Positions 1 through 64,000 of a DNA stretch of 64,000 bases are shown here, in pieces (the first letter of the stretch is position 1; every line of letters starts with the position of its first letter). The notes beneath the pieces are model-generated. The model was given only the letters and a program-made list of their open reading frames with translations, did not search any database and was not told where the DNA came from. A program made the position numbers and the translations under genes. This DNA comes from Candidatus Omnitrophica bacterium 4484_213 (GTDB lineage Bacteria; Omnitrophota; 4484-213). The stretch lies in assembly GCA_002085025.1 (NCBI GenBank), contig MZGK01000002.1, positions 15,341 through 79,340 of the forward strand, read 5' to 3'.

Positions 1-803
1 TAACAAGAGGATTTCTTTCCCCTTTTTGTATTCTTTAAGATTCAAATAACAGAGCGTTAAGCAATAGAGCAACTTATCCGTTTTTTCAAAGTCTGGATAT
101 TTCTTCAATAAATTATTAAATATAGAGATTGCTTTTTTATATCTACCTTCTCTTGCGTAAATATAACCTAAACTAAATTGAGCATCGTCAGTAAATCCAA
201 ATCTATTTTTTTTATCTTGAGCAATTATCTGTTTAAAAAAAGAGAAGGATCCTTTGAGATTTCCCTTATCTATTCTCTTATCTCCTTCCTTCCATAAATT
301 TTCTATTTCTTTGAGTTTATTTAAATATTCAATTTTATCCAATGCTAATTTTGCAGCCTCTCGAACAGGATAAGAGTCTTTTTCCTTTAAAAAAAAGGAA
401 TCTCTTGAGAGTTTCTTTAGATAAGTAATTGCTCTTTCATCCCCGATAATCCCTAAGGCAATACTTGCTGCCTGACGAATGCGCCAGTTTTTGTCTTTTA
501 GTTGTGAATAGAGAATATCAAGAGATATCTTTCGTTTCTGGGGGTCGGTATTTCTCGCTTCCAGTATCCCTAGAGCGATTATCGCTGTTTCTTTAAGGTC
601 GCCAGCATCTCTCTCAATCAAGGAAATAAATTCCTTTCTTGCTTCCTCTCCTCCTTGCTTTGCTAATTGGTAGGCGGCTTTATCTCTGATGAGTTTTTTC
701 TCACTGCAGAGTAATCTTAATGAGGATTGCAAATCATCGGCTTGAACAAAGGTCTGCCCAATGAGAAACGAAATTAACAAAAAGGATATGTTGATACAAG
801 ATT
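1..803 (-). CDS. HEAT/TPR-repeat protein with N-terminal signal peptide (3' end of gene lies outside the window; start codon at 803)
   Basis: Reverse-complement translation from ATG at 803 gives MKSCINISFLLISFLIGQTFVQA (signal peptide), then PBS-lyase HEAT-like repeats (RIRQAASIALGIIGDERAITYL) and TPR-like helices. The ORF runs off the window edge. Confidence 0.5.
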
Positions 804-1343
804 TCATCGAGAAAGAGGAATTTTTCTTACAAACGGGTCCTTATAACGATTTTTTTTATTTATTTCTTTTAGAGCCGCAGTTGCCTCTTTTTTGGATTTA
901 AATCTGCCGGCATAGATTATCCATAAATTTCCCTGTTCCACTATTCGGGGGTCGTATCCTTGGAGTTTTTTTAGTTCCTGATTTGCATATTTCTGGCTTT
1001 TGTAGGTAGCTAATTGAATTGTATATAAAAAGGCGGTTGATGTATCTTTGAAACTTTTTGCAGAGCTTGTCGCAGGGCTTGGCTTTGTTTCTTCCTTTAT
1101 TTCTTCATAGTGGCTTCCCAGACCTTGCGCTAATTCAACTCTCTGAATTGGTTTAATTTTCTTCCCTCTCTCAATCCCCAAACAGAATGTTAGGACCAGG
1201 AGAAAAAAAAGCCCGATGAATAAAAAGATGGTTTTCTCGCCCGAGAACTCCAGAAGCGTTTTTCTTCCCATACCTAAAAATCTTCTTTTCTGGAAAGACG
1301 ATTGGTTGTCAAAAAGTTCCTTTTGCTGCGGAAAATTCATCAT
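804..1343 (-). CDS. SPOR-domain (peptidoglycan-binding) membrane protein
   Basis: N-terminal TM segment. C-terminal SPOR-like motif YTIQLATYKSQKYANQELKKLQGYDPRIVEQGNLWIIYAGRFKSKKEATAALKEI. Confidence 0.55.
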   Translation of the reverse strand: MMNFPQQKELFDNQSSFQKRRFLGMGRKTLLEFSGEKTIFLFIGLFFLLVLTFCLGIERGKKIKPIQRVELAQGLGSHYEEIKEETKPSPATSSAKSFKDTSTAFLYTIQLATYKSQKYANQELKKLQGYDPRIVEQGNLWIIYAGRFKSKKEATAALKEINKKNRYKDPFVRKIPLSR

Positions 1344-1346
1344 ACA

Positions 1347-1395
1347 TCACTGATGGTACTAATTCTTATCACTGATAACTCATCAGTGTAATCAG
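1347..1395. repeat. CACTGAT / ATCAGTG palindromic repeat cluster immediately 5' of the SPOR gene start
   Basis: atcactgatggtac...atcactgataactcatcagtgtaatcag. The 19-bp palindrome CACTGAT-N5-ATCAGTG matches copies at 19786, 24205 and 49990. Confidence 0.7.
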
Positions 1396-1419
1396 ATTGC
1401 CAAGCGATAGCCAGCCAAT

Positions 1420-1530
1420 CTTTAAGTTTACCCCGTTAGAAAGCTCCTTTCCTCCGTGGGGCGAGGTTAAAATCCCGTTCCCTTTCTTGTAGGGGCAATC
1501 CTTATAAGAACGATAGAAAAACTGCCCCTA
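1420..1530. repeat. Diverged copy of the GTTTACCCCGTTAGAAAG (REP-like) element
   Basis: tttaccccgttagaaagctcc...ggggcaatccttataagaacgatagaaaa resembles the 4045 and 26548 copies in its left arm and internal hairpins. Confidence 0.5.
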
Positions 1531-1552
1531 AATTGCTTTCTGAGGGGGGTCG

Positions 1553-2233
1553 CTATTTTTCTTCTTCCTTTTTTGGCTCAACAAAAGAAGGCAGGGTTTT
1601 CGGAGAAATAACTATCTCTACCCTGCGGTTATTTGCCCTTCCCTGGGGAGTATCATTAGTGTCTATAGGACGATATTCACCATAGCCTACTGCTGAAAGC
1701 CGCTCAGGAGAAACACCCTGTTTGATTAGATAGCGCACAACTTCGGTAGCTCGACATGCTGAAAGTTCCCAATTAGAGGGGTATTTTGTCGAGTATTTGA
1801 TTGGTTTATTATCCGTATACCCCTCTACACTTATTAAATTATTCGGGCAGGTTTTATTGATTATTTCGGCAATCTTATTCAAACCTTCTTTTGCCTGCGG
1901 TTTAATAAGTACTTGACCCGGGTCAAAGAGAATCTTATTACTGACTATGATTATCAAACCTCGCTCCTGGAGATACACTTTTAAATCTCTTTGCGATAAC
2001 TCCTTTTTCAATTTATGCTCTAATTCTATTTTTGTCTCTAAAAGTGCTTCTTTTGGTTTGCACAGCTCCTCCAGCTGGAAATTTAATTGTTCAATAGTAG
2101 TGTTTAAATTAGCAATAACCCTTGATTGTTCCTCGACTTGGCTCCGCAGAGCTTTGCTGGTCGCGCAGCCAGTTGTAACGAAGAGAAGAAAGATAACAGA
2201 GAACAAGACCTTCCTTTTATGAGTAGACATCAT
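1553..2233 (-). CDS. OmpA-family peptidoglycan-associated lipoprotein (Pal-like)
   Basis: Lipobox-like FVTTGCATS, coiled coil, then the OmpA C-terminal domain (ISVEGYTDNKPI...NRRVEIVI). Confidence 0.7.
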   Translation of the reverse strand: MMSTHKRKVLFSVIFLLFVTTGCATSKALRSQVEEQSRVIANLNTTIEQLNFQLEELCKPKEALLETKIELEHKLKKELSQRDLKVYLQERGLIIIVSNKILFDPGQVLIKPQAKEGLNKIAEIINKTCPNNLISVEGYTDNKPIKYSTKYPSNWELSACRATEVVRYLIKQGVSPERLSAVGYGEYRPIDTNDTPQGRANNRRVEIVISPKTLPSFVEPKKEEEK

Positions 2234-2296
2234 AACCTCCTCTTCTCGGTTATCGGTTTGTGGTTCTCGCCAAAACCGAGCATCGAGAACCGATTT

Positions 2297-2554
2297 TTAT
2301 TCCCCTACCAATTTTGCTAAGTGCTCCTCAGCTAATTTATGGCCGGGGTTTATTTCTAAAGTTTTATTAAATACCTCCTTTGCTTCTTTCAACATATTTT
2401 TAGCCTCATAGACAATGCCTAAGTTGTAACAAGCCTCAGCATTTTGAGAATCCTCCTTTAAAATTCTCTGAAAATATTTTATTGCCTCTTCGTAATTTTC
2501 ATTTAGAAAAGAAAATTTTCCCGCTTCCAATAAATCTTCTTCTTTTTTGTCCAT
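2297..2554 (-). CDS. Small TPR-repeat protein
   Basis: TPR consensus (AEACYNLGIVYEAKNMLKEAKEVFNKTLEINP). Confidence 0.5.
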   Translation of the reverse strand: MDKKEEDLLEAGKFSFLNENYEEAIKYFQRILKEDSQNAEACYNLGIVYEAKNMLKEAKEVFNKTLEINPGHKLAEEHLAKLVGE

Positions 2555-2556
2555 CG

Positions 2557-3387
2557 TTATAATTTATTTATCCTCTTAACTACCTCTTCCGCAAGAAACC
2601 TTGGCGTAGAGGTCCCTGTAATTATACCAATTTTTTTCTTACTTTTCAACCACTCTCGCCTTATTTCATTTGCACCTTCAATATGATAAGTTTCTCTTCT
2701 CGTGGCACAAATCTCGGCCAATCTGCAGGTATTAGCACTTTCCTTTCCTCCGATGACTAACATCAGCTCCACTCTTTTGGCTAATTTGACTGCTTCTTCC
2801 TGCCTCCTTTGAACAACTGCGCAAAGCGTATTAAATATTCTTATTTCCTGAAAGTCTTTTCTTAATAGTTCTTTTATTACTCTAGTAAACCTCTCTTTCG
2901 TCTGAGTTGTTTGAGCAATAATCCCGATTTTATCAAAAGAAATTTTTTTGTCTTTGATTTCAGAGATATCTTCAATCACCTTTGCCTTATCAGCAAAACT
3001 CATCAATGCTTGCACTTCCTTGTGTCTCCTTTCTCCAATGATTACTACCTGGTAATCTTGTTGAGAAAGCCGAGCCGCAATTTGCTGAAGATTCTTAACA
3101 AAGGGACAGGTGGCATCAATCAATTTCAATCCTTTCTCCTTTACCCTTTTGATTACTGTTTCTGAAAGTCCATGTGCAGGGATTACTAAAATTCCCTTTT
3201 TCGCTTTTTTTAAATTCCTAATGATCTTCAATCCTTGTTTGACCAATAGGTCATTGATTTGGGGATTGTGAATGAGGGGCCCTAAGCAGTAAGCCCTTTC
3301 TTCTTTTCGCAACAATTCCTCGATCCTCTGGACTGCCTTCTGGACACCCCAGCAAAACCCATATTCTTTTGCCAGTTTTAGTTTCAC
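2557..3387 (-). CDS. ispH: 4-hydroxy-3-methylbut-2-enyl diphosphate reductase
   Basis: GFCWGV, PLIHNPQ, ATCPFV, AQTTQ and NTLCAVV motifs typical of IspH/LytB. Confidence 0.9.
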   Translation of the reverse strand: MKLKLAKEYGFCWGVQKAVQRIEELLRKEERAYCLGPLIHNPQINDLLVKQGLKIIRNLKKAKKGILVIPAHGLSETVIKRVKEKGLKLIDATCPFVKNLQQIAARLSQQDYQVVIIGERRHKEVQALMSFADKAKVIEDISEIKDKKISFDKIGIIAQTTQTKERFTRVIKELLRKDFQEIRIFNTLCAVVQRRQEEAVKLAKRVELMLVIGGKESANTCRLAEICATRRETYHIEGANEIRREWLKSKKKIGIITGTSTPRFLAEEVVKRINKL

Positions 3388-3422
3388 TGATTAAATTGAG
3401 ATTATACCTAGAGAGATGTTTG

Positions 3423-4037
3423 CTATACAGCAATCGTGCTTAATTCGCCCAGCTCTTTTACTTTCTTTAGTATTTCGGCGTTTATCCTCTGAATGTTCTC
3501 TTTTTTACTATTCTTAACAAACTCACTAGGGATTATCCTTTGCCCAAAATAAACAACTATTGGGCAGAATCTAATGAATTTAGCTCCCCGCGGCAAGGCT
3601 TTATCTGTGCCCTTTATGTAAGCAGGAATAATGGAAACATTTGCCTCGTGGGCTAAAAATCCTGCTCCCCCCTTGATTCTCTGCCAGTCCCCCCCGCGGG
3701 TTCCCTGGGGGAAAAGGACAATTACCTTATTTTGTTTTAACTTAGCCAGGGCGCACCTTAAAGCCCTGAAATCAGAGCTATTGCGCACTAGGGGAATTGC
3801 ATTAAGCGAACGAAGAAACTTTCTAAAAAAATAGTTTTTAAACAAACTTTCGCGAGCTAAAAAATTTATCTTGCGGAAGGAAGCTGCGCCCACAACTATA
3901 GGGTCTAAAAAACTTATATGATTAGAGACAATAATGCATCCTTTTTTAGAAGGAATATTTTCTATTCCCTGTACTTTTAGGCGAAAAAATATTTTGAAAA
4001 AAATCTTTGCCAGACAATGGAAAAAAGAGTAAAGCAT
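3423..4037 (-). CDS. plsC: 1-acyl-sn-glycerol-3-phosphate acyltransferase
   Basis: NHISFLD (HX4D) and FPQGTR motifs. Confidence 0.8.
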   Translation of the reverse strand: MLYSFFHCLAKIFFKIFFRLKVQGIENIPSKKGCIIVSNHISFLDPIVVGAASFRKINFLARESLFKNYFFRKFLRSLNAIPLVRNSSDFRALRCALAKLKQNKVIVLFPQGTRGGDWQRIKGGAGFLAHEANVSIIPAYIKGTDKALPRGAKFIRFCPIVVYFGQRIIPSEFVKNSKKENIQRINAEILKKVKELGELSTIAV

Positions 4038-5658
4038 TCCGAATTATCAACGAATTTACCCCGTTAGAAAGCCCCGTTTCCTTCTTCCTTATAGGGGCAA
4101 ATTCCTTATAGGAACGATAAAGAAGTTGTTCCCATTTATACTTGATAGAATTAGTCATTAGGCATTCTAGAATTCTTTTTACTACCTGTTGGATACTCAT
4201 CTCTGTTGTATCAATATAAATCGCGTCTTTGACCCTTTTTAAAGGAGCAACCTTTCTTTCGCTGTCCTTTTTGTCTCTAATTTTGATATTTTGCTCAATT
4301 TTTTCCAGAGATAATTTTTCTCCTTGTAGAGCTCCTGGTTGAGTAAGGAGTTGCTTGTATCGCCGTTTTGTTCTTTCTTCTATAGAGGCGTCTAAGTAAA
4401 ATTTCTTTGCCTGCGGGAAGACAACACTTCCTATATCTCTGCCCTCAGCAACGATATCTTTCCCCTCGCTTATCTTCCGCTGCAAGATAACCATCCTTTT
4501 TCTTATTTCAGGGAGTTTTGCCAAATAGAAAACTTTATTGGTTATCTCCTCTTTTCGGATTTCCCTCTCCACATCTTTCCCATCGAGAAGCAAAACCGGT
4601 TTCTTCGCTTTTTTAAAGCGGAAATTAATCTCTGTTTCTTGACACATTTTTATCAAGCGAGCCTTATCTCTTAAGTCAATCCCCTCCTTTATTGCCTTTA
4701 AGGTAATCGCCCGATACATTGCCCCAGTATCTAAATAGTAAAAACCCAATTTGGCTGCTAATTTTTGGCTAACTGCGCTCTTTCCTGCTCCTGCAGGCCC
4801 GTCAATAGCAATAACTATTCTCTCCTCCTTTAATTTTTTCTGCCTCGCTTTTTTAAATTCCTTTGTTATTTCCTGTGAATCCCCCTTCTGAATTAAATCT
4901 CGCATTATTATTAAATGTTCAATAAAAGCCTCAAGGGCCCTGCTAATTTCTTCTTTGTTGTCTATGCAGATATCCCTTCGCAATGAAGCATCGCTTAAAG
5001 CAATGCGGGTTGAATCTTTCCAACCCTTAGCCGCATATTTTAGGTATCTCTCAGAGACGGAATTCACCAAACTTACGGCGGCAATATGGGGCAAATGGCT
5101 TATCTCGGCTACAATTTTATCGTGCTGAGCAGCAGAGGTAATTTTTGCCCTGCTTCCTACCTCTTCCCATAATTGTTTAACCTTTTTTAAAGCGGCTATA
5201 TCTGTTTTCTTTGATTTTATTAAAAAGGTAAGTGAGTTAGCGAAGAGATCTCTACGCGCAGCTCTCACTCCTTTCTTCTCTGAGCCGGCTAAGGGATGAC
5301 CGCCAACAAAATGGATTTCCCGCGGGAGAATTCTTTCTATTTCTTGTGTAATTTTCTTCTTAGTGCTACCTACATCGGTTATCAGAGAACCTGCACGCAA
5401 AAAAGGGATGATCTTCTGGACAGTAGAAACAACTTCTCCCACCGGGGTGCAGATAATTATTAACTCACTTTCTTGGGCATCTTTTAGTTTTAAACTTCCT
5501 TTATCTATCGCTCCGAGTTTCACTGCCTCCTCTATTGTCTTCTCATGTTTAGCAATGCCAAAGACTTGTCTTGCTAACTTTTTTCTCTTTATAACCAATC
5601 CTAAAGAACCACCGATTAGACCTGTGCCAATAATGGTAATTTTATTGAATTTTTTCAT
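3946..5658 (-). CDS. Prephenate dehydrogenase fused in frame to cytidylate kinase; the 3' end of the ORF reads through a repeat element
   Basis: N-terminus has IIGTGLIGGSLG and HPLAG (TyrA). From about nt 4815 downward it reads IAIDGPAGAGKS...YLDTGAMYR (Cmk). The C-terminal 35 aa (YKWEQLLYRSYKEFAPIRKKETGLSNGVNSLI) are a translation of the repeat at 4045-4142, so the true stop is uncertain. Confidence 0.75.
   Translation of the reverse strand: MKKFNKITIIGTGLIGGSLGLVIKRKKLARQVFGIAKHEKTIEEAVKLGAIDKGSLKLKDAQESELIIICTPVGEVVSTVQKIIPFLRAGSLITDVGSTKKKITQEIERILPREIHFVGGHPLAGSEKKGVRAARRDLFANSLTFLIKSKKTDIAALKKVKQLWEEVGSRAKITSAAQHDKIVAEISHLPHIAAVSLVNSVSERYLKYAAKGWKDSTRIALSDASLRRDICIDNKEEISRALEAFIEHLIIMRDLIQKGDSQEITKEFKKARQKKLKEERIVIAIDGPAGAGKSAVSQKLAAKLGFYYLDTGAMYRAITLKAIKEGIDLRDKARLIKMCQETEINFRFKKAKKPVLLLDGKDVEREIRKEEITNKVFYLAKLPEIRKRMVILQRKISEGKDIVAEGRDIGSVVFPQAKKFYLDASIEERTKRRYKQLLTQPGALQGEKLSLEKIEQNIKIRDKKDSERKVAPLKRVKDAIYIDTTEMSIQQVVKRILECLMTNSIKYKWEQLLYRSYKEFAPIRKKETGLSNGVNSLIIRNALLFFPLSGKDFFQNIFSPKSTGNRKYSF
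4045..4142 (+). repeat. REP-like element family 1 (atcaacgaatttaccccgttagaaagccccg...ggaacgataaagaagttgttcc...), copy 1
   Basis: Near-identical about-95-bp copy at 26548-26646. Contains hairpins gcccc...ggggc and ggaac-GATAAAGAAGTT-gttcc. Confidence 0.8.
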
Positions 5659-5814
5659 TCAATAAGTTCACAACCTACAGGGCCCGAATGCTTTCGGGGC
5701 AACATAAGTTGTAGGAACGCATTTCCGCCGTCGCCAAGGCTTTGGTGGACAAGGAACCCCACACCAATTTCTGTTTTTGGTTAAACATCTTAGAAAATTG
5801 GTGTGCGGATAAGT

Positions 5815-6966
5815 TTAACTTCCTTTTAATATCCCTAAAACTTTTTCTACCACCTTAGCCTTATTACAAACTATCCTTCCTCCCCGTCTTAGACTTATCT
5901 CCACCTTTCCCTGAGCAAAGTTTTTCTTTCCGATAACTATTCTCAGAGGAATTCCGATTAAATCTGCATCGTTGAGTTTAATCCCTGCACTTTCTGAACG
6001 GTCATCCACAAGTACTTCCATTTTTTGATTTCTCAATTCTTGCAAAAGGGAATCAACGTAGGAGACAATCCTCTTTTCTCTGTAGTCTAAGGGGATGATT
6101 AAAACATCATAAGGGGTAAGTGAGAATGGCCAGATAATCCCTTTTTCATCGTGGTTTTTTTCAATGCATCCAGCGATTATTCTATCTACACCAATTCCAT
6201 AACAGCCCATTACTATTGGTCTTTGCCTTCCCTGTTCATCGCTGTAATTAGCACCAAAAACTTCGCTATATTTTGTCCCCAATTTAAAGATATGCCCTAA
6301 TTCAATTTCTTCTCCCGAGCTCAAATAAATTACGAATTCGTGAGAGAGCCTTCCGCCCATTATCCCTGAATCGGCTTCCTTCATCTCGCAATGGGAAAGC
6401 CCGCAACGACTGAAGATATTCTGATAGGCAATTTTCATCTTTTCATAATTTTGGGCTAATCCGGCATCGTCTTTATCAAAACTATATGCGTCTTTCATTG
6501 TGAACTCGCAGGTTCGGATTACCCCATAGCGTGGACGAATTTCATCGCGGAATTTGGTCTGAATTTGATAAAGGATTAAAGGAAGGTTTTTGTAAGAATT
6601 GATTCTTTGGGCGACCAAATCTGTAATTATTTCTTCGTGAGTAGGCCCCAAAACCATCTGCTTCTTATGTCTGTTCGTAAAAGAAATTATTACCTTTCCT
6701 AATAGAGCATCGCGTTTGGATTTCTTCCAGATAAATAGTGGTTGAAGCACAGAAAGAGAAAGTTCCTTTGCCCCCGTTTTATTCATCTCCTCTCTGATTA
6801 TTTCTCTTACTTTATTTAATACCCTTAGGCCCAGGGGCAGATAGGCATAGACTCCCGAGCTAATCTTTTTAATTAAAGAGGAACGCAGCATTAACTGATG
6901 GCTGGCAATCTTTGCCTCAGCAGGAATCTCTTTAGAGGTGAAGATAAAGGACTTGGAATAAAACAT
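5815..6966 (-). CDS. proS: Prolyl-tRNA synthetase, compact form lacking the INS editing domain
   Basis: N-terminal PADAEIASHQLMLRSS, LGPTHEE and YQIQTKFRDEIRPRYG (motif 2). The anticodon-binding domain follows directly. Only 383 aa. Confidence 0.8.
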   Translation of the reverse strand: MFYSKSFIFTSKEIPAEAKIASHQLMLRSSLIKKISSGVYAYLPLGLRVLNKVREIIREEMNKTGAKELSLSVLQPLFIWKKSKRDALLGKVIISFTNRHKKQMVLGPTHEEIITDLVAQRINSYKNLPLILYQIQTKFRDEIRPRYGVIRTCEFTMKDAYSFDKDDAGLAQNYEKMKIAYQNIFSRCGLSHCEMKEADSGIMGGRLSHEFVIYLSSGEEIELGHIFKLGTKYSEVFGANYSDEQGRQRPIVMGCYGIGVDRIIAGCIEKNHDEKGIIWPFSLTPYDVLIIPLDYREKRIVSYVDSLLQELRNQKMEVLVDDRSESAGIKLNDADLIGIPLRIVIGKKNFAQGKVEISLRRGGRIVCNKAKVVEKVLGILKGS

Positions 6967-6983
6967 AACTCTCTAATAGGGTT

Positions 6984-7125
6984 TACTAATCTATACGAAA
7001 GACATCAACGAATTTACTAATCTATACGAATATACGAATGTTTTTGTTCGTAAATTCGTAAGAAATTCGTAATTCGTAGATGTTTCTTTTATTCGTGAAT
7101 TCGTATAGGATTCGTAATTCGCTAA
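6984..7125. promoter_or_regulatory. Iteron-like array: 18-bp direct repeat tttactaatctatacgaa x2, then 6x TTCGTA and 4x TACGAA arranged as an imperfect palindrome, in the proS upstream region
   Basis: Seen directly: ...tatacgaa...tatacgaatatacgaatg...ttcgtaaattcgtaagaaattcgtaattcgtag...attcgtgaattcgtataggattcgtaattcgc. Confidence 0.45.
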
Positions 7126-7132
7126 CATTAAA

Positions 7133-8281
7133 TCAATTAGTCATTTTGATAATCTTTCTTGCTTCTTTTCTTGCCCACTCATCTGCTTGAAGAATATTGT
7201 TAATATCACTATCGTCTAAAGGCCGATGCTTTTCAATAACCTTCTCGACAATTCCACTGATATCAGTAAATTTTATCTGCCCATCTAAAAACGCCCGGAC
7301 GGCTACTTCATCGGCGGCGTTTAGAACAGTAAGTGTTGTTCCTCCTTCTCTTTCTGCTTCCCGCACCAATCTCAGAGAAGGAAATTTTTTTTCATCAGGA
7401 GATTTAAAACTAAGCGGAGGAATTTGGCTGAAATTAAGGGATTCTCCAAAGGGTAGTCGCTGAGGACAACTGAGTGCATATTGAATGGGCAGACGCATAT
7501 CTATAATTCCCAATTGGGCAATGATAGAACCATCGATAAACTCTACCATTGAATGAATAAGCACCTCCGGATGAATAAGAATCTCTATTCTTTCTATTTC
7601 TACATCAAAGAAGTATTTTGCCTCTATGAGTTCCAAGCCTTTATTCATCAGAGTTGCCGAGTCAACCGTGATTTTTTCTCCCATTTTCCATTTAGGGTGT
7701 TTAAGAACACTTTGCGGCGAGACAGACCACAAATCTTCCTTTGTTAAATTATTTAAGGGCCCACCTGAGGCGGTCAGGAATATTCTCTTTATTTCCTGTT
7801 TATTCCTCCCTTCAAGACACTGAAAAATGGCACTCTGTTCGCTGTCAATGGGAAGAATTTTCACTCGCTTTTGTTTTGCTCTTTGAATAACTATTTTACC
7901 TGCGGCTACCAGAAGTTCTTTATTTGCCAAACCAATTTGCTTTTCATTCTCTATTGCCTTTAAGAGAGGAATTAAGGCTTTAATTCCGGACATTGAAAAA
8001 ACAATAAAATCGGCTTCTTTAAAAGTGGCCAACTCAATCAACCCTTCTTTTCCAGTACTTATTTTACATCCCTTAACCCTTTGTTTTAACTCTCTATATC
8101 TCTCTTCATTGCTGACAACAGCGAGGCGAGGTTGAAATTCCTTGATCTGTTCCTCTAAAATTCCAATATTAGAATTGCAGGAAAGCCCGATTATCTTGAA
8201 CTCTTGAGGAAAATCTCGGACTACTTCTAATGTCTTCTTCCCTATTGACCCAGTTGAGCCAAGAATAACAATATTTTTCAT
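7133..8281 (-). CDS. dxr: 1-deoxy-D-xylulose 5-phosphate reductoisomerase
   Basis: MKNIVILGSTGSIGKKTLEVV NADPH-binding N-terminus and the full Dxr architecture. Confidence 0.9.
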   Translation of the reverse strand: MKNIVILGSTGSIGKKTLEVVRDFPQEFKIIGLSCNSNIGILEEQIKEFQPRLAVVSNEERYRELKQRVKGCKISTGKEGLIELATFKEADFIVFSMSGIKALIPLLKAIENEKQIGLANKELLVAAGKIVIQRAKQKRVKILPIDSEQSAIFQCLEGRNKQEIKRIFLTASGGPLNNLTKEDLWSVSPQSVLKHPKWKMGEKITVDSATLMNKGLELIEAKYFFDVEIERIEILIHPEVLIHSMVEFIDGSIIAQLGIIDMRLPIQYALSCPQRLPFGESLNFSQIPPLSFKSPDEKKFPSLRLVREAEREGGTTLTVLNAADEVAVRAFLDGQIKFTDISGIVEKVIEKHRPLDDSDINNILQADEWARKEARKIIKMTN

Positions 8282-8695
8282 TAAATAACAAAACTAATGC
8301 AATAATTTTCAAGTTCTTTCGGGGAGATATCAAAGAATGTTTGATTGCAGAACCAGGCGCATATAACCTTTCACAAATGAGCGGTTTCCTTTAAGCCGAA
8401 TTTCCAACGTTCATTGTGTAATGTCAAATCAAATAGTCCTAGGAAACGTTCAAGAAATCTTCCTTGATTCGCAAGGTCATTGTGGATTTTCCAATAACGA
8501 GCTCAGGCAATTTCGCTTCTATATTTCATATCCCCCCTTAGAAAGCCCGCCCTTTCGGGGATTAGCAAATTTTTCTTCGAAAAATTTGAGCCTGAAGAAA
8601 CGACATTAAGAAATTTCTGAAGGAGCTCCTTCAAGGTTCTTAGAAAACTCCCTCTAATCGCTTCTTCAGGACCAAATTCCCCTGAAGGCAAAATT

Positions 8696-8771
8696 TGGTG
8701 GACCGAGGGGGATTCGAACCCCCGACCTCCTGATTGCGAACCAGGCGTTCTCCCAACTGGACTATCGGCCC
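8696..8771 (-). tRNA. tRNA-Ala (anticodon CGC)
   Basis: Reverse complement GGGCCGATAGTCCAGTTGGGAGAACGCCTGGTTCGCAATCAGGAGGTCGGGGGTTCGAATCCCCCTCGGTCCACCA. G3:U70 pair, anticodon loop TTCGCAA, encoded CCA. Confidence 0.85.
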
Positions 8772-8843
8772 AATTTTTTGCGAAGCAAAAAATTGATCCT
8801 AAAAATGCGACCTTTGGAAGCATTTGAAGGACCTTATCTGTTT

Positions 8844-10049
8844 TTATTCCCCTGCTACCCTTATCACTTCTTCTAAGGTAGTAATCCCCTCTCTTGCCTT
8901 TTTTAGCCCCTCTTCTCGTAAAGGTAATATTTCTGATTTAATTGCCTCTTTTCTTATCTCCTCTTCTAAGCCTTTATTGGCAATCAGTTCTTTTATTTTT
9001 GGCGTTAATAGTAAAAACTCCATAATCCCTATCCTTCCTTTGTAGCCGCTGTTTTCGCAATTGGGGCAGCTTTTCCCCCGGTAAAATACACCCTCAGAAG
9101 TAGAATATTTCTTTCTGCAACGCTCGTGAACCTTGCGCACCAATCTCTGAGCTCCTACGCCAATTACAGAAGAGCTAATCAAAAAAGGTTCTATTCCCAT
9201 ATCGAGCATTCGGGTTATTGCCTCTGAGGCAGTATGCAAGGTAGAGAGCGCAAGATGACCGGTAAGCGCAGCTTTAACAGCAATATCCAGAGTTTCATAG
9301 TCCCTCATCAGAAATCAGTCTACGGTCGTCAGTCTGCAGAAAATCAGTCTTCAGTTTACGGTCTTCAGAAAAAACAATTGACAACCTTTGAATTTTTTCT
9401 CTTTTTTTGTTGCTTATATTCGCCTTCTCGGAAAATCCCCTAGCTGTCCTCTGTTAATAACTGTCGACTGTTGACTGTTTCTTCGCTTTTGCAAAGCTCA
9501 ACTCTGATGTTTTTCTTTTCTTAAGTCTCTCTTCAAATGGACCATAGTAATGCTCAATTGCCTTCTTTATATCCGTAGATGTGCTCACAAAAGCCTGCAC
9601 CTTGCATTTAGTAATATACTCAATATCCTCAATGGCTGTTTTATCAGAAGGATCAACCATCGCCGCGGTGAGTACCTCATCCTATCTTGTCTACCGGTAC
9701 CACATAATATTGATAAGCAAGGTTTTTTGGGAATAAACTGGATAATCTGGGGGTCAATCTCACAATTGCTGAGAAGTAGATGAGGATAGCCAAATTGAGT
9801 TGCTAAAAAAGAGGCAACAATCTCCTTTTCGGTCACATATTTGAGTTTCAATAAAATTTGCCTCAATAATCTCCTTTTTTCTTTTTGCACCTTCAGGGCT
9901 TTATTTAATTGGTACTCGGAGATGAGATCTCTTTCCAAAAGTAGTTGGCCTAAGGGTTTAGGAACAATCCGTAGAGACACCGCCGCCTCCTTCGCTGCAT
10001 TCAGTCGTCGTCGAAAATCAGTTTGCAGTAGGCAATTGGCAATTGGCAA
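8844..10049 (-). pseudogene. Decayed type II/IV secretion ATPase (PilB/GspE family): N-domain fragments plus C-terminal fragment; Walker A/B core deleted
   Basis: 9585..10049 and 9454..9660 encode the T2SSE_N domain (LGQLLLERDLISEYQLNKALKVQKEKRRLLRQILLKLKYVTEKEIVASFLATQFGYPHLLLSNCEIDPQI). 8844..9308 encodes only the C-terminus ([10 protein letters not shown]...CPNC...[12 protein letters not shown]). The frames differ and about 200 aa of the ATPase core are absent. Confidence 0.6.
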
Positions 10050-10063
10050 CTTTTTGCCTACTG
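10025..10063. terminator. Perfect 11-bp inverted repeat gcagtaggcaa...ttgcctactgc just 3' of the GGDEF fragment
   Basis: The hairpin is visible in the sequence. A similar gcctactg hairpin lies 3' of atpC (15447-15500). Confidence 0.4.
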
Positions 10064-10089
10064 CTTACTGCCTACTGTCAATTGTTTTT

Positions 10090-10461
10090 CTATGCTGCTT
10101 TCACGCAGTTTCCTCCTTCCCGCTCTATTTCTTCCATGGCTATCTTTACTTTATTAAACAATTCCTCTGCGCTGTTGTCATCCAGAGGGTTACTGCTTAC
10201 TCCAATGCTTATAATTAATCCCTCTCTTATTGCACCAACATCTTCTTTTATCTTCCCGGCTATATCAATCGCCCTCTTTTTGCTCTTCTCGGGCAAGATT
10301 AAGACAAACTTCTCATCCTCAAATCTGCCAACCTTGTCAATATTGTTAGCATTTTTTCTAAGCACAAGGGCTATCTCTGGCAGAAGAATCCCCTTTGAAT
10401 AGGGCTCAATTTTATCGACCCTTAAAAAAATCAAAGAATAGGGATGCCGAAAGGTAATCAC
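10090..10461 (-). CDS. Stand-alone degenerate GGDEF-domain fragment (GGEEF replaced by EDEKF)
   Basis: SLIFLRVDKIE...DKVGRFEDEKFVLILPE...ISIGVS...NKVKIAMEEIE aligns to the diguanylate cyclase core, but the N-terminal third is missing and the active-site GG is lost. Confidence 0.5.
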   Translation of the reverse strand: MITFRHPYSLIFLRVDKIEPYSKGILLPEIALVLRKNANNIDKVGRFEDEKFVLILPEKSKKRAIDIAGKIKEDVGAIREGLIISIGVSSNPLDDNSAEELFNKVKIAMEEIEREGGNCVKAA

Positions 10462-10506
10462 CCTTTCTATCTCTTCGTTGAGTTGTTTTTTTATATACTT
10501 TAAGAA

Positions 10507-10900
10507 ATGCGTAGACTTGGGGCTGTGAAGTATGAGGTAATAGAATCAGAATCAAAGGAGGTCGCAATGGTGGAAAAAAGATCCACAGCCCAAGAAAAGC
10601 TAGATCTGGTTATAGAGAGCCTCAAAGGCGATGTTGATACCTCAGAGCACTGCCGAAAGCACGATATTTATCTCAGGCATTTGAGATAGACCTTTTAAAA
10701 AATTGACAATGCTGCTCCTTATGATAGACTTGCAGGCCGTGATGTAGAAATCATCAAGATGAGAAAGATCAAGAGCCAATTGGTGCAAAAGAAGCGTAAA
10801 TTAGAGAATCGCATTCGTAAAACTAATTCAAAGACCATGGGAGAAGCTACCCAGGTCTACACAAATAATTTTAATTCTTTCCTTGAAAGGGCATGAAACA
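10507..10900 (+). mobile_element. Remnant of an IS3-family transposase OrfA (HTH_Tnp_1-like), disrupted
   Basis: VEKRSTAQEKLDLVIESLKGDVDTSEHCRKHDIYL resembles transposase N-terminal HTH sequences (KRxFSxEFKLxVVxExLxGExSVAELxRxxGIS). A stop follows and a shifted frame continues (EIIKMRKIKSQLVQKKRKLENRIRK, leucine-zipper-like). No intact transposase is present. Confidence 0.4.
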
Positions 10901-10925
10901 GTTCAGGCCCTACTTATCTATACAT

Positions 10926-11711
10926 CTACACACTCACAATCTTAACTAGATAAAAATAAACCACCGGAGCCGAAAATAATAAACTATCAATCAGGTCTAA
11001 AGACCCGCCCAAGCCGGGAAAAATCTTTCCCGAATCCTTCACATCGGCGTCTCTTTTAAGCAAGGACTCGGCCAGATCGCCTATCTGGGCGAAAATCCCA
11101 GAGAGGGCCCCCAAAACAAGGATATGGAAATAGGAAACATTTAAAAACAGATAACCAGAGATAAGGGCAATAACGATACTAAAAATAAAACCTCCGATTG
11201 CTCCTTCTCTTGATTTAAAAGGGCTGATACGTGGAATCAGTTTATGCCTACCAAATTTCTTTCCAATAAGATATGCCCCGGCATCGCCTCCCTTGCAAAC
11301 CAAAAGCAGAAACAAAATCCATGACTTACTATGCGACAGAAAAATTAATCTTGTCCAAAAACTGCCTAACCATCCGATATAGACTATTCCCAAAAGGGTA
11401 GTAGCAATGGTAAAGATAGCCACATCTCTTTTTTTATGGGTAAATTGCAGGAGAAAGAGACTCAATAAAGAGATAAATAAAATGAGTAGTTCTTGTCCAA
11501 AAAGAAAGGGTAGACAAAAAGCAATAGCCGCGAGCATTCCAATGTATTTATGGACAAAGATACCCTTGCGATGGATTAATTCGGCAAATTCCCCCAATCC
11601 AACCGCCACAAAGGAGATTACCCAGAAGACAAAGAAATGAGAAGGTAAGGCAAATAAAAATAAACAAGTAATGGCAATAAGAATGAGGGAACTAATTATT
11701 CTCTTCGACAC
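10926..11711 (-). CDS. cdsA: Phosphatidate cytidylyltransferase
   Basis: Multi-TM protein with C-terminal SPFKSREGAIGG (CdsA signature SPxKTxEG). Confidence 0.85.
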   Translation of the reverse strand: MSKRIISSLILIAITCLFLFALPSHFFVFWVISFVAVGLGEFAELIHRKGIFVHKYIGMLAAIAFCLPFLFGQELLILFISLLSLFLLQFTHKKRDVAIFTIATTLLGIVYIGWLGSFWTRLIFLSHSKSWILFLLLVCKGGDAGAYLIGKKFGRHKLIPRISPFKSREGAIGGFIFSIVIALISGYLFLNVSYFHILVLGALSGIFAQIGDLAESLLKRDADVKDSGKIFPGLGGSLDLIDSLLFSAPVVYFYLVKIVSV

Positions 11712-12462
11712 TCAATCCTCCGAACCTTCTATTCCTTTTTTTGAAATCAGCAATTGCCTCTAAAAAATCGCTCTTCTGAAAATCGGGCCAGAATTTTGGA
11801 GTGAAATAAAGTTCACTATAAGAAATCTGCCAGAGCAGAAAATTGCTGAGCCGCAGCTCGCCGCTGGTGCGAATCAAAAGGTCAGGGTCGGGAAGCTCTT
11901 TTGTGTAAAGATACTTAGAAAATAGACGCTCATCGATTTTATTTATCTTTACCTTCCTTTTTTGTATATCTTCAGCAATTTTTTTCACTGCGCTGATGAT
12001 TTCCTGGCGACTGCCATAATTTAAGGCAATGTTTAAGATCAACCCTTTGTTATTCTTGCTCAATTTCTCTGTTTTGCTCAACTCTTTTTGCACTGCCTTA
12101 GGCAACCTTTCTCTTTCGCCAATAGAAATAAGATGGATATTTTTTTCTTTTAGAAGTTCTCTTTTTTCTATCAGAAATTTTTTTAAAAGGCGCATTAAGC
12201 CCTGAACCTCTGAAGACGGACGTTTCCAGTTTTCTGAAGAAAAAGCGTAGAAGGTAAGGACTGCAATTTTTTGCTCAACTGCGGTTCTTATTATTTCTTC
12301 TACTGTTTCAATTCCCTTTTTATGGCCCTCAATGCGCGACAATCCCCTCTTTTTTGCCCAACGCCCGTTTCCATCCATTATAATGGCAATATGTTTTGGA
12401 CCTTTGGATAACTTCTGCATTTTAACAAGTGAAGTGTTTTTACTACTCTTAAAAAGTACCAA
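11692..12462 (-). CDS. uppS: Undecaprenyl diphosphate synthase; true start probably MQKLSKGPKHIAIIMDG at about 12420, because the N-terminal 14 aa of the ORF come from the repeat
   Basis: HIAIIMDGNGRWA...FSSENWKRP motifs. Confidence 0.9.
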   Translation of the reverse strand: MVLFKSSKNTSLVKMQKLSKGPKHIAIIMDGNGRWAKKRGLSRIEGHKKGIETVEEIIRTAVEQKIAVLTFYAFSSENWKRPSSEVQGLMRLLKKFLIEKRELLKEKNIHLISIGERERLPKAVQKELSKTEKLSKNNKGLILNIALNYGSRQEIISAVKKIAEDIQKRKVKINKIDERLFSKYLYTKELPDPDLLIRTSGELRLSNFLLWQISYSELYFTPKFWPDFQKSDFLEAIADFKKRNRRFGGLSVEENN

Positions 12463-12582
12463 GAAAAGTTTAAAATGTCTAATTGCTCTAATTAAATAAA
12501 AATTTGGTGATTGGTTATTATTTGGTTATTGTATCTTGGTGTTTGGTTATTATCTGTTTAGGTCAATTAGACATTAGACATC
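12456..12582. mobile_element. MITE-like element family 2 (TIR aatgtctaattg ... caattagacatt; internal TTGGTTATT subrepeats), internally deleted copy
   Basis: Shares both ends with the about-200-bp copy at 51741-51958, including flanking gtaccaagaaaagtttaaa. Confidence 0.7.
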
Positions 12583-12628
12583 TATGCTAGTGCGTAGCAT
12601 ATATAACTCAGTTATATCAATCCATACT

Positions 12629-13429
12629 CTACAGTGGCAGGCGGAGTTCGCCGTTTAGTTGCCCGAGCAATTTCATCGCCGTCTTTACCGGAATTGGATT
12701 TGTCTCAATGAACATCGCTTTGCAGAGAGGAAATAATTTGTAGTGCAGGTCTTTTGCCTTTTGAATATTCCCCTCTAAAAAAGCAGAGGTCATCTGGGCA
12801 ACCTCAGCTGGAACAATATTTGCCACCACCGAAACTACTCCCTTGCCTCCTATTGCCATCATCGGCAGAGTTAAAGAGTCATCGCCGGAAAGAACAGTAA
12901 TATCGCACAAAGCGAGGATTTTACTCACCTGCTCCAAACTTCCGCTTGCTTCTTTGATAGCCACAATATTGTCAATCTTGGACAATCTTGCTACTGTCTC
13001 GGGCAACATTGAAATCCCGGTGCGCGAAGGGACATTGTATAAGATAATCGGAATACCGAGCTCGGCGAGTTTCGCGTAGTGACGAAACTGCCCTTCAGAC
13101 GTGGGTTTGTTGTAATAAGGGGTGATTACCAGAGCGGCGTTAGCTCCGGCTTCTTTAGCATATTTGGTTAAATCATAGGCCTCAGCAGTAGAATTAGAGC
13201 CGGTGCCGGCAAGCACCGGAACTCTTTTATTCACTGTCTCTACCACAATTTTGATTATTCTTTTCTGCTCCTCGTGAGTAAGCGTAGCCGCTTCGCCGGT
13301 GCAGCCGCAAGGGAGAATTCCGTTTGTTCCCTGCTTAATCTGAGACTCTACCAATTCCCGCAGTTTCTCATCATCAACCGCACCATCTTTGAACGGCGTA
13401 ACCAAAGCAACATAAGAGCCTTGAAACAT
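12629..13429 (-). CDS. dapA: 4-hydroxy-tetrahydrodipicolinate synthase
   Basis: VALVTPF...GTNGILPCGCTGE...Y(N)VP active-site context. Full length 266 aa. Confidence 0.9.
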   Translation of the reverse strand: MFQGSYVALVTPFKDGAVDDEKLRELVESQIKQGTNGILPCGCTGEAATLTHEEQKRIIKIVVETVNKRVPVLAGTGSNSTAEAYDLTKYAKEAGANAALVITPYYNKPTSEGQFRHYAKLAELGIPIILYNVPSRTGISMLPETVARLSKIDNIVAIKEASGSLEQVSKILALCDITVLSGDDSLTLPMMAIGGKGVVSVVANIVPAEVAQMTSAFLEGNIQKAKDLHYKLFPLCKAMFIETNPIPVKTAMKLLGQLNGELRLPL

Positions 13430-13458
13430 TTTTCACCTCTTTACCCTGTTAAAAATTC

Positions 13459-13621
13459 ACCTCGGCGAATTCCGCCTTTGGGGGATTTAACGGGGTGAAC
13501 CTACTTCCACCATCAACATTCTGTCTGAAATATAACTCGGCCGTAATATCGGGAACAGTCGCATTTTCTGGAAGTCTTTCTATCATTTCAATTATTTTTT
13601 CTTTTACCGCGCTCACCTTAA
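13459..13621 (-). CDS. Small ORF (about 45-55 aa) resembling DUF2281/addiction-module antitoxin-like proteins
   Basis: Reverse-complement translation VSAVKEKIIEMIERLPENATVPDITAELYFRQNVDGGSRF...; not in the supplied ORF track (under 60 aa). No obvious SD. Confidence 0.25.
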
Positions 13622-13622
13622 A

Positions 13623-13946
13623 TCACTTCCTCACATTATAAACTATATCATCGGCATCAAATTGATGGTTGCCGTCATTATCAAGGAAGATAACTACTGT
13701 CCCTGCTTTAGTATTATCTATTTTTACATCACTACCAGCCGGGTCTTTTGCCGTTATTGTCCCGCCAGTTCCGCATCCCCCATTTGCTACAGTTTCATTA
13801 GTAACACAGACCATCAACCCTGCTGTTCCCAACTTCTCCACCTGCTGGCCAATGGGAGTTACTACTGTGCGGATTTTAATTTCATCAGAGAGGCAAAGCC
13901 GCGAATAACAAAACTCGCGAAGCGAGAGCCGAAGTTCCCCCTGCAC
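13623..13946 (-). CDS. Small hypothetical protein. The N-terminal about 25 aa of the ORF are a translation of the structured repeat unit, so the real start is probably internal (e.g. MVCVTNET)
   Basis: MQGELRLSLREF is the same repeat-derived peptide seen at the C-terminus of ORF 56254..57138. The remainder (GGCGTGGTITAKDPAG...DNDGNHQFD) has no recognisable family. Confidence 0.3.
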   Translation of the reverse strand: MQGELRLSLREFCYSRLCLSDEIKIRTVVTPIGQQVEKLGTAGLMVCVTNETVANGGCGTGGTITAKDPAGSDVKIDNTKAGTVVIFLDNDGNHQFDADDIVYNVRK

Positions 13947-14025
13947 CAGAACGGTGCAGGATCCGCCGAAGCCTTAGCGTAGATGAGCTGAGGATAGAAG
14001 GTTTGAAAGCAAACCTTCACTATCC
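13913..14025 (+). ncRNA. Structured repeat unit (family 4): ctcgcgaagcgag-AGCCGAAG-[variable hairpin]-CTGAGGATAG-[GC hairpin]-T-run
   Basis: Same architecture as the units at 56262, 57783 and 60727. The terminal hairpin gaaggtttg-aaa-gcaaaccttc covaries with ggaaatctgc-aaa-gcagatttcc of the other copies. Confidence 0.6.
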
Positions 14026-14637
14026 TTTTTCCTTATTTATTTTCACTTTCCTCCCTTCCACCTTCAATCTCCCTTCGGCAAACAGTTTAATTGTCAAAGG
14101 ATAAATGATATGCTCTTGGCGGTGAATCTTCTGGCGCAGAGATTCTTCATTATCATCTTCCTCTATCTCTACGACTCTTTGGAGGACAATTGGGCCATTA
14201 TCTATCTTTTCATCTACAAAATGGACAGTGGCTCCACTGAACTTCACCCCATAATTTAGGGCATCGCGAACAGCATTTGTTGAGCCTTTAAACGCCGGGA
14301 GCAGACTTGGATGGATGTTAAAAATCTTATTAGGATACTTCTGGACAAAAAAAGGACTAAGTACGCGCATAAACCCGGCTAAAACAATCAGCCCAATGTT
14401 CTCCTCTTGTAAATAAGCAATGAGTTCCTTCTCAAATTCCTTTTGGGAAGAAAATTCCTGGGAGTCAAGAAATATTGTTTTAACTGCGGCTTTCTTTGCC
14501 CTTTGCAGGCAATGCGCCTCTTTATTATCGCTCACCACCAAAGAGAGCCTTGCTTTGATATCTCCACGCTGAACTGCCTCAATAATTGCCTGCAGGTTGG
14601 TGCCCTCTCCCGAACAAAAAACGGCAATATTTAACAC
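14020..14637 (-). CDS. purN: Phosphoribosylglycinamide formyltransferase
   Basis: IAVFCSGEGTNLQAII...NIHPSLLPAFKG. Confidence 0.85.
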   Translation of the reverse strand: MLNIAVFCSGEGTNLQAIIEAVQRGDIKARLSLVVSDNKEAHCLQRAKKAAVKTIFLDSQEFSSQKEFEKELIAYLQEENIGLIVLAGFMRVLSPFFVQKYPNKIFNIHPSLLPAFKGSTNAVRDALNYGVKFSGATVHFVDEKIDNGPIVLQRVVEIEEDDNEESLRQKIHRQEHIIYPLTIKLFAEGRLKVEGRKVKINKEKG

Positions 14638-14719
14638 TTCGTGTTTGATTGCAGCGATTAAAAACGATTATGGTGATACATTTATCGTTGTAATCGCCTT
14701 TTCTATTGCGGCAATCGCT

Positions 14720-15385
14720 TTATATAATAATTACAAACTCCCCTTTTGCTCCTTTCTCTTTAAAATAAGTGATTAATTCCGAAATTTTTCCTCTGTTTAC
14801 CTCTTCAAATTTTTTGGTGAGTTCACGGCAAACAGCTATCTTTTTATCGCCTAAAAAATTTAGTAAATCTTTTAAGGTTTTTAATAAACGATGGGGGGCT
14901 TCGTACAAGATTACTGTTCTTTCTCCCTCGGCAATTTCTCTCAAGCGGTTTTCTCTTTTTTTGCTTTTGCGAGGTAGATAACCCTCGAAGATAAATCTAT
15001 CCGGAGCAGCCCCCGAGACTACCAAAGCGGCTAATAAAGCCGAGGCACCGGGAATGGGGACTACGCAGATGTTTTCTTTTATTGCTAAGGTAACGAGATA
15101 AAAACCAGGGTCGCTTATGCAAGGCGTGCCGGCATTACAAACCAGAGCAATATCCCTGCCATGTTTTAATTTCTTAATTAGAACATCTGCGCGGGCAATC
15201 TTATTGTAGTCAAAATAGCTGAGCAGAGGGGTTTTTATTTTATAATGCGAAAGAAGTTTTCTTGTCTGACGAGTATCCTCAGCGGCAATTAGATGTACAT
15301 TCTCTAAAGTCTCCAATGCCCTTAGGCTGATATCTTTCAGATTTCCAATAGGCGTGCTGACGATGTATAATTTACCCTGTTGCAT
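14720..15385 (-). CDS. rsmI: 16S rRNA (cytidine1402-2'-O)-methyltransferase
   Basis: LYIVSTPIGNLKDISLRALETL...AAEDTR tetrapyrrole-methylase fold. Confidence 0.8.
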   Translation of the reverse strand: MQQGKLYIVSTPIGNLKDISLRALETLENVHLIAAEDTRQTRKLLSHYKIKTPLLSYFDYNKIARADVLIKKLKHGRDIALVCNAGTPCISDPGFYLVTLAIKENICVVPIPGASALLAALVVSGAAPDRFIFEGYLPRKSKKRENRLREIAEGERTVILYEAPHRLLKTLKDLLNFLGDKKIAVCRELTKKFEEVNRGKISELITYFKEKGAKGEFVIII

Positions 15386-15446
15386 AACTTAGAGGACAGA
15401 AAATAGAAATCAGAAGATAATCTAGAGTGTGGAGTAGTAGTAGAAG

Positions 15447-15500
15447 TAGGCAGTATGCGATATGCAATAGGCAATTTTATTTTGCCAACTGCCTACTGTT
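15447..15500. terminator. Hairpin (gtaggcag...ctgcctact) 3' of atpC, with a CTGTTGACTGTT-type low-complexity flank
   Basis: Inverted repeat seen directly downstream of the atpC stop on the minus strand. Confidence 0.35.
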
Positions 15501-15756
15501 GACTGTTAACTGTAGTTTGAATTAATATTTCCACCCCATCTTTATCCACCTTCATAAACCCCTTTTCTATTTCTATCTTCTTTCTCTTTTCTTCTTTCTT
15601 TATCCTTATTTCTCCTTTCTTTAGAGCGGAGATTAAAGGAATATGGTGACTCAGAATTCCAAGCCCCCCTTCTTTTCCGGGCACAATTACCATATCGATC
15701 TTTTCATCATAAATTACGCCTTCGGGAGTAATGACGGTTAAATCAAAATTGCTCAT
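15493..15756 (-). CDS. atpC: F0F1 ATP synthase subunit epsilon (short form)
   Basis: N-terminal beta-sandwich LTVITPEGVIYDEKIDMVIVPGKEGGLGILSHHIPL, immediately downstream of atpD. Confidence 0.75.
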   Translation of the reverse strand: MSNFDLTVITPEGVIYDEKIDMVIVPGKEGGLGILSHHIPLISALKKGEIRIKKEEKRKKIEIEKGFMKVDKDGVEILIQTTVNSQQ

Positions 15757-15798
15757 TTTAATAGGATTTTTACGTTTTGAGCGAAAAATGCGAAAATC

Positions 15799-17310
<1,512 letters not shown>

Positions 17311-17376
17311 TTAAGCGGCAAATCCCTCGCTGGGGGATTTGACCGCGTGCTTCGTGCGACCAACCCTATGCCGACC

Positions 17377-19778
<2,402 letters not shown>

Positions 19779-19785
19779 TTTTCTC

Positions 19786-19822
19786 CTTTATCACTGATTA
19801 CACTGATGAATTATCAGTGGCA
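19786..19822. repeat. CACTGAT palindrome (atcactgattacactgatgaattatcagtgg) between the PGI/PMI stop and the metK SD
   Basis: 19-bp perfect palindrome CACTGATGAATTATCAGTG, seen directly. Confidence 0.7.
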
Positions 19823-20850
19823 TTAGTGTTTTTCTTTAGTTGCTTCTTTAGGTAGTCTATTTTCTCCACCGGCGTGGGGTCAACCTTATTCAATAAAGCG
19901 AGATAATAAGAAATAAAATCACCTATATAGACCAACGAAAAAGTGCGCGCCAAGAGAGACTCTCCTCTTGACCAGATTTCCAAAATCCCTGCCTTTTCTT
20001 TTATAATCTCCTGAGAGACACAAAATCTCTTTTTGATAGGGGTATTTTCTTTCTTGTCGCGCAAAAAAAGCACCCTGAAGTCTCTAAGCAAATAAGGAAA
20101 CTCCCAGCCTACTATCTCATTGTGATTCATCTCCGGCAGAAAATTGACCGATGATAAGGTCTTACTATTCTCAGCCAACTGCTGTTTTAGGCGGATTGCC
20201 ACGGCGGCAAAAGAATTAGCGGTATAAATAATAGGAAGTTTATTTAAAAAAGAAAGCGAAACTTTTTTTGCCTCATTTTCTTTCTCTTCCATAATCTCCT
20301 TCTTGACCTTTTCTAAAGTAAGAATCGTCTCGCCGATATCTTCTTTCTTTTCAGAAATGAGTCCATATTGAAAAAGAAGAATCAAAGGAATAAAGAAAGA
20401 ATAAGCCAAAGCAGTGCGCGGGGGCATCCCGGAAGGAATAGTTATAAAGGAAACCTTGTCGCGTTGAGCTTTTTTAATCAGTTCACCTCCTGAACTAATA
20501 ACCACTAAATCTGCCTTTTTTTTCTTTACCTCTTCATAGGCAGCGAGCGTTTCCTCAGTATTTCCTGAGTAACTGTTTACAAAAATGAGCGTCTCGCTAC
20601 TTACAAAATTAGGGAGGGAATAATCTCTGTTTACAAAGATAGGGATTTTTATTTCGTTATTCAAATAACCTTTAAGTAGCTCGCCGGCGATTGCCGAACC
20701 TCCCATCCCGCTAAATATTATATTTCTATAAGCGCTTCGGGCTTTACGCTTTGCAGTTTGCGCTTTCTTTCCTATCTCCACCGCCTCTTTAATTTGCTGA
20801 GGAAAAGCGAGTAATTTCTCCCACATATTTGATTTATCCAGATTCTCCAT
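19798..20850 (-). CDS. Bifunctional phosphoglucose/phosphomannose isomerase (SIS domain)
   Basis: Two SIS-like halves (FSGMGGSAIAGE...) typical of archaeal-type PGI/PMI. The last about 8 aa derive from the palindrome repeat. Confidence 0.65.
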   Translation of the reverse strand: MENLDKSNMWEKLLAFPQQIKEAVEIGKKAQTAKRKARSAYRNIIFSGMGGSAIAGELLKGYLNNEIKIPIFVNRDYSLPNFVSSETLIFVNSYSGNTEETLAAYEEVKKKKADLVVISSGGELIKKAQRDKVSFITIPSGMPPRTALAYSFFIPLILLFQYGLISEKKEDIGETILTLEKVKKEIMEEKENEAKKVSLSFLNKLPIIYTANSFAAVAIRLKQQLAENSKTLSSVNFLPEMNHNEIVGWEFPYLLRDFRVLFLRDKKENTPIKKRFCVSQEIIKEKAGILEIWSRGESLLARTFSLVYIGDFISYYLALLNKVDPTPVEKIDYLKKQLKKNTNATDNSSV

Positions 20851-20909
20851 AAAATAACGATTACGGCGATTAAAGAATAATTACGGCGATAAACCCTCTC
20901 AAATTTCTT

Positions 20910-22667
20910 TTAGAACTGTCTAGTAGGGTAAATACATCGCTGTAATCGCTGTATATTAAATCTGCTTCGGGAAAAACGTTTTATATCTTTTATTGTCTCT
21001 AAATTCAAAATCTCTCTAGCCGCGGCCTTTGCTTCCTTTAAAGATACTGAACGAATTACCTTTTTTACTCTCAATAGCATTAAAGGGCTGACGCTAAATT
21101 TAGTCAACCCTAACCCCAAGAGCAAAGGAATGAAAACTGGCTCGCTACACATCTCTCCGCACATTCCCACCCAAATACCTTCTTTGTGAGCAGCCTCAAT
21201 GACAGTTTTGATCAATCTTAATATCGCCGGATGATTGGGTTCATACAAATAGGCAATCTTTTCATTTATTCTATCTACTGCTAAGGAATACTGAATGAGG
21301 TCATTGGTTCCGATGCTAAAGAAATCTGCCTCTTTTGCCAGAATATCAGCGGTGAGAGCCGCTGATGGAATCTCAATCATTGCTCCTATTTCTACTTTTT
21401 TGTCAAAGGGAATACTTTGTTCTTCTAAATCTTTCTTTACCTCTGCTAAGACTCTATTTGCCTGTCTAAATTCCTCCACACTGGAAATCATTGGATACAT
21501 AATTTTTAACTTGCCATATTTACTTGCCCGCAAAATGGCCTTTAACTGTGTCTTAAAGATATCTGGCCTTGCCAAACAAAATCTTATTGCTCGCCAACCC
21601 ATAAAAGGATTCATCTCTGCCGGGATATTTAAATGCGATAAAAATTTATCGCCACCCAAATCTAATGTCCTGATGACTACCGGATGCGGGTTCATCTTTT
21701 GAGCAACAAACTTATACGCTTGATATTGTTCTTCTTCGGTAGGCAGAACAGAACGGTTGAGAAAAAAATATTCTGTGCGATACAGTCCAATGCCCTCAGC
21801 CCCTTCTTTTAAAACGGAGTCAATCTCTTCAGGCAACTCTATATTTGCAGTTATCTCTATCGGGCAGCCGTCCTTGGTTTGAGCAGGCAAAGCCCGTATC
21901 TTCTTCAATTCTTGATTAAACTTTAAAACCTCTTCTTTCTTTTTATAATACTTTTCAATTACCTCAGGCCGAGGATTTATAATTACAATTCCTTTGTCTC
22001 CGTCGATAATTAAAAGATCACCATTCTTTGCCTTGGTGCTAATTTTTTCTAATCCCACAACAGCAGGAATCTCGAGGGCGCGAGCCATAATTGCCGTATG
22101 GCTCGTCTTTCCGCCAACATCGGTAGCAAAACCCATAATTTTTTCTTTACGCATTAAGGCAGTATCCGAAGGAGACAAATCATAAGAAATGACAATGACA
22201 TTTCTCTCGAGATTAGCCAGATTCGTCTTTTTTCTTCCTAAAAGATTTCTAATTATCCTCTTTCCTACATCCTGAATATCACTTATCCTCTCTTTAAAAT
22301 AGGCATCGTCAATCTTAGAAAACGCCTTTTTATAATTTCGGATAATCTGCTGAAAAAGATATTCCGCGGTGAGTTTTCTTTTCTTTATCTTCTCAGTCAT
22401 TTGCTCCGTTAATACAGGGTCGTCTAAAATTAATAAATGGGCATTAAAGATGTCGCTATGTTTAGAGCCGAGTTCTCTATTTAACTTCTTCTGAATATTG
22501 ATAATCTCCTCACGGGTTTGCTTCAATACCTGTTTAAAGCGCTCAATTTCCTCAGGAACCTCCTCTTTTTTTATCGCTATCTTAGGAATAACAAAACTCT
22601 CCATATTCAGCAAGAACGCCTTGCCGATTGCTATTCCTGGTGAGACGGCAATTCCTTTTAGAGCCAT
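20910..22667 (-). CDS. ptsI: Phosphoenolpyruvate-protein phosphotransferase (PTS enzyme I)
   Basis: MALKGIAVSPGIAIGKA...GGKTSHTAIMAR (active-site His)...PEP-utilising TIM barrel. Confidence 0.9.
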   Translation of the reverse strand: MALKGIAVSPGIAIGKAFLLNMESFVIPKIAIKKEEVPEEIERFKQVLKQTREEIINIQKKLNRELGSKHSDIFNAHLLILDDPVLTEQMTEKIKKRKLTAEYLFQQIIRNYKKAFSKIDDAYFKERISDIQDVGKRIIRNLLGRKKTNLANLERNVIVISYDLSPSDTALMRKEKIMGFATDVGGKTSHTAIMARALEIPAVVGLEKISTKAKNGDLLIIDGDKGIVIINPRPEVIEKYYKKKEEVLKFNQELKKIRALPAQTKDGCPIEITANIELPEEIDSVLKEGAEGIGLYRTEYFFLNRSVLPTEEEQYQAYKFVAQKMNPHPVVIRTLDLGGDKFLSHLNIPAEMNPFMGWRAIRFCLARPDIFKTQLKAILRASKYGKLKIMYPMISSVEEFRQANRVLAEVKKDLEEQSIPFDKKVEIGAMIEIPSAALTADILAKEADFFSIGTNDLIQYSLAVDRINEKIAYLYEPNHPAILRLIKTVIEAAHKEGIWVGMCGEMCSEPVFIPLLLGLGLTKFSVSPLMLLRVKKVIRSVSLKEAKAAAREILNLETIKDIKRFSRSRFNIQRLQRCIYPTRQF

Positions 22668-22939
22668 TAGCCCTCCAAATCACTCATCAACAATTTTTCT
22701 AATTCTTCTACTGCCTTGCGGGCATCTTTCCCCTTTGCCTCTATTTCCACCTCGTCCCCTTTTCCCGCAGCCAGCATCATTACACCCATAATTGACTTTC
22801 CGTTTATCTCCTGAGCCTCTTTTCGGATACTAATATCGCTTTCAAATTTGTTAGCTAATTGTACAAAAAGAGCGGCAGGCCGAGCATGCAGACCTAATCT
22901 GTTTTTTATTATTACTTTCTTTTTTATGGAAGACATCAA
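22667..22939 (-). CDS. ptsH: Phosphocarrier protein HPr
   Basis: KKKVIIKNRLGLHARPAALFV (His15 context) and GKSIMGVMMLAAGKGDEVEIEAKG (Ser46 region). Confidence 0.85.
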   Translation of the reverse strand: MMSSIKKKVIIKNRLGLHARPAALFVQLANKFESDISIRKEAQEINGKSIMGVMMLAAGKGDEVEIEAKGKDARKAVEELEKLLMSDLEG

Positions 22940-22982
22940 TAAAATTTTATAACCAAAAATTCCTGATTTATTTAGAAATCCT

Positions 22983-24203
22983 CTAAATCAAATTCCTCTG
23001 CAAGAGGTTGATTAAAAGAGCTGCCAATTTTTCGGAGTTATGACGCACATAATTAGAGGTGTCGATTATATCTCCTTGCACTACTGCATAACCTCTCTTT
23101 CGAATTCTTTCTGTATCTAAAACAACAGGGTAGGCATTTTCTTGTTTATATTTAGCCAGTAACTCATCAGGTACAGGGGCGCTATTTATAACACAATAAT
23201 TAACAATTTGAGGATAGGTATGTTTTATTATAGCCGCTAAATGCTCAAAAGCAGTATACCCATCAGTCTCTCCGGATTGGGTCATTACATTGCATACATA
23301 AACCTTGATTGCTTTACTTCTCTTTATTGCTTCCTGAATTTTTCTAATTAGAAGATTGGGAATTACACTGGTATATAAACTCCCAGGACCTAAAATGATA
23401 AGTTCGGCATCCTCTATCGCCTGAATAGCCTCAAAGGTAGGTTGGCAGTTATCAGGCTTCAGAAAAACCCGTTCTATAGAAAGATTGGCTTTTGTAATAT
23501 TTGTTTCTCCTTCGATTACTCTCCCGTTTTTCCCCCGGGCAATCAAAGAGACGTTTTCTAAGGTAGAAGGAACTACTTTTCCTTGAATAGCTAAAACTTC
23601 GCTTGATTTTCTTATCGCTTCTTCAAAATCTCCGGTGACATCTGTAAGAGCAGCAATAAATAGATTGCCAAAACTATGTCCACTTAAATCACCATTCTTA
23701 AAGCGATAATTAAAAAGGTTCTTCATTAAAGGTTCGGTTTCTGCTAAAGCGACCAGGCAGTTTCTGATGTCCCCCGGAGGGAGCATATTAAATTGTTTAG
23801 TCAGTCTCCCCGAGCTGCCGCCGGTATCCGTTACAGTAACAATTGCAGTAATATTATCTGTATACTTCTTAACCCCGTGCAAAAGTGTAGAAAGACCCGT
23901 CCCTCCGCCAATGGCTACAATTTTGGGGCCCCATCTTAACTGCCTTTTTTGGTAGATGATATCTACTATTTTTTCTTCCTGTTTTGGCAAAAGAACATTT
24001 ATGAATACCTTTATTATTTTCTCTATGCTTAAAATTACCGCCCCTATTCCTGCGATGAGCAGCAGAAGTCCCGACTGCTTAATAGGAAATTCGGCAGAAG
24101 CCCATCGGACGGCTCCCGAAGTAATCATAATAATCCCGAGGGTGCATAAACATATCCATCTCTTTATGCGCATTCCCGGGTATAGCCATTTTATCAGTTT
24201 CAT
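22983..24203 (-). CDS. YvcK-like gluconeogenesis factor (CofD/UPF0052 family) with N-terminal TM segments
   Basis: IVAIGGGTGLSTLLHGVKKYTDNITAIVTVTDTGGSSGRL is the YvcK signature. Confidence 0.8.
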   Translation of the reverse strand: MKLIKWLYPGMRIKRWICLCTLGIIMITSGAVRWASAEFPIKQSGLLLLIAGIGAVILSIEKIIKVFINVLLPKQEEKIVDIIYQKRQLRWGPKIVAIGGGTGLSTLLHGVKKYTDNITAIVTVTDTGGSSGRLTKQFNMLPPGDIRNCLVALAETEPLMKNLFNYRFKNGDLSGHSFGNLFIAALTDVTGDFEEAIRKSSEVLAIQGKVVPSTLENVSLIARGKNGRVIEGETNITKANLSIERVFLKPDNCQPTFEAIQAIEDAELIILGPGSLYTSVIPNLLIRKIQEAIKRSKAIKVYVCNVMTQSGETDGYTAFEHLAAIIKHTYPQIVNYCVINSAPVPDELLAKYKQENAYPVVLDTERIRKRGYAVVQGDIIDTSNYVRHNSEKLAALLINLLQRNLI

Positions 24204-24204
24204 A

Positions 24205-24262
24205 ATATCACTGATGACACTGATTATTGCTGATTACACTGATGAACTATCAGTGTAATCAG
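24205..24262. repeat. CACTGAT palindrome cluster (37-bp perfect palindrome cactgattacactgatgaactatcagtgtaatcagtg) at the yvcK start
   Basis: Seen directly. Confidence 0.7.
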
Positions 24263-24268
24263 TGTTGT

Positions 24269-24823
24269 TTAGAATACCTCATTCAACCCTTTTTCTTTAT
24301 TCATCTTTGCCAGGAGTTTTTCGTCCAATTGTTTAGCCGGATGGAGCCCCATCCTCTTTGCTCTCTGGGTTAAAGCAGCGACCTCAATAAGTGTGGCTAT
24401 ATTCCTTCCTGGACGCACCGGGATTATTAAATAGGGCAATTTAACATCCAGGATTGCATAAGTTTTTTCCTCTAATCCTAAACGTTCGTATTCTTGGTTT
24501 GAATCCCACTTCTCTAAGCAAACAACCATTCCAATCCTTTTTTGATTTCGAACCGCTCCTACTCCAAATATATCTTTCACATTTATAATTCCTAACCCTC
24601 TAATCTCTATATAATGCTTTATTAATTCATCAGCACTTCTCCCAAGCAAGATTTTCTTTCCTTTAAGTTCAATATGTACCATATCATCAGCAACTAAGCG
24701 GTGTCCTCGCTCTATTAATTCTAAAGCACATTCGCTTTTCCCTGCTCCGCTTTTGCCGGTAAGTAATACTCCCACACCATAGACATCTACTATAGTACCA
24801 TGAAGGGTAAGGGTATTTTTCAT
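24269..24823 (-). CDS. hprK: HPr kinase/phosphorylase, short form (catalytic C-terminal domain only)
   Basis: VYGVGVLLTGKSGAGKSECALELIERGHRLVADD P-loop. Only 184 aa. Confidence 0.8.
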   Translation of the reverse strand: MKNTLTLHGTIVDVYGVGVLLTGKSGAGKSECALELIERGHRLVADDMVHIELKGKKILLGRSADELIKHYIEIRGLGIINVKDIFGVGAVRNQKRIGMVVCLEKWDSNQEYERLGLEEKTYAILDVKLPYLIIPVRPGRNIATLIEVAALTQRAKRMGLHPAKQLDEKLLAKMNKEKGLNEVF

Positions 24824-25287
24824 TATTCCTGCCGTTTATCCTCAGCAATTATTATCTTCAATAATTCTTTCTCGCTCTTTGCCTGCCGCAGAGAGAGACA
24901 AAAATTCTTATCTTTAAGAAGACGGGATATCCTTGCCAATGCTTTTAAATGCGGTCCTGAAGAATTCCGAGGAGCTACCAATAAAAAGAAGATATAGACC
25001 AATTCTCCATCCAGGGCATCGAATTTTACCCCTTGCTTAGAAATCCCCACAGCGCCAGTTAATTTCCTTATTGTATCTGACTTACCGTGAGGAATAGCAA
25101 TCCCCTGGCCAATTCCGGTGCTTCCCAACTCCTCTCTCTCCATAAGGGTTTTGACCAAGACATCTTTCTGTTCAGCCTCCCCCGCTTTTATCAATAAATC
25201 TACCAATTCTTCAATCACTCCTTTTTTGTCTTTAGCCAAGAGATTGACGCTGACTGCTTTCTGGTTTAAAAAATCTACAATTTTCAT
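24823..25287 (-). CDS. ptsN: PTS IIA-like nitrogen regulatory protein
   Basis: PTS_EIIA_2 fold with GIAIPHGK active-site His. Confidence 0.8.
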   Translation of the reverse strand: MKIVDFLNQKAVSVNLLAKDKKGVIEELVDLLIKAGEAEQKDVLVKTLMEREELGSTGIGQGIAIPHGKSDTIRKLTGAVGISKQGVKFDALDGELVYIFFLLVAPRNSSGPHLKALARISRLLKDKNFCLSLRQAKSEKELLKIIIAEDKRQE

Positions 25288-25455
25288 TTTTAATAAGCAC
25301 GCGATTTACGGAACGAAGTGCTCGTAAATCGCTGTGCACATTGAGCCCAGCGCTTATTTTACCAAGAACAGTTGAGAATAAAACATAAGCATAGCTTTTA
25401 AAAAATTGTTTTATTTAAAAATTACCTTGATGATAAAATAAGCGCTGGGAAATTC
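25288..25455. other. Shared leader / long inverted-repeat element family 3 (agcacg-hairpin-gctgtgcNNattgaRcccagcNNNNAtttt ... about 75 nt AT-rich ... aaaaTNNNNgctggg) abutting the ptsN start
   Basis: Arms gagcccagcgcttatttt / aaaataagcgctggg. The same architecture with compensatory changes occurs at 43213-43365 and 48963-49046, and a truncated copy at 55689-55765. Confidence 0.65.
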
Positions 25456-25500
25456 CACTAACAAATTTGCGAAGCACTTCGTGCAACGCAAATTTGAGTT

Positions 25501-25788
25501 TCATTTATTTTTTATCTTATCCTTTAAATGAGAGAGCTGTTCTTCTACTTTGTCAATCGCTTTATTTAAACAAAAGCGAAGGTCCTCATTCTCTTCTTTG
25601 GCTGTGCAGGTTAACTTCTTAGCTGATAGAATTATTTCCGTGAGGTACCTCTCCTTCTGGCGAGAAATAACAACATGCACATTAATAATATGAGTAAAAT
25701 ATTTCTTAAATCGCTCTACCTTAGTTTCAATATCTCTTTTTAAATTATCACTTAGTTCAAAATGCCTTCCGGTAATTGTAAGATTCAT
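25501..25788 (-). CDS. hpf: Ribosome hibernation promoting factor
   Basis: MNLTITGRHFELSDNLKRDIETKVERFKKYF matches the RaiA/HPF family. Confidence 0.85.
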   Translation of the reverse strand: MNLTITGRHFELSDNLKRDIETKVERFKKYFTHIINVHVVISRQKERYLTEIILSAKKLTCTAKEENEDLRFCLNKAIDKVEEQLSHLKDKIKNK

Positions 25789-25799
25789 CAGCTTCCTCC

Positions 25800-26525
25800 T
25801 TACAACCTAAACTTCTCCCCCAGATAAATCTTTCTTGCCTGGGGGTCATTAACCAATTCCTCAGAGGTTCCCGAAATTAAAATTTTCCCTTCTGCCATTA
25901 TATAAGCGCAATCAGTTATAGCCAGCGTTTCTCGCACATTGTGGTCGGTAAGCAGAATACCAATTCCTTTTTGTTTTAAATGAGCGATAATTTCCTGAAT
26001 GTCAGCAACGGCAATGGGGTCTACTCCACTGAATGGTTCATCTAAGAGAATAAAAGAAGGGTTAGTAACTAATGCTCTGGTAATTTCTAATCTTCTCTTC
26101 TCTCCTCCGGAGAGTGTCCAGGCTTTATTTCCGGCTAAATAGGTTATATTTAACTCTTTTAGAAGCTGTTTTAATCTATTTCTTCTTTCTGCGCGCGATA
26201 AAGGAAAATTTTCTAAAATTGCCATAATATTTCCTTCTACAGTAAGGTTTTGAAAAACAGAGGTCTCCTGAGAAAGATAGCTAATTCCCAATCTTGCTCT
26301 TTTATACACCGGTAATTTACTTATCTCTTGATTATTGAAGAATATTCTCCCAAAATCTATCTTTATTATACCTACAATAGAATAAAAAGTAGTTGTTTTT
26401 CCTGCTCCATTAGGACCTAATAAACCAACGACCTCTCCCGTATGCACTTCAATTTCTACTTTGTCAACCACTTTTTTTTGGTTATAAATCTTTACTAAAT
26501 TTTCTGTCCGCAATAATGAAGTCAT
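25800..26525 (-). CDS. lptB: LPS export ABC transporter ATP-binding protein
   Basis: Walker A GPNGAGKTTTF, LSGGEKRRLEI, and the lptB-hpf-ptsN context. Confidence 0.85.
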   Translation of the reverse strand: MTSLLRTENLVKIYNQKKVVDKVEIEVHTGEVVGLLGPNGAGKTTTFYSIVGIIKIDFGRIFFNNQEISKLPVYKRARLGISYLSQETSVFQNLTVEGNIMAILENFPLSRAERRNRLKQLLKELNITYLAGNKAWTLSGGEKRRLEITRALVTNPSFILLDEPFSGVDPIAVADIQEIIAHLKQKGIGILLTDHNVRETLAITDCAYIMAEGKILISGTSEELVNDPQARKIYLGEKFRL

Positions 26526-26529
26526 CTCT

Positions 26530-28831
26530 TTAAAAGTAGAGAGATATCAACGAATTTACCCCGTTAGAAAGCCCCGTTTCCTTCTTCCTTATAGGGGCAA
26601 ATTCCTTATAGGAACGATAAAGAAGTTGTTCCCATTTATACTTGATAGTCAATATCTCAGGCAACTTTTCTATGTTTCTAGCTGTGGCTTGGGCAAAGTC
26701 AACCTTCCCCCCGCCTCTTCCATCCAGCTGCTCGGCAATTTCATTAATCACCTGTCCACAGTGAATTTTCCCGCTTAAATCTCTCGTGGTAGTCATTATT
26801 AAATAAATCTTATTATCCTTCACCGAGGCCAAGCCAATAACATCTAAATCTATCTTTTTTCTGAGAACATCGGAGATCTCTCTTAATTCAGGAAAATCAA
26901 AACCGAAGAACTGGCGAATAACTACATCCCTTTCCTTCTCCTGATTAAGAGAAGCAAAGATGTCCTTAGCATAATAACCAAATAATTCTCTTTTCAATCT
27001 CTCATTTCTCTTCTTCGACTCTTTTAGCTGCTGAATAATATCCTTTGCTTTCTCAATTATTTTTTTACGCGAAGCAGAAAAGATTTGGGCAAGCTCTTCA
27101 ATCTTGTTTTCTTCTTCTTTTATTAATTGATAAAGTCCTTCGGACATGGACACCACCACAAAATTCCTTACTGTAATTACCGATAGAAACAACTTGCACT
27201 TCTTCTCCATATTTCTCCTCAAACAAACCAATTGCCCCAGCCTCAATTGCTTTTTGTTTGGGCATTAATTCCCTTTCCACGGCGTCATTGTTTAAAATTC
27301 TATTATTAACCATTTCCTCTACCTTTGTCAACTCCTCTTTGGTTAAACCCCGGGGGTGGGTAAAGTCAAAATGGAAATAAGCCGGAAAGATAATGGAACC
27401 GGCCTGTCTGATATGTCTGCCCAGAATTTCTCTTAACACACTTTGCAAAATGTGAGTGGCTGTGTGATTGCGAGCAACATCTATCTCTTCTTCTCCCCAC
27501 ACCCCTAGCAAAGGTAATCCTTGCTTTTTTGCCCTTTCCTTTTCATCTTGCTTAGTAAAAATTTGTTTATTAAAAACTGATTTTTCTCTTGAACGCCGAC
27601 GTTGTTTTTCCACATATTGAATGAATTTCTGCCTATTTAACTCAATTCCTCTCTGGGAGACCAAATTTTCAATTTCTTCATAGGGAAGACCATAAGTATC
27701 ATAGAGTTCAAAAGCGGTTTTTTCGTTTATATCCTTTTTGTTATCTAAAATTGATATCGCTCGATTTATTGTTTGGATAAATTTCGCTTCTTCCTCTTTT
27801 ATTGTTTCTTTTATCCTTTTTTCTGCCTCTTTGACCTCAGGATAAACGCCCTCGGCGAGTTTGACAACAACTGGCACTAAATTATATAAAAAAGGAGATT
27901 CTATCTTTAAATCTCTCCCCAAACTGGCTGCCTTGCGAATCAACTTTCTAATTACATAGCCTTCCCTTTCATTAGCGGGAATAGCACCATCAGCAATGGT
28001 AAATACGACCGCTCGGATGTAATCAGCAATGATATAATGAGCGGGTAGCGGGTAGCGGGTAGCGGGTAGCGGGAGAGATTCTACGATTAGCTTGAAGAGG
28101 TCGGTTTCAAAGTCGTTTCGCACACCTTGGAGCACTGCAGTGAGTCGTTCCAGGCCCATCCCGGTATCAACATTCTTATTTTTCAATTCTTCTATTTTGC
28201 CCTTATCGCGATTAAACTGGGTAAACACAAGGTTCCACACCTCTATAGAGTTATCGGGGCAGAATTCTTCCCTGCCTTGCTGGCCAGTAGCTTCCCAATC
28301 ATAGAAAATTTCCGAACAAGGACCACAAGGCCCATCCGGACCCTCCTCCAGGGCATTGCTTGGCCAGAAATTCTCTCTCGAACCAAATTTTTTAATCCTT
28401 TCTTCAGGAAGCCCGATTTTCTTTTTCCATATTTGCGCGCTCTCTTCATCGTCTTCAAAGACTGAAACCCATAACTTCTCAGCCGGGAGGCTTAACTTTG
28501 AGGTCAAGAATTCCCATGCCCACTTAATCGCCTCTTCCTTATAATAATCCCCAAAAGAAAAATTGCCCAGCATCTCAAAGAATGTGTGGTGGCCTGGAAC
28601 CCTCCCTACTTCTTCTATATCGGCTGTCCGCAAGCACTTCTGACAGGAAGCCGCTCTTTTTAGATCTTTGGGTGGATGCAAAAAGAACTCCTTGAATTGA
28701 TTCATCCCTGCTGAGGTGAATAATAAGGAAGGGTCATCTTGGGGAAGCAGAGAAGATGAAGGAAAAATCTTGTGCCCCTTTTCCTTGAAGAAACTCAAAA
28801 ATTTCTCTCTGATTTCATTAGCAGTTGTCAT
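26530..28831 (-). CDS. alaS: Alanyl-tRNA synthetase, split into two overlapping ORFs (27098..28831 and 26530..27246) by a frameshift near nt 27150; the C-terminus reads into REP-like element
   Basis: N-terminal catalytic core (FTSAGMNQFK...), then FCGGVHV where the frame is lost, and the continuation SEGLYQLIKEE...DHHA1 GRGGGKVDFAQA in another frame. Confidence 0.8.
26548..26646 (+). repeat. REP-like element family 1, copy 2
   Basis: Near-identical to 4045-4142. Confidence 0.8.
28041..28073. repeat. Heptanucleotide tandem repeat (GCGGGTA)x4.7 inside the alaS coding sequence
   Basis: gcgggtagcgggtagcgggtagcgggtagcggg encodes LPATRYPLPA in frame. Confidence 0.8.
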
Positions 28832-29853
28832 ATTTCCCTTCCTGCCACTTCGGCAAACTCTTTAAGTTCCTCCATCAACTTTTCAAATTTCGCCGGCAGC
28901 AGGGATTGAGCACCATCAGATAACGCCTCTTCTGGACAAGGATGAACCTCAATAAGTAAACCATCACTTCCACAAGCAACAGCGGCTCTGGAAAGAGGAA
29001 AGATTAGTTTCCAGCTCCCACTGGCGTGGCTGGGGTCAACAATAATGGGCAAATGGGTCAAACTTTTGACTATAGGAATAGCAGAAATATCCAGGGTATT
29101 ACGGGTAGCCGTTTCAAAGGTTCTAATGCCTCTTTCGCAGAGGATGACATTGGAATTGCCCTGGGAAAGAATATACTCGGCGCTCATCAACCATTCGTTA
29201 ATAGTGGACATCAATCCTCTTTTTAACACCACTGTCTTTTTAGATAGACCAACTTCTTTCAAGAGATTAAAGTTCTGCATATTGCGAGCACCAATTTGGA
29301 GAATATCAGCGTATTTTTCTACGAGCTGGACATCGCGAGTGTCCATAACTTCAGTGACTGTAAGCAATCCTACATCTTTTCCTACCTGCTTTAAGTACTT
29401 TAGCCCTTCTTCTCCTAATCCTTGAAAACTATAGGGAGAGGTGCGCGGCTTAAATGCTCCTCCTCTTAGAATAGTCACTCCGGCTTTCTTCACTGCCCTT
29501 GCCGTCTGCAATAAATTATCATAACTTTCAATCGCACACGGCCCAGCCATTACCACGATTCTCTTGCCTCCAATCTGTTCTCTTAGGCCTCCATTAGAAA
29601 CACTAATTATACTGTTTTCAGGATGAAACTCTCGAGAAACCAATTTATAGGGCTTAAGGATAGGCATTACCTTCTCTACGCCGGGAAATGCCTCCAGTGG
29701 TTGAACCCTTAATTTATCTTCTTCCCCGATAACGCCGATAATTGTCCGCTCAATCCCCTTGGAAACAATGGTCTTTAGCCCCCAAGATTGAACCTTCTCT
29801 GTAATATGCTGAATTTCCTTTTCCGTAGCAGTTGGTTTCAAGACAATGATCAT
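28828..29853 (-). CDS. 3-deoxy-7-phosphoheptulonate (DAHP) synthase, type I-beta with N-terminal regulatory domain
   Basis: N-terminal ferredoxin-like domain followed by the KDO8P/DAHP-synthase TIM barrel (GPCAIES...LKRG...VDPSHASG). Confidence 0.8.
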   Translation of the reverse strand: MIIVLKPTATEKEIQHITEKVQSWGLKTIVSKGIERTIIGVIGEEDKLRVQPLEAFPGVEKVMPILKPYKLVSREFHPENSIISVSNGGLREQIGGKRIVVMAGPCAIESYDNLLQTARAVKKAGVTILRGGAFKPRTSPYSFQGLGEEGLKYLKQVGKDVGLLTVTEVMDTRDVQLVEKYADILQIGARNMQNFNLLKEVGLSKKTVVLKRGLMSTINEWLMSAEYILSQGNSNVILCERGIRTFETATRNTLDISAIPIVKSLTHLPIIVDPSHASGSWKLIFPLSRAAVACGSDGLLIEVHPCPEEALSDGAQSLLPAKFEKLMEELKEFAEVAGREI

Positions 29854-29926
29854 AAGTTCCCCTTTTTAAAAATGATTACAGCGATAAATAACGATTACGG
29901 CGATTGACAATCTCAAGTTTTTAAAA

Positions 29927-31039
29927 CTATCTATCCTTTATCTCTAAAAGTGCCTTAATAAATTTCTCGTTCTCTTCTTTTTTTCCAATAGTTAAGCGCA
30001 CAAAGTTATTCAGTTTATAAGGTTTTAAATTGCGCACGATTATTCCATAAGCAAGCATCCTTCGGCAAAACTCTCTACCGTCTTGTCGAACATCTATGGT
30101 AACAAAATTGGTAGCGCTATTTATGTAAAAAAAATTCAGTTTATCTAAGGAGTTGCAAATATATTCTTTCCCTTCGCTTACCACCTCTTTTGTTTGGTTT
30201 AAGAATGTTTCATCATCTAAAACTGCTGCTGCGGCTTGTTGGGCTAGATAATTGACATTAAAGGGAAGGCGAACACGGTTCAAATAATCAATAAATTGAG
30301 GATTGCTGATTCCGTAGCCAATCCTCAGGCCGGCCAAGCCATAAAATTTAGAAAATGTCCTCAAGAGGATGAGATTTTGTTTATCTAAAAACTCAAGCAT
30401 CCGGGGATAATCATCGGCCTGAACAAACTCTATATAGGTCTGGTCTAAAATAATAACCACATTTTCGGGAATATCCTTTAAAAAATCTTCTATTTCACCT
30501 TGTTTTAAATAACTTCCTAAGGGATTGTTGGGGTTGGAGATAAAAATCAATTTTGTTTTGTTGTTGATTGCTAATTTTATTCTTTTTAAATCGGTCCTAA
30601 AATCCTTGACAGATACACAAACAATCTTGGCGCCAGCCGCCTTAGCCGCCAATTTATAAATTAAAAAATCGGGTTCACTCAAGATTACTTCTTCTCCGGG
30701 ATTTAAAAATGCTTTAATAATCAGCTCAATAATCTCATCCGAACCATTGCCTAAGATTATATTTTGGGGATTAAGGCCGCATCTCTTAGCAATCTTTTCT
30801 CGCAGAGAAAAGGGTCTATCCGGGGGATAACGATAGATATTCTTCAGCGAAGATTTTATCGCTTCTATCGCCTTCTGCGAAACCCCAATTGGATTCTCAT
30901 TGGAAGCGAGTTTAATAAGCTCTTTATCAATGCCGACATCCTTTGCATTCAGCCCTGGCTGATATGGTTGTAAGCCAAGAATGGATTCTTTGGCTAAATT
31001 TTGGAGTTGGGTGGACATTTCAGAAAGTGCTATTTCCAT
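29927..31039 (-). CDS. hisC: Histidinol-phosphate / aromatic aminotransferase (class II)
   Basis: LASNENP...PLP-lysine context SKFYGLAGLRIGY. Confidence 0.75.
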   Translation of the reverse strand: MEIALSEMSTQLQNLAKESILGLQPYQPGLNAKDVGIDKELIKLASNENPIGVSQKAIEAIKSSLKNIYRYPPDRPFSLREKIAKRCGLNPQNIILGNGSDEIIELIIKAFLNPGEEVILSEPDFLIYKLAAKAAGAKIVCVSVKDFRTDLKRIKLAINNKTKLIFISNPNNPLGSYLKQGEIEDFLKDIPENVVIILDQTYIEFVQADDYPRMLEFLDKQNLILLRTFSKFYGLAGLRIGYGISNPQFIDYLNRVRLPFNVNYLAQQAAAAVLDDETFLNQTKEVVSEGKEYICNSLDKLNFFYINSATNFVTIDVRQDGREFCRRMLAYGIIVRNLKPYKLNNFVRLTIGKKEENEKFIKALLEIKDR

Positions 31040-31102
31040 ATTCTTTTTTTCTGCTCTGTCTTTTAGCTTGAAGTCTGGAGCTTGTTGTCTCCAGCCTATA
31101 AT

Positions 31103-32176
31103 CTATAACCCACTCTTCGGATACGCCCCTAATATCTTTAGATAAATGCACTTCTTATTCAGCTCTGTGAGGACTTTTTTCACCTTTTTATCCTCAGAGT
31201 GCCCCTCTAAATCTACGAAGAAGTAATACTCCCAGGCTCTTTTTTTGGAAGGGCGGGATTCTATTTTGGTAAGGTTAATTCCTTGTTTTTTAAATGGCAG
31301 AAGCGTTTCATAGAGTGCTCCTACTTTATCTTTTAGTGAAAAGACGATTGAGGTCTTATCCTTACCAGTTTTAGAGACCTCGTTTTTACCAATTATCAAA
31401 AAGCGAGTGATGTTATGTAGGCTATCCTGAATGTCCCTTTTGACTATCTTTAGATTGTAAATCTGAGCAGCTAACTCATTAGCAATTGCCCCCGAATATT
31501 CCTCCCCGGTGGCAATCTCTGCTGCTTTCGTTGTGCTGGAAACCTCAATCAGTTCAGCATTGGGTAAATTTCTGTTTAGCCAACCGCGACATTGCCCAAA
31601 CACCTGAGGATTGGAATAAACCCTTTTAATCTCGGTGAGGGGAAAATTAGAAAGAAAACTGTGTGAAATCTTCAGAAATATCTCTGAGCATATTTTTATA
31701 TCAAAATCTATAAACATATCCAGGGTGTAGTTCACCGCTCCCTCAATAGAGTTTTCAATAGGAACTACTCCATAATCCGCCTCTCCTTTCTCCACGAGTT
31801 TGAATATACCGTCAATATTTGAGGAGTTAAGATATTCTACCGAGCTACCGAACTTTTTTAAAGCCGCTAAATGGGTGAAGGTAGCCGCTGGTCCTAAGTA
31901 AGCAATACGCATTTCCTTCTGGAGAGAGAGGGTGCCAGACATAATCTCACGGTAGACTGCTTTTACAGTTTTCTCGCGCAGGGGTCCCTTATTCAGTTTA
32001 ATAATCCGGCGATAGATATCTTCTTCTCTCTGGGGTGCATAAACAGAGATACCCTTCTTATCTTTTATCTCGCCAACCCTGAGAGCAACCTCTGTGCGCT
32101 GATTAAGAAGTTGAATTATCTTTTTATCTAAGTGATCAATCTCTCGGCGAAGTATCTCTAATTTTTTCTCTTTCAT
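31103..32176 (-). CDS. pheA: Bifunctional chorismate mutase / prephenate dehydratase
   Basis: N-terminal CM helix (LRREIDHLDKKIIQLLNQR), PDT domain, C-terminal ACT. Confidence 0.85.
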   Translation of the reverse strand: MKEKKLEILRREIDHLDKKIIQLLNQRTEVALRVGEIKDKKGISVYAPQREEDIYRRIIKLNKGPLREKTVKAVYREIMSGTLSLQKEMRIAYLGPAATFTHLAALKKFGSSVEYLNSSNIDGIFKLVEKGEADYGVVPIENSIEGAVNYTLDMFIDFDIKICSEIFLKISHSFLSNFPLTEIKRVYSNPQVFGQCRGWLNRNLPNAELIEVSSTTKAAEIATGEEYSGAIANELAAQIYNLKIVKRDIQDSLHNITRFLIIGKNEVSKTGKDKTSIVFSLKDKVGALYETLLPFKKQGINLTKIESRPSKKRAWEYYFFVDLEGHSEDKKVKKVLTELNKKCIYLKILGAYPKSGL

Positions 32177-32786
32177 TTTTCTTCAGTTTCGGAAGGTCGC
32201 TAAGCGACCTTAAACCAAAATACTGCAAAAAATGGGAAGTTGTGCGGTAGATTAAGGGCCTACCCAGCGTTTCTTTTCTGCCAGCAATCCTAATCAATTT
32301 TTTTTCGGTGAGCAATCTCAAGATTCCTCCTACCTCTACTCCTCTTATAACTTCGATATCGGCACGGGTTACCGGCTGACGATAGGCAATAATAGATAAG
32401 GTTTCTAAAGCAGCGGCAGAGAGTCTCTCTTCTCGCTCTCTTCTAGCTATCCTTTTTAACCAGGGAGCATAAAGAGGTAAGGTGCAAATTTGAAACCCTT
32501 GGGCAATCTCTACAATCTGGAAACTCCGTTTCTCCTTCGCATATTCATTTTTCAATTCCTCAATAATCTCTCTTATTGCCTTATTTCCGAGCCTTAAAAC
32601 CTTATTTAGCCCTTCAATTAACAAGGGTTTAGGGCTAGCAAATAAGGCAGCTTCAATTATTCTCTTCGCTTCCTCCCTACTTATCGGTTTCTCCATATAT
32701 AGAGTGAGCTCCACCCTTTCTGCTTTCAGGAAATTCTTTAGGGTAAGAATGGGCGGGATAAATCCAAATTTCTCCAAACAATTCAT
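32136..32786 (-). CDS. scpB: Segregation and condensation protein B (start probably the internal Met at about 32705)
   Basis: ALLFASPKPL...LSIIAYRQPVTRADIE...RGV winged-helix repeats. Confidence 0.8.
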   Translation of the reverse strand: MNCLEKFGFIPPILTLKNFLKAERVELTLYMEKPISREEAKRIIEAALFASPKPLLIEGLNKVLRLGNKAIREIIEELKNEYAKEKRSFQIVEIAQGFQICTLPLYAPWLKRIARREREERLSAAALETLSIIAYRQPVTRADIEVIRGVEVGGILRLLTEKKLIRIAGRKETLGRPLIYRTTSHFLQYFGLRSLSDLPKLKKNEREKIRDTSPRD

Positions 32787-33453
32787 CTTGGCGGACAGTT
32801 ATCTGCTCAGTCTTTATTAATTCCAGAGTAGCCAAGAAAATAGCAATCATCTCTATTTTAGTCTCTGCTGATCGGAATAACTTTCTTAGAGAAATGAAAG
32901 ATTCGTTTTTTAACCTATTTAAAATTTGCGAAATCTTATCGCGGATAGTCCATTTTTCTTTAACCAGTTTAATTTCTTTATCTGGGATAAACGAGGAAAT
33001 TTGAGCAAAAGCAGTGATTAAATCCTGAATATTTACCCTCTCTTGCTTGGTATTATCCTCCTTGGTATCTTCCTCTATTTTCATTCTTGGGCGGCCAAAA
33101 AACAAACTCCGTTCCTTCTCCTTACTCCTTAACTCCTTTGCTATATTTTTAATCTGCTCATAGGCCCAGAGTTTTTGCTCCAAAAGATTCTTCAGATTCT
33201 CCTTTTCCTGCTCGGGAGCAACTTCTCTTTTTGGCAAAAGTGAAACCGACTTCAAAAAAATCAAACTGGAAAAAATTAATAAAAAATCCGCGGCAATATC
33301 TATACTTCTCTGAAAATCTAATAGCCAATCAAGATACTGATTGACTATTTCAATCAAGGAGAAATTGCAGATATCCAATTTTTCTTCTTTAACTTGCTGG
33401 AGAAGAACTCGGGGTTCTCCGAAGAAATTTTCTAATTCTAAATTTAGAGTCAT
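32677..33453 (-). CDS. scpA: Segregation and condensation protein A
   Basis: Kleisin ScpA N-terminus (LDICNFSLIEIVNQYLDWL). Confidence 0.75.
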   Translation of the reverse strand: MTLNLELENFFGEPRVLLQQVKEEKLDICNFSLIEIVNQYLDWLLDFQRSIDIAADFLLIFSSLIFLKSVSLLPKREVAPEQEKENLKNLLEQKLWAYEQIKNIAKELRSKEKERSLFFGRPRMKIEEDTKEDNTKQERVNIQDLITAFAQISSFIPDKEIKLVKEKWTIRDKISQILNRLKNESFISLRKLFRSAETKIEMIAIFLATLELIKTEQITVRQDELFGEIWIYPAHSYPKEFPESRKGGAHSIYGETDK

Positions 33454-33471
33454 GTTGTCTCGCTAATGCAA

Positions 33472-33610
33472 GCTCCAATAACCAAGATACAAGATACAAA
33501 TAAATTCCAATATTCAGTAATCAATAACCAAACCAAAACAATAACCTCTGTTTGGTTATTGGAATTTGGTGATTGGTTATTATTTGGTTATTGTATCTTG
33601 GTTATTAAAG
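33472..33610. mobile_element. MITE family 2, internal-fragment copy lacking the TIRs
   Basis: aataaccaaaccaaaacaataacctctgtttggttattggaatttggtgattggttattatttggttattgtatcttgg matches the internal part of 51741-51958. Confidence 0.65.
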
Positions 33611-34604
33611 GAACAAATCCTATCCTCTCCCGCACCTCTTTTAATGTTCTCTCAGCCCGTTCGCTCGCTTTCTCTGCTCCTTGCTTTAAGATGGTAAGTA
33701 TATATTCTTTATCACCAATAAGTTTTTTATACCTATTTTGTATCGGACGCAACGTCTCAATAATTAACTCGGCAAGTTCTTTTTTAAATCCAGCATAGTT
33801 TTCGTCTTTAAACTGTTCTTCTAATTTGGCTATAGGTATCCCCGATAGACAAGAATAGATAGTCAAGAGATTGCTTATACCTAATTTTGTTTTATTTGCC
33901 TTTATCTCTCTTCCTGAATCTGTAACGGCTTGTCTAATCTTTTTGAGCACCACCGATGGTTCATCTAATAAAGCAATATAGTTGTTAGAATTGAGGTCGG
34001 ATTTGTCCATTTTACGTTCGGGATTGAGCAAACTCATTATTCTTGCTCCTGCTCGGGAAATATAAGCCTCGGGAATTTGGAATACCTTTCCGTATAAATT
34101 ATTAAATCTACTGGCAATGTTTCTGGTTAATTCAAGATGCTGCCTCTGGTCATCTCCGATAGGCACAATATTGGCTTGATATAGCAATATATCAGCAGCC
34201 ATTAGCACAGGGTATACATAAAGTCCGGCATTAACATTGGAGGAATATTTCCTTGCTTTATCTTTGAATTGGGTCATTCGGTTCAATTCACCGACGTTGG
34301 TGAAGCAGTTCAGAATCCAAGCCAATTCTGCATGCGCCGGGACATTGGACTGAATAAATATTATACTTTGTTCTGGGTCTATTCCCGAGGCAAGATATTG
34401 AGCGGCAAACGATATAGAGCGCTCTCGCAGAGTAGATGGGTCTTGGCGCACTGTAATTGAATGCATATCTACAACTATAAACAGACAATCATAGTGGGCC
34501 TGCATCTGGCTCCAGTTCTTTAATGCCCCGATGTAATTACCTATGGTGAGATTTCCGGTAGGGGCAACGCCGCTCAAGAGTATTTTTTTATTATTGATTT
34601 TCAT
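33588..34604 (-). CDS. trpS: Tryptophanyl-tRNA synthetase
   Basis: Class I fold, GVAPTGNLTIGNYIGAL (HIGH-like) and KMDKS. Confidence 0.9.
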   Translation of the reverse strand: MKINNKKILLSGVAPTGNLTIGNYIGALKNWSQMQAHYDCLFIVVDMHSITVRQDPSTLRERSISFAAQYLASGIDPEQSIIFIQSNVPAHAELAWILNCFTNVGELNRMTQFKDKARKYSSNVNAGLYVYPVLMAADILLYQANIVPIGDDQRQHLELTRNIASRFNNLYGKVFQIPEAYISRAGARIMSLLNPERKMDKSDLNSNNYIALLDEPSVVLKKIRQAVTDSGREIKANKTKLGISNLLTIYSCLSGIPIAKLEEQFKDENYAGFKKELAELIIETLRPIQNRYKKLIGDKEYILTILKQGAEKASERAERTLKEVRERIGFVPLITKIQ

Positions 34605-35064
34605 ACCTTTCTATCTCTTCTGAGAGGACCTTAAGTTCTACACCTGCCTTTTTGAAGAGCCCTCTTGTATCGGCACCAGCGTGATATCTCTTATTACAGA
34701 CCACCCTTTTTATTCCACAGTTTACAATCATCTTTGCGCAGGTAAAACAGGGCTCCATTGAACAATATAAAGTAGAACCATTTAAAGATATGCCAAATTT
34801 AGCCGCCTGACAAATAGCATTCTGTTCAGCATGGATGGTTCGTATGCAATGTTTGCTCACAGAACCATCGGGTGTAATGACATCTCTTAACATATGGCCT
34901 GCTTCATCGCAATGAGGCAAGCCGGAAGGCGCTCCTACATAACCAGTAGCAAGAATTCGCCGGTCTCTTACTATTACACATCCACTCTTTCCTCTATCGC
35001 AGGTTGCCCTTGTTGCTACTTCCCGAACAATTCCCAAAAAATATTCATCCCAATCTGGTCGCAT
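34591..35064 (-). CDS. dCMP deaminase (cytidine/deoxycytidylate deaminase zinc-binding)
   Basis: HAEQNAI...CSMEPCFTCAKMI zinc ligands. Confidence 0.8.
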   Translation of the reverse strand: MRPDWDEYFLGIVREVATRATCDRGKSGCVIVRDRRILATGYVGAPSGLPHCDEAGHMLRDVITPDGSVSKHCIRTIHAEQNAICQAAKFGISLNGSTLYCSMEPCFTCAKMIVNCGIKRVVCNKRYHAGADTRGLFKKAGVELKVLSEEIERYENQ

Positions 35065-35089
35065 AACTCTTCCTGAAAGTCTCCAGCAA

Positions 35090-35200
35090 GAAGAAAAAGG
35101 GTTAACATGGGTGATAAGGGGTAGGAAGGGTTAGAAAAGGAATGGGGAATTCCCCTGCTACCCCCTACTAACCCTTGCCATCCCTTTCTAACCCCTGTGT
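35090..35200. repeat. Nested/crossing palindromes related to the GTTAGAAAG family (ggggtagg..gggttagaaaagg..ggggaattcccc..ctacccc..cctttctaaccc)
   Basis: Seen directly between the dCMP deaminase gene and glyA. Confidence 0.5.
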
Positions 35201-35307
35201 TTTCTATTCTACCACATTCCCCTATTTATACAAACTCCCTTAGAAATATACATAGAAACTTCAGCCAGAACTTTTAAAAACCTCTCTTACATTATAACAG
35301 GAGTTTT

Positions 35308-36591
35308 CTAACGGGGCAAGGGGAATTTTGCTACTAATTTATCTACTTCTTTAGTTACCTCTGCGATTACTTCTTCGTTATTGATATTACTAATTACTCT
35401 ATCAATCAAATGAGCAATTTTTTTCATCTCCTCTTCTTTCATCCCCCGCGTGGTCACCGCCGGTGTGCCGAGGCGAATCCCACTGGTCACAAAAGCACTT
35501 TGGCTATCAAAGGGAATTAAATTCTTGTTTACAGTAATTCTTGCTTTGTCTAGGGCAGTAGTGGCATCCTTGCCGGTTATCTTTCTGCTGGCGAAAACAT
35601 CTACAAGCAGCAAGTGATTATCTGTCCCGCCGGAAACAATTCTATAATTTAGTCTTTTTAACTCCTCGGATAGCACAGCCGCATTTCGAACAATCTGGCG
35701 TTGATATTGCTTGAACTGCTCACTTAAGGCCTCTCTAAATGCTACTGCTTTGGCAGCGATAACATGCATAAGGGGCCCCCCCTGGATTCCCGGAAAAACC
35801 GCAGCATCAATCTTTTTCCCAAATTCCTTTCGGCATAAAATCATCCCTCCCCGCGGGCCTCTTAGCGTTTTATGAGTGGTGGTGGTAATAAATTCAGCAT
35901 AAGGAACAGGGTCAGGATGAAGTTTTGCCGCTATCAAACCAGCAATGTGGGCCACATCTGCCATTACAAATGCCCCACTTTTATCGGCAATCTCTCGTAC
36001 TCTCTTAAAATCAATTATTCGTGGATAAGCAGAGGCGCCAACCAGAATCATCTTCGGTTTATTTTTTTTAGCCAACTCCTCTAATTCATCATAGTCAATC
36101 TTTTCATCTCTCGAGCTAACACCATAAGGAATAATCTGAAAATACTTCCCGGAGTAATTTAAAGGATGACCATGGGTTAGATGCCCGCCATGAGTCAGAT
36201 TCATTGCCAGGACCTTATCTCCCGGCTTCAGCATTGCAAAATAAACGGCCATATTTGCCTGTGCCCCCGAATGGGGCTGAACATTGACATATTCGGCTCC
36301 AAAGAGTTCCTTTGCCCGTTCGATGGCTAAGGATTCGGCAACATCGACGAACTGGCAGCCCCCATACCAGCGCCTTCCCGGATAGCCCTCGGCATATTTA
36401 TTGGTCAAAACCGAGCCTTGAGCTTCTAATACTGCCTGGCTCACAAAATTCTCCGAAGCAATTAGTTCAATATTTTCCTGCTGTCTTTTGAGCTCATTTT
36501 GAATTGCCTCGAAAATCTCATTGTCGACTACCTTTAACTGCTCATTTACCCTCTTAGAGCTTCGTTCATCAACAACTAACTTTTCTTCCAT
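35308..36591 (-). CDS. glyA: Serine hydroxymethyltransferase
   Basis: LIASENFVS...[17 protein letters not shown]-lysine motif. Confidence 0.95.
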
Positions 36592-36660
36592 CTTTTCTCC
36601 TTCTTTTAGCCTGTTAAAACTCCTAACAGGGCTTATCAGCTTGCTCTTGTCTTTACCTTG

Positions 36661-39600
36661 CTAGAAAGCCCCACCCTTTCTAACGGGGTTTACTTCCACT
36701 GTTACTCTTTCTTTTCCTATTAACTGCTCGAGTTGAAGAAGAAAACTTTCAGTGCACTTAGCGGTTAAGGAAGAACGAATAGTGTGCTTTCCTCGCGGAG
36801 AGGAGAAAATTAAATAAAGCGGAACATCTCCTTGGTGAGCAGAAACAAGCCTTTTTATCTGCCGAAGAAGATTTTCATCGCTGTCTGCCTCTAAATTCAG
36901 AGAAATAGAAGCAGTATATTTCTGAGAAATTTGCTCTATTGGAATTAATTTCTCAGCAATTATCTTGCGTTCATTATTTCTTAAACTAATCTTTCCTTCG
37001 ACAAAGATTGGAGCATCTATTTTAACATAATTGCTTACTTTATTAAAGACCTTTGGAAAAAGGATAATCTCAATCGCCCCATTAGAAATCTCTAAATTAA
37101 AAAAAGCCATCTTCTCCCCGCGTTTGGTAACAATTTGTTTAATCTTAGTAACAACTCCCCCGACTAACACCTCTTCGTTTTCGCTGTAGTTATTTAATTC
37201 AGTAAAGGAAACGGAATATCTCTTCAGTACCTGCTCATACTCTGCTAAGGGATGACCGCTGAAATAAAAGCCCAGAAGCTCTTTTTCAAAGGCCAATAAC
37301 TGATTGCGCGGCCATTCTTTTATTGTTATCTTTTTCTCTTCTTTTCGAGGTTCAAAGTAAGAGAGATTATCAAGAAGGGATAGTTGCCCCCGACTTTTAT
37401 CTCTTTGGAGCCGATTTGCCCTCTGGAGGCTACCCTCTAAATCCACTATTAACTGGGCTCGTGGCAAATTGAAACAATCAAATGCTCCGCATTTTATCAA
37501 ACTCTCAATTACCTTTTTATTTACGAGTCTCAGATCTACTCGCTGGCAAAAATCTTCTAAAGAAAAAAAATTCTTTCTCGTCCTCGCTTTAATAATAGAA
37601 TCGATTGCTCCCCTTCCTACATTCTTCACTGCTAACAAACCAAATCTGATGCTATCTTTCTCAACAGTGAATTCAGCAAAAGATTGTTGGACATCGGGAG
37701 GTAAGATTCTTATACCCATCTTCCTGCATTCTTCTACATAATCAGCAATCTTGTCCGTATTATCCTCTTCACTGGTTAATAAAGCAGCCATAAACTGCAG
37801 AGGACAATTTGCCTTTAAATAAGCTGTCCGGTAAGAGATAAGGGCATAGGCGGCGCTATGGCTTTTATTAAAACCATAGCCGGAAAAATATTCGATAAGA
37901 TTAAATACTTTTTCCGCTACTCTTCTTCGTATCCCATTTTTTAGGCATCCTTCAACAAAAGATTCTTTTTGTTGCTCGATGACCTCGGGAATCTTTTTGC
38001 TTATTGCTCGACGCAGTAAATCTGCTTGGGTTAAACTAAACCCGGCCAGAATATGAGCAATTTGCATTATTTGTTCCTGGTAGAGGATAATCCCATAGGT
38101 CTCTTTTAAGATTGGTTTCAACTTAGGATGGTCGTATTTGATTAATTTAGGATTGTGTTTTCTCTGAACGAAATCATTAATCATTCCACTCCCTAAAGGA
38201 CCTGGGCGATGCAAAGCGAGAATAGCTATAATATCCTCAAAATTCTGGGGTTCAATCCTCTTCAATAAATCCTGCATTCCTGCACTTTCTAATTGAAACA
38301 CCCCTGTCGATTTCCCCTTGCAAAGCAGATGATAAGTCTTTTTATCGTCAAGAGGAATACTCTCAACACTGATTTCTTTTCCGGAAAACCTCCTTATGTT
38401 TTCTATTGTTTTACTAATTACCGTTAAAGTACGCAATCCTAAAAAGTCCATCTTTAAAAGACCTATCTTTTCCAGAGAAAACATAGAATACTGAGTAGCA
38501 ATCTTCCCATCAGGGCTTTTAAACAAAGGTACAATGTCGCTCAGGGGCTGCTTGGAAATTACAACTCCGGCTGCATGGGTAGAAGCGTGCCGGGTTAAAC
38601 CCTCTAGGCTCTTAGAGATATCCAACAATCGTTTTATCTGTTTGTCCTGCTCGTAAAGCTCCTTTAGGCGTGGCTCCTGATAAAGTGCTTCTTGAATGGT
38701 AATATTGAGCGTTAAGGGGACTAGCTTAGCAATCCTATCTACTTCTGAATAAGGCATTCCCATTACCCTGCCGACATCTCTGATTACTCCATGCGCGGCC
38801 ATTGTGCCGAAAGTAATTATTTGAGAAACGTTTTCTTTGCTATATTTTTGAGTGACATAGTCAATCACCTCATCCCTGCGCTGATAACAGAAATCAATAT
38901 CAATATCAGGCATCGTTATCCGCTCATAGTTCAAAAACCTTTCAAATAAAAGATTATATTTCAGAGGATTGATATCGGTTATTCCTAAGATATAAGCGAC
39001 TAAACTGCCGGCCACAGAACCTCTACCGGGTCCAACGGCAATATTATTCTTCTTAGCAAAGTTAATAAAATCCTGCACAATAAGGAAGTAAGATGCATAA
39101 CCAGATTCTTCAATTATTTTTAACTCCTGGTTCATTCTCTGGATAACCTCTTCATTTACCCTGCTAAATAATTCGCTTGGGCGAACAGCGCCTTTGGCGG
39201 ATTTAACAGGGTTTATCCCATTAAATTGCGCCTTTGACGCCCCCCCGACGGAAGTGTCGGAGAATTCGGGGTGAACTTCTTTAAACCTTTCTTTCAACCT
39301 CTGCTGACAGAGTTCTTTAAGATATTCTTTATCTGTTAGACCCTGGGGGGGAGAAAAAACAGGCATATACTTCTTACTAAAATCGAGCTCGAGATTGCAT
39401 TTATTAACGACCTTTAGCGTATTGGTCAAAGCAGAGGGAATTTCCGAAAATAACTCTTTCATCTCTTCTTCACTCTTGAGATAAAATTTATTGGTAGAGA
39501 ATCTCATTCTTTTAGGGTCATCTAGGGTAGTTTGCGTCTGAAGACAGAGAAGGATTTCATGGTTGTAGCTATCAGATTTATGTAAATAATGCACATCATT

Positions 39601-40269
39601 TGTAGCTACTAATTCTATATTCATCTCCTTTGCTATCTTAATCAACTCTCTATTTACCTTTTTTTGTTCAGGGATTAATTGGTCCTGAAGTTCTAAATAA
39701 AAATTATCTTTTCCAAATATATCCTGAAAGTCAATAATTGCTTTTTTGGCTTTATCGATCTGGTCATTAATAATATAATTGGGAATCTCTCCATGGAGAC
39801 ACCCACTGAGCCCAATAAGTCCCTCTGAATACTGAGATAAAATTTCTTTGTCTATTCTTGGTTTATAATAGAAGCCTTCTAAATAAGCCGCTGTAGCGAG
39901 TTTAACCAAATTTTTATATCCTTTTAGGTCTTTTACTAACAGAGTGAGATGTTTTCTTCCTCTCTTTTCCACTTCTGGATCTCGGTTGAATCTGCTTTCC
40001 GGAGCGAGATAAGCCTCATAGCCAATTATTGGCTTTATCCCTTGTTTCATTGCTTCCTGATAAAACTCAATTGCCCCAAACATATTTCCGTGGTCAGTAA
40101 TGGCAATAGCCGGAAATTTTAATTCTATACTTCTCTTGATTAAGTCAGGGAGTTTACAGGCGCCATCGAGAAGACTATATTGGCTATGAACATGAAGGTG
40201 AGCGAAATTTGCGTGAGTCACGTTTGGTAGGGAGGTGTTGGTTTGGTTACTAGTGCCGAGGATATGCAA
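36661..40269 (-). CDS. dnaE: DNA polymerase III subunit alpha
   Basis: PHP domain HLHVHSQYSLLDG, palm/fingers, OB fold. 1202 aa. Confidence 0.95.
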   Translation of the reverse strand: MHILGTSNQTNTSLPNVTHANFAHLHVHSQYSLLDGACKLPDLIKRSIELKFPAIAITDHGNMFGAIEFYQEAMKQGIKPIIGYEAYLAPESRFNRDPEVEKRGRKHLTLLVKDLKGYKNLVKLATAAYLEGFYYKPRIDKEILSQYSEGLIGLSGCLHGEIPNYIINDQIDKAKKAIIDFQDIFGKDNFYLELQDQLIPEQKKVNRELIKIAKEMNIELVATNDVHYLHKSDSYNHEILLCLQTQTTLDDPKRMRFSTNKFYLKSEEEMKELFSEIPSALTNTLKVVNKCNLELDFSKKYMPVFSPPQGLTDKEYLKELCQQRLKERFKEVHPEFSDTSVGGASKAQFNGINPVKSAKGAVRPSELFSRVNEEVIQRMNQELKIIEESGYASYFLIVQDFINFAKKNNIAVGPGRGSVAGSLVAYILGITDINPLKYNLLFERFLNYERITMPDIDIDFCYQRRDEVIDYVTQKYSKENVSQIITFGTMAAHGVIRDVGRVMGMPYSEVDRIAKLVPLTLNITIQEALYQEPRLKELYEQDKQIKRLLDISKSLEGLTRHASTHAAGVVISKQPLSDIVPLFKSPDGKIATQYSMFSLEKIGLLKMDFLGLRTLTVISKTIENIRRFSGKEISVESIPLDDKKTYHLLCKGKSTGVFQLESAGMQDLLKRIEPQNFEDIIAILALHRPGPLGSGMINDFVQRKHNPKLIKYDHPKLKPILKETYGIILYQEQIMQIAHILAGFSLTQADLLRRAISKKIPEVIEQQKESFVEGCLKNGIRRRVAEKVFNLIEYFSGYGFNKSHSAAYALISYRTAYLKANCPLQFMAALLTSEEDNTDKIADYVEECRKMGIRILPPDVQQSFAEFTVEKDSIRFGLLAVKNVGRGAIDSIIKARTRKNFFSLEDFCQRVDLRLVNKKVIESLIKCGAFDCFNLPRAQLIVDLEGSLQRANRLQRDKSRGQLSLLDNLSYFEPRKEEKKITIKEWPRNQLLAFEKELLGFYFSGHPLAEYEQVLKRYSVSFTELNNYSENEEVLVGGVVTKIKQIVTKRGEKMAFFNLEISNGAIEIILFPKVFNKVSNYVKIDAPIFVEGKISLRNNERKIIAEKLIPIEQISQKYTASISLNLEADSDENLLRQIKRLVSAHQGDVPLYLIFSSPRGKHTIRSSLTAKCTESFLLQLEQLIGKERVTVEVNPVRKGGAF

Positions 40270-40320
40270 AACTGCCTTCAGCAGGACATTAGGTCCTTCG
40301 TCGCTCGCTTACGCTCACTC

Positions 40321-40349
40321 CTCAGGATCAAATCTGCCGAAGGCAGATT
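40321..40349. repeat. Fragment of the family-4 module (cctcaggatc-aaatctgccgaaggcagattt hairpin) abutting the 3' end of tRNA-fMet
   Basis: Compare ctgaggatag-gaaatctgcaaagcagatttc in the other units. Confidence 0.45.
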
Positions 40350-40426
40350 TGGTAGCGGGGAGAGGATTCGAACCTCTGACCTTTAGGTTATGGGCCTAAC
40401 GAGCTACCAGGCTGCTCCACCCCGCA
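40350..40426 (-). tRNA. tRNA-Met (CAU), probably initiator tRNA-fMet
   Basis: Reverse complement TGCGGGGTGGAGCAGCCTGGTAGCTCGTTAGGCCCATAACCTAAAGGTCAGAGGTTCGAATCCTCTCCCCGCTACCA. The D and T arms are near-identical to E. coli tRNA-fMet. Positions 1:72 are unpaired (U.U) and the anticodon loop is CCCAUAA. Confidence 0.8.
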
Positions 40427-40576
40427 TCGTATATGCTTCGCTATTGGTCGGCATTGATTATGTAGATTAAATACTCATTGCAGCGATAACAGAGAGGGTT
40501 TAATCTCTACAAACTTCTGAAATCCCTGCCTGCGGCAGGCAGGGATGTAACCAAGTTAGTATTAACTTCCTTAATA

Positions 40577-42031
40577 CTAACCGATTTTTGTTAAAATGTC
40601 AAGAGATTTTCTCCAACGCCCTCCATCTTTTGTATCCTCTAAAATAATCCCTCTTTTCTTTAATTCTTCTCTTATTCTATCGGCTAATTCAAAATTTCTC
40701 TTTCTACGGGCTTCTTCTCTTTGTTCAATTAATCTTCTCTCTTCCTCATCAATCTCTTTCGGGGAATCAAATTTGAGAATTCCTAATACGCTATTAATCT
40801 TCTCAATTAAACCTGCGGCTTCTCGTAAATCGCTTTCTCCAATCCTTTCTTCACTGATTGCCTTATTGATATCCTTAATTAGGTCAAATAAAGCAGCAAG
40901 GGCAGAAGAAATATTCAGGTCATCGTCCATTGCTTTTTCAAAGTCCTTCTTCGCCCTTCTTACCCTATCTTTGAAAGATAGTTTACTTGCACGCCTGGTG
41001 TGCAAGTAGCTCTTGATATTCAAATAAAAATCGCTCAATTTTTTGAGGGTTTGTTTGGCTTGCCTTAAACCGTCAAGGGTAAAATTCAAACTATGCCGGT
41101 AATGAGTGGACAAAAGCAAAAATCTTATTACCAAGGGATCATATCCCCTCTCCAATAAATCGCGCAGGGTAAAGAAATTTCCTTTTGATTTGGACATCTT
41201 CTCATTGTTCACCAACAAAAATTTACAATGCAGCCAATAATTAACAAATTTTTTGCCTGTAGCCGCTTCGCTCTGGGCAATCTCATTTTCGTGATGGGGA
41301 AAGATGTTGTCCTCCCCTCCGGTATGAATATCAAAACTTTCTCCTAAATACTTCATTGACATTGCTGAACATTCAATATGCCAGCCCGGTCTGCCTCTTT
41401 CCTTCCCCGGCCCTGGCCAGGATGGTTCATCCTCCTTCACCTTTTTCCATAAAACAAAGTCGGCCGGGTTTTCTTTATCGTACTCATCGGCGTCCTCCCG
41501 CCTTTGTTCGCCTGCGGCAGGCCTCGGTGACCAAGTCGGGCGCTGAGTATCAGATAAAGGTTTGCCTGAGAGTTTCCCATACTCTTTAAACTGAGAAATC
41601 TGGAAGTAAATTGAGCCATCTTTCTCGTAAGCAAAACCTTTTTTTAAGAGAACCTTTATCAACTTTACCATCTCAGAGATATGCTCTGTTGCTCGGGGGT
41701 ACTCCTCTACTCTCTCAATATTCAGTTTTTCCAAATCCTCAAAAAAGGCATCGGTATATCTTTTAGTAAAATCACTTAGTTTAATTGCCTCTCTTTTTGC
41801 TCCGGCAATTGTCTTATCGTCAACATCAGTAATATTCATCACCTGAAGGACACGGTAGCCCTTATATTTTAGATAGCGTCGCAAGAGGTCTTCAAATACA
41901 TAAGCTCGAAAATTACCGATATGGGCGAAGTCATAGACCGTCGGCCCGCAGCTATATATCTTTACAATTCCTTTCTTTAAGGCAGTGAACTTCTCTTTCC
42001 TGCGGCTAAGGGTGTTATAGAAACAAAGCAT
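40577..42031 (-). CDS. cysS: Cysteinyl-tRNA synthetase
   Basis: CGPTVYDFAHIGN (HIGH), KMSKS and the zinc-binding Cys context. Confidence 0.9.
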   Translation of the reverse strand: MLCFYNTLSRRKEKFTALKKGIVKIYSCGPTVYDFAHIGNFRAYVFEDLLRRYLKYKGYRVLQVMNITDVDDKTIAGAKREAIKLSDFTKRYTDAFFEDLEKLNIERVEEYPRATEHISEMVKLIKVLLKKGFAYEKDGSIYFQISQFKEYGKLSGKPLSDTQRPTWSPRPAAGEQRREDADEYDKENPADFVLWKKVKEDEPSWPGPGKERGRPGWHIECSAMSMKYLGESFDIHTGGEDNIFPHHENEIAQSEAATGKKFVNYWLHCKFLLVNNEKMSKSKGNFFTLRDLLERGYDPLVIRFLLLSTHYRHSLNFTLDGLRQAKQTLKKLSDFYLNIKSYLHTRRASKLSFKDRVRRAKKDFEKAMDDDLNISSALAALFDLIKDINKAISEERIGESDLREAAGLIEKINSVLGILKFDSPKEIDEEERRLIEQREEARRKRNFELADRIREELKKRGIILEDTKDGGRWRKSLDILTKIG

Positions 42032-42078
42032 TTTTTAAATTATCAACACGACTTTTGAAAAATGAGATCTATATTGAG

Positions 42079-43209
42079 CTATACTTTTTCATAAGGGTCA
42101 AACAACTTTTTATATTCCTCGAGAGCAAATCTATCGGTCATTCCGGCGATATAATCACAGATTGTTCTCTCTAATCCTTCCTTTTTAATTTTCTCCTGGC
42201 AGGAGAAAGGCAGTTGCGTCGGTTTCTTTAAATATATCTCGAAAAGCTGCTTAATAAACCGCTGAGCTTTGTTTGTCATCCGCATTACCCGATAGTGGTA
42301 GTAAAGATTCTTGAATAAAAAATCTTTCAATTGCTTACGCTTCTCAAATATCTCTTTGCTAAAGGAAATTAAACCCTCTGATTTATGAACCTCTTCTCTA
42401 CTTTTAATATCCTTTAATCTTCTTTCCGATTCGTTTATTAAATCAGTAGTAGCAAGATTTATTAGGGACTTTATGGTCTGATATTTCAGTATTTCTTTGT
42501 TAGTAATTTTTTTAGCTAATGGCTCATAGATGTCTCGCCAGATTTTTACCTTTAAGAGCTGCTCTTCGTCAATTAAGTTAGCGGTAAGCCCATCGTCTAA
42601 ATCGTGGCTGTCATAGGCAATCTCATCGGCTAGATTTACTACTTGCGCCTCTAAGGTGGGTTGTTTATTCTTGAATTCTTTATTTGCCTGGTCAAAAAGA
42701 GTTTTATGCTTGGCAATGCCCTCCCGTGTCTCATAGCTTAGATTTAACCCCTTAAAATCGGGGTATCTCTCTTCCAATAGGTCAACTACTCTTAACCCTT
42801 GCTGATTGTGCTCAAAACCGCCAAAATTCTGCATTAACTCTCGGAGAGCATTTTCGCCGGCATGACCAAAAGGGGTATGTCCGATATCGTGGGCAAGGGC
42901 AATTGCTTCGGTTAAATCCTCATTCAATCTTAGAGAACGGGCAATAGAAACAGCAATTTGGGCTACTTCTAAGGTATGCGTAAGCCGGGTGCGGTAATAA
43001 TCGCCCTCGTGATTTACAAATACCTGGGTCTTATATTCTAATTTACGAAAGGCATTGGAATGGATTATTCTATCTCTATCACGTTGATAAACCGAACGAA
43101 AGGGGTGTTCTTCTTCTTTATGAACCCTTCCTTGTGTATATTTACTTTTGGCCGCATAAGGAGCAAGAATTTTCTCTTCTCTTTGCTCTAATTGCTCACG
43201 GGTTAGCAT
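42079..43209 (-). CDS. dgt: dGTP triphosphohydrolase-like HD-domain protein
   Basis: YRTRLTHTLEVAQIA...HDIGHTPFGHAGE. Confidence 0.85.
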   Translation of the reverse strand: MLTREQLEQREEKILAPYAAKSKYTQGRVHKEEEHPFRSVYQRDRDRIIHSNAFRKLEYKTQVFVNHEGDYYRTRLTHTLEVAQIAVSIARSLRLNEDLTEAIALAHDIGHTPFGHAGENALRELMQNFGGFEHNQQGLRVVDLLEERYPDFKGLNLSYETREGIAKHKTLFDQANKEFKNKQPTLEAQVVNLADEIAYDSHDLDDGLTANLIDEEQLLKVKIWRDIYEPLAKKITNKEILKYQTIKSLINLATTDLINESERRLKDIKSREEVHKSEGLISFSKEIFEKRKQLKDFLFKNLYYHYRVMRMTNKAQRFIKQLFEIYLKKPTQLPFSCQEKIKKEGLERTICDYIAGMTDRFALEEYKKLFDPYEKV

Positions 43210-43212
43210 TCA

Positions 43213-43365
43213 ATGAGCACGTAATCCCGAAAGCTTTCGGGATTGCTGTGCGAATTGAACCCAGCACTAATTTTCATAGAAATCAGTGATTGCTTTGTTT
43301 GAAGATGTAAGGTTGTTAAATTTATAGATTAATTTTGTATCTCAAAAATTAGTGCTGGGTAAGTT
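43213..43365. other. Family 3 long inverted-repeat element abutting the dgt start (hairpin aatcccgaaagctttcgggatt, then arms gaacccagcactaattttc / gaaaattagtgctgggtaag with 66-nt spacer)
   Basis: Aligns position-for-position with 25288-25455. The hairpin and the arm interiors differ but stay complementary. Confidence 0.65.
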
Positions 43366-43410
43366 CGACTAAAGCTTTGCGAAACAGCAAGTGCTTCGCA
43401 AAACCAAGTT

Positions 43411-43740
43411 TCATTTATTCTTCTCTACATATTTCATCATCACTTCATAAAGCAAATTCTTTAACATCTGTTCCTCATCTTTATCCAGATTCCCTTTGGT
43501 TTTTTGCTCTAAAATTTCTAAAATATCAATTGTTTGCTTTGCCTGTTTTAAATCCTGTTCTTTTTTATTAGTCAGGGGATTGACAATCTCTCCCAAATGC
43601 ATCAGCGCCTGCATTCCTAAACTGGAAATGAACAAACTAAAACTCATCTTGAGAGGAGGTATCTGATTTTCAGACTCCCTTTTCTTGCTATTTTCTTCAC
43701 TCTCTTTTTCTCTATTCAGCACTTCCTCTTTAGCGTCCAT
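43411..43740 (-). CDS. Hypothetical small acidic protein (DUF1844-like)
   Basis: Only weak recognition: SLFISSLGMQALMHLGEI hydrophobic core flanked by charged tails. Confidence 0.35.
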   Translation of the reverse strand: MDAKEEVLNREKESEENSKKRESENQIPPLKMSFSLFISSLGMQALMHLGEIVNPLTNKKEQDLKQAKQTIDILEILEQKTKGNLDKDEEQMLKNLLYEVMMKYVEKNK

Positions 43741-45346
43741 TTTCCCTCCATACCCTTATTCCCTTCCCTAACATAATCAAGGCAAAGATAATCAAGGTTA
43801 AATCGATTACAAATAAGAGATATTTTCCAGTGCTAAAGAATCCTTTGCCTTGATAGAACAAAGCGGCTATGGTAGTGACAAAAATAAAGAGACACGGAGC
43901 AAGGGTATAAATTACCTTTTTCCGTTTTCTTTTTAAATAAACACTAATCACCAATAAGGTTAAAGCGGCGACAAGTTGATTAGAGGCGCCAAATGCGGGC
44001 CAGAGAACCTGCCAGCTCCCCAGGGTTAAATAACCAGCAAGTAATATAATAGCCGTAGTAATCAAATAGCGGTTTTTACCTATTTTAATTTCTCCGAGAA
44101 GTTCCTCTCCGATATAACGGCTAATTCGGGTCGCTGAGTCCAAAGTAGTCATTACAAATGTCTTTAAGGTAGTAATAGCAATGAGTGCCCCTAATCCACC
44201 AAATATAGGTTTGGTCAATTCTCCATATCCCATACCAAAGGTAACAATCCAACCTTTCTCCTTGACCAATTCAGGATAAACCAAATTGGGAAATTGCTTG
44301 CTTTTCCAATATAAACTGGCAGAGACAGCAACAAGGGTTAAAACCGCCAGCACCCCTTCTAAAAGCATCCCTCCATAGCCAATCTTTTGGGCATCCCCTT
44401 CGCTGGCCAATTGTTTTGAGGTTGTTCCCGAGGCAATCAAAGAATGAAAGCCGGAGAGTGCTCCGCAGGCAATCAGAACAAAGAGCATTGGCCAGAGATT
44501 TCCCTGTCCTGATTTCCAGGAAACAAAAGCCGGAGCGTGCATCTGGGGATGGGTCAGAACAATCCCTAAATAACCAAAAAATAGACCAAAGAAAAGCACA
44601 AAAGTAGCCAGATAATCACGCGGTTGCAAGAGAAGATTTACCGGGAGCACAGAAGCGATGAAGGCATAGATTAAAAGGACGATTGTCCAGATAGTTGCTG
44701 CATTCGCTCCTAATTTTATCGGAAAATGATAACCTGAAATAATCAAACCAAACAGCAAACCAACGCCAGTCAAAGTAGAGATTGTTTGATTAACCCGCCA
44801 GCGATAGAGCATAAAACCGAGCAACGTAGCAACTAGGATTAAACCAAATGTAGGAATAACTACCTGCGGCTGGACAGCAAGCGTCTTTCCACCCACTGCC
44901 GCAAATACGGCGATTACCAGAATTAAGCTCAATAAAAGAAAAGAGGCGAAAATTACTTTTACAAAATAACCGAGGGTAGTTTTAGAAACATCGGCAATAG
45001 AGATACCCTGATGGCGCAAGGAAATCATTAGCGTAGAAAAATCGTGTACTCCCCCTAAAAATATTGAGCCCAAGACAATCCAGATTAGAGCAGGTAACCA
45101 GCCAAATAAGGCGCAGGCAATTACTGGTCCAATTATTGGACCCGCCCCGGCAATAGAAGAAAAATGGTGGCCAAATAGAATTGACCAATGTTTTGCCGGT
45201 ACAAAATCTATTCCATCCTGCCGGCTATAAGCAGGAGTGATATTTTTAGGATTGATTTCCCAAAAGCGGGCAATTTTTCTGCCATAGAATCGGTAACCAA
45301 AAATAAATAGAACCAAACTACCAAAGGCAATAATTAAAGAGTTCAC
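43730..45346 (-). CDS. cstA: Carbon starvation protein A family transporter
   Basis: Multi-TM CstA-like sequence (GPIIGPVIA...GYGGMLLEG). Confidence 0.8.
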   Translation of the reverse strand: MNSLIIAFGSLVLFIFGYRFYGRKIARFWEINPKNITPAYSRQDGIDFVPAKHWSILFGHHFSSIAGAGPIIGPVIACALFGWLPALIWIVLGSIFLGGVHDFSTLMISLRHQGISIADVSKTTLGYFVKVIFASFLLLSLILVIAVFAAVGGKTLAVQPQVVIPTFGLILVATLLGFMLYRWRVNQTISTLTGVGLLFGLIISGYHFPIKLGANAATIWTIVLLIYAFIASVLPVNLLLQPRDYLATFVLFFGLFFGYLGIVLTHPQMHAPAFVSWKSGQGNLWPMLFVLIACGALSGFHSLIASGTTSKQLASEGDAQKIGYGGMLLEGVLAVLTLVAVSASLYWKSKQFPNLVYPELVKEKGWIVTFGMGYGELTKPIFGGLGALIAITTLKTFVMTTLDSATRISRYIGEELLGEIKIGKNRYLITTAIILLAGYLTLGSWQVLWPAFGASNQLVAALTLLVISVYLKRKRKKVIYTLAPCLFIFVTTIAALFYQGKGFFSTGKYLLFVIDLTLIIFALIMLGKGIRVWRENGR

Positions 45347-46200
45347 CGTTTTACACTCCTTTTCATTAGCCCAATAGGAGCCTTTTCCCCTGTCCAGAGC
45401 TCAAAAGATAGAGCGGCCTGCTGAATGAGCATCCCCAGACCACTTACTGCTTTTAGCCCCTTTTTTCTTGCTGCCCTTAACAACTTTGTTTCTGCTGGGT
45501 TATAAATAAGATCAAAGACAAGCAATTGCGGAGAGAAATAAACTGGATTAACGAGTAAATTATCGTTGAGATTCATTCCTATCGGCGTGGCGTTAACCAA
45601 GAGGTGCGAGTTTCTAATTGCCTCTTGATTGTGAGTATGAGTTAATTCTACTCTTGTATTCGGAAAATTCCTTTGAATATTCTCGGCTAAAGCCTTTGCT
45701 TTCTTCTTATTTTTCTCAACAACAAAAATTTGCCTTGCCCCATATTTTGCCAGACTGATGCCTACTGCCTTTCCTGCTCCCCCGGTGCCCATAAGAAAAA
45801 CAGTTTTATTCCCGGGGTCAAATCTTAAATCCTCCTTCAATGCTTTGATAAAACCCTCAGCGTCGGTATTGTAGCCAATCAACCTATTTTCTCTGCTGAC
45901 AATTGTATTTACCGCTCCGATGAGTTTGGCAGTCTTTTCTATTTCATCTAAATGAGAGAGGCAAGTTTCTTTATGAGGAATGGTTAGATTTACCCCTTGA
46001 ATATTTAGCACCCTTATTCCTTCTATTGCTTCCTTTATATTCTCGGGTTTAGTCTCAAAACATAGATAACAGGCGTCTATTTTTTTTGCTTCAAAAGCAG
46101 AATTATGAATTAAAGGTGAAAAACTATGTCTCACCGGATAGCCCAATAGCCCGTAGATTTTTGTTTTGGAAGTGAGCATACTTCGCGCTTCACACTGCAA
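45343..46200 (-). CDS. aroE: Shikimate dehydrogenase
   Basis: GLLGYPVRHSFSPLIHNSAF...GTGGAGKAV Rossmann motif. Confidence 0.8.
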   Translation of the reverse strand: MQCEARSMLTSKTKIYGLLGYPVRHSFSPLIHNSAFEAKKIDACYLCFETKPENIKEAIEGIRVLNIQGVNLTIPHKETCLSHLDEIEKTAKLIGAVNTIVSRENRLIGYNTDAEGFIKALKEDLRFDPGNKTVFLMGTGGAGKAVGISLAKYGARQIFVVEKNKKKAKALAENIQRNFPNTRVELTHTHNQEAIRNSHLLVNATPIGMNLNDNLLVNPVYFSPQLLVFDLIYNPAETKLLRAARKKGLKAVSGLGMLIQQAALSFELWTGEKAPIGLMKRSVKR

Positions 46201-46406
46201 ACTGTTATCTTATCAAAACCACTTCATCAATCCAACTGATACACCTTCTCTTATTTGCACATGACTGATTTTCTCAGCGTTAGATACCTTGATTATGGCA
46301 TAAGCAGAATATTTCTTTCCCTCAGGTGGAGGTAATACTTTTACTTTAACACCCGTATTTGCAATATCTAAGTAACGATAGGAAGGAAGATACTTTTTCT
46401 TGTTCT

Positions 46407-47921
46407 TTATTCTTTGTTTTTCCGACCTGCAGCCTGTCTATTCACCGCCTCCAGATATGCCTTTGCGCTTGCTTCAATAATATCGGTGCTTGCTCCGCGG
46501 GCGGTAATTATCTCATCTTTAAATCGAACCTTGATGCTAACCTCTCCGAGGGCATCCTTCCCCGAAGTAATTGCCTGCAAAGAATAATCCAGTAGTTTCC
46601 CCTTTAGCCCCGTAATTCTTTCAATTGCCTTATAACAAGCATCAATAGGGCCATCGCCACAGGCAGAGTCTTCTAATATTTCCTCACCCCTTTTCAGTCT
46701 TATCGTCGCTGTAGGCACAGTTTTATTCCCGCTACTGATATGGATGTATTCTAATTGCCAGATTTGGGGAATCCTCTTTTTGACTTCATCTAAAATTATC
46801 TCTAAATCCTCATCGAAAACCTCTTTCTTTTTATCAGCAATTTGCTTAAAATGAATAAAGAATTTGGCAAATTCCTTTTTTGTCAGATGATAACCCATCC
46901 TTTTTAGATGCTCCTCTAATGCGTGACTACCTGAATGCTTACCCAAAACCAATCGACTTTCTTTTACCCCTACATCTTTGGGGTTAATTATCTCATAAGT
47001 TGTTCTCTTCTTCAGAATTCCATCCTGATGAATTCCGGCTTCGTGGGCAAAGGCATTGCTTCCGACAATAGCCTTATTGGGTTGAACCGGAATGCCCGTA
47101 AGATGGCTGACTAAACGACTAACCTTAAACAGCTCCTCGGTTTTTATATTCATCTCCCTTCGGAAAATCTCCGGATGCAGTTTTATATTCATCGCCACTT
47201 CTTCCAGAGAGGCATTGCCAGCACGTTCGCCAATGCCATTGACCGTGCACTCAACCTGGTTAGCCCCCTCTTCCACGGCAGTTAAGGAGTTAGCCACAGC
47301 CAGTCCTAAATCGTTATGGCAATGCACACTCAAGTTAACATCCTTAAAAGAAATTTGTTGTCTTAGGTCTTTGATTAGTTTAGTAAATTGGGATGGGAAA
47401 ATACAGCCCACCGTGTCCGGGATATTGATGGTAGTCGCTCCGGCCGCAATCGCCGCCTGAACTACTTCCACCAAAAAATTAAAATCGGTGCGCGTAGCGT
47501 CCTCGGGAGAAAACTCAATGTCGTCGATAAACCGCCTGGCATATCTTATACTCTCCACAGTCAACCTTAGAATCTCCTCCTTTGCCTTTTTTAATTTGTA
47601 TTTTAGATGAATCTCAGAGGTAGCGCAAAAGATATGAAGGCGTGGTTTATTTGTCTTATCCAAGGCTTTTAGGCAACAATCAATATCCTTCCTGAGGGTG
47701 CGCGCTAATCCGGCAATTATTGGCTTCTTTACCTTTTTGCAGATCTCTCTAATTGCCTCTATCTCGCCCGGTGAAGAAGCCGGATAACCAGCCTCAATTA
47801 TATCCACATTAAGACGAGCAAGCTGTTCGGCAATGCTCAACTTCTGCTCGGGAGTCAAACTTGCTCCTGGTGACTGCTCGCCATCTCTAAGAGTTGTATC
47901 AAATATCAGTATTTTGTCCAT
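46407..47921 (-). CDS. leuA: 2-isopropylmalate synthase / citramalate synthase family
   Basis: IFDTTLRDGEQSPG...HCHNDLGLA and the C-terminal LeuA dimerisation domain. Confidence 0.85.
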   Translation of the reverse strand: MDKILIFDTTLRDGEQSPGASLTPEQKLSIAEQLARLNVDIIEAGYPASSPGEIEAIREICKKVKKPIIAGLARTLRKDIDCCLKALDKTNKPRLHIFCATSEIHLKYKLKKAKEEILRLTVESIRYARRFIDDIEFSPEDATRTDFNFLVEVVQAAIAAGATTINIPDTVGCIFPSQFTKLIKDLRQQISFKDVNLSVHCHNDLGLAVANSLTAVEEGANQVECTVNGIGERAGNASLEEVAMNIKLHPEIFRREMNIKTEELFKVSRLVSHLTGIPVQPNKAIVGSNAFAHEAGIHQDGILKKRTTYEIINPKDVGVKESRLVLGKHSGSHALEEHLKRMGYHLTKKEFAKFFIHFKQIADKKKEVFDEDLEIILDEVKKRIPQIWQLEYIHISSGNKTVPTATIRLKRGEEILEDSACGDGPIDACYKAIERITGLKGKLLDYSLQAITSGKDALGEVSIKVRFKDEIITARGASTDIIEASAKAYLEAVNRQAAGRKNKE

Positions 47922-48081
47922 TTCTTACCCCTTTATCAAAACTTTCAAAACCTCCCTTGTGTTACAAGAAATTTTTAATAGGGTTTAGTTCATTTAAAAA
48001 AATAGTATAACACCTTTCCTGCCCACTGTCAATGCACCCTGTCAATAATGCAACATTTAAGGTAAGACCTCTTTTGTTGCA

Positions 48082-48903
48082 TTAGACACTAAACCGAAAG
48101 TCAATTATATCTCCGTCCTCAACAGGATAATCCTTTCCTTTGAGTAAGGCAAGCCCGGCCTTCTCAACTGCCTGTTTACTGCCCAATCTGAACAAATCAG
48201 CGCATTTGATTACCTGGGCCCGGATGAAGCCTCGTTCTATGTCAGAATGCACCTTGCCGGCAGCTTGGGGGGCTAATGTCCCACGGCGGACGCTCCAGGC
48301 GCGCACTTCATCCTTTCCGATGGTAAAAAAGGATATGAGACCCAAGAGCTGATAAGCCACTCGGGTGAGTTTGTGGGTAGCTGGTTCACCGATACCTAAT
48401 TCTTTTAAAAACTCTTCCTGCTCCTTTTTTGATTCTAATTGAAAAAGCTCTTGCTCAATCTTTGCCGAAATCTGCACTGCCCCCACATTTCCATCGCTTT
48501 CTATCTTTCTTAGCAAATTTGGATTGTCCAGTTTATCTTCATTCACATTCAGAACAATGAGTTTCCTCTTGAGTGTCAACAAGGGATAATTATTAACGAT
48601 TTTTTGCTCATTTTCATTCAAATTCAAGGTGAATAAGAATCTTTCTTGCTCTAATGTGGCTTTAAAATTAAGTAGAAGTTCTCTTTCCTTCTCCTGAATT
48701 CCTCTTTTTTCTTTTTTCTTTTCTTTATCTAACCTCTCCAGACGGAGTTCCACAAAAGCAAGGTCCTTTAAGAGCAATTCGCTATCAATCTTTTTAATAT
48801 CGCGCAGAGGGTCTATACTCCCATCAATATGAAAGATAGTTTCATCTTTAAAAGCACGGATAACATAACAGATTGCATCTACTTCCTCTAATGATTTAAA
48901 CAA
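48082..48903 (-). pseudogene. ychF: 5'-truncated ychF (ribosome-binding ATPase): G1/P-loop region missing, TGS domain intact
   Basis: The ORF starts at a position equivalent to about residue 95 of YchF (AICYVIRAF matching AIGHVVRCF) and ends with GFIRAQVIKCADLFRLGS...DGDIIDFRFSV (TGS). No P-loop is found in any frame of the 157 nt upstream, which are instead occupied by a family-3 IR element. Confidence 0.55.
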
Positions 48904-48962
48904 CCATCAATAATGCCACAATTTAGGCGACTGATAAGGAGACTAAATTGTATGGCAGAATT

Positions 48963-49046
48963 GACCCAGCACTAATTTTCTGCTGTGCCCTAAACCATTT
49001 TTTAGGGCTGTGGATTAAGCATCTCTAAAAAATTAGTGCTGGGTAA
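48963..49046. other. Family 3 inverted-repeat element (arms gacccagcactaattttc / aaaaaattagtgctgggtaaa, 45-nt spacer with internal hairpin)
   Basis: Seen directly. It occupies the space where the ychF 5' end should be. Confidence 0.65.
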
Positions 49047-49060
49047 ACTTGAATATAATA

Positions 49061-50038
49061 CTAACTCACTTTTGTTCTCCCCAAGATTGTGTTCTTGCTT
49101 ATCCTATGGCCGATAATAAATTCCTTACTGCTCATCCTTCTTCTTCCCTCTATTTGCAGTTCCTCTATCCAGAGGCCATTCCTTCCGGTAGAAACCAAAA
49201 TTCCTTTATCTTTATCAATCTTTAATATTTCTCCAAAGAAAGAAGAGGAAGATCTTTTAGGAGCTACCCTTGTCTTCCAGAGTTTTATCCTTCCCCCCCT
49301 CCAGAAGGTAAACGCTCCTGGTTCGGGGGTAAACCCACGAATTAGATTATAGATCTGAGAGGCCGGTTTTGACCAATCAATTTCCCCATCGCTCTTATTT
49401 AATTTGGGAAAATAAGTGGCTTCTTTCTCATTCTGGGCAGCGAGCACTACCTTTTTATGTCTGATTAATTCTATTGTTTTAAGCAAAGCCAGCGCTCCTT
49501 CTTCTGCTAGACGCCGACCTAACTGGCCAGCGTTCTCTTCCTCCTTTATCTCTATCTCTTTCTGATAAATTATCTCCCCGGCGTCTATCCTCTCGCTAAT
49601 CTTAATTACTGAAATCCCCGTTTTTTTTTCTCCGTTGATTAAAACCCAGTTAATCGGGGCCGGGCCGCGATATCTGGGCAGTAGAGAAGGATGGAGATTT
49701 ATAGAGTAAATTTTGGGGATGCTCAGAATTTCTTTAGTTAACTTTCGGCCGTAATTTACTACTATAAATAATTCCGGTTCATCTTTCTTTAAGGTATCTA
49801 TAAAATCCGACAAGAGATTCTCGGGTTGATAGATGGAGAACCTTTGCCGTTGAGAAAATTCCTTTATCGGGTCAATACCTATTTTCAGTCCCCTTCCCTT
49901 TCTTTTATCTGGTGAAGCCACCACTCCTAAAATCTGGTATCTGGGAACAAGTTTTTTGAGAGAAACTAAAGCAAATTCTCCATTTCCCCAAAATATTATC
50001 TTCATTTTATCACTGATTACACTGATTATCAGTGACAT
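49061..50038 (-). CDS. fmt: Methionyl-tRNA formyltransferase
   Basis: MKIIFWGNGEFAL...NLHPSLLPRYRG...C-terminal Fmt domain. Confidence 0.8.
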   Translation of the reverse strand: MSLIISVISDKMKIIFWGNGEFALVSLKKLVPRYQILGVVASPDKRKGRGLKIGIDPIKEFSQRQRFSIYQPENLLSDFIDTLKKDEPELFIVVNYGRKLTKEILSIPKIYSINLHPSLLPRYRGPAPINWVLINGEKKTGISVIKISERIDAGEIIYQKEIEIKEEENAGQLGRRLAEEGALALLKTIELIRHKKVVLAAQNEKEATYFPKLNKSDGEIDWSKPASQIYNLIRGFTPEPGAFTFWRGGRIKLWKTRVAPKRSSSSFFGEILKIDKDKGILVSTGRNGLWIEELQIEGRRRMSSKEFIIGHRISKNTILGRTKVS

Positions 50039-50085
50039 CAGTGTTTAATATCAGTGTAGTCAGTGTTTGATCAGTGCCATTAGTG
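49990..50085. repeat. CACTGAT palindrome cluster at the fmt start (atcactgattacactgattatcagtgacatcagtgtttaatatcagtgtagtcagtg...)
   Basis: Multiple CACTGAT/ATCAGTG units, seen directly. Confidence 0.7.
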
Positions 50086-50089
50086 TTAT

Positions 50090-51796
50090 TCAGAAGAAAA
50101 ACAAAGGGTCAACATCTACTATTATCCTTTTATCTACTCTCTTTCGCTGAAACTCGGCTAATACTTTTCTCAGAGATTGATTTGTTTTGAGGACATTTTC
50201 TGTCCTCAAGGTAATATACCAGGAATTTAAAAAATTGGCCGGTCCTAAAATCCTCTCTTTGCCAAATTCCCTTCTTAAATCCTCTGATAACTCCGTTATT
50301 CTTTTCTTTAATCTCTGTTCGTCTTTGTCCTTTAAAATTATATTAATAAAATGTACAAAAGGAGGATACTTTAACTGGCGGCGATAGGTTATTTCCTGTG
50401 TGTAAAAATCCTCGTAATCTTCGCTGATAGCCGCAGTGATGCTGAAGTGAGCAGGGTTATAGGTTTGAATAATGAGTTCTGCTTTTGCCTGCTGGGCTTC
50501 CCTGGCTATCTGAAAAAGGAGCTCGAAGGTACGCTCACTTGCCAGGAAATTAGGAGAATTAAGGACACTATCGGCGGAGAGAACTCCTATTAAGCCCACC
50601 TGGAAAAAACTCTCGCCCTGCACTTTCCTCTGTCTGCCTAATTTCTCATAGATAATAACTCTTTTCTTCTTGGCCAGACATTCATCTATCTTTGCTTTTA
50701 AAAAAGGAGAAAGAGAAAGCCTCTCTTTGTTTCTATCTATTATCCTTATATTGGGAGAGATGTTATTGCCTCTTGTCTTTAACTTTAAAAGTTGATATCT
50801 CCCCGAAATGGTTTTATGATAGGATTCCAGGCAAGGGATAACGCTGCCTAAGACTACTATTGCTTTTTCTATCTTCGCTCTCTTGATTGCCACATTGCGG
50901 GCATTATAGCGAGGGATATTCTCCTCTTTGTAAGAATTGTCCTGCTCTTCGTCGACAATAATCAGCCCCAAGTTTTTCAAAGGCGAAAAGACCGCTGACC
51001 TCGTGCCAATGACAATCCGGGCATCTCCCTTCTTTATCCTCTGCCACTCTTGAAATTGCTGGCGAGAAGAAAGTTGAGAGTGGTACTCAGCAATTATCTC
51101 TCCAAAATGAGAAATAAATCTTGCAATTATCTGAGAAGCTAAAGAAATCTCAGGCACTAATATAATTACCCCTTTATTTTGGCTGAGAATGCTTTCAATT
51201 ATGTGCAGATAAATCTTTATTCTTTCCTCGCTTTGTCCATACACCAGAAAAGTCCGTGGCTGGTTCTCCTTCATTGCCCTGATAATCTTATCTGCGCCTA
51301 AAGGCGCCTCAGGTTTCAAATCTAAATTTTCTTTCTCCTCCACCCACCTGTAGCGCGGAGGTGCAAGCGAGGTCGCTCTTGTCTTTTGCACTCCCCTTCG
51401 CAAGGCCGGGGGGAGAGTTATCGCCAATGCCTCCCCCCAGGAGCAAAAGTAGTATTCCGAAAGCCATTTAACCAAAGATAACAAAGAAGAGGTGATAATC
51501 GGCTGGCTATCGATTACCTTTTTAATCTCTTTAACCTTCTTTAACTTCGATTCCTTGACTAATCCAACTATATAACCAACTGTCTTTTTGTTCCTAAATT
51601 CTACCCAGACCCTTTTGCCGATTTCAGCTTCTTCTCTTAGATGGTCGGGAACGGCGTAATCAAAAACTTTATCCACCGGAAGGTTTAAAACAATTTGGGC
51701 ATAGTTCATAACCAGGCTGTCGACTTTTCTAAAAGTAGCGAGTACCAAGAAAAGTTTAAAATGTCTAATTGCTCTAATTAAATAATAAATCACCAA
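50090..51796 (-). CDS. priA: Primosomal protein N' (PriA) homolog with degenerate Walker A and no Cys-rich zinc region; true start probably MNYAQIV at about 51706
   Basis: Aligns to E. coli PriA across the helicase core (LVPEISLASQ, IIVDEEQD, GTRSAVF), but GVTGSGKTE is replaced by YGQSEERIK and no CxxC clusters are seen. The first 30 aa of the ORF derive from the MITE. Confidence 0.75.
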   Translation of the reverse strand: MVIYYLIRAIRHFKLFLVLATFRKVDSLVMNYAQIVLNLPVDKVFDYAVPDHLREEAEIGKRVWVEFRNKKTVGYIVGLVKESKLKKVKEIKKVIDSQPIITSSLLSLVKWLSEYYFCSWGEALAITLPPALRRGVQKTRATSLAPPRYRWVEEKENLDLKPEAPLGADKIIRAMKENQPRTFLVYGQSEERIKIYLHIIESILSQNKGVIILVPEISLASQIIARFISHFGEIIAEYHSQLSSRQQFQEWQRIKKGDARIVIGTRSAVFSPLKNLGLIIVDEEQDNSYKEENIPRYNARNVAIKRAKIEKAIVVLGSVIPCLESYHKTISGRYQLLKLKTRGNNISPNIRIIDRNKERLSLSPFLKAKIDECLAKKKRVIIYEKLGRQRKVQGESFFQVGLIGVLSADSVLNSPNFLASERTFELLFQIAREAQQAKAELIIQTYNPAHFSITAAISEDYEDFYTQEITYRRQLKYPPFVHFINIILKDKDEQRLKKRITELSEDLRREFGKERILGPANFLNSWYITLRTENVLKTNQSLRKVLAEFQRKRVDKRIIVDVDPLFFF

Positions 51797-51958
51797 TAAT
51801 CAAGATATACCCTAGCGGGCACAGGCAAGATACAGACAAATTCCAATAACCAAACCAAAACAATAACTCTGTTTGGTCATTGGAATTTGGTGGTTGGTTA
51901 TTGTTTGGCTATTGTATCTTGGTGTTTGGTTATTATCTGTTTAGGTCAATTAGACATT
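51741..51958. mobile_element. MITE family 2, full-length copy (TIR aatgtctaattg / caattagacatt)
   Basis: About 200 bp, terminal inverted repeats at 51761-51771 and 51947-51957. Internal TTGGTTATT / AATAACCAA subrepeats. Related copies at 12456 and 33472. Confidence 0.7.
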
Positions 51959-52862
51959 ACCTGTTAAATAATTTCGCTGAAGGTGAAATTCCGCCGCCTA
52001 AGGCGAGGGAATTAACAGGGCAAATCCCTTCATAATCATAAAATCTTCCTCTTAATTGTGAGATGGGAGAAACCACACCAAGCAGGGTTTGAGCGGCAAA
52101 TTTCCCCAATGCGCAAATTATCCGCGGACGGATTATCCTTATTTGCTCTTTTAAATAAGGAAAGCAATTTTTAATCTCCTGAGGTAGAGGATTGCGGTTT
52201 CCCGGCGGTCGGCACTTTAGAATATTGGTAATATAGACATCTTCTCTCTTTAGACCTATGGACTGGATGATTCGGGTAAGGAGTTGTCCGGCTTTACCCA
52301 CGAATGGTTTTCCTTGCCTATCTTCCTCCTCCCCGGGCGCCTCTCCGACAAATAATAGAGAGGCCTCGTTATTTCCCTCGCCAAATACATAATGTGTTCT
52401 AGTTCTGGCAAGTGGGCACTTTGTACATTGGTGAACTATTTGAGAAAGAAGCTCGAGCTCTTGAGAAGAAGAAATAGAAGGATCAACTTCTTTCCCCTGA
52501 GTGGCTTTCAAAAACAAACCAATCTTGGGTTTGCGGCAGTCGCAACCATCTTCTTCGCGATGCGGGCAGTAATAGACCTCCATCTTTCCCCCTTCTCTTT
52601 TTACCTCTTCAATCATTCGTCGGGTAATCTCGTTTAGGGACTCCTGACTATAAATTCCCTTAGCTATTCCCGATTGATTAGAGATAACCTTAATTTCGTA
52701 CCCCTCTTCAGTCAATCTGCGGATTGCTTTTAAAGCATTGGGCAGAAAATGAAATTCCTCCCATCGAGTAACAAATTTTCTCTCGCCGGGATATCTATTA
52801 ATCACTCCATCGCGGTCTAAAAAGAGTATTTTTTGCATATTAGGTCCTTCGCTCAGGATCAC
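51957..52862 (-). CDS. Fusion protein: HAD-superfamily phosphatase (GmhB / DNA 3'-phosphatase-like) N-terminal domain plus family-4 uracil-DNA glycosylase C-terminal domain
   Basis: FLDRDGVIN...ISNQSGIAKG...YYCPHREEDGCDCRKP (HAD with GmhB-type zinc motif), then CTKCPLA...GEGNNEASLLFVGEAPGEEED...GKAG (UDG family 4). Confidence 0.7.
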   Translation of the reverse strand: MILSEGPNMQKILFLDRDGVINRYPGERKFVTRWEEFHFLPNALKAIRRLTEEGYEIKVISNQSGIAKGIYSQESLNEITRRMIEEVKREGGKMEVYYCPHREEDGCDCRKPKIGLFLKATQGKEVDPSISSSQELELLSQIVHQCTKCPLARTRTHYVFGEGNNEASLLFVGEAPGEEEDRQGKPFVGKAGQLLTRIIQSIGLKREDVYITNILKCRPPGNRNPLPQEIKNCFPYLKEQIRIIRPRIICALGKFAAQTLLGVVSPISQLRGRFYDYEGICPVNSLALGGGISPSAKLFNR

Positions 52863-52890
52863 CCAGCACTTTCAGAAAGTGCTGGGTGGT
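52861..52890. other. Short family-3-type hairpin cccagcactttc-a-gaaagtgctggg overlapping the 3' end of tRNA-Arg
   Basis: Seen directly. It shares the CCCAGCAC/GTGCTGGG stem of the long IR elements. Confidence 0.5.
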
Positions 52891-52962
52891 GCCCCTAACC
52901 TGATTTGAACAGGTACTTCTGGCTCCGGAGGCCAGCGCTCTATCCAATTAGGCTATAGGGGC
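52887..52962 (-). tRNA. tRNA-Arg (anticodon CCG)
   Basis: Reverse complement GCCCCTATAGCCTAATTGGATAGAGCGCTGGCCTCCGGAGCCAGAAGTACCTGTTCAAATCAGGTTAGGGGCACCA. Anticodon loop CTCCGGA, encoded CCA. Confidence 0.85.
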
Positions 52963-53258
52963 AAACAAACTTCAAGCTACAGGCTTCAGGCTTTAAGTTT
53001 TTTGTTTTTAACTTGCAGCTTGCGGCTTGTAGCTTCAAGCTTGTAGCATTTATATTATCTCAATTAGAGAAAAAAGTCAAACAGAAACAAAAAAGGACAG
53101 ATTATCTGCCCTTTTATAATACCAAACTCAATGCAAAATCTGGGTAACCCCTTCGAAATTGGTTTGCCCCGTTAGACAACTTTATTGAGAATAACATTAC
53201 CCCAGCAAGGTGTCAATGTATCTATTTTAGAATAGAAGTTATCTAATAGGGAGAATCA

Positions 53259-53738
53259 TCAACTATCCGATTGAAAATCCGATACCTTAAAGAACAACCA
53301 ATTCTTATCCTCGCTTAATTTGGGCCTTAATTTTAGCAAACAATAATTGCCTCTCAATCTATCTCCCTTTAATTCAAAGATTATTTTTTGAGGACCCCAC
53401 TCCTGCAAAGCATAACTCCCTTTATCCCAAATCTTCACTTTGCCGGCACCGTATAATCCATGAGGAATTTCTCCGGCAAAATCTGCGTAATCTAATGGAT
53501 GGTCTTCTACCTGGATTGCCAGACGTTTAATATTAAACTCTGTGGGCGGCTGCTTAGGAATAGCCCAGCTCTTCAGAACTCCATCTTTTTCCAAACGAAA
53601 GTCATAATGCAAGTGAGTTGCCTCGTGTCTTTGGATAACAAATATTGGTTCTTTTCCTCGTTTGAATTTTCTGGTTGCTTGTGGCTCAGGGGATTTGCTA
53701 AAATCGCGTTTTTTAAAATACTCGGTTAACTTTTCCAT
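53259..53738 (-). CDS. Stand-alone LigD-type 3'-phosphoesterase (PE) domain protein
   Basis: KRDFSKSPEP...FVIQRHEATHLHYDFRLEKDGVLKSWAIPK matches the LigD PE module; no ligase or Ku gene adjacent. Confidence 0.7.
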   Translation of the reverse strand: MEKLTEYFKKRDFSKSPEPQATRKFKRGKEPIFVIQRHEATHLHYDFRLEKDGVLKSWAIPKQPPTEFNIKRLAIQVEDHPLDYADFAGEIPHGLYGAGKVKIWDKGSYALQEWGPQKIIFELKGDRLRGNYCLLKLRPKLSEDKNWLFFKVSDFQSDS

Positions 53739-54651
53739 CGGAGAGAATTTCGTTCAGGGCATCTATCCCCTTTTTCTCAAGGTCCTGAACAAACCTCTGA
53801 AAAATCCTCTGCGTTGTTCGCACATCGCCCATTGCCCGATGTTCTTGTTCATAGTCAATCTCAATACCTAAAGAGCGAGCAATGCTTCCCAGATTATTAC
53901 TCCAGAAGTCAAAATAGCGGCGAGCAAGGGACAGCGTATCTACTATCGGGCAGGAAGGAAGGGGTAGATTAAGGACATTAAGTTCAGCCTTCAGAAAACC
54001 CATATCAAAGAAAGCATTATGACAAACAATAACTGTTCCTTCTAACCTCTTTAATATATCCTTGGCAACCTCGCTGAATCTGGGTTTGCCCCTTAGCATC
54101 TGGGGGGTTATTCTGTTTACGGCATAAGCCCCTTCTGAGATCGGACGTCCGGGGTCAATAAGGGTATGAAAAGAAGAAACATCCTTACCATTACGGCTTT
54201 TTAGAATAGCAACTTCACAAATTTTGTCTCCATTATAATGTTCCAGCCCGGTCGTCTCCACATCAAAAAAAGCAAAAGTAACATCCTTCATCATTTGTTT
54301 TTTTTTTCTACTCTTCATCCCGGGGGCCAGCTTAGCTTTCTTCCCCCTAATAGATGAAGGTGAATATGAAAAACCGCTTGCATCCTTGTTGTTGTTTAAC
54401 ACCAAACGATAGCCACTCTCGGCTATTCCTTTTTCTTCGGCGAGTTTTTTAGCAGTAAAGATGAGTTCGGAGATGATATCTTTATGCGATTCTTCTAAAT
54501 CGGAAATTCGAGAAATGTGTTTTTTAGGAATGATAAGGATATGCACCGGCGCTTGGGGATTAATGTCCTTAAAAGCCAAAACCTTCTCGTTTTCATAGAG
54601 AATATCAGCAGGAATCTGCTTTGCTATTATTCTGCAGAAAAGGCAATTCAT
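53713..54651 (-). CDS. Fusion protein: HIT-family hydrolase N-terminal domain plus DnaQ-like (DEDDh) 3'-5' exonuclease C-terminal domain
   Basis: N-terminus HIT fold (ILYENEKVLAFKDINPQAPVHILIIPKKHI). C-terminus FAFFDVETTGL...VCHNAFFDMGFL exonuclease motifs I-III. Confidence 0.65.
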   Translation of the reverse strand: MNCLFCRIIAKQIPADILYENEKVLAFKDINPQAPVHILIIPKKHISRISDLEESHKDIISELIFTAKKLAEEKGIAESGYRLVLNNNKDASGFSYSPSSIRGKKAKLAPGMKSRKKKQMMKDVTFAFFDVETTGLEHYNGDKICEVAILKSRNGKDVSSFHTLIDPGRPISEGAYAVNRITPQMLRGKPRFSEVAKDILKRLEGTVIVCHNAFFDMGFLKAELNVLNLPLPSCPIVDTLSLARRYFDFWSNNLGSIARSLGIEIDYEQEHRAMGDVRTTQRIFQRFVQDLEKKGIDALNEILSDGKVNRVF

Positions 54652-54661
54652 TGCTTCCTCC

Positions 54662-55435
54662 TCATAATCTTACCTCCATATCATCTTGGCCGGAGAATGT
54701 ATTGGGAAATATTTTTTTCGCCTCTCTTTCGGCTCTTTTTCTATCGGCTAAAGTCGGATAAAAATGGGGATTAAAATGAATAAGGGCTAATTCTTTGGCA
54801 GAAGCCTTTTGGGCTATCTGGGCAGCTGTTTGCGGATTTAGATGCGGCCAATCCTCTTTAGTCTCACCTACTTTTAAAGAACATTCGCAGAGCAGTAAAT
54901 CGGCATCCTCGGCTAATCTTAGAGCGTTATCGCAGATTCCCGTATCCAAGCAATAGGCGATAATTTTATTATCTATCTCCAGGCGATACCCAAAACAGGG
55001 TACAGAATGAAGAAGCGCCCACCCTTCAACAAAAAAGGGTAAATCTTCCTTGTCCTCTCCCAGTCTGGTAGAGCGCCCCTCTTTAACTTCAAAGAGTTTT
55101 ACCGAATAAGGCAATTCATCCAAAGCCACTGTATAAGGAAAAGAGATAATCTTATTTAAAATTTCCTTTATCCCTTTATAGCCGTAGATTCTAAGCCCCT
55201 GGGGAAATTTGAATTTATTTAAACTGTGCAGACCAGTAATATGGTCTAAATGAAAATGACTCAGAAAAAGATAGATGGGCTTCTGAGTCTTGATAAATCT
55301 ATCAATTTTATAAAGACCATCCCCCGCGTCAAGAATAATATAGCAATCCTTGCTTTCTATAAGGATGCAGGTTGTATTCCCTATGCTTGTATTGAACCAA
55401 CCGTTTGTTCCCAAAAAAATAATTCTTAGCTTCAC
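54662..55435 (-). CDS. Metallo-beta-lactamase-fold hydrolase (RNase Z / nuclease-like)
   Basis: LSHFHLDH metal-binding motif and the MBL fold. Confidence 0.65.
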   Translation of the reverse strand: MKLRIIFLGTNGWFNTSIGNTTCILIESKDCYIILDAGDGLYKIDRFIKTQKPIYLFLSHFHLDHITGLHSLNKFKFPQGLRIYGYKGIKEILNKIISFPYTVALDELPYSVKLFEVKEGRSTRLGEDKEDLPFFVEGWALLHSVPCFGYRLEIDNKIIAYCLDTGICDNALRLAEDADLLLCECSLKVGETKEDWPHLNPQTAAQIAQKASAKELALIHFNPHFYPTLADRKRAEREAKKIFPNTFSGQDDMEVRL

Positions 55436-55686
55436 TCTGTTACTTTATAGACCTTATCGTGCTCATGCACTCTTTGGTTAACCTTGATTCCCACCTGGTC
55501 CCCGGGCTTCCCTTCCTGCACCTCTTGATGCTCAATCTGGAGAGAGTCTACTCTCTGGCTGAAATCGCTGGTATGTCCTTTGATATGGATGGTATCGCCA
55601 AGTTTTAGGACATCGGTCAAAGCAATTATCCCTACACCAATCTTGCCAAAATAATGAGTAATCGTACCGATTTCTTTTTCTTCCAT
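55432..55686 (-). CDS. Small beta-barrel protein resembling EF-Tu domain 2
   Basis: GTITHYFGKIGVGIIALTDVLKLGDTIHIKG; weak family assignment. Confidence 0.35.
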   Translation of the reverse strand: MEEKEIGTITHYFGKIGVGIIALTDVLKLGDTIHIKGHTSDFSQRVDSLQIEHQEVQEGKPGDQVGIKVNQRVHEHDKVYKVTE

Positions 55687-55688
55687 TT

Positions 55689-55765
55689 TTAATAAGCACG
55701 CAACTTACGGCACGCCTACCTAACGGCAGGAAGTGCTCGTAAATCACTGTGCGCATTCCGTCATC
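55689..55765. other. Truncated family-3 leader (agcacg-caacttacgg...aagtgctcgtaaatcactgtgcgcattcc) abutting the start of the small beta-barrel gene
   Basis: The first 20 nt upstream of the ATG (gcgtgcttattaaaaATG) are identical to the ptsN leader at 25288. Confidence 0.55.
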
Positions 55766-55818
55766 GCCAAGGATCTGGCGGAGAGAAAAGCAGGCACTCA
55801 TCTAAATTATGGTTTCAT

Positions 55819-56238
55819 TTACCCCAACGTTTCAATCGCCTTATCATTATCTTCAACCTTCAAAATAAAACGACAGGGAGAAGTGCCCTCAGAAACAGTG
55901 CCATAGCAATACAGTAGATTAACACCTGCTGACTTTAATTTCGCCCCAATCTGGCTCAGTGCACCTATCTTATTTTCTAAATCAATCCTTACAACTTCTT
56001 CCTCTTCAACCTGCCACCCCTTTGTTTTAAGAGCGGGGATAACTTTCTGATTTTCCGAAGTAATGATGTAAAACTTCGCTTTTCCCTCTAAACCATGGGC
56101 ATTGATTGCTTCAATATTTACATCTGCCTCGCTTATGGCTTGACTTACCTCGGAAAGCATCCCAGCCTTATCTTCCGTAGTTATAACTAATTGACTTATC
56201 TTTATACCTGACTTCGGTTCAGGTCCTCTTTCTGTCAT
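55819..56238 (-). CDS. Tandem ACT-domain protein
   Basis: Two beta-alpha-beta-beta-alpha-beta modules (IKISQLVITTEDKAGMLSEV...; VRIDLENKIGALSQIGAKL...). Confidence 0.55.
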   Translation of the reverse strand: MTERGPEPKSGIKISQLVITTEDKAGMLSEVSQAISEADVNIEAINAHGLEGKAKFYIITSENQKVIPALKTKGWQVEEEEVVRIDLENKIGALSQIGAKLKSAGVNLLYCYGTVSEGTSPCRFILKVEDNDKAIETLG

Positions 56239-56253
56239 TTACACCTCCTTTCC

Positions 56254-57138
56254 TTACTCGCGAAGCGAGAGCCGAAGTTCCCCGTAGGGGAACTGAGGAT
56301 AGGAAATCTGCAAAGCAGATTTCCGCTTTTGTTTTTTTCCTTTCCTTACTAACGGACAACGCCCACAATCAGGTTTTGTCTTTTTGCAGATATCCTTTCC
56401 TAGACGCACAAAAAGGGCGTGGAACTCGTTGAACAATTGAGCATCTAAAGGTAGGTTCTGCATAAAAAGCTGTTGAATCTCCTGATAATCTGCCTTCTCG
56501 GAAATCAATTGGAGACGCGATAATATCCGGCGGGTATAAGCATCCACCACAAACACTGCTCTATTTCCCGCATAAAGCAAAATAGAATCGGCGGTCTCCC
56601 GACCAATACCTTTAATCTCCAATAACTCCTGACGGAGAAGATGCGTCTCTTTTTTAAACATCCTTTTGACACTACCGCCGTAATTAATAAACAGAAAATC
56701 TATAAACGCCTTCAGCTTTTTTGCTTTTTCATTAAAATAACCCGCAGAACGAATTGCCTTGGCTAAATCTTCGAGCGGCACATCCCTTAACCCTCGCGCC
56801 GAAAGCAACCCTTGTTCTTTGAGATTTCTGATCGCTTTCTCCACATTTGTCCAGGCCGTATTCTGGGTCAAGATTGCTCCGGCAATTATCTCAAGGGAAT
56901 CTTCTCCAGGCCACCAATTTTGTGGACCAAATGCCTTGTAGAGCCGCTGATAAATTGTCTGGATTTTCACCATCTCTTTCCCCCCTATAAAAACAGCAGA
57001 TTCCCGCCTGGATCTAAAAAGAGAAGAGAATCTCCCGCCATCTCCCTTTAACATCCTGCGCGATAACTTTAAATTTATACCAATATCTTTATTCAAACTA
57101 TTATCTATGAGAAGTGCACCTTTTCTTTTATTTTCCAA
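56254..57138 (-). CDS. HhH-GPD base-excision glycosylase (endonuclease III-like). The N-terminal about 57 aa and the C-terminal about 12 aa of the ORF are probably spurious (C-terminus is repeat-derived)
   Basis: GPQNWWPGEDSLEIIAGAILTQNTAWTNVEKAI...IKGIGRETADSILLYA HhH-GPD motifs. The C-terminal ...FPYGELRLSLRE is a translation of the family-4 unit. Confidence 0.65.
   Translation of the reverse strand: MENKRKGALLIDNSLNKDIGINLKLSRRMLKGDGGRFSSLFRSRRESAVFIGGKEMVKIQTIYQRLYKAFGPQNWWPGEDSLEIIAGAILTQNTAWTNVEKAIRNLKEQGLLSARGLRDVPLEDLAKAIRSAGYFNEKAKKLKAFIDFLFINYGGSVKRMFKKETHLLRQELLEIKGIGRETADSILLYAGNRAVFVVDAYTRRILSRLQLISEKADYQEIQQLFMQNLPLDAQLFNEFHALFVRLGKDICKKTKPDCGRCPLVRKGKKQKRKSALQISYPQFPYGELRLSLRE
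56262..56360 (+). ncRNA. Family-4 structured unit (ccttactcgcgaagcgag-AGCCGAAG-ttccccgtaggggaa-CTGAGGATAG-gaaatctgcaaagcagatttc-cgcttttgttttttt) plus abortive start of a second unit
   Basis: On the plus strand it ends in a canonical hairpin-plus-T7 intrinsic terminator. Its reverse complement ends ...CGCGAGTAAGGAAAGGAGGTGTAAATG, i.e. the SD and start of the ACT-domain gene. Confidence 0.65.
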
Positions 57139-57465
57139 TACCCTTTGAAAATCAAGGCGTGAATTTCCTTTGTTTTTCGCTTAAGATGGATCTTTTGACA
57201 TTGATATACAATTCCCTGATTTTTATTTACCTCCCATTTACTTTGAAATGTAAGGGTGCTTATCTCTCCTATTCTTTAATTAGCCGATTATAGGAACCTA
57301 TTTCATCTCTTACTTTTGTCATAAATTATGCCTCACAGATTAAATGCAGATTGCACAATTCTCTATCGTATTTTTATCGCTGTAATCAGCATCGGATTGA
57401 AAATCCGGTGCAATAAAAAACCTTCGCAAAAACAGCAAAGGTTTTTTCATAATTCACTAAAAAAT

Positions 57466-57545
57466 ATGGCCGGCTAAACCCCGTTAGAAACGTTGCCAAA
57501 TAATTTCATTTTGGAAGGGATCCCTAACGGGGTAAACCGGCCTCT
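57466..57545 (-). terminator. Long REP-like hairpin (ggccggctaaaccccgttag ... ctaacggggtaaaccggcc) followed on the minus strand by a U-run: cspA terminator
   Basis: About 20-bp arms of the GTTTACCCCGTTAG family. Minus-strand sequence after the hairpin is atatttttt. Confidence 0.6.
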
Positions 57546-57558
57546 TTGTCTTTTTAGG

Positions 57559-57759
57559 TTATAACTTCACTACATTTGTGGCTTGTTCACCTTTAGAGCT
57601 TTGCTCGATATCAAACTCAACCTCCTGGCCTTCCTCCAAAGACTTAAAACCTTCACCCTGAATTGCACTATAATGTACAAATATGTCATTGCCTCCCTCA
57701 GGGGTAATAAATCCATAACCTTTCTGGTTGCTGAACCATTTCACCTTTCCTCTTGCCAT
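57559..57759 (-). CDS. cspA: Cold-shock protein
   Basis: [33 protein letters not shown] (RNP1/RNP2 motifs). 66 aa. Confidence 0.9.
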
Positions 57760-57770
57760 TACTTATTTCA

Positions 57771-58040
57771 CCTCCTTTCCTTACTCGCGAAGCGAGAGCC
57801 GAAGTTCCCCGTAGGGGAACTGAGGATAGGAAATCTGCAAAGCAGATTTCCGCTTTTGTCTTTTTCTTTCCTTACTCGCGAAGCGAGAGCCGAAGCCAGC
57901 CAATTTCCTTTTAAGGACAATAGAGAAGTTGTCCCTAATAATACCTGTAGCTTTAGCGCAGGTAGGCTGAGGATGGTCCCGAAGTTTCGGGGGGAATGGA
58001 GCAGGATAAATCTACTCTGCAAATTTCGCTCTCGTTTCCC
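57771..58040 (+). ncRNA. Two tandem family-4 structured units forming the long 5' leader of cspA (minus strand); the second unit is expanded with extra hairpins
   Basis: Unit A 57771-57866 is identical in its core to 56262-56345. Unit B 57867-58040 keeps ctcgcgaagcgag-agccgaag and ctgaggatgg but has a larger variable region including the ggacaATAGAGAAGTTgtcc hairpin. The reverse complement of the junction gives CGCGAGTAAGGAAAGGAGGTGAAATAAGTAATGGCAAGA (SD plus cspA start). Confidence 0.65.
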
Positions 58041-58044
58041 TAAT

Positions 58045-58140
58045 AAAACGAGTATAGCATATACTATTTTTTTCTACTTGTCAACCCTGTTAAATAACCT
58101 GGGGCAATTCGCCATAGGCGAATTATTTAACAGGGTTGAC
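58045..58140 (-). promoter_or_regulatory. Candidate cspA promoter (minus strand TTGACA-N17-TATGCT) overlapped by a 19-bp perfect inverted repeat ttgtcaaccctgttaaataa ... ttatttaacagggttgac with inner hairpin ggcaattcgcc/ggcgaattatt
   Basis: The motifs are visible. The -35 hexamer is part of the palindrome arm, a classic operator arrangement. Confidence 0.4.
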
Positions 58141-58154
58141 TAAATTAATCTAAA

Positions 58155-58328
58155 AATTATTCTATCTCCTCAAATTCCACATCCACAGCATCTTTGTAAT
58201 TAGATTTATCATTCTTGTTTCTCTTGTGATAACCTTTATGGCTAAAAGTTTCTTTCCCTAAAATAAGCTTAAACAGAAAACGAAATAATAAATAAAGAAG
58301 CAACAATCTCACGATCAAACTTACCATT
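58155..58328 (-). CDS. Small membrane protein (57 aa), not in the supplied ORF track
   Basis: Reverse-complement [59 protein letters not shown], preceded by a strong SD GGGGGAGGG 7 nt upstream. Confidence 0.35.
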
Positions 58329-58415
58329 TTTACCCTCCCCCCTACCTTACTTCCACCGCCCAGGTGAGGTAATTGCGAAGTAGGAGTTTAAATTACGAAC
58401 TCTCACGGTGTAAAT

Positions 58416-59270
58416 CTAATCAAAAATAACGGTTTTATTATTATAGACAAGAATTTTTCTCTCTAAATGCCACCTCACGGCGCGACCCAAAACTATCTTC
58501 TCTAAATCTTGACCTTTTCTTATTAAGTCATCGAGAGAATCCCGATGGCTTATCCTGATAGTATCTTGCTCAATAATTGGGCCGGCATCCAACTTTTTTA
58601 TAAGGTAATGGCTGGTAGCACCGATAATCTTAACTCCTTTTTCGTAGGCTTGTTTGTAAGGTTGGCTACCTGCAAATGCAGGAAGGAAAGAATGGTGGAT
58701 GTTTATAATTTGCTCCGGAAATTCTTCTACAAATTGTTTGCTAAGAATCTGAGTGTATCTCGCCAGAACAATAAGGTCAATCTCTTCCTGTTTTAATAGC
58801 GCTATTTCCCTCTTCTCTTGTTGCAACTTATTTTCCTTAGTAATAGGGAACTCTACAAATCTGATACCGAAACTATCGGCGGTTTCCTTGGCAAGGGAGT
58901 GATTACTTATAATTAAAGGCAGTTCACAATTTAGCTCACTCCCTTTAAAGCGCAAGAGCAGGTCGTGGAGACAGTGTTCATATTTAGAGACAAAAATAGC
59001 CATACGCATGACTTTATCAGCGAAGTGAAGTGCCCAGCGCATTTTGAACCTATCTGCCAAGGGTCTAAAACTTTCAGCAATCTTACCCTTCTCGATTTTA
59101 AAATCCTTCAGTGACCATTCAATTCTCATAAAGAAGGTATTGGTCTGAGAATCTATATGCTGGTCGGCGTGTTCTATATTGCCGTTATTTTGATATATAA
59201 AATTAGCAACACTGGCGGTGATTCCTTTTGTATCCGGGCAGGAAATAAGAAGCATGGCATTATTATTCAT
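58416..59270 (-). CDS. purU: Formyltetrahydrofolate deformylase
   Basis: N-terminal ACT domain (MLLISCPDTKGITASVANFI) plus formyltransferase core (HHSFLPAFAG). Confidence 0.85.
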   Translation of the reverse strand: MNNNAMLLISCPDTKGITASVANFIYQNNGNIEHADQHIDSQTNTFFMRIEWSLKDFKIEKGKIAESFRPLADRFKMRWALHFADKVMRMAIFVSKYEHCLHDLLLRFKGSELNCELPLIISNHSLAKETADSFGIRFVEFPITKENKLQQEKREIALLKQEEIDLIVLARYTQILSKQFVEEFPEQIINIHHSFLPAFAGSQPYKQAYEKGVKIIGATSHYLIKKLDAGPIIEQDTIRISHRDSLDDLIRKGQDLEKIVLGRAVRWHLERKILVYNNKTVIFD

Positions 59271-59368
59271 AACAAATTCAAACCCTCCTTAAATTTCTTG
59301 GTAATCCAATTCAATCGGGAGCTCAAAAATATCCCGTCTAATTGGCTCGCGTTTTTTCTTGCTTTTTC

Positions 59369-59824
59369 CTATTCCCCTATCAAATGCGGAATTACTATCC
59401 ACAAAAGATACCAGTTTTCTTCCTTCTCCAGAGAGACAACTCCCCCGGGATAAAATTTAATCAAATTTAGGTCCTTATTTCCTGATAAGAGCAGAGAGGC
59501 TAAACTTGCCAAAAAAGGCAAGTGCCCGACGAGCATTAAATCTAAATTAGATTTAATAATCTCCGAGGGAAGTTTCTCCACCGGGTCAAGGGGATTAATA
59601 TCCTCTCTTTCAACCAGATCTTCACCTATACCTACCTCCTTAAAAATCTGAGCAGTTTGAATTGCTCTCAACTTCTTGCTATGCCAGATGCAATCTATTT
59701 TTACCTTTCCTTTTAGAAAATTCGCTATTTTAAAAACATCTGTTTTTCCTTTTTCAGATAAGGGTCGCTCTGGAGCAGTTTCCTTAGATAAAGCCTCTCC
59801 ATGTTGAACTAAATACAACCTCAT
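59369..59824 (-). CDS. sixA: Phosphohistidine phosphatase SixA-like (histidine phosphatase superfamily)
   Basis: LYLVQHGEA...RAIQTAQI...LVGHLPFL (RHG-like catalytic His context). Confidence 0.65.
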   Translation of the reverse strand: MRLYLVQHGEALSKETAPERPLSEKGKTDVFKIANFLKGKVKIDCIWHSKKLRAIQTAQIFKEVGIGEDLVEREDINPLDPVEKLPSEIIKSNLDLMLVGHLPFLASLASLLLSGNKDLNLIKFYPGGVVSLEKEENWYLLWIVIPHLIGE

Positions 59825-59855
59825 TCTTCACCTCCTTTTCCAGCTTTAGTTTATT

Positions 59856-60200
59856 TTAACAGGTAAGATGAAAAGCGCCTACTGCTTTTTTACCCTTCTC
59901 AATATACTCGTTAAAAATCTGATAAGCTTGGCTGATATTCTTCTCAATGAGCTCTATCTGCTTATCTTTAAGCACTTTCTTGGTGCACTTAGGTATATCT
60001 ACAGCGCCGTACGCCCCCGTGCCAACTATCAACACCTCTGGTTTATAATCTATCACTTCTTTTAAATCCTCTATTGCTAAACACTGCCCTTCCCTCCGCC
60101 ACCAGTTGGTCCTGACTCTTTCAGGAAAAATAATCAAATCTCTATTATATACCTTGCTATCAATGGTCATCAAACCGAATGAGTAGGTCTCAATTTTCAT
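59856..60200 (-). CDS. Mth938-like (DUF498) domain protein
   Basis: Weak family recognition (EVLIVGTGAYGAVDIP). Confidence 0.4.
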   Translation of the reverse strand: MKIETYSFGLMTIDSKVYNRDLIIFPERVRTNWWRREGQCLAIEDLKEVIDYKPEVLIVGTGAYGAVDIPKCTKKVLKDKQIELIEKNISQAYQIFNEYIEKGKKAVGAFHLTC

Positions 60201-60361
60201 CTTTGATTAATTCAAATAGAGATATTCATTATGGAACGCTCATTTTCCCTCTCGTTTTAACCAAGGGAAGTTTTATCACCATCCTCTTCGTTTCTTCTGT
60301 AACATTGGCTGTGATAGTTAAGACACTGACAATCAACAAAGATAGAATCTTTTTCTGCATC

Positions 60362-60717
60362 TTATCCTGAGATTTTCTTTAGTAAATCTGCAAATCTCTT
60401 GGCAAATCTTTGGCAGTTAGCTTCTACCCTTTTGTCCAAAGCGCCAATGGCTACCGGGCCATAGTGGTCGCCCTCGGAGTCGCCCTGAACAACCATTCCG
60501 TGAATAAGCATTGCCTCTAAAATGCTCAAGATAGCGGTTTCATTTCCTCCGCCGATATTATTAGAAGAAGTGAATGCTCCTCCTATTTTTCCATCCAACT
60601 TTCCTCAACCCTTTTAAGAATAACCTCCAGATTTTCTTTTTTAATGGACTCAGCGATTGTCTCAGCCATCTGTTTGGTATTCCCTGTCTTTGAATAATAA
60701 GCAATCAATACCTTCAT
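60362..60717 (-). pseudogene. WrbA-like flavodoxin (NAD(P)H:quinone oxidoreductase) in two frames with the central about 70 aa absent
   Basis: MKVLIAYYSKTGNTKQMAETIAESIKKENLEVILKRVEE (WrbA N-terminus) ends at stop 60583. A second frame gives LDGKIGGAFTSSNNIGGGNETAILSILEAMLIHGMVVQGDSEGDHYGPVAIGALD (WrbA C-terminal half). Confidence 0.5.
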
Positions 60718-61025
60718 TTTGTACCTTTTTTCCTTACTCGCCGAAGGCGAGAGCCGAAGCCCGCCTACGCTCGTAGGCGGGCTGAGGATAGGAAATCTGC
60801 AAAGCAGATTTCCGCTTTTTGTCTTTTCCTTTCTCGCGAATCGAGAGCCTGCCTGCGCCCGTAAGGGTAAGCGAAACGAAGGATAGAAATGGACGAAGTC
60901 CATTTCGCTTTTATTTATTTCCTTTCTTTGCTCGCCAGTTCCTTTTAAGGGCAATAGAGAAGTTGCCCCTAATTATACCTGAAGGTGAGAGCCAAAGCCT
61001 CGAGAGTTCAAGGCTGAGGATAAAA
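60718..61025 (+). ncRNA. Three tandem family-4 structured units between the flavodoxin gene and the wrbA-like gene
   Basis: Unit 1 (60727-60815) has ctcgccgaaggcgag and cccgcctacgctcgtaggcggg as covarying substitutes for hairpins 1 and 2. Unit 2 (60822-60905) has ctcgcgaatcgag and a terminal hairpin aaatggacgaagtccattt plus T-run. Unit 3 (60910-61025) carries gggcaATAGAGAAGTTgccc and ends ctgaggataaaag. Confidence 0.65.
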
Positions 61026-61031
61026 GTATAG

Positions 61032-61544
61032 TTAGCCATAGACATGCTGGTAGAGATTACTCTCATTTTTCAATGCATCTTTGATTACTTCGCTTGCTAA
61101 ACTTTGTTTATCAACCTTTGACTCCTGAATAGAAAATCTAAAAATTTTCTTTGCACCTTTGTTTCTCACTTCCTTCTCCATTATATTTAAACATCGCCTT
61201 ACACCGAGTCCACTCCCATAAGTAACAAATAGAATGATATCCTTGCCCTGCATACCTTTGCATTCTTCTAAATATTTATTCATTGCCGGAGCGGGTGCAA
61301 AAGCCCAAACCGGCGTTCCTAAACAAATAAGAGCGTATTCAGAAAGGTCTATCTTTATAGGTTTAATCTTCGTCTTTGCTCTCTTAAAGGCTTGCACCGC
61401 TTGAGTAAAAAATGCTTTTGGTTCATTAATAGACTCTAATTTGATTAACTCACCAGAGCCATTTTGCCTAATATGCTCAGCCAATATCTCAGCAACCTTC
61501 GCCGTATTACCGCTATGGGAGTAATAGATAATGATTGATTTCAT
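61032..61544 (-). CDS. Flavodoxin-domain protein
   Basis: MKSIIIYYSHSGNTAKVAEILAEHI FMN-binding loop and the flavodoxin-like fold. Confidence 0.75.
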   Translation of the reverse strand: MKSIIIYYSHSGNTAKVAEILAEHIRQNGSGELIKLESINEPKAFFTQAVQAFKRAKTKIKPIKIDLSEYALICLGTPVWAFAPAPAMNKYLEECKGMQGKDIILFVTYGSGLGVRRCLNIMEKEVRNKGAKKIFRFSIQESKVDKQSLASEVIKDALKNESNLYQHVYG

Positions 61545-61695
61545 TATTTAATCCATCTTCCAAGAGATATTACTTTAATTTCGAAACTGCTTCCATAAGC
61601 GCTCAAACCGAGATTCATATATTAGATAGTAAAGATAGGCCTTATTGGGAAATAACTTCTTTATCAACTCCTTAAACTTATTTTTCTCTATCTCT

Positions 61696-61971
61696 CTATG
61701 CGGGGATAATCAGAATTAAAATAAGGGAAACTATCTTTTCTGAAGCCCTCTTTATCTTTGAGAGTTTCTCCTCTTCAACTTCTTGCTCATAGTGCTTGAG
61801 TTCTTTTCCTAAGTTATCTGTAAACTCCTTATGTTTTAATCCGATTCTTTCTCCGCATTCACAGATTACTCCTTTTTCAAATTCAAACAGGGTTACGTCG
61901 TATTCTCTACCACACTTAGGACATCTTATGGCCATAACTTCTACAGCTCTATCTTTTCCAGACATGCTCAT
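61696..61971 (-). CDS. Small zinc-ribbon protein
   Basis: CPKCG...CECGE (CxxC...CxC) and a C-terminal hydrophobic tail. Confidence 0.4.
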   Translation of the reverse strand: MSMSGKDRAVEVMAIRCPKCGREYDVTLFEFEKGVICECGERIGLKHKEFTDNLGKELKHYEQEVEEEKLSKIKRASEKIVSLILILIIPA

Positions 61972-62496
61972 GACAATTAGAAATGGGAAATAGAAATTTA
62001 ATGTTTATTATCGTTTCTACGCCTCTGACCCTGCTTTCCCAATAAAGTTCTTTTTCTCTATTTTTAAAATGGTCGTCTAAAAAATCTGAACCTAAGTGGT
62101 TTTAAAAACCAATCAAAATCATACCAATAACCTTCCTTTACTCCCTTTGCATCACATAAAAGAAGGATTGATTCTTTGGTTCATCAAATTCTATCTTAGA
62201 ATTAATAATGTTTCTATTATACCTCTGGATATTTCTTTTAAAAGAATCAATTTCTTTAGTTGTAAATTCTTCTTTAGAATTTAAAATTTCATAAAAATCC
62301 TCTTCATCCCAAAAAGCTTCCTTTTGGCAATGAAGAACCCCTCCTTCTGCTTCTATTTTATATCTTCTTTTATCGCATTAATATCTATTTGTTCTGATAT
62401 GCCAATAGATCTTCCCGCCAAAAAACTCCCAAGCTAACTAAACCGATTATTACTAATTTCCTCATTATAACGCCCTCTTCTTTGCTCGCTATACCT

Positions 62497-62636
62497 GCCT
62501 GCCGGTAGACAGTCGTTTATCCCGTTAGAGAAAGCCAGCGATTTCAATCGGTGGCCATTACCGATTGAAGCTGACGGTGGTTTAATGCCACCATCAGCGC
62601 AAACCGTTAGAGGACGAAATTCTCTAACGGGGTTTA
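62497..62636. repeat. REP-like structured element of the CCCGTTAGAG family with three internal hairpins and alternative pairing partners
   Basis: tcccgttagag ... tcaatcggtggccattaccgattga ... gctgacggtggtttaatgccaccatcagc ... ccgttagaggacgaaattctctaacgggg. Two copies of ccgttagag compete for one ctctaacgg. Confidence 0.55.
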
Positions 62637-62656
62637 CTTTTCTCAGAGTTCATTTT

Positions 62657-62881
62657 TCACACTAATTTCTGAATGAGTTTATTTCTCGTTTTTTCTCCCT
62701 TTATAATTCTCAACTCAGATTTCCTGCAGTTAAAATGTCTAGCTAAAATCTGGATGAGTAGTTTGTTTGCTTTTCCTTCAATTGCTGGTGCAGTAAGATA
62801 AACCTTAAATCCCTTTTCTTCCCTTTTGATTTCATTCCTTCTAGCATTAGGAATTACCTTTACGGGGATAACATTAGCCAT
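62657..62881 (-). CDS. DUF167 (YggU-like) protein
   Basis: IPVKVIPNARRNEI...LTAPAIEGKANKLLIQILARHF matches the YggU family. Confidence 0.6.
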   Translation of the reverse strand: MANVIPVKVIPNARRNEIKREEKGFKVYLTAPAIEGKANKLLIQILARHFNCRKSELRIIKGEKTRNKLIQKLV

Positions 62882-63305
62882 CTATCTCCATCTCATCTGG
62901 TTCCGGCCGATAAGAACGCATCTTTCTCTTCTCTGACCTTTCCCTTTTGGCTTCCAACATCTTCTCTTTGGCCCGCTTTGAACGTTTGCGCTTCTGCCTT
63001 CTTATTTTTTCTATCCGCTTCTTCTCTTCTGATAATACTCCTAATTTAATTCTCTCAATTTTATTTACCAGAATTCTCCTTGCCAAAAATCTATTCAAGG
63101 CCTGTGAACGCTCTTGTTGGCATTTTACCTCTATGCCAGTCGGTATATGCTTTAAATAAACGCAGGTGGATACTTTATTTACATATTGGCCCCCTTTTCC
63201 ACCTGAACGGATGAATTTCTCCACAAGGTCCTTTTCGTAAACCCCTAACCTGCGCATCCTTTTCTGCAATGCTTCTTGTTTAACCTCACTTACACCGAAG
63301 TTCAT
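62874..63305 (-). CDS. arfB: Peptidyl-tRNA hydrolase ArfB (RF-1 domain, GGQ motif)
   Basis: RSGGKGGQYVNKVSTCV...C-terminal basic tail. Confidence 0.8.
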   Translation of the reverse strand: MNFGVSEVKQEALQKRMRRLGVYEKDLVEKFIRSGGKGGQYVNKVSTCVYLKHIPTGIEVKCQQERSQALNRFLARRILVNKIERIKLGVLSEEKKRIEKIRRQKRKRSKRAKEKMLEAKRERSEKRKMRSYRPEPDEMEIDG

Positions 63306-63377
63306 AATACATCAAAGAGTTTTCTCATTTCGGCAATATAACCTAATTAGCTAAAATTCATAATGCTTTTTAAATGA

Positions 63378-63757
63378 TCAAATTCTAATAACCTCTCCAC
63401 GGTTAATCATATCCTCTATCTTTTGCCTAATCCAGTGTTTAAGCGAACCCCGCGTCAAGGGAACTGATCCTATAAGACCTATTATGTCTGTTATAAAGCC
63501 GGGCGTCAAAAGCAATATGCCGCTGCAAAAAATTAAAACGCCGTCAAGCAATTTATCCGCCGGCATCCTGCCTTGACTTACATCTTCCTGTATCCTCCGC
63601 AGAGTAATAAACCCCTGCATTTTCGCCAGATACGCCCCGGCTATGCCGGTAGAATAACAGCAACAACCATCCAGCTTATTCCTATATCCTGGCTAATTTT
63701 CACCACGAGAGTTAGTTCTATAACCGGAATTAAGATAAATAGTAAAATCAAATATCC
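63378..63757 (-). pseudogene. fxsA: fxsA with a frameshift between the N-terminal TM region (about 63640-63757) and the C-terminal part (63378..63620)
   Basis: Downstream frame has LIFCSGILLLTPGFITDIIGLIGSVPLTRG (FxsA signature). Upstream frame has MLGYLILLFILIPVIELTLVVKISQDIGISWMVVAVILPA followed by a stop, in a different frame. Confidence 0.5.
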
Positions 63758-64000
63758 TAACATGTGCACCTACTTTCACTCCCGTATTATTAAATTTTGT
63801 TTTCCTATGTGAACTAATAGCCATGGCAATAATTTCTTTATAGCATCTTCAGGGCAATGATTTCTTGGTGTTCTTTGAATTGCTTGTGTATTTGCTTCTG
63901 GATCTCTACTCAACAGCTCAATTGTTTCGTCGAGCAAAAAAAAGATAGACTAAAATCCTTTTGCCTGATAAAAAAATAAACTTCCAGAAGCCTCGGGAGA

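Follow-up and report, generated by a model that had tools for sequence, protein, structure and literature searches.

The three head-to-tail units found at positions 60728-61031 of the window (the whole stretch of DNA analyzed here, 64,000 nt) are genuine and belong to a hitherto undescribed family of small DNA repeats with a three-hairpin design, which is confined to one Omnitrophota lineage and lies just upstream of the start codons of many genes, mostly for abundant proteins. The members share their architecture, orientation and anchoring, and they differ in presence and copy number between near-identical strains; hairpins have been exchanged whole with the linkers staying in place, and the three units here come from different subfamilies. 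Our best reading is that the units act like the mosaic intergenic repeats of other bacteria rather than like a conserved regulatory RNA. The array is probably, if by no means firmly, one locus of lineage-specific mosaic interspersed repeats of a BIME- or BOX-like kind, anchored at Shine-Dalgarno (SD) regions.

Results

The array and its neighbors

The units belong to direct-repeat families with spacings of 96 and 98 nt and follow a plus-strand plan of hairpin 1 (hp1, CTCGC-GAA-GCGAG), the linker AGCCGAAG, a variable hairpin 2 (hp2), the linker CTGAGGATA, a variable hairpin 3 (hp3) and a T-run. Three perfect inverted repeats, with arms of 12, 10 and 9 bp at 60758-60783, 60791-60813 and 60886-60906, respectively, join the direct repeats in bearing out the claim of an earlier sequence-only reading of this DNA that three tandem units are present. 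The features of the locus are as follows.

60362-60714, minus strand: rest of the decayed flavodoxin-like gene, with a 118-nt deletion between 60599 and 60600
60715-60717, minus strand: start codon ATG of this downstream flavodoxin-like gene (Flavodoxin_1, WrbA-like; a pseudogene in the window)
60718-60736, minus strand: unit 1 leader tail on the mRNA strand, UAAGGAAAAAAGGUACAAA, a degenerate version of the family SD tail UAAGGAAAGGAGGUG
60737-60751, unstranded: unit 1 hp1, CTCGCC-GAA-GGCGAG, 6 bp
60752-60759, unstranded: unit 1 linker 1, AGCCGAAG
60758-60783, unstranded: unit 1 hp2, AGCCCGCCTACG / CGTAGGCGGGCT, with 12-nt perfectly complementary arms
60782-60790, unstranded: unit 1 linker 2, CTGAGGATA
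60791-60823, plus strand: unit 1 hp3, GGAAATCTGC-AAA-GCAGATTTCC, plus GCTTTTTGTC; terminator-like only on the plus strand, antisense to the genes
60824-60921, unstranded: unit 2 as a whole; R2 score 30 bits, closest relative L046:1499-1595 (87%)
60833-60845: unit 2 hp1, CTCG-CGAAT-CGAG, then AGCC; degenerate, 4 bp
60857-60868: unit 2 hp2, GCCC-GTAA-GGGT; degenerate, 4 bp, GTAA loop
60878-60885: unit 2 linker, GAAGGATA
60886-60906: unit 2 hp3, GAAATGGAC-GAA-GTCCATTTC, an inverted repeat, then a T-rich tail
60922-61031, unstranded: unit 3, truncated, without hp3; R2 score 21.9 bits, closest relative L044:2428-2512 (92%)
60931-60936 and 60984-60989: unit 3 hp1 arms CTCGCC and GGTGAG, separated by a 44-nt inserted module
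60937-60980, unstranded: module X in the unit 3 hp1 loop, with the hairpin GGGCA-ATAGAGAAGT-TGCCC (conserved loop) at 60949-60968
60998-61013: unit 3 hp2, preceded after hp1 by AGCCAAAG and followed by CTGAGGATA at 61014-61022
61032-61544, minus strand: upstream flavodoxin gene, Flavodoxin_4, 170 aa; 10 nt separate its stop codon from unit 3

Much of what the earlier reading described was recovered. The hp1 of unit 1 has gained one base pair over the canonical form; its hp2, CCCGCCTACG..CGTAGGCGGG, is a replacement unrelated to the TTCCCC-GTA-GGGGAA of the cspA and ACT units; a conserved-loop hairpin is common to unit 3 and cspA unit B (GGACAATAGAGAAGTTGTCC); and the array lies between a flavodoxin gene and a decayed wrbA-like gene, whose start it adjoins (start codon 60717-60715, reverse complement ...GCGAGTAAGGAAAAAAGGTACAAAATG). 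The further claim that each unit keeps the architecture stood for the common plan but not for every element, given that unit 3 lacks hp3 and that hp1 and hp2 of unit 2 are degenerate. The ATAGAGAAGTT-loop module carried by unit 3 (module X) recurs at 57903-57947, within hp2 of cspA unit B, and in L005, L011, L022, L044 and L045.

Both the folding of the array and its covariance-model scores exceed chance. Compared with dinucleotide shuffles, the 314-nt array folds with z = -6.1 on the minus strand and -6.2 on the plus strand, and the covariance model R2 gives unit 1 77 bits (E-value 1e-17), unit 2 30 bits (1e-5) and unit 3 21.9 bits (2e-3, which is marginal).

The two flavodoxin genes overlap by 4 nt in sister strains and are separated by the array in the window. 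Three units are present in the window, in L016/L028 and in L031 (L030 and L032 have the same units as far as their contig ends), and none in L055-L057, where the downstream protein is 96% identical to the array-bearing version; no units were found at this locus in more distant relatives. Array length, which the earlier reading proposed to compare between strains, thus varies from 3 to 0 here and takes other counts at other loci. The C-terminus of flavodoxin-1 differs between alleles with and without the array, and that of the outgroup (ALKNEN) looks like the array-bearing allele, leaving the polarity of the 3-versus-0 difference ambiguous. The downstream gene, homologues of which JGI names NAD(P)H dehydrogenase (quinone), has its 118-nt internal deletion relative to the otherwise identical metagenome scaffolds L028/L031.

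A repeat family with paired and exchangeable stems

Beyond the array, the window holds four more units at three other loci. The covariance model detected 59 units (42 distinct), exclusively in Candidatus Omnitrophota contigs, and a pattern search 32. R2 replaced a first model, R1, which included flanks and in which overlap removal of matches masked tandem neighbors; chance matches within coding sequence that had no hairpins, namely those of the viral-contig scan and five of the metagenome scan, were discarded, as was a loose hp3 regular expression that matched unrelated sites. Units are ~70-95 nt long and comprise three short GC-rich palindromes linked by conserved linkers, in the plus-strand order hp1, AGCCGAAG, hp2, CTGAGGATA(G), hp3 and T-rich tail, and they are found alone or in tandem (1-4), either with co-directional genes on both sides or with a promoter on one side and its gene on the other. 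Apart from tRNAs and noise below threshold, Rfam searches of the whole window at gathering thresholds and of the region at E-values up to 10 returned nothing; the array had no BLAST match among plasmids or phages; and a search of the literature on Omnitrophota repeats found nothing relevant.

In the covariance-model alignment, which is fitted to the model, contains related sequences and owes many of its changes to whole-module swaps, 97% of stem cells pair (22-51% in slid controls), double changes occur in 16 of 25 pairs, and the covariation score is 0.40, as against 0.13 when shuffled and at most 0.18 in slid controls. None of 500 shuffles reached the observed value for four of five measures, and one did for the fifth. 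Compensatory base-pair changes beyond chance, by which a structured RNA under selection is recognized, are thus present. The structural constraint proposed earlier is upheld in that pairing is kept, with compensatory changes far above the shuffle and slide controls, but much of the apparent covariation is the replacement of whole hairpins by recombination. The stems of hp2 and hp3 belong to many unrelated sequence types, and these hairpins change while hp1 and the linkers are nearly invariant (the loci were retrieved with linker-based patterns, so that the linker conservation is partly ascertainment). Because swapped palindromic modules partly guarantee pairing, this pairing speaks less strongly for RNA-level constraint than compensatory changes at single positions would.

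Several other structured elements were considered and rejected. Unlike the repeats of a CRISPR array, the units abut and differ, and only a sub-threshold CRISPR-DR match falls on an hp2 palindrome (18 bits versus a gathering score of 35). A kink-turn has a 3-nt bulge beside tandem G.A pairs; it was considered for the tandem G.A pairs of the units, which have no bulge between hp2 and these pairs and no Rfam match. A hammerhead has CUGANGA ... GAAA flanking stem II; it was considered for CUGAGGA, and there is no GAAA after hp3 and no Rfam match. Group II intron domain V, attC, tracrRNA- or omega-RNA-like scaffolds and a CsrA sponge were dismissed for want of either their defining features or a way of being transcribed.

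Orientation and anchoring at start codons

All genes flanking the array lie on the strand opposite to the unit plan, and the array is therefore transcribed as its reverse complement, forming an mRNA leader or intercistronic spacer that ends UAAGGAAAGGAGG-N-AUG. The strand described in the earlier reading is thus antisense to all neighboring genes, and it is the reverse complement that lies within transcription units. In nearly all arrays the units run against both neighboring genes; hp1 lies 13-27 nt from the start codon of the downstream gene, and the spacing to the upstream neighbor varies; the units of every array are head-to-tail on one strand, and in the window 52 of 54 long ORFs are on the minus strand and 7 of 7 units on the plus strand. 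On the mRNA strand, the order is a purine-rich tract, hp3', CUAUCCUCAG, hp2', CUUCGGCU, hp1', UAAGGAAAGGAGGUG, N5-9 and AUG. At cspA and ACT, promoters lie upstream of the units, which are therefore 5'-UTR sequence. Within the window, GGAAAGGAGG is found only at unit-bearing leaders. Genes downstream of units include those for HU (two paralogues), S20, EF-Ts, GroES, CspA, PanD, RibH, aldolase and the flavodoxin-like protein. No promoter was found inside a unit on either strand; the sense strand of module X has a TATAAT-like hexamer that is not accompanied by a -35 element. Among the sequences studied, an EndoIII gene reads into a unit.

This placement would suit a sense-strand cis-regulatory leader, in which the mRNA forms a three-way junction with its SD sequestered by pyrimidine linkers (CCUC in CUAUCCUCAG; CUUC/CUCUC in CUUCGGCUCUCG) until a common trans factor or temperature opens it, thereby bringing genes for abundant proteins (HU, S20, EF-Ts, GroES, CspA and others) together in a single post-transcriptional regulon. 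Consistent with such a leader, junction nucleotides are conserved while the helices vary and yet pair, units lie within 5' UTRs downstream of promoters, the SD is predicted to be mostly paired, often with the conserved CCUC (mean unpaired probability <=0.5 in 16 of 17 leaders), high expression is the common theme of the downstream genes, and the HU leader keeps its unit across 13% coding-sequence divergence. However, the units are dispensable, numbering 0, 1 or 2 among strains with identical CspA; array-internal units have no SD to control; SD partners vary among leaders, with helices of just ~4 bp; an invariant SD/anti-SD offers no scorable covariation; the linker conservation is in part ascertainment; and the special loops (GNRA, GAA) lie on the opposite strand. 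We consider this explanation unlikely. A riboswitch or gene-specific leader was rejected on the grounds of presence and absence between strains, the diversity of downstream genes and the lack of an Rfam match even at E-values up to 10.

Signals on the plus strand

The loops are strand-asymmetric: on the plus strand they are 68% purine and include C(GAA)G triloops, GAAA/GUAA tetraloops and the GCGAAGC mini-hairpin core, and a G.T wobble is retained on the same strand in the stem of module X. Neither is predicted by a purely neutral DNA repeat, and both count against the mosaic-repeat reading. The G.U versus A.C counts of 29:13 for the plus strand come from the model-fitted alignment, which is biased to G.U; an unbiased per-hairpin test gives, plus strand first, 3:3 for hp1, 13:5 for hp2 and 15:9 for hp3, with 9:3 for the energies of module X, and the whole-array fold has equal z-scores for the two strands. 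Each hp3 is scored as a terminator on the plus strand, the stem and T-run being found only on the strand antisense to the genes with T-tails that are interrupted in many units, and no minus-strand terminators were found within the array. On the plus strand, the mini-hairpin DNA motifs GCGNAGC / GCGNNAGC (PMC13037366) are matched by GCGAAGC at the core of hp1 and by GCGAAGC, GCGAAAGC and GCGTAAGC in the loop regions of hp3. The likeness is one of sequence and is confined to a 7-8-nt core, and the tetraloop versions are equally GNRA RNA loops.

Such signals raise the question of a function on the plus strand, either as an antisense-facing terminator or insulator that halts antisense transcripts before they reach the promoter or the upstream gene, or as the body of a terminator-ended cis-antisense RNA whose 5' part, CACCUCCUUUCCUUA, is complementary to the SD region. 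The four best terminator-like sites in 6.5 kb are plus-strand hp3 hairpins, the plus-strand hp2 is framed by CC/GG and a tandem G.A / A.G internal loop, the loops on this strand are GNRA or GNA, and the wobble counts and the energies for hp2, hp3 and module X favor it. Nevertheless, we hold a plus-strand function to be very unlikely: no promoter-like sequence precedes the units on this strand, where the antisense of unrelated coding regions lies; the G.U/A.C signal is weak and the alignment biased; the G.U count for hp3 does not distinguish the strands (11 versus 10), and the hp2 wobble of unit 3 is on the sense strand; the T-tails are often interrupted (GCTGTTATTTT, GTTATCC) and would make poor terminators; and unit 3 has no hp3.

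Either ribosome-binding-site occlusion in a sense leader, relieved by a common factor or temperature, or terminator-ended antisense transcripts over the ribosome-binding site would be a possible route for a unit that was a portable, recombinationally mobile cis-regulatory RNA cassette, with three helices, junction linkers and its own SD tail, placing abundant-protein genes under shared post-transcriptional control. We regard the existence of such a cassette as distinctly unlikely.

Turnover between strains and mosaic origin

The idea that the units diverged inside a tandem array did not survive comparison with the rest of the family. Unit 1 matches units from another genome's RibH and HU leaders at 92% identity; the counterpart of unit 2 (87%) is a unit of L046 that stands at the distal end of its GroES leader array, and that of unit 3 (92%) is a unit of L044, whereas similarity among units 1-3 is limited to 8-25-nt patches. 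Because the relatives lie at other loci and neighbors share only short patches, we conclude that the array is a juxtaposition of pre-existing subfamilies.

Turnover is evident at other leaders too, where strains with identical CspA differ in their cspA units as given above, the ACT leader has either 1 unit or 3, with an exact tandem duplication of 92 nt among the changes, and the PanD leader has 1 versus 2 at 97% coding-sequence identity, although some copy-number differences could be artefacts of short-read assembly, which breaks off or collapses at these repeats (L017 and L029 stop within the array). In the EF-Ts leader, hp2 and hp3 are wholly different between strains with 97% identical coding sequence. 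Loops are seen in both orientations (AACT/AGTT, AAA/TTT), which indicates inversion of palindromes at the DNA level. The HU leader has the unit in both of two genomes whose HU genes are just 87% identical; this kept unit and the near-invariant linkers and hp1 would also fit purifying selection on a functional RNA and count against a mosaic repeat.

Presence/absence polymorphism and strict orientation would likewise be compatible with a non-autonomous transposable element with a dedicated enzyme, for example an ssDNA transposon relic of the IS200/IS605 (PATE) or REP/RAYT type. Such elements have subterminal hairpins and insert in one orientation beside a short target, which here would be a purine-rich SD-like sequence or TTAC; for a PATE the insertion is 3' of a fixed target of 4-5 nt and depends on a cognate Y1 transposase. 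Accordant features are hairpins at both unit ends with neither terminal inverted repeats nor target duplication, the frequent TTAC just before hp1, and the GCGAAGC core of hp1 and hp3, an extraordinarily stable DNA mini-hairpin motif. But HUH transposases recognize specific hairpins, and the end hairpins here are very variable in sequence; the tetranucleotide before hp1 varies as well (TTAC, TTTC, TTCC, TTGC, TCAC). Two features of a PATE, end hairpins and strict orientation, are present. Moreover, the copies are mosaics rather than near-identical recent copies, and the stable-loop strand is the leading-strand template if the genes are co-directional with replication, whereas such transposons use the other strand. 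We therefore judge a transposon origin of this type highly improbable. A classical MITE was rejected as well: the unit ends (hp1 versus hp3/tail) are not complementary, and a comparison of filled with empty sites, at cspA and at this locus, reveals purine/A-rich microhomology but no duplication that is consistent.

Discussion

In our preferred model, that of a mosaic interspersed repeat, the units would spread and rearrange as DNA by gene conversion, unequal crossing-over or template switching, with the conserved linkers and the purine-rich GGAAA(GG) flanking every unit as putative recombination anchors and the extended SD regions of strongly expressed genes as favored landing sites. Because no transposase gene came to notice and neither terminal inverted repeats nor target-site duplication were found, we infer rather than demonstrate this mechanism. 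Orientation might persist because the terminator-like hp3 and T-run then face antisense and leave the downstream gene free to be expressed. Within the transcript, the hairpins may work generically and not as a gene-specific sensor; the array would be a structured spacer that uncouples the two flavodoxin genes, possibly with protection of the 5' end, and the SD is predicted to be partly occluded by the pyrimidine-rich linkers.

The non-coding DNA of the uncultured Omnitrophota is virtually without annotation. Hairpin repeats placed exactly at ribosome-binding sites affect gene calling, MAG assembly and operon inference in this lineage: they vary in copy number, break short-read assemblies, alter gene ends and separate genes that overlap in sister strains. 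Strict anchoring at the strong SD regions of highly expressed genes, combined with a terminator-like end that always faces antisense, makes an unusually clean pattern. It is relevant to the question of whether such repeats are parasites that are tolerated and have been molded by selection against polar effects, or expression modules that can be reused. The covariance model R2 provides a means of annotating the units.

The closest parallels are with known interspersed repeats. Like the BIMEs (REP/PU palindromes) of Escherichia coli and its relatives, the units are intergenic mosaics of short GC-rich palindromes and conserved linkers, lie inside transcription units, and vary in number per locus and in copy number between strains. 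Known BIME effects such as mRNA stabilization and attenuation come from generic hairpins (see also the background in PMC3049150). The units differ from BIMEs in being all direct and head-to-tail, whereas BIME palindromes alternate in orientation; in having very diverse palindromes, with hp2 and hp3 stems of many types, in place of one or a few conserved REP sequences with a GTAG-type head; in being anchored at the downstream SD region and not at gene 3' ends; and in sharing no sequence similarity with them, the family being limited to one Omnitrophota lineage.

Structured 5'-leader RNAs (riboswitches, RNA thermometers and the cspA 5'-UTR thermosensor) are alike in their position in the 5' UTR directly before the SD, including that of cspA, and in their conserved junctions, variable helices and predicted SD occlusion. 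In contrast to them, the units are not bound to one gene family, form tandem arrays, belong to no Rfam family and differ in presence between strains whose downstream proteins are identical.

In the account of the cited source, the BOX element of Streptococcus pneumoniae (boxA-boxB(n)-boxC) is modular with variable internal modules, is predicted to fold when co-transcribed, is oriented in a way that mirrors coding bias and can change the expression of neighboring genes, and SPRITE has a Rho-independent-terminator-like stem with a U-rich tract (PMC3049150). The units resemble BOX as modular repeats with coding-biased orientation and SPRITE in their terminator-like end. Unlike BOX, whose terminal inverted repeats pair with each other, the unit ends do not pair; SPRITE is enriched where convergent genes have their 3' ends, whereas the terminator-like end of the units points antisense and lies upstream of start codons; and unlike either, the units have an SD-like tail. 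What is new is the repeat family; the kind to which we assign it, the mosaic repeats exemplified by BIME and BOX, is known.

Architecture of the array

The array between the two flavodoxin genes comprises three head-to-tail units (60728-61031), with direct-repeat families spaced 96 and 98 nt and perfect inverted repeats at 60758-60783, 60791-60813, and 60886-60906; all features listed in the sequence-only reading were recovered at their positions. On the + strand, a canonical unit begins with a T-rich or CCTTTCCTTA stretch and hairpin 1 (hp1; CTCGC-GAA-GCGAG), continues with the linker AGCCGAAG, a variable hairpin 2 (hp2), and the linker CTGAGGATA(G), and ends with a variable hairpin 3 (hp3) followed by GC and a T-rich tail.

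Features of the array and its neighbors
60717 (start), - strand: downstream flavodoxin-like gene; first 45 codons match flavodoxin families
60728-60823, + strand: unit 1; all parts present, hp1 one pair longer than canonical
60824-60921, + strand: unit 2; hp1 weakened, hp2 only 4 bp with a GTAA loop
60922-61031, + strand: unit 3; hp1 interrupted by a 44-nt insert (module X), hp3 absent
61032-61544, - strand: upstream flavodoxin gene; 170-aa Flavodoxin_4 protein

Module X of unit 3 holds GGGCA-ATAGAGAAGT-TGCCC, and 10 nt separate the end of the unit from the upstream flavodoxin stop codon. Folding of the array was much stronger than that of shuffled sequence on either strand (z = -6.1 and -6.2), and a flank-free covariance model of the unit (R2) scored units 1, 2, and 3 at 77, 30, and 21.9 bits, respectively. 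Compared with otherwise identical metagenome scaffolds (L028, L031), the downstream gene in the window has an internal deletion of 118 nt; the undeleted gene encodes a 157-aa Flavodoxin_1 protein and is intact in every other strain seen, so that the earlier label of a decayed wrbA-like gene is fair. The deletion (60599/60600) is flanked by ACTT microhomology and results in a frameshift.

A wider family with covarying hairpins

BLAST and pattern searches located further units in the window, all on the + strand:
13914-14018
56257-56324
57784-57851
57875-57985

Across 185,579 species genomes, matches to a 23-base gapped pattern were confined to two MAGs of Candidatus Omnitrophota, AUK068 and CSMAG_2090, and scanning metagenomes contributed 13 genuine loci, drawn from a few sediment samples. 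Matches within coding sequence, five from metagenomes and 4/4 from viral contigs, were rejected as chance. The unit family had no match in Rfam or in plasmid and phage collections and, as far as these and a literature search show, is undescribed; the kind of element is well known.

R2 retrieved 59 units at E < 1e-5 (42 distinct). In the resulting alignment, which was itself fitted to the model, standard pairs occupy 97% of cells, both sides change in 16 of 25 pairs, the observed covariation score was reached by 0 of 500 shuffles, and sliding partners by 1-3 columns lowered pairing to 22-51%. Variation sits in hp2 and hp3, while hp1 is nearly invariant; linker invariance is partly built in because every pattern used to gather loci required the linkers.

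Units lie in gene leaders

The - strand holds 52 of the 54 long ORFs (at least 150 aa) of the window, and every unit is on the + strand. The window as a whole has an extreme gene-strand bias, with a + strand GC skew of -0.14. On contigs of unknown orientation, both neighbor genes of nearly all arrays run opposite to the written unit strand, and the downstream start codon lies 13-27 nt from the hp1 end while the distance at the other end varies. The mRNA would therefore carry the unit in reverse complement order, namely a purine-rich tract, hp3', CUAUCCUCAG, hp2', CUUCGGCU, hp1', UAAGGAAAGGAGGUG, N5-9, and AUG. Promoters upstream of the units at cspA (TTGACA-17-TATGCT) and, in other strains, at the ACT-domain gene place the reverse complement of the strand first described within transcription units.

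The extended motif GGAAAGGAGG is confined, within the window, to unit-bearing leaders, while plain AAGGAGG occurs 23 times on its - strand; thus, the ribosome-binding site seems to be part of the unit or to merge with it. Genes directly downstream of units encode two HU-family proteins, ribosomal protein S20, EF-Ts, GroES, CspA, PanD, lumazine synthase, class II aldolase, a DUF5320 protein, an ACT protein, and a flavodoxin-like protein, which are mostly small and typically abundant.

No - strand terminator was found in the array, and within 6.5 kb the four sites that score best as terminator-like all consist of hp3 plus a T-run on the + strand. Two sense-strand terminators follow cspA (57430-57558, - strand), namely a long hairpin with interruptions, GGCCGGTTTACCCCGTTAG...CTAACGGGGTTTAGCCGGCC, plus ATATTTTTT, and a bidirectional terminator (A-run, stem, U-run; AAAAAACCTTTGC...GCGAAGGTTTTTT). 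Thus, hp3 does not resemble ordinary sense terminators.

Mixed evidence on the functional strand

Sequence evidence on the functional strand is mixed. On the sense strand, predictions pair most of the Shine-Dalgarno sequence with pyrimidine-rich linkers, but its partners vary and the helices are about 4 bp. That the units form a shared regulatory leader acting on this strand is, in our judgment, unlikely. Function on the + strand, as an antisense terminator or antisense RNA, would fit the ratio of G.U to A.C (29:13, in the model-fitted alignment) and the unbiased per-hairpin energies, which favor the + strand for hp2 (13:5), hp3 (15:9), and module X (9:3), with no preference for hp1 (3:3). It would also fit + strand loops that are 68% purine, with C(GAA)G dominant, GAAA and GUAA tetraloops present, and the GCGAAGC core, an extraordinarily stable DNA mini-hairpin (PMC13037366), as well as the framing of hp2 by CC/GG and tandem G.A. 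However, hp3 G.U counts are equal on both strands, T-tails are interrupted in many units, no promoter-like sequence was found 5' of units on the + strand, and antisense of unrelated coding regions lies there. We consider this function quite improbable.

Turnover between strains

Array length, a point raised by the sequence-only reading, does vary between strains, as seen when the same loci were retrieved by exact-protein look-ups (L numbers denote contigs or loci of other strains, genomes, or metagenomes).

Unit content of leaders
cspA: 0 units in L018, L020, and L021; 1 in L022; 2 in the window, L019, and L024
ACT: 1 unit in the window, L023, and L039; 3 in L019 and L018
PanD: 1 versus 2 units; coding identity 97%
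EF-Ts: hp2 and hp3 wholly different, hp1 and linkers the same; coding identity 97%
HU: unit present in both of two genomes; coding identity 87%
Flavodoxin locus: units 1-3 alike in the window, L016/L028, and L031, and up to contig ends in L030 and L032
Flavodoxin locus, L055-L057: no array; flavodoxin genes overlap by 4 nt, downstream protein 96% identical
Flavodoxin locus, distant relatives: units absent; downstream protein 87% and 76% identical

One and the same CspA protein is encoded by strains with 0, 1, or 2 leader units, the ACT leader of L019 includes an exact 92-nt tandem duplication, and the two HU leader units have identical linkers and differ in 3/3 hairpins. At the flavodoxin locus, where the count is 3 or 0, the array-bearing allele is, over its first five codons, similar to the outgroup C-terminus ALKNEN. 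Because metagenome assemblies break within arrays (L017, L029), individual copy numbers need long reads.

Relative to L019, L023, and L039, the window has a single deletion by an EndoIII-like gene (junction CCGTTA/GTAAGGAAAGG), which cost EndoIII its native C-terminus, the ACT gene its promoter, and one or more units; the window ACT gene is therefore without its own promoter. The reading frame of the window EndoIII-like ORF (HhH-GPD, 56254-56400) runs on into the repeat unit.

Probable mosaic origin of the units

The closest relatives of units 1-3 are not one another. Unit 1 shares 92% identity with units of the AUK068 RibH and HU leaders, unit 2 shares 87% with the unit at the distal end of a GroES leader array (L046), and unit 3 shares 92% with a unit in L044; the order unit 1 plus unit 2 recurs in an IHF-like leader array. 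The sequence-only reading rightly saw a common architecture with hairpins swapped for other hairpins; it overlooked the transcribed strand and was wrong about the site of divergence, since units nearer to those at other loci (87-92%) contradict divergence inside a tandem array. Both orientations of the hairpin loops are seen (AACT/AGTT, AAA/TTT), and palindromes such as GTCCGCC-AAA-GGCGGAC also lie within a second repeat family, the ends of which are ACCCTGTTAAAT...ATTTAACAGGGT.

This second family (~60 nt) has 12-bp terminal inverted repeats and two small internal hairpins, some of which are modules of the unit family (TCCGCC-AAA-GGCGGA, for example). It occurs in the window (58079-58140 and 13380-13460 (- strand); 39130-39215) and in L001, L002, L004, L006, L013, L018, L019, and L061, the last a more distant relative in which it lies upstream of a flavodoxin-like gene. 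Its right end plus TGACA forms the -35 box (TTGACA) at the cspA and ACT-gene promoters.

Module X is an independent insert of ~44 nt, TTCCTT(T/A)TAAGG-GCRATAGAGAAGTTGC-CC..TA(T/A)TA(C/T), located in the hp1 loop, in hp2, or between units (window 60937-60980, 57903-57947, and 17269-17301; L005, L011, L022, L044, and L045). Its loop is invariant, and its stem retains, on the window + strand, either a G.T wobble or an A-T pair; a TATAAT/TAATAT-like hexamer lies immediately 5' of the hairpin on the sense strand. A 210-nt GC-rich spacer between two - strand genes (17167-17376) combines long-range inverted repeats, GTAGGGTTG...CAACCCTAT, with a module-X-like hairpin; it folds not significantly better than shuffles (z = -1.5) and has no Rfam match. 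Two units in CSMAG_2090 (L013 and L014) have, in place of the Shine-Dalgarno tail, the sense-strand tail UAAGGCAACGAAGUACAACGAAGUAAUU with CAACGAAGUA repeated, which may be a further module of the mosaic.

Together, unit turnover, relatives at other loci, and shared or inverted hairpins support describing the family as a pool of short palindromic modules that recombination between conserved linkers would shuffle. That the units are the relic of an enzyme-driven single-strand-DNA transposon is, in our judgment, highly improbable. We favor, as somewhat probable, the reading that the array is a lineage-specific mosaic interspersed repeat of the BIME/BOX type, co-transcribed in leaders. For such a repeat, selection against a terminator-like end facing sense would plausibly make the orientation persist, and homology with strong Shine-Dalgarno regions would plausibly contribute as well. 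Module shuffling between conserved linkers is the behavior of known mosaic interspersed repeats.
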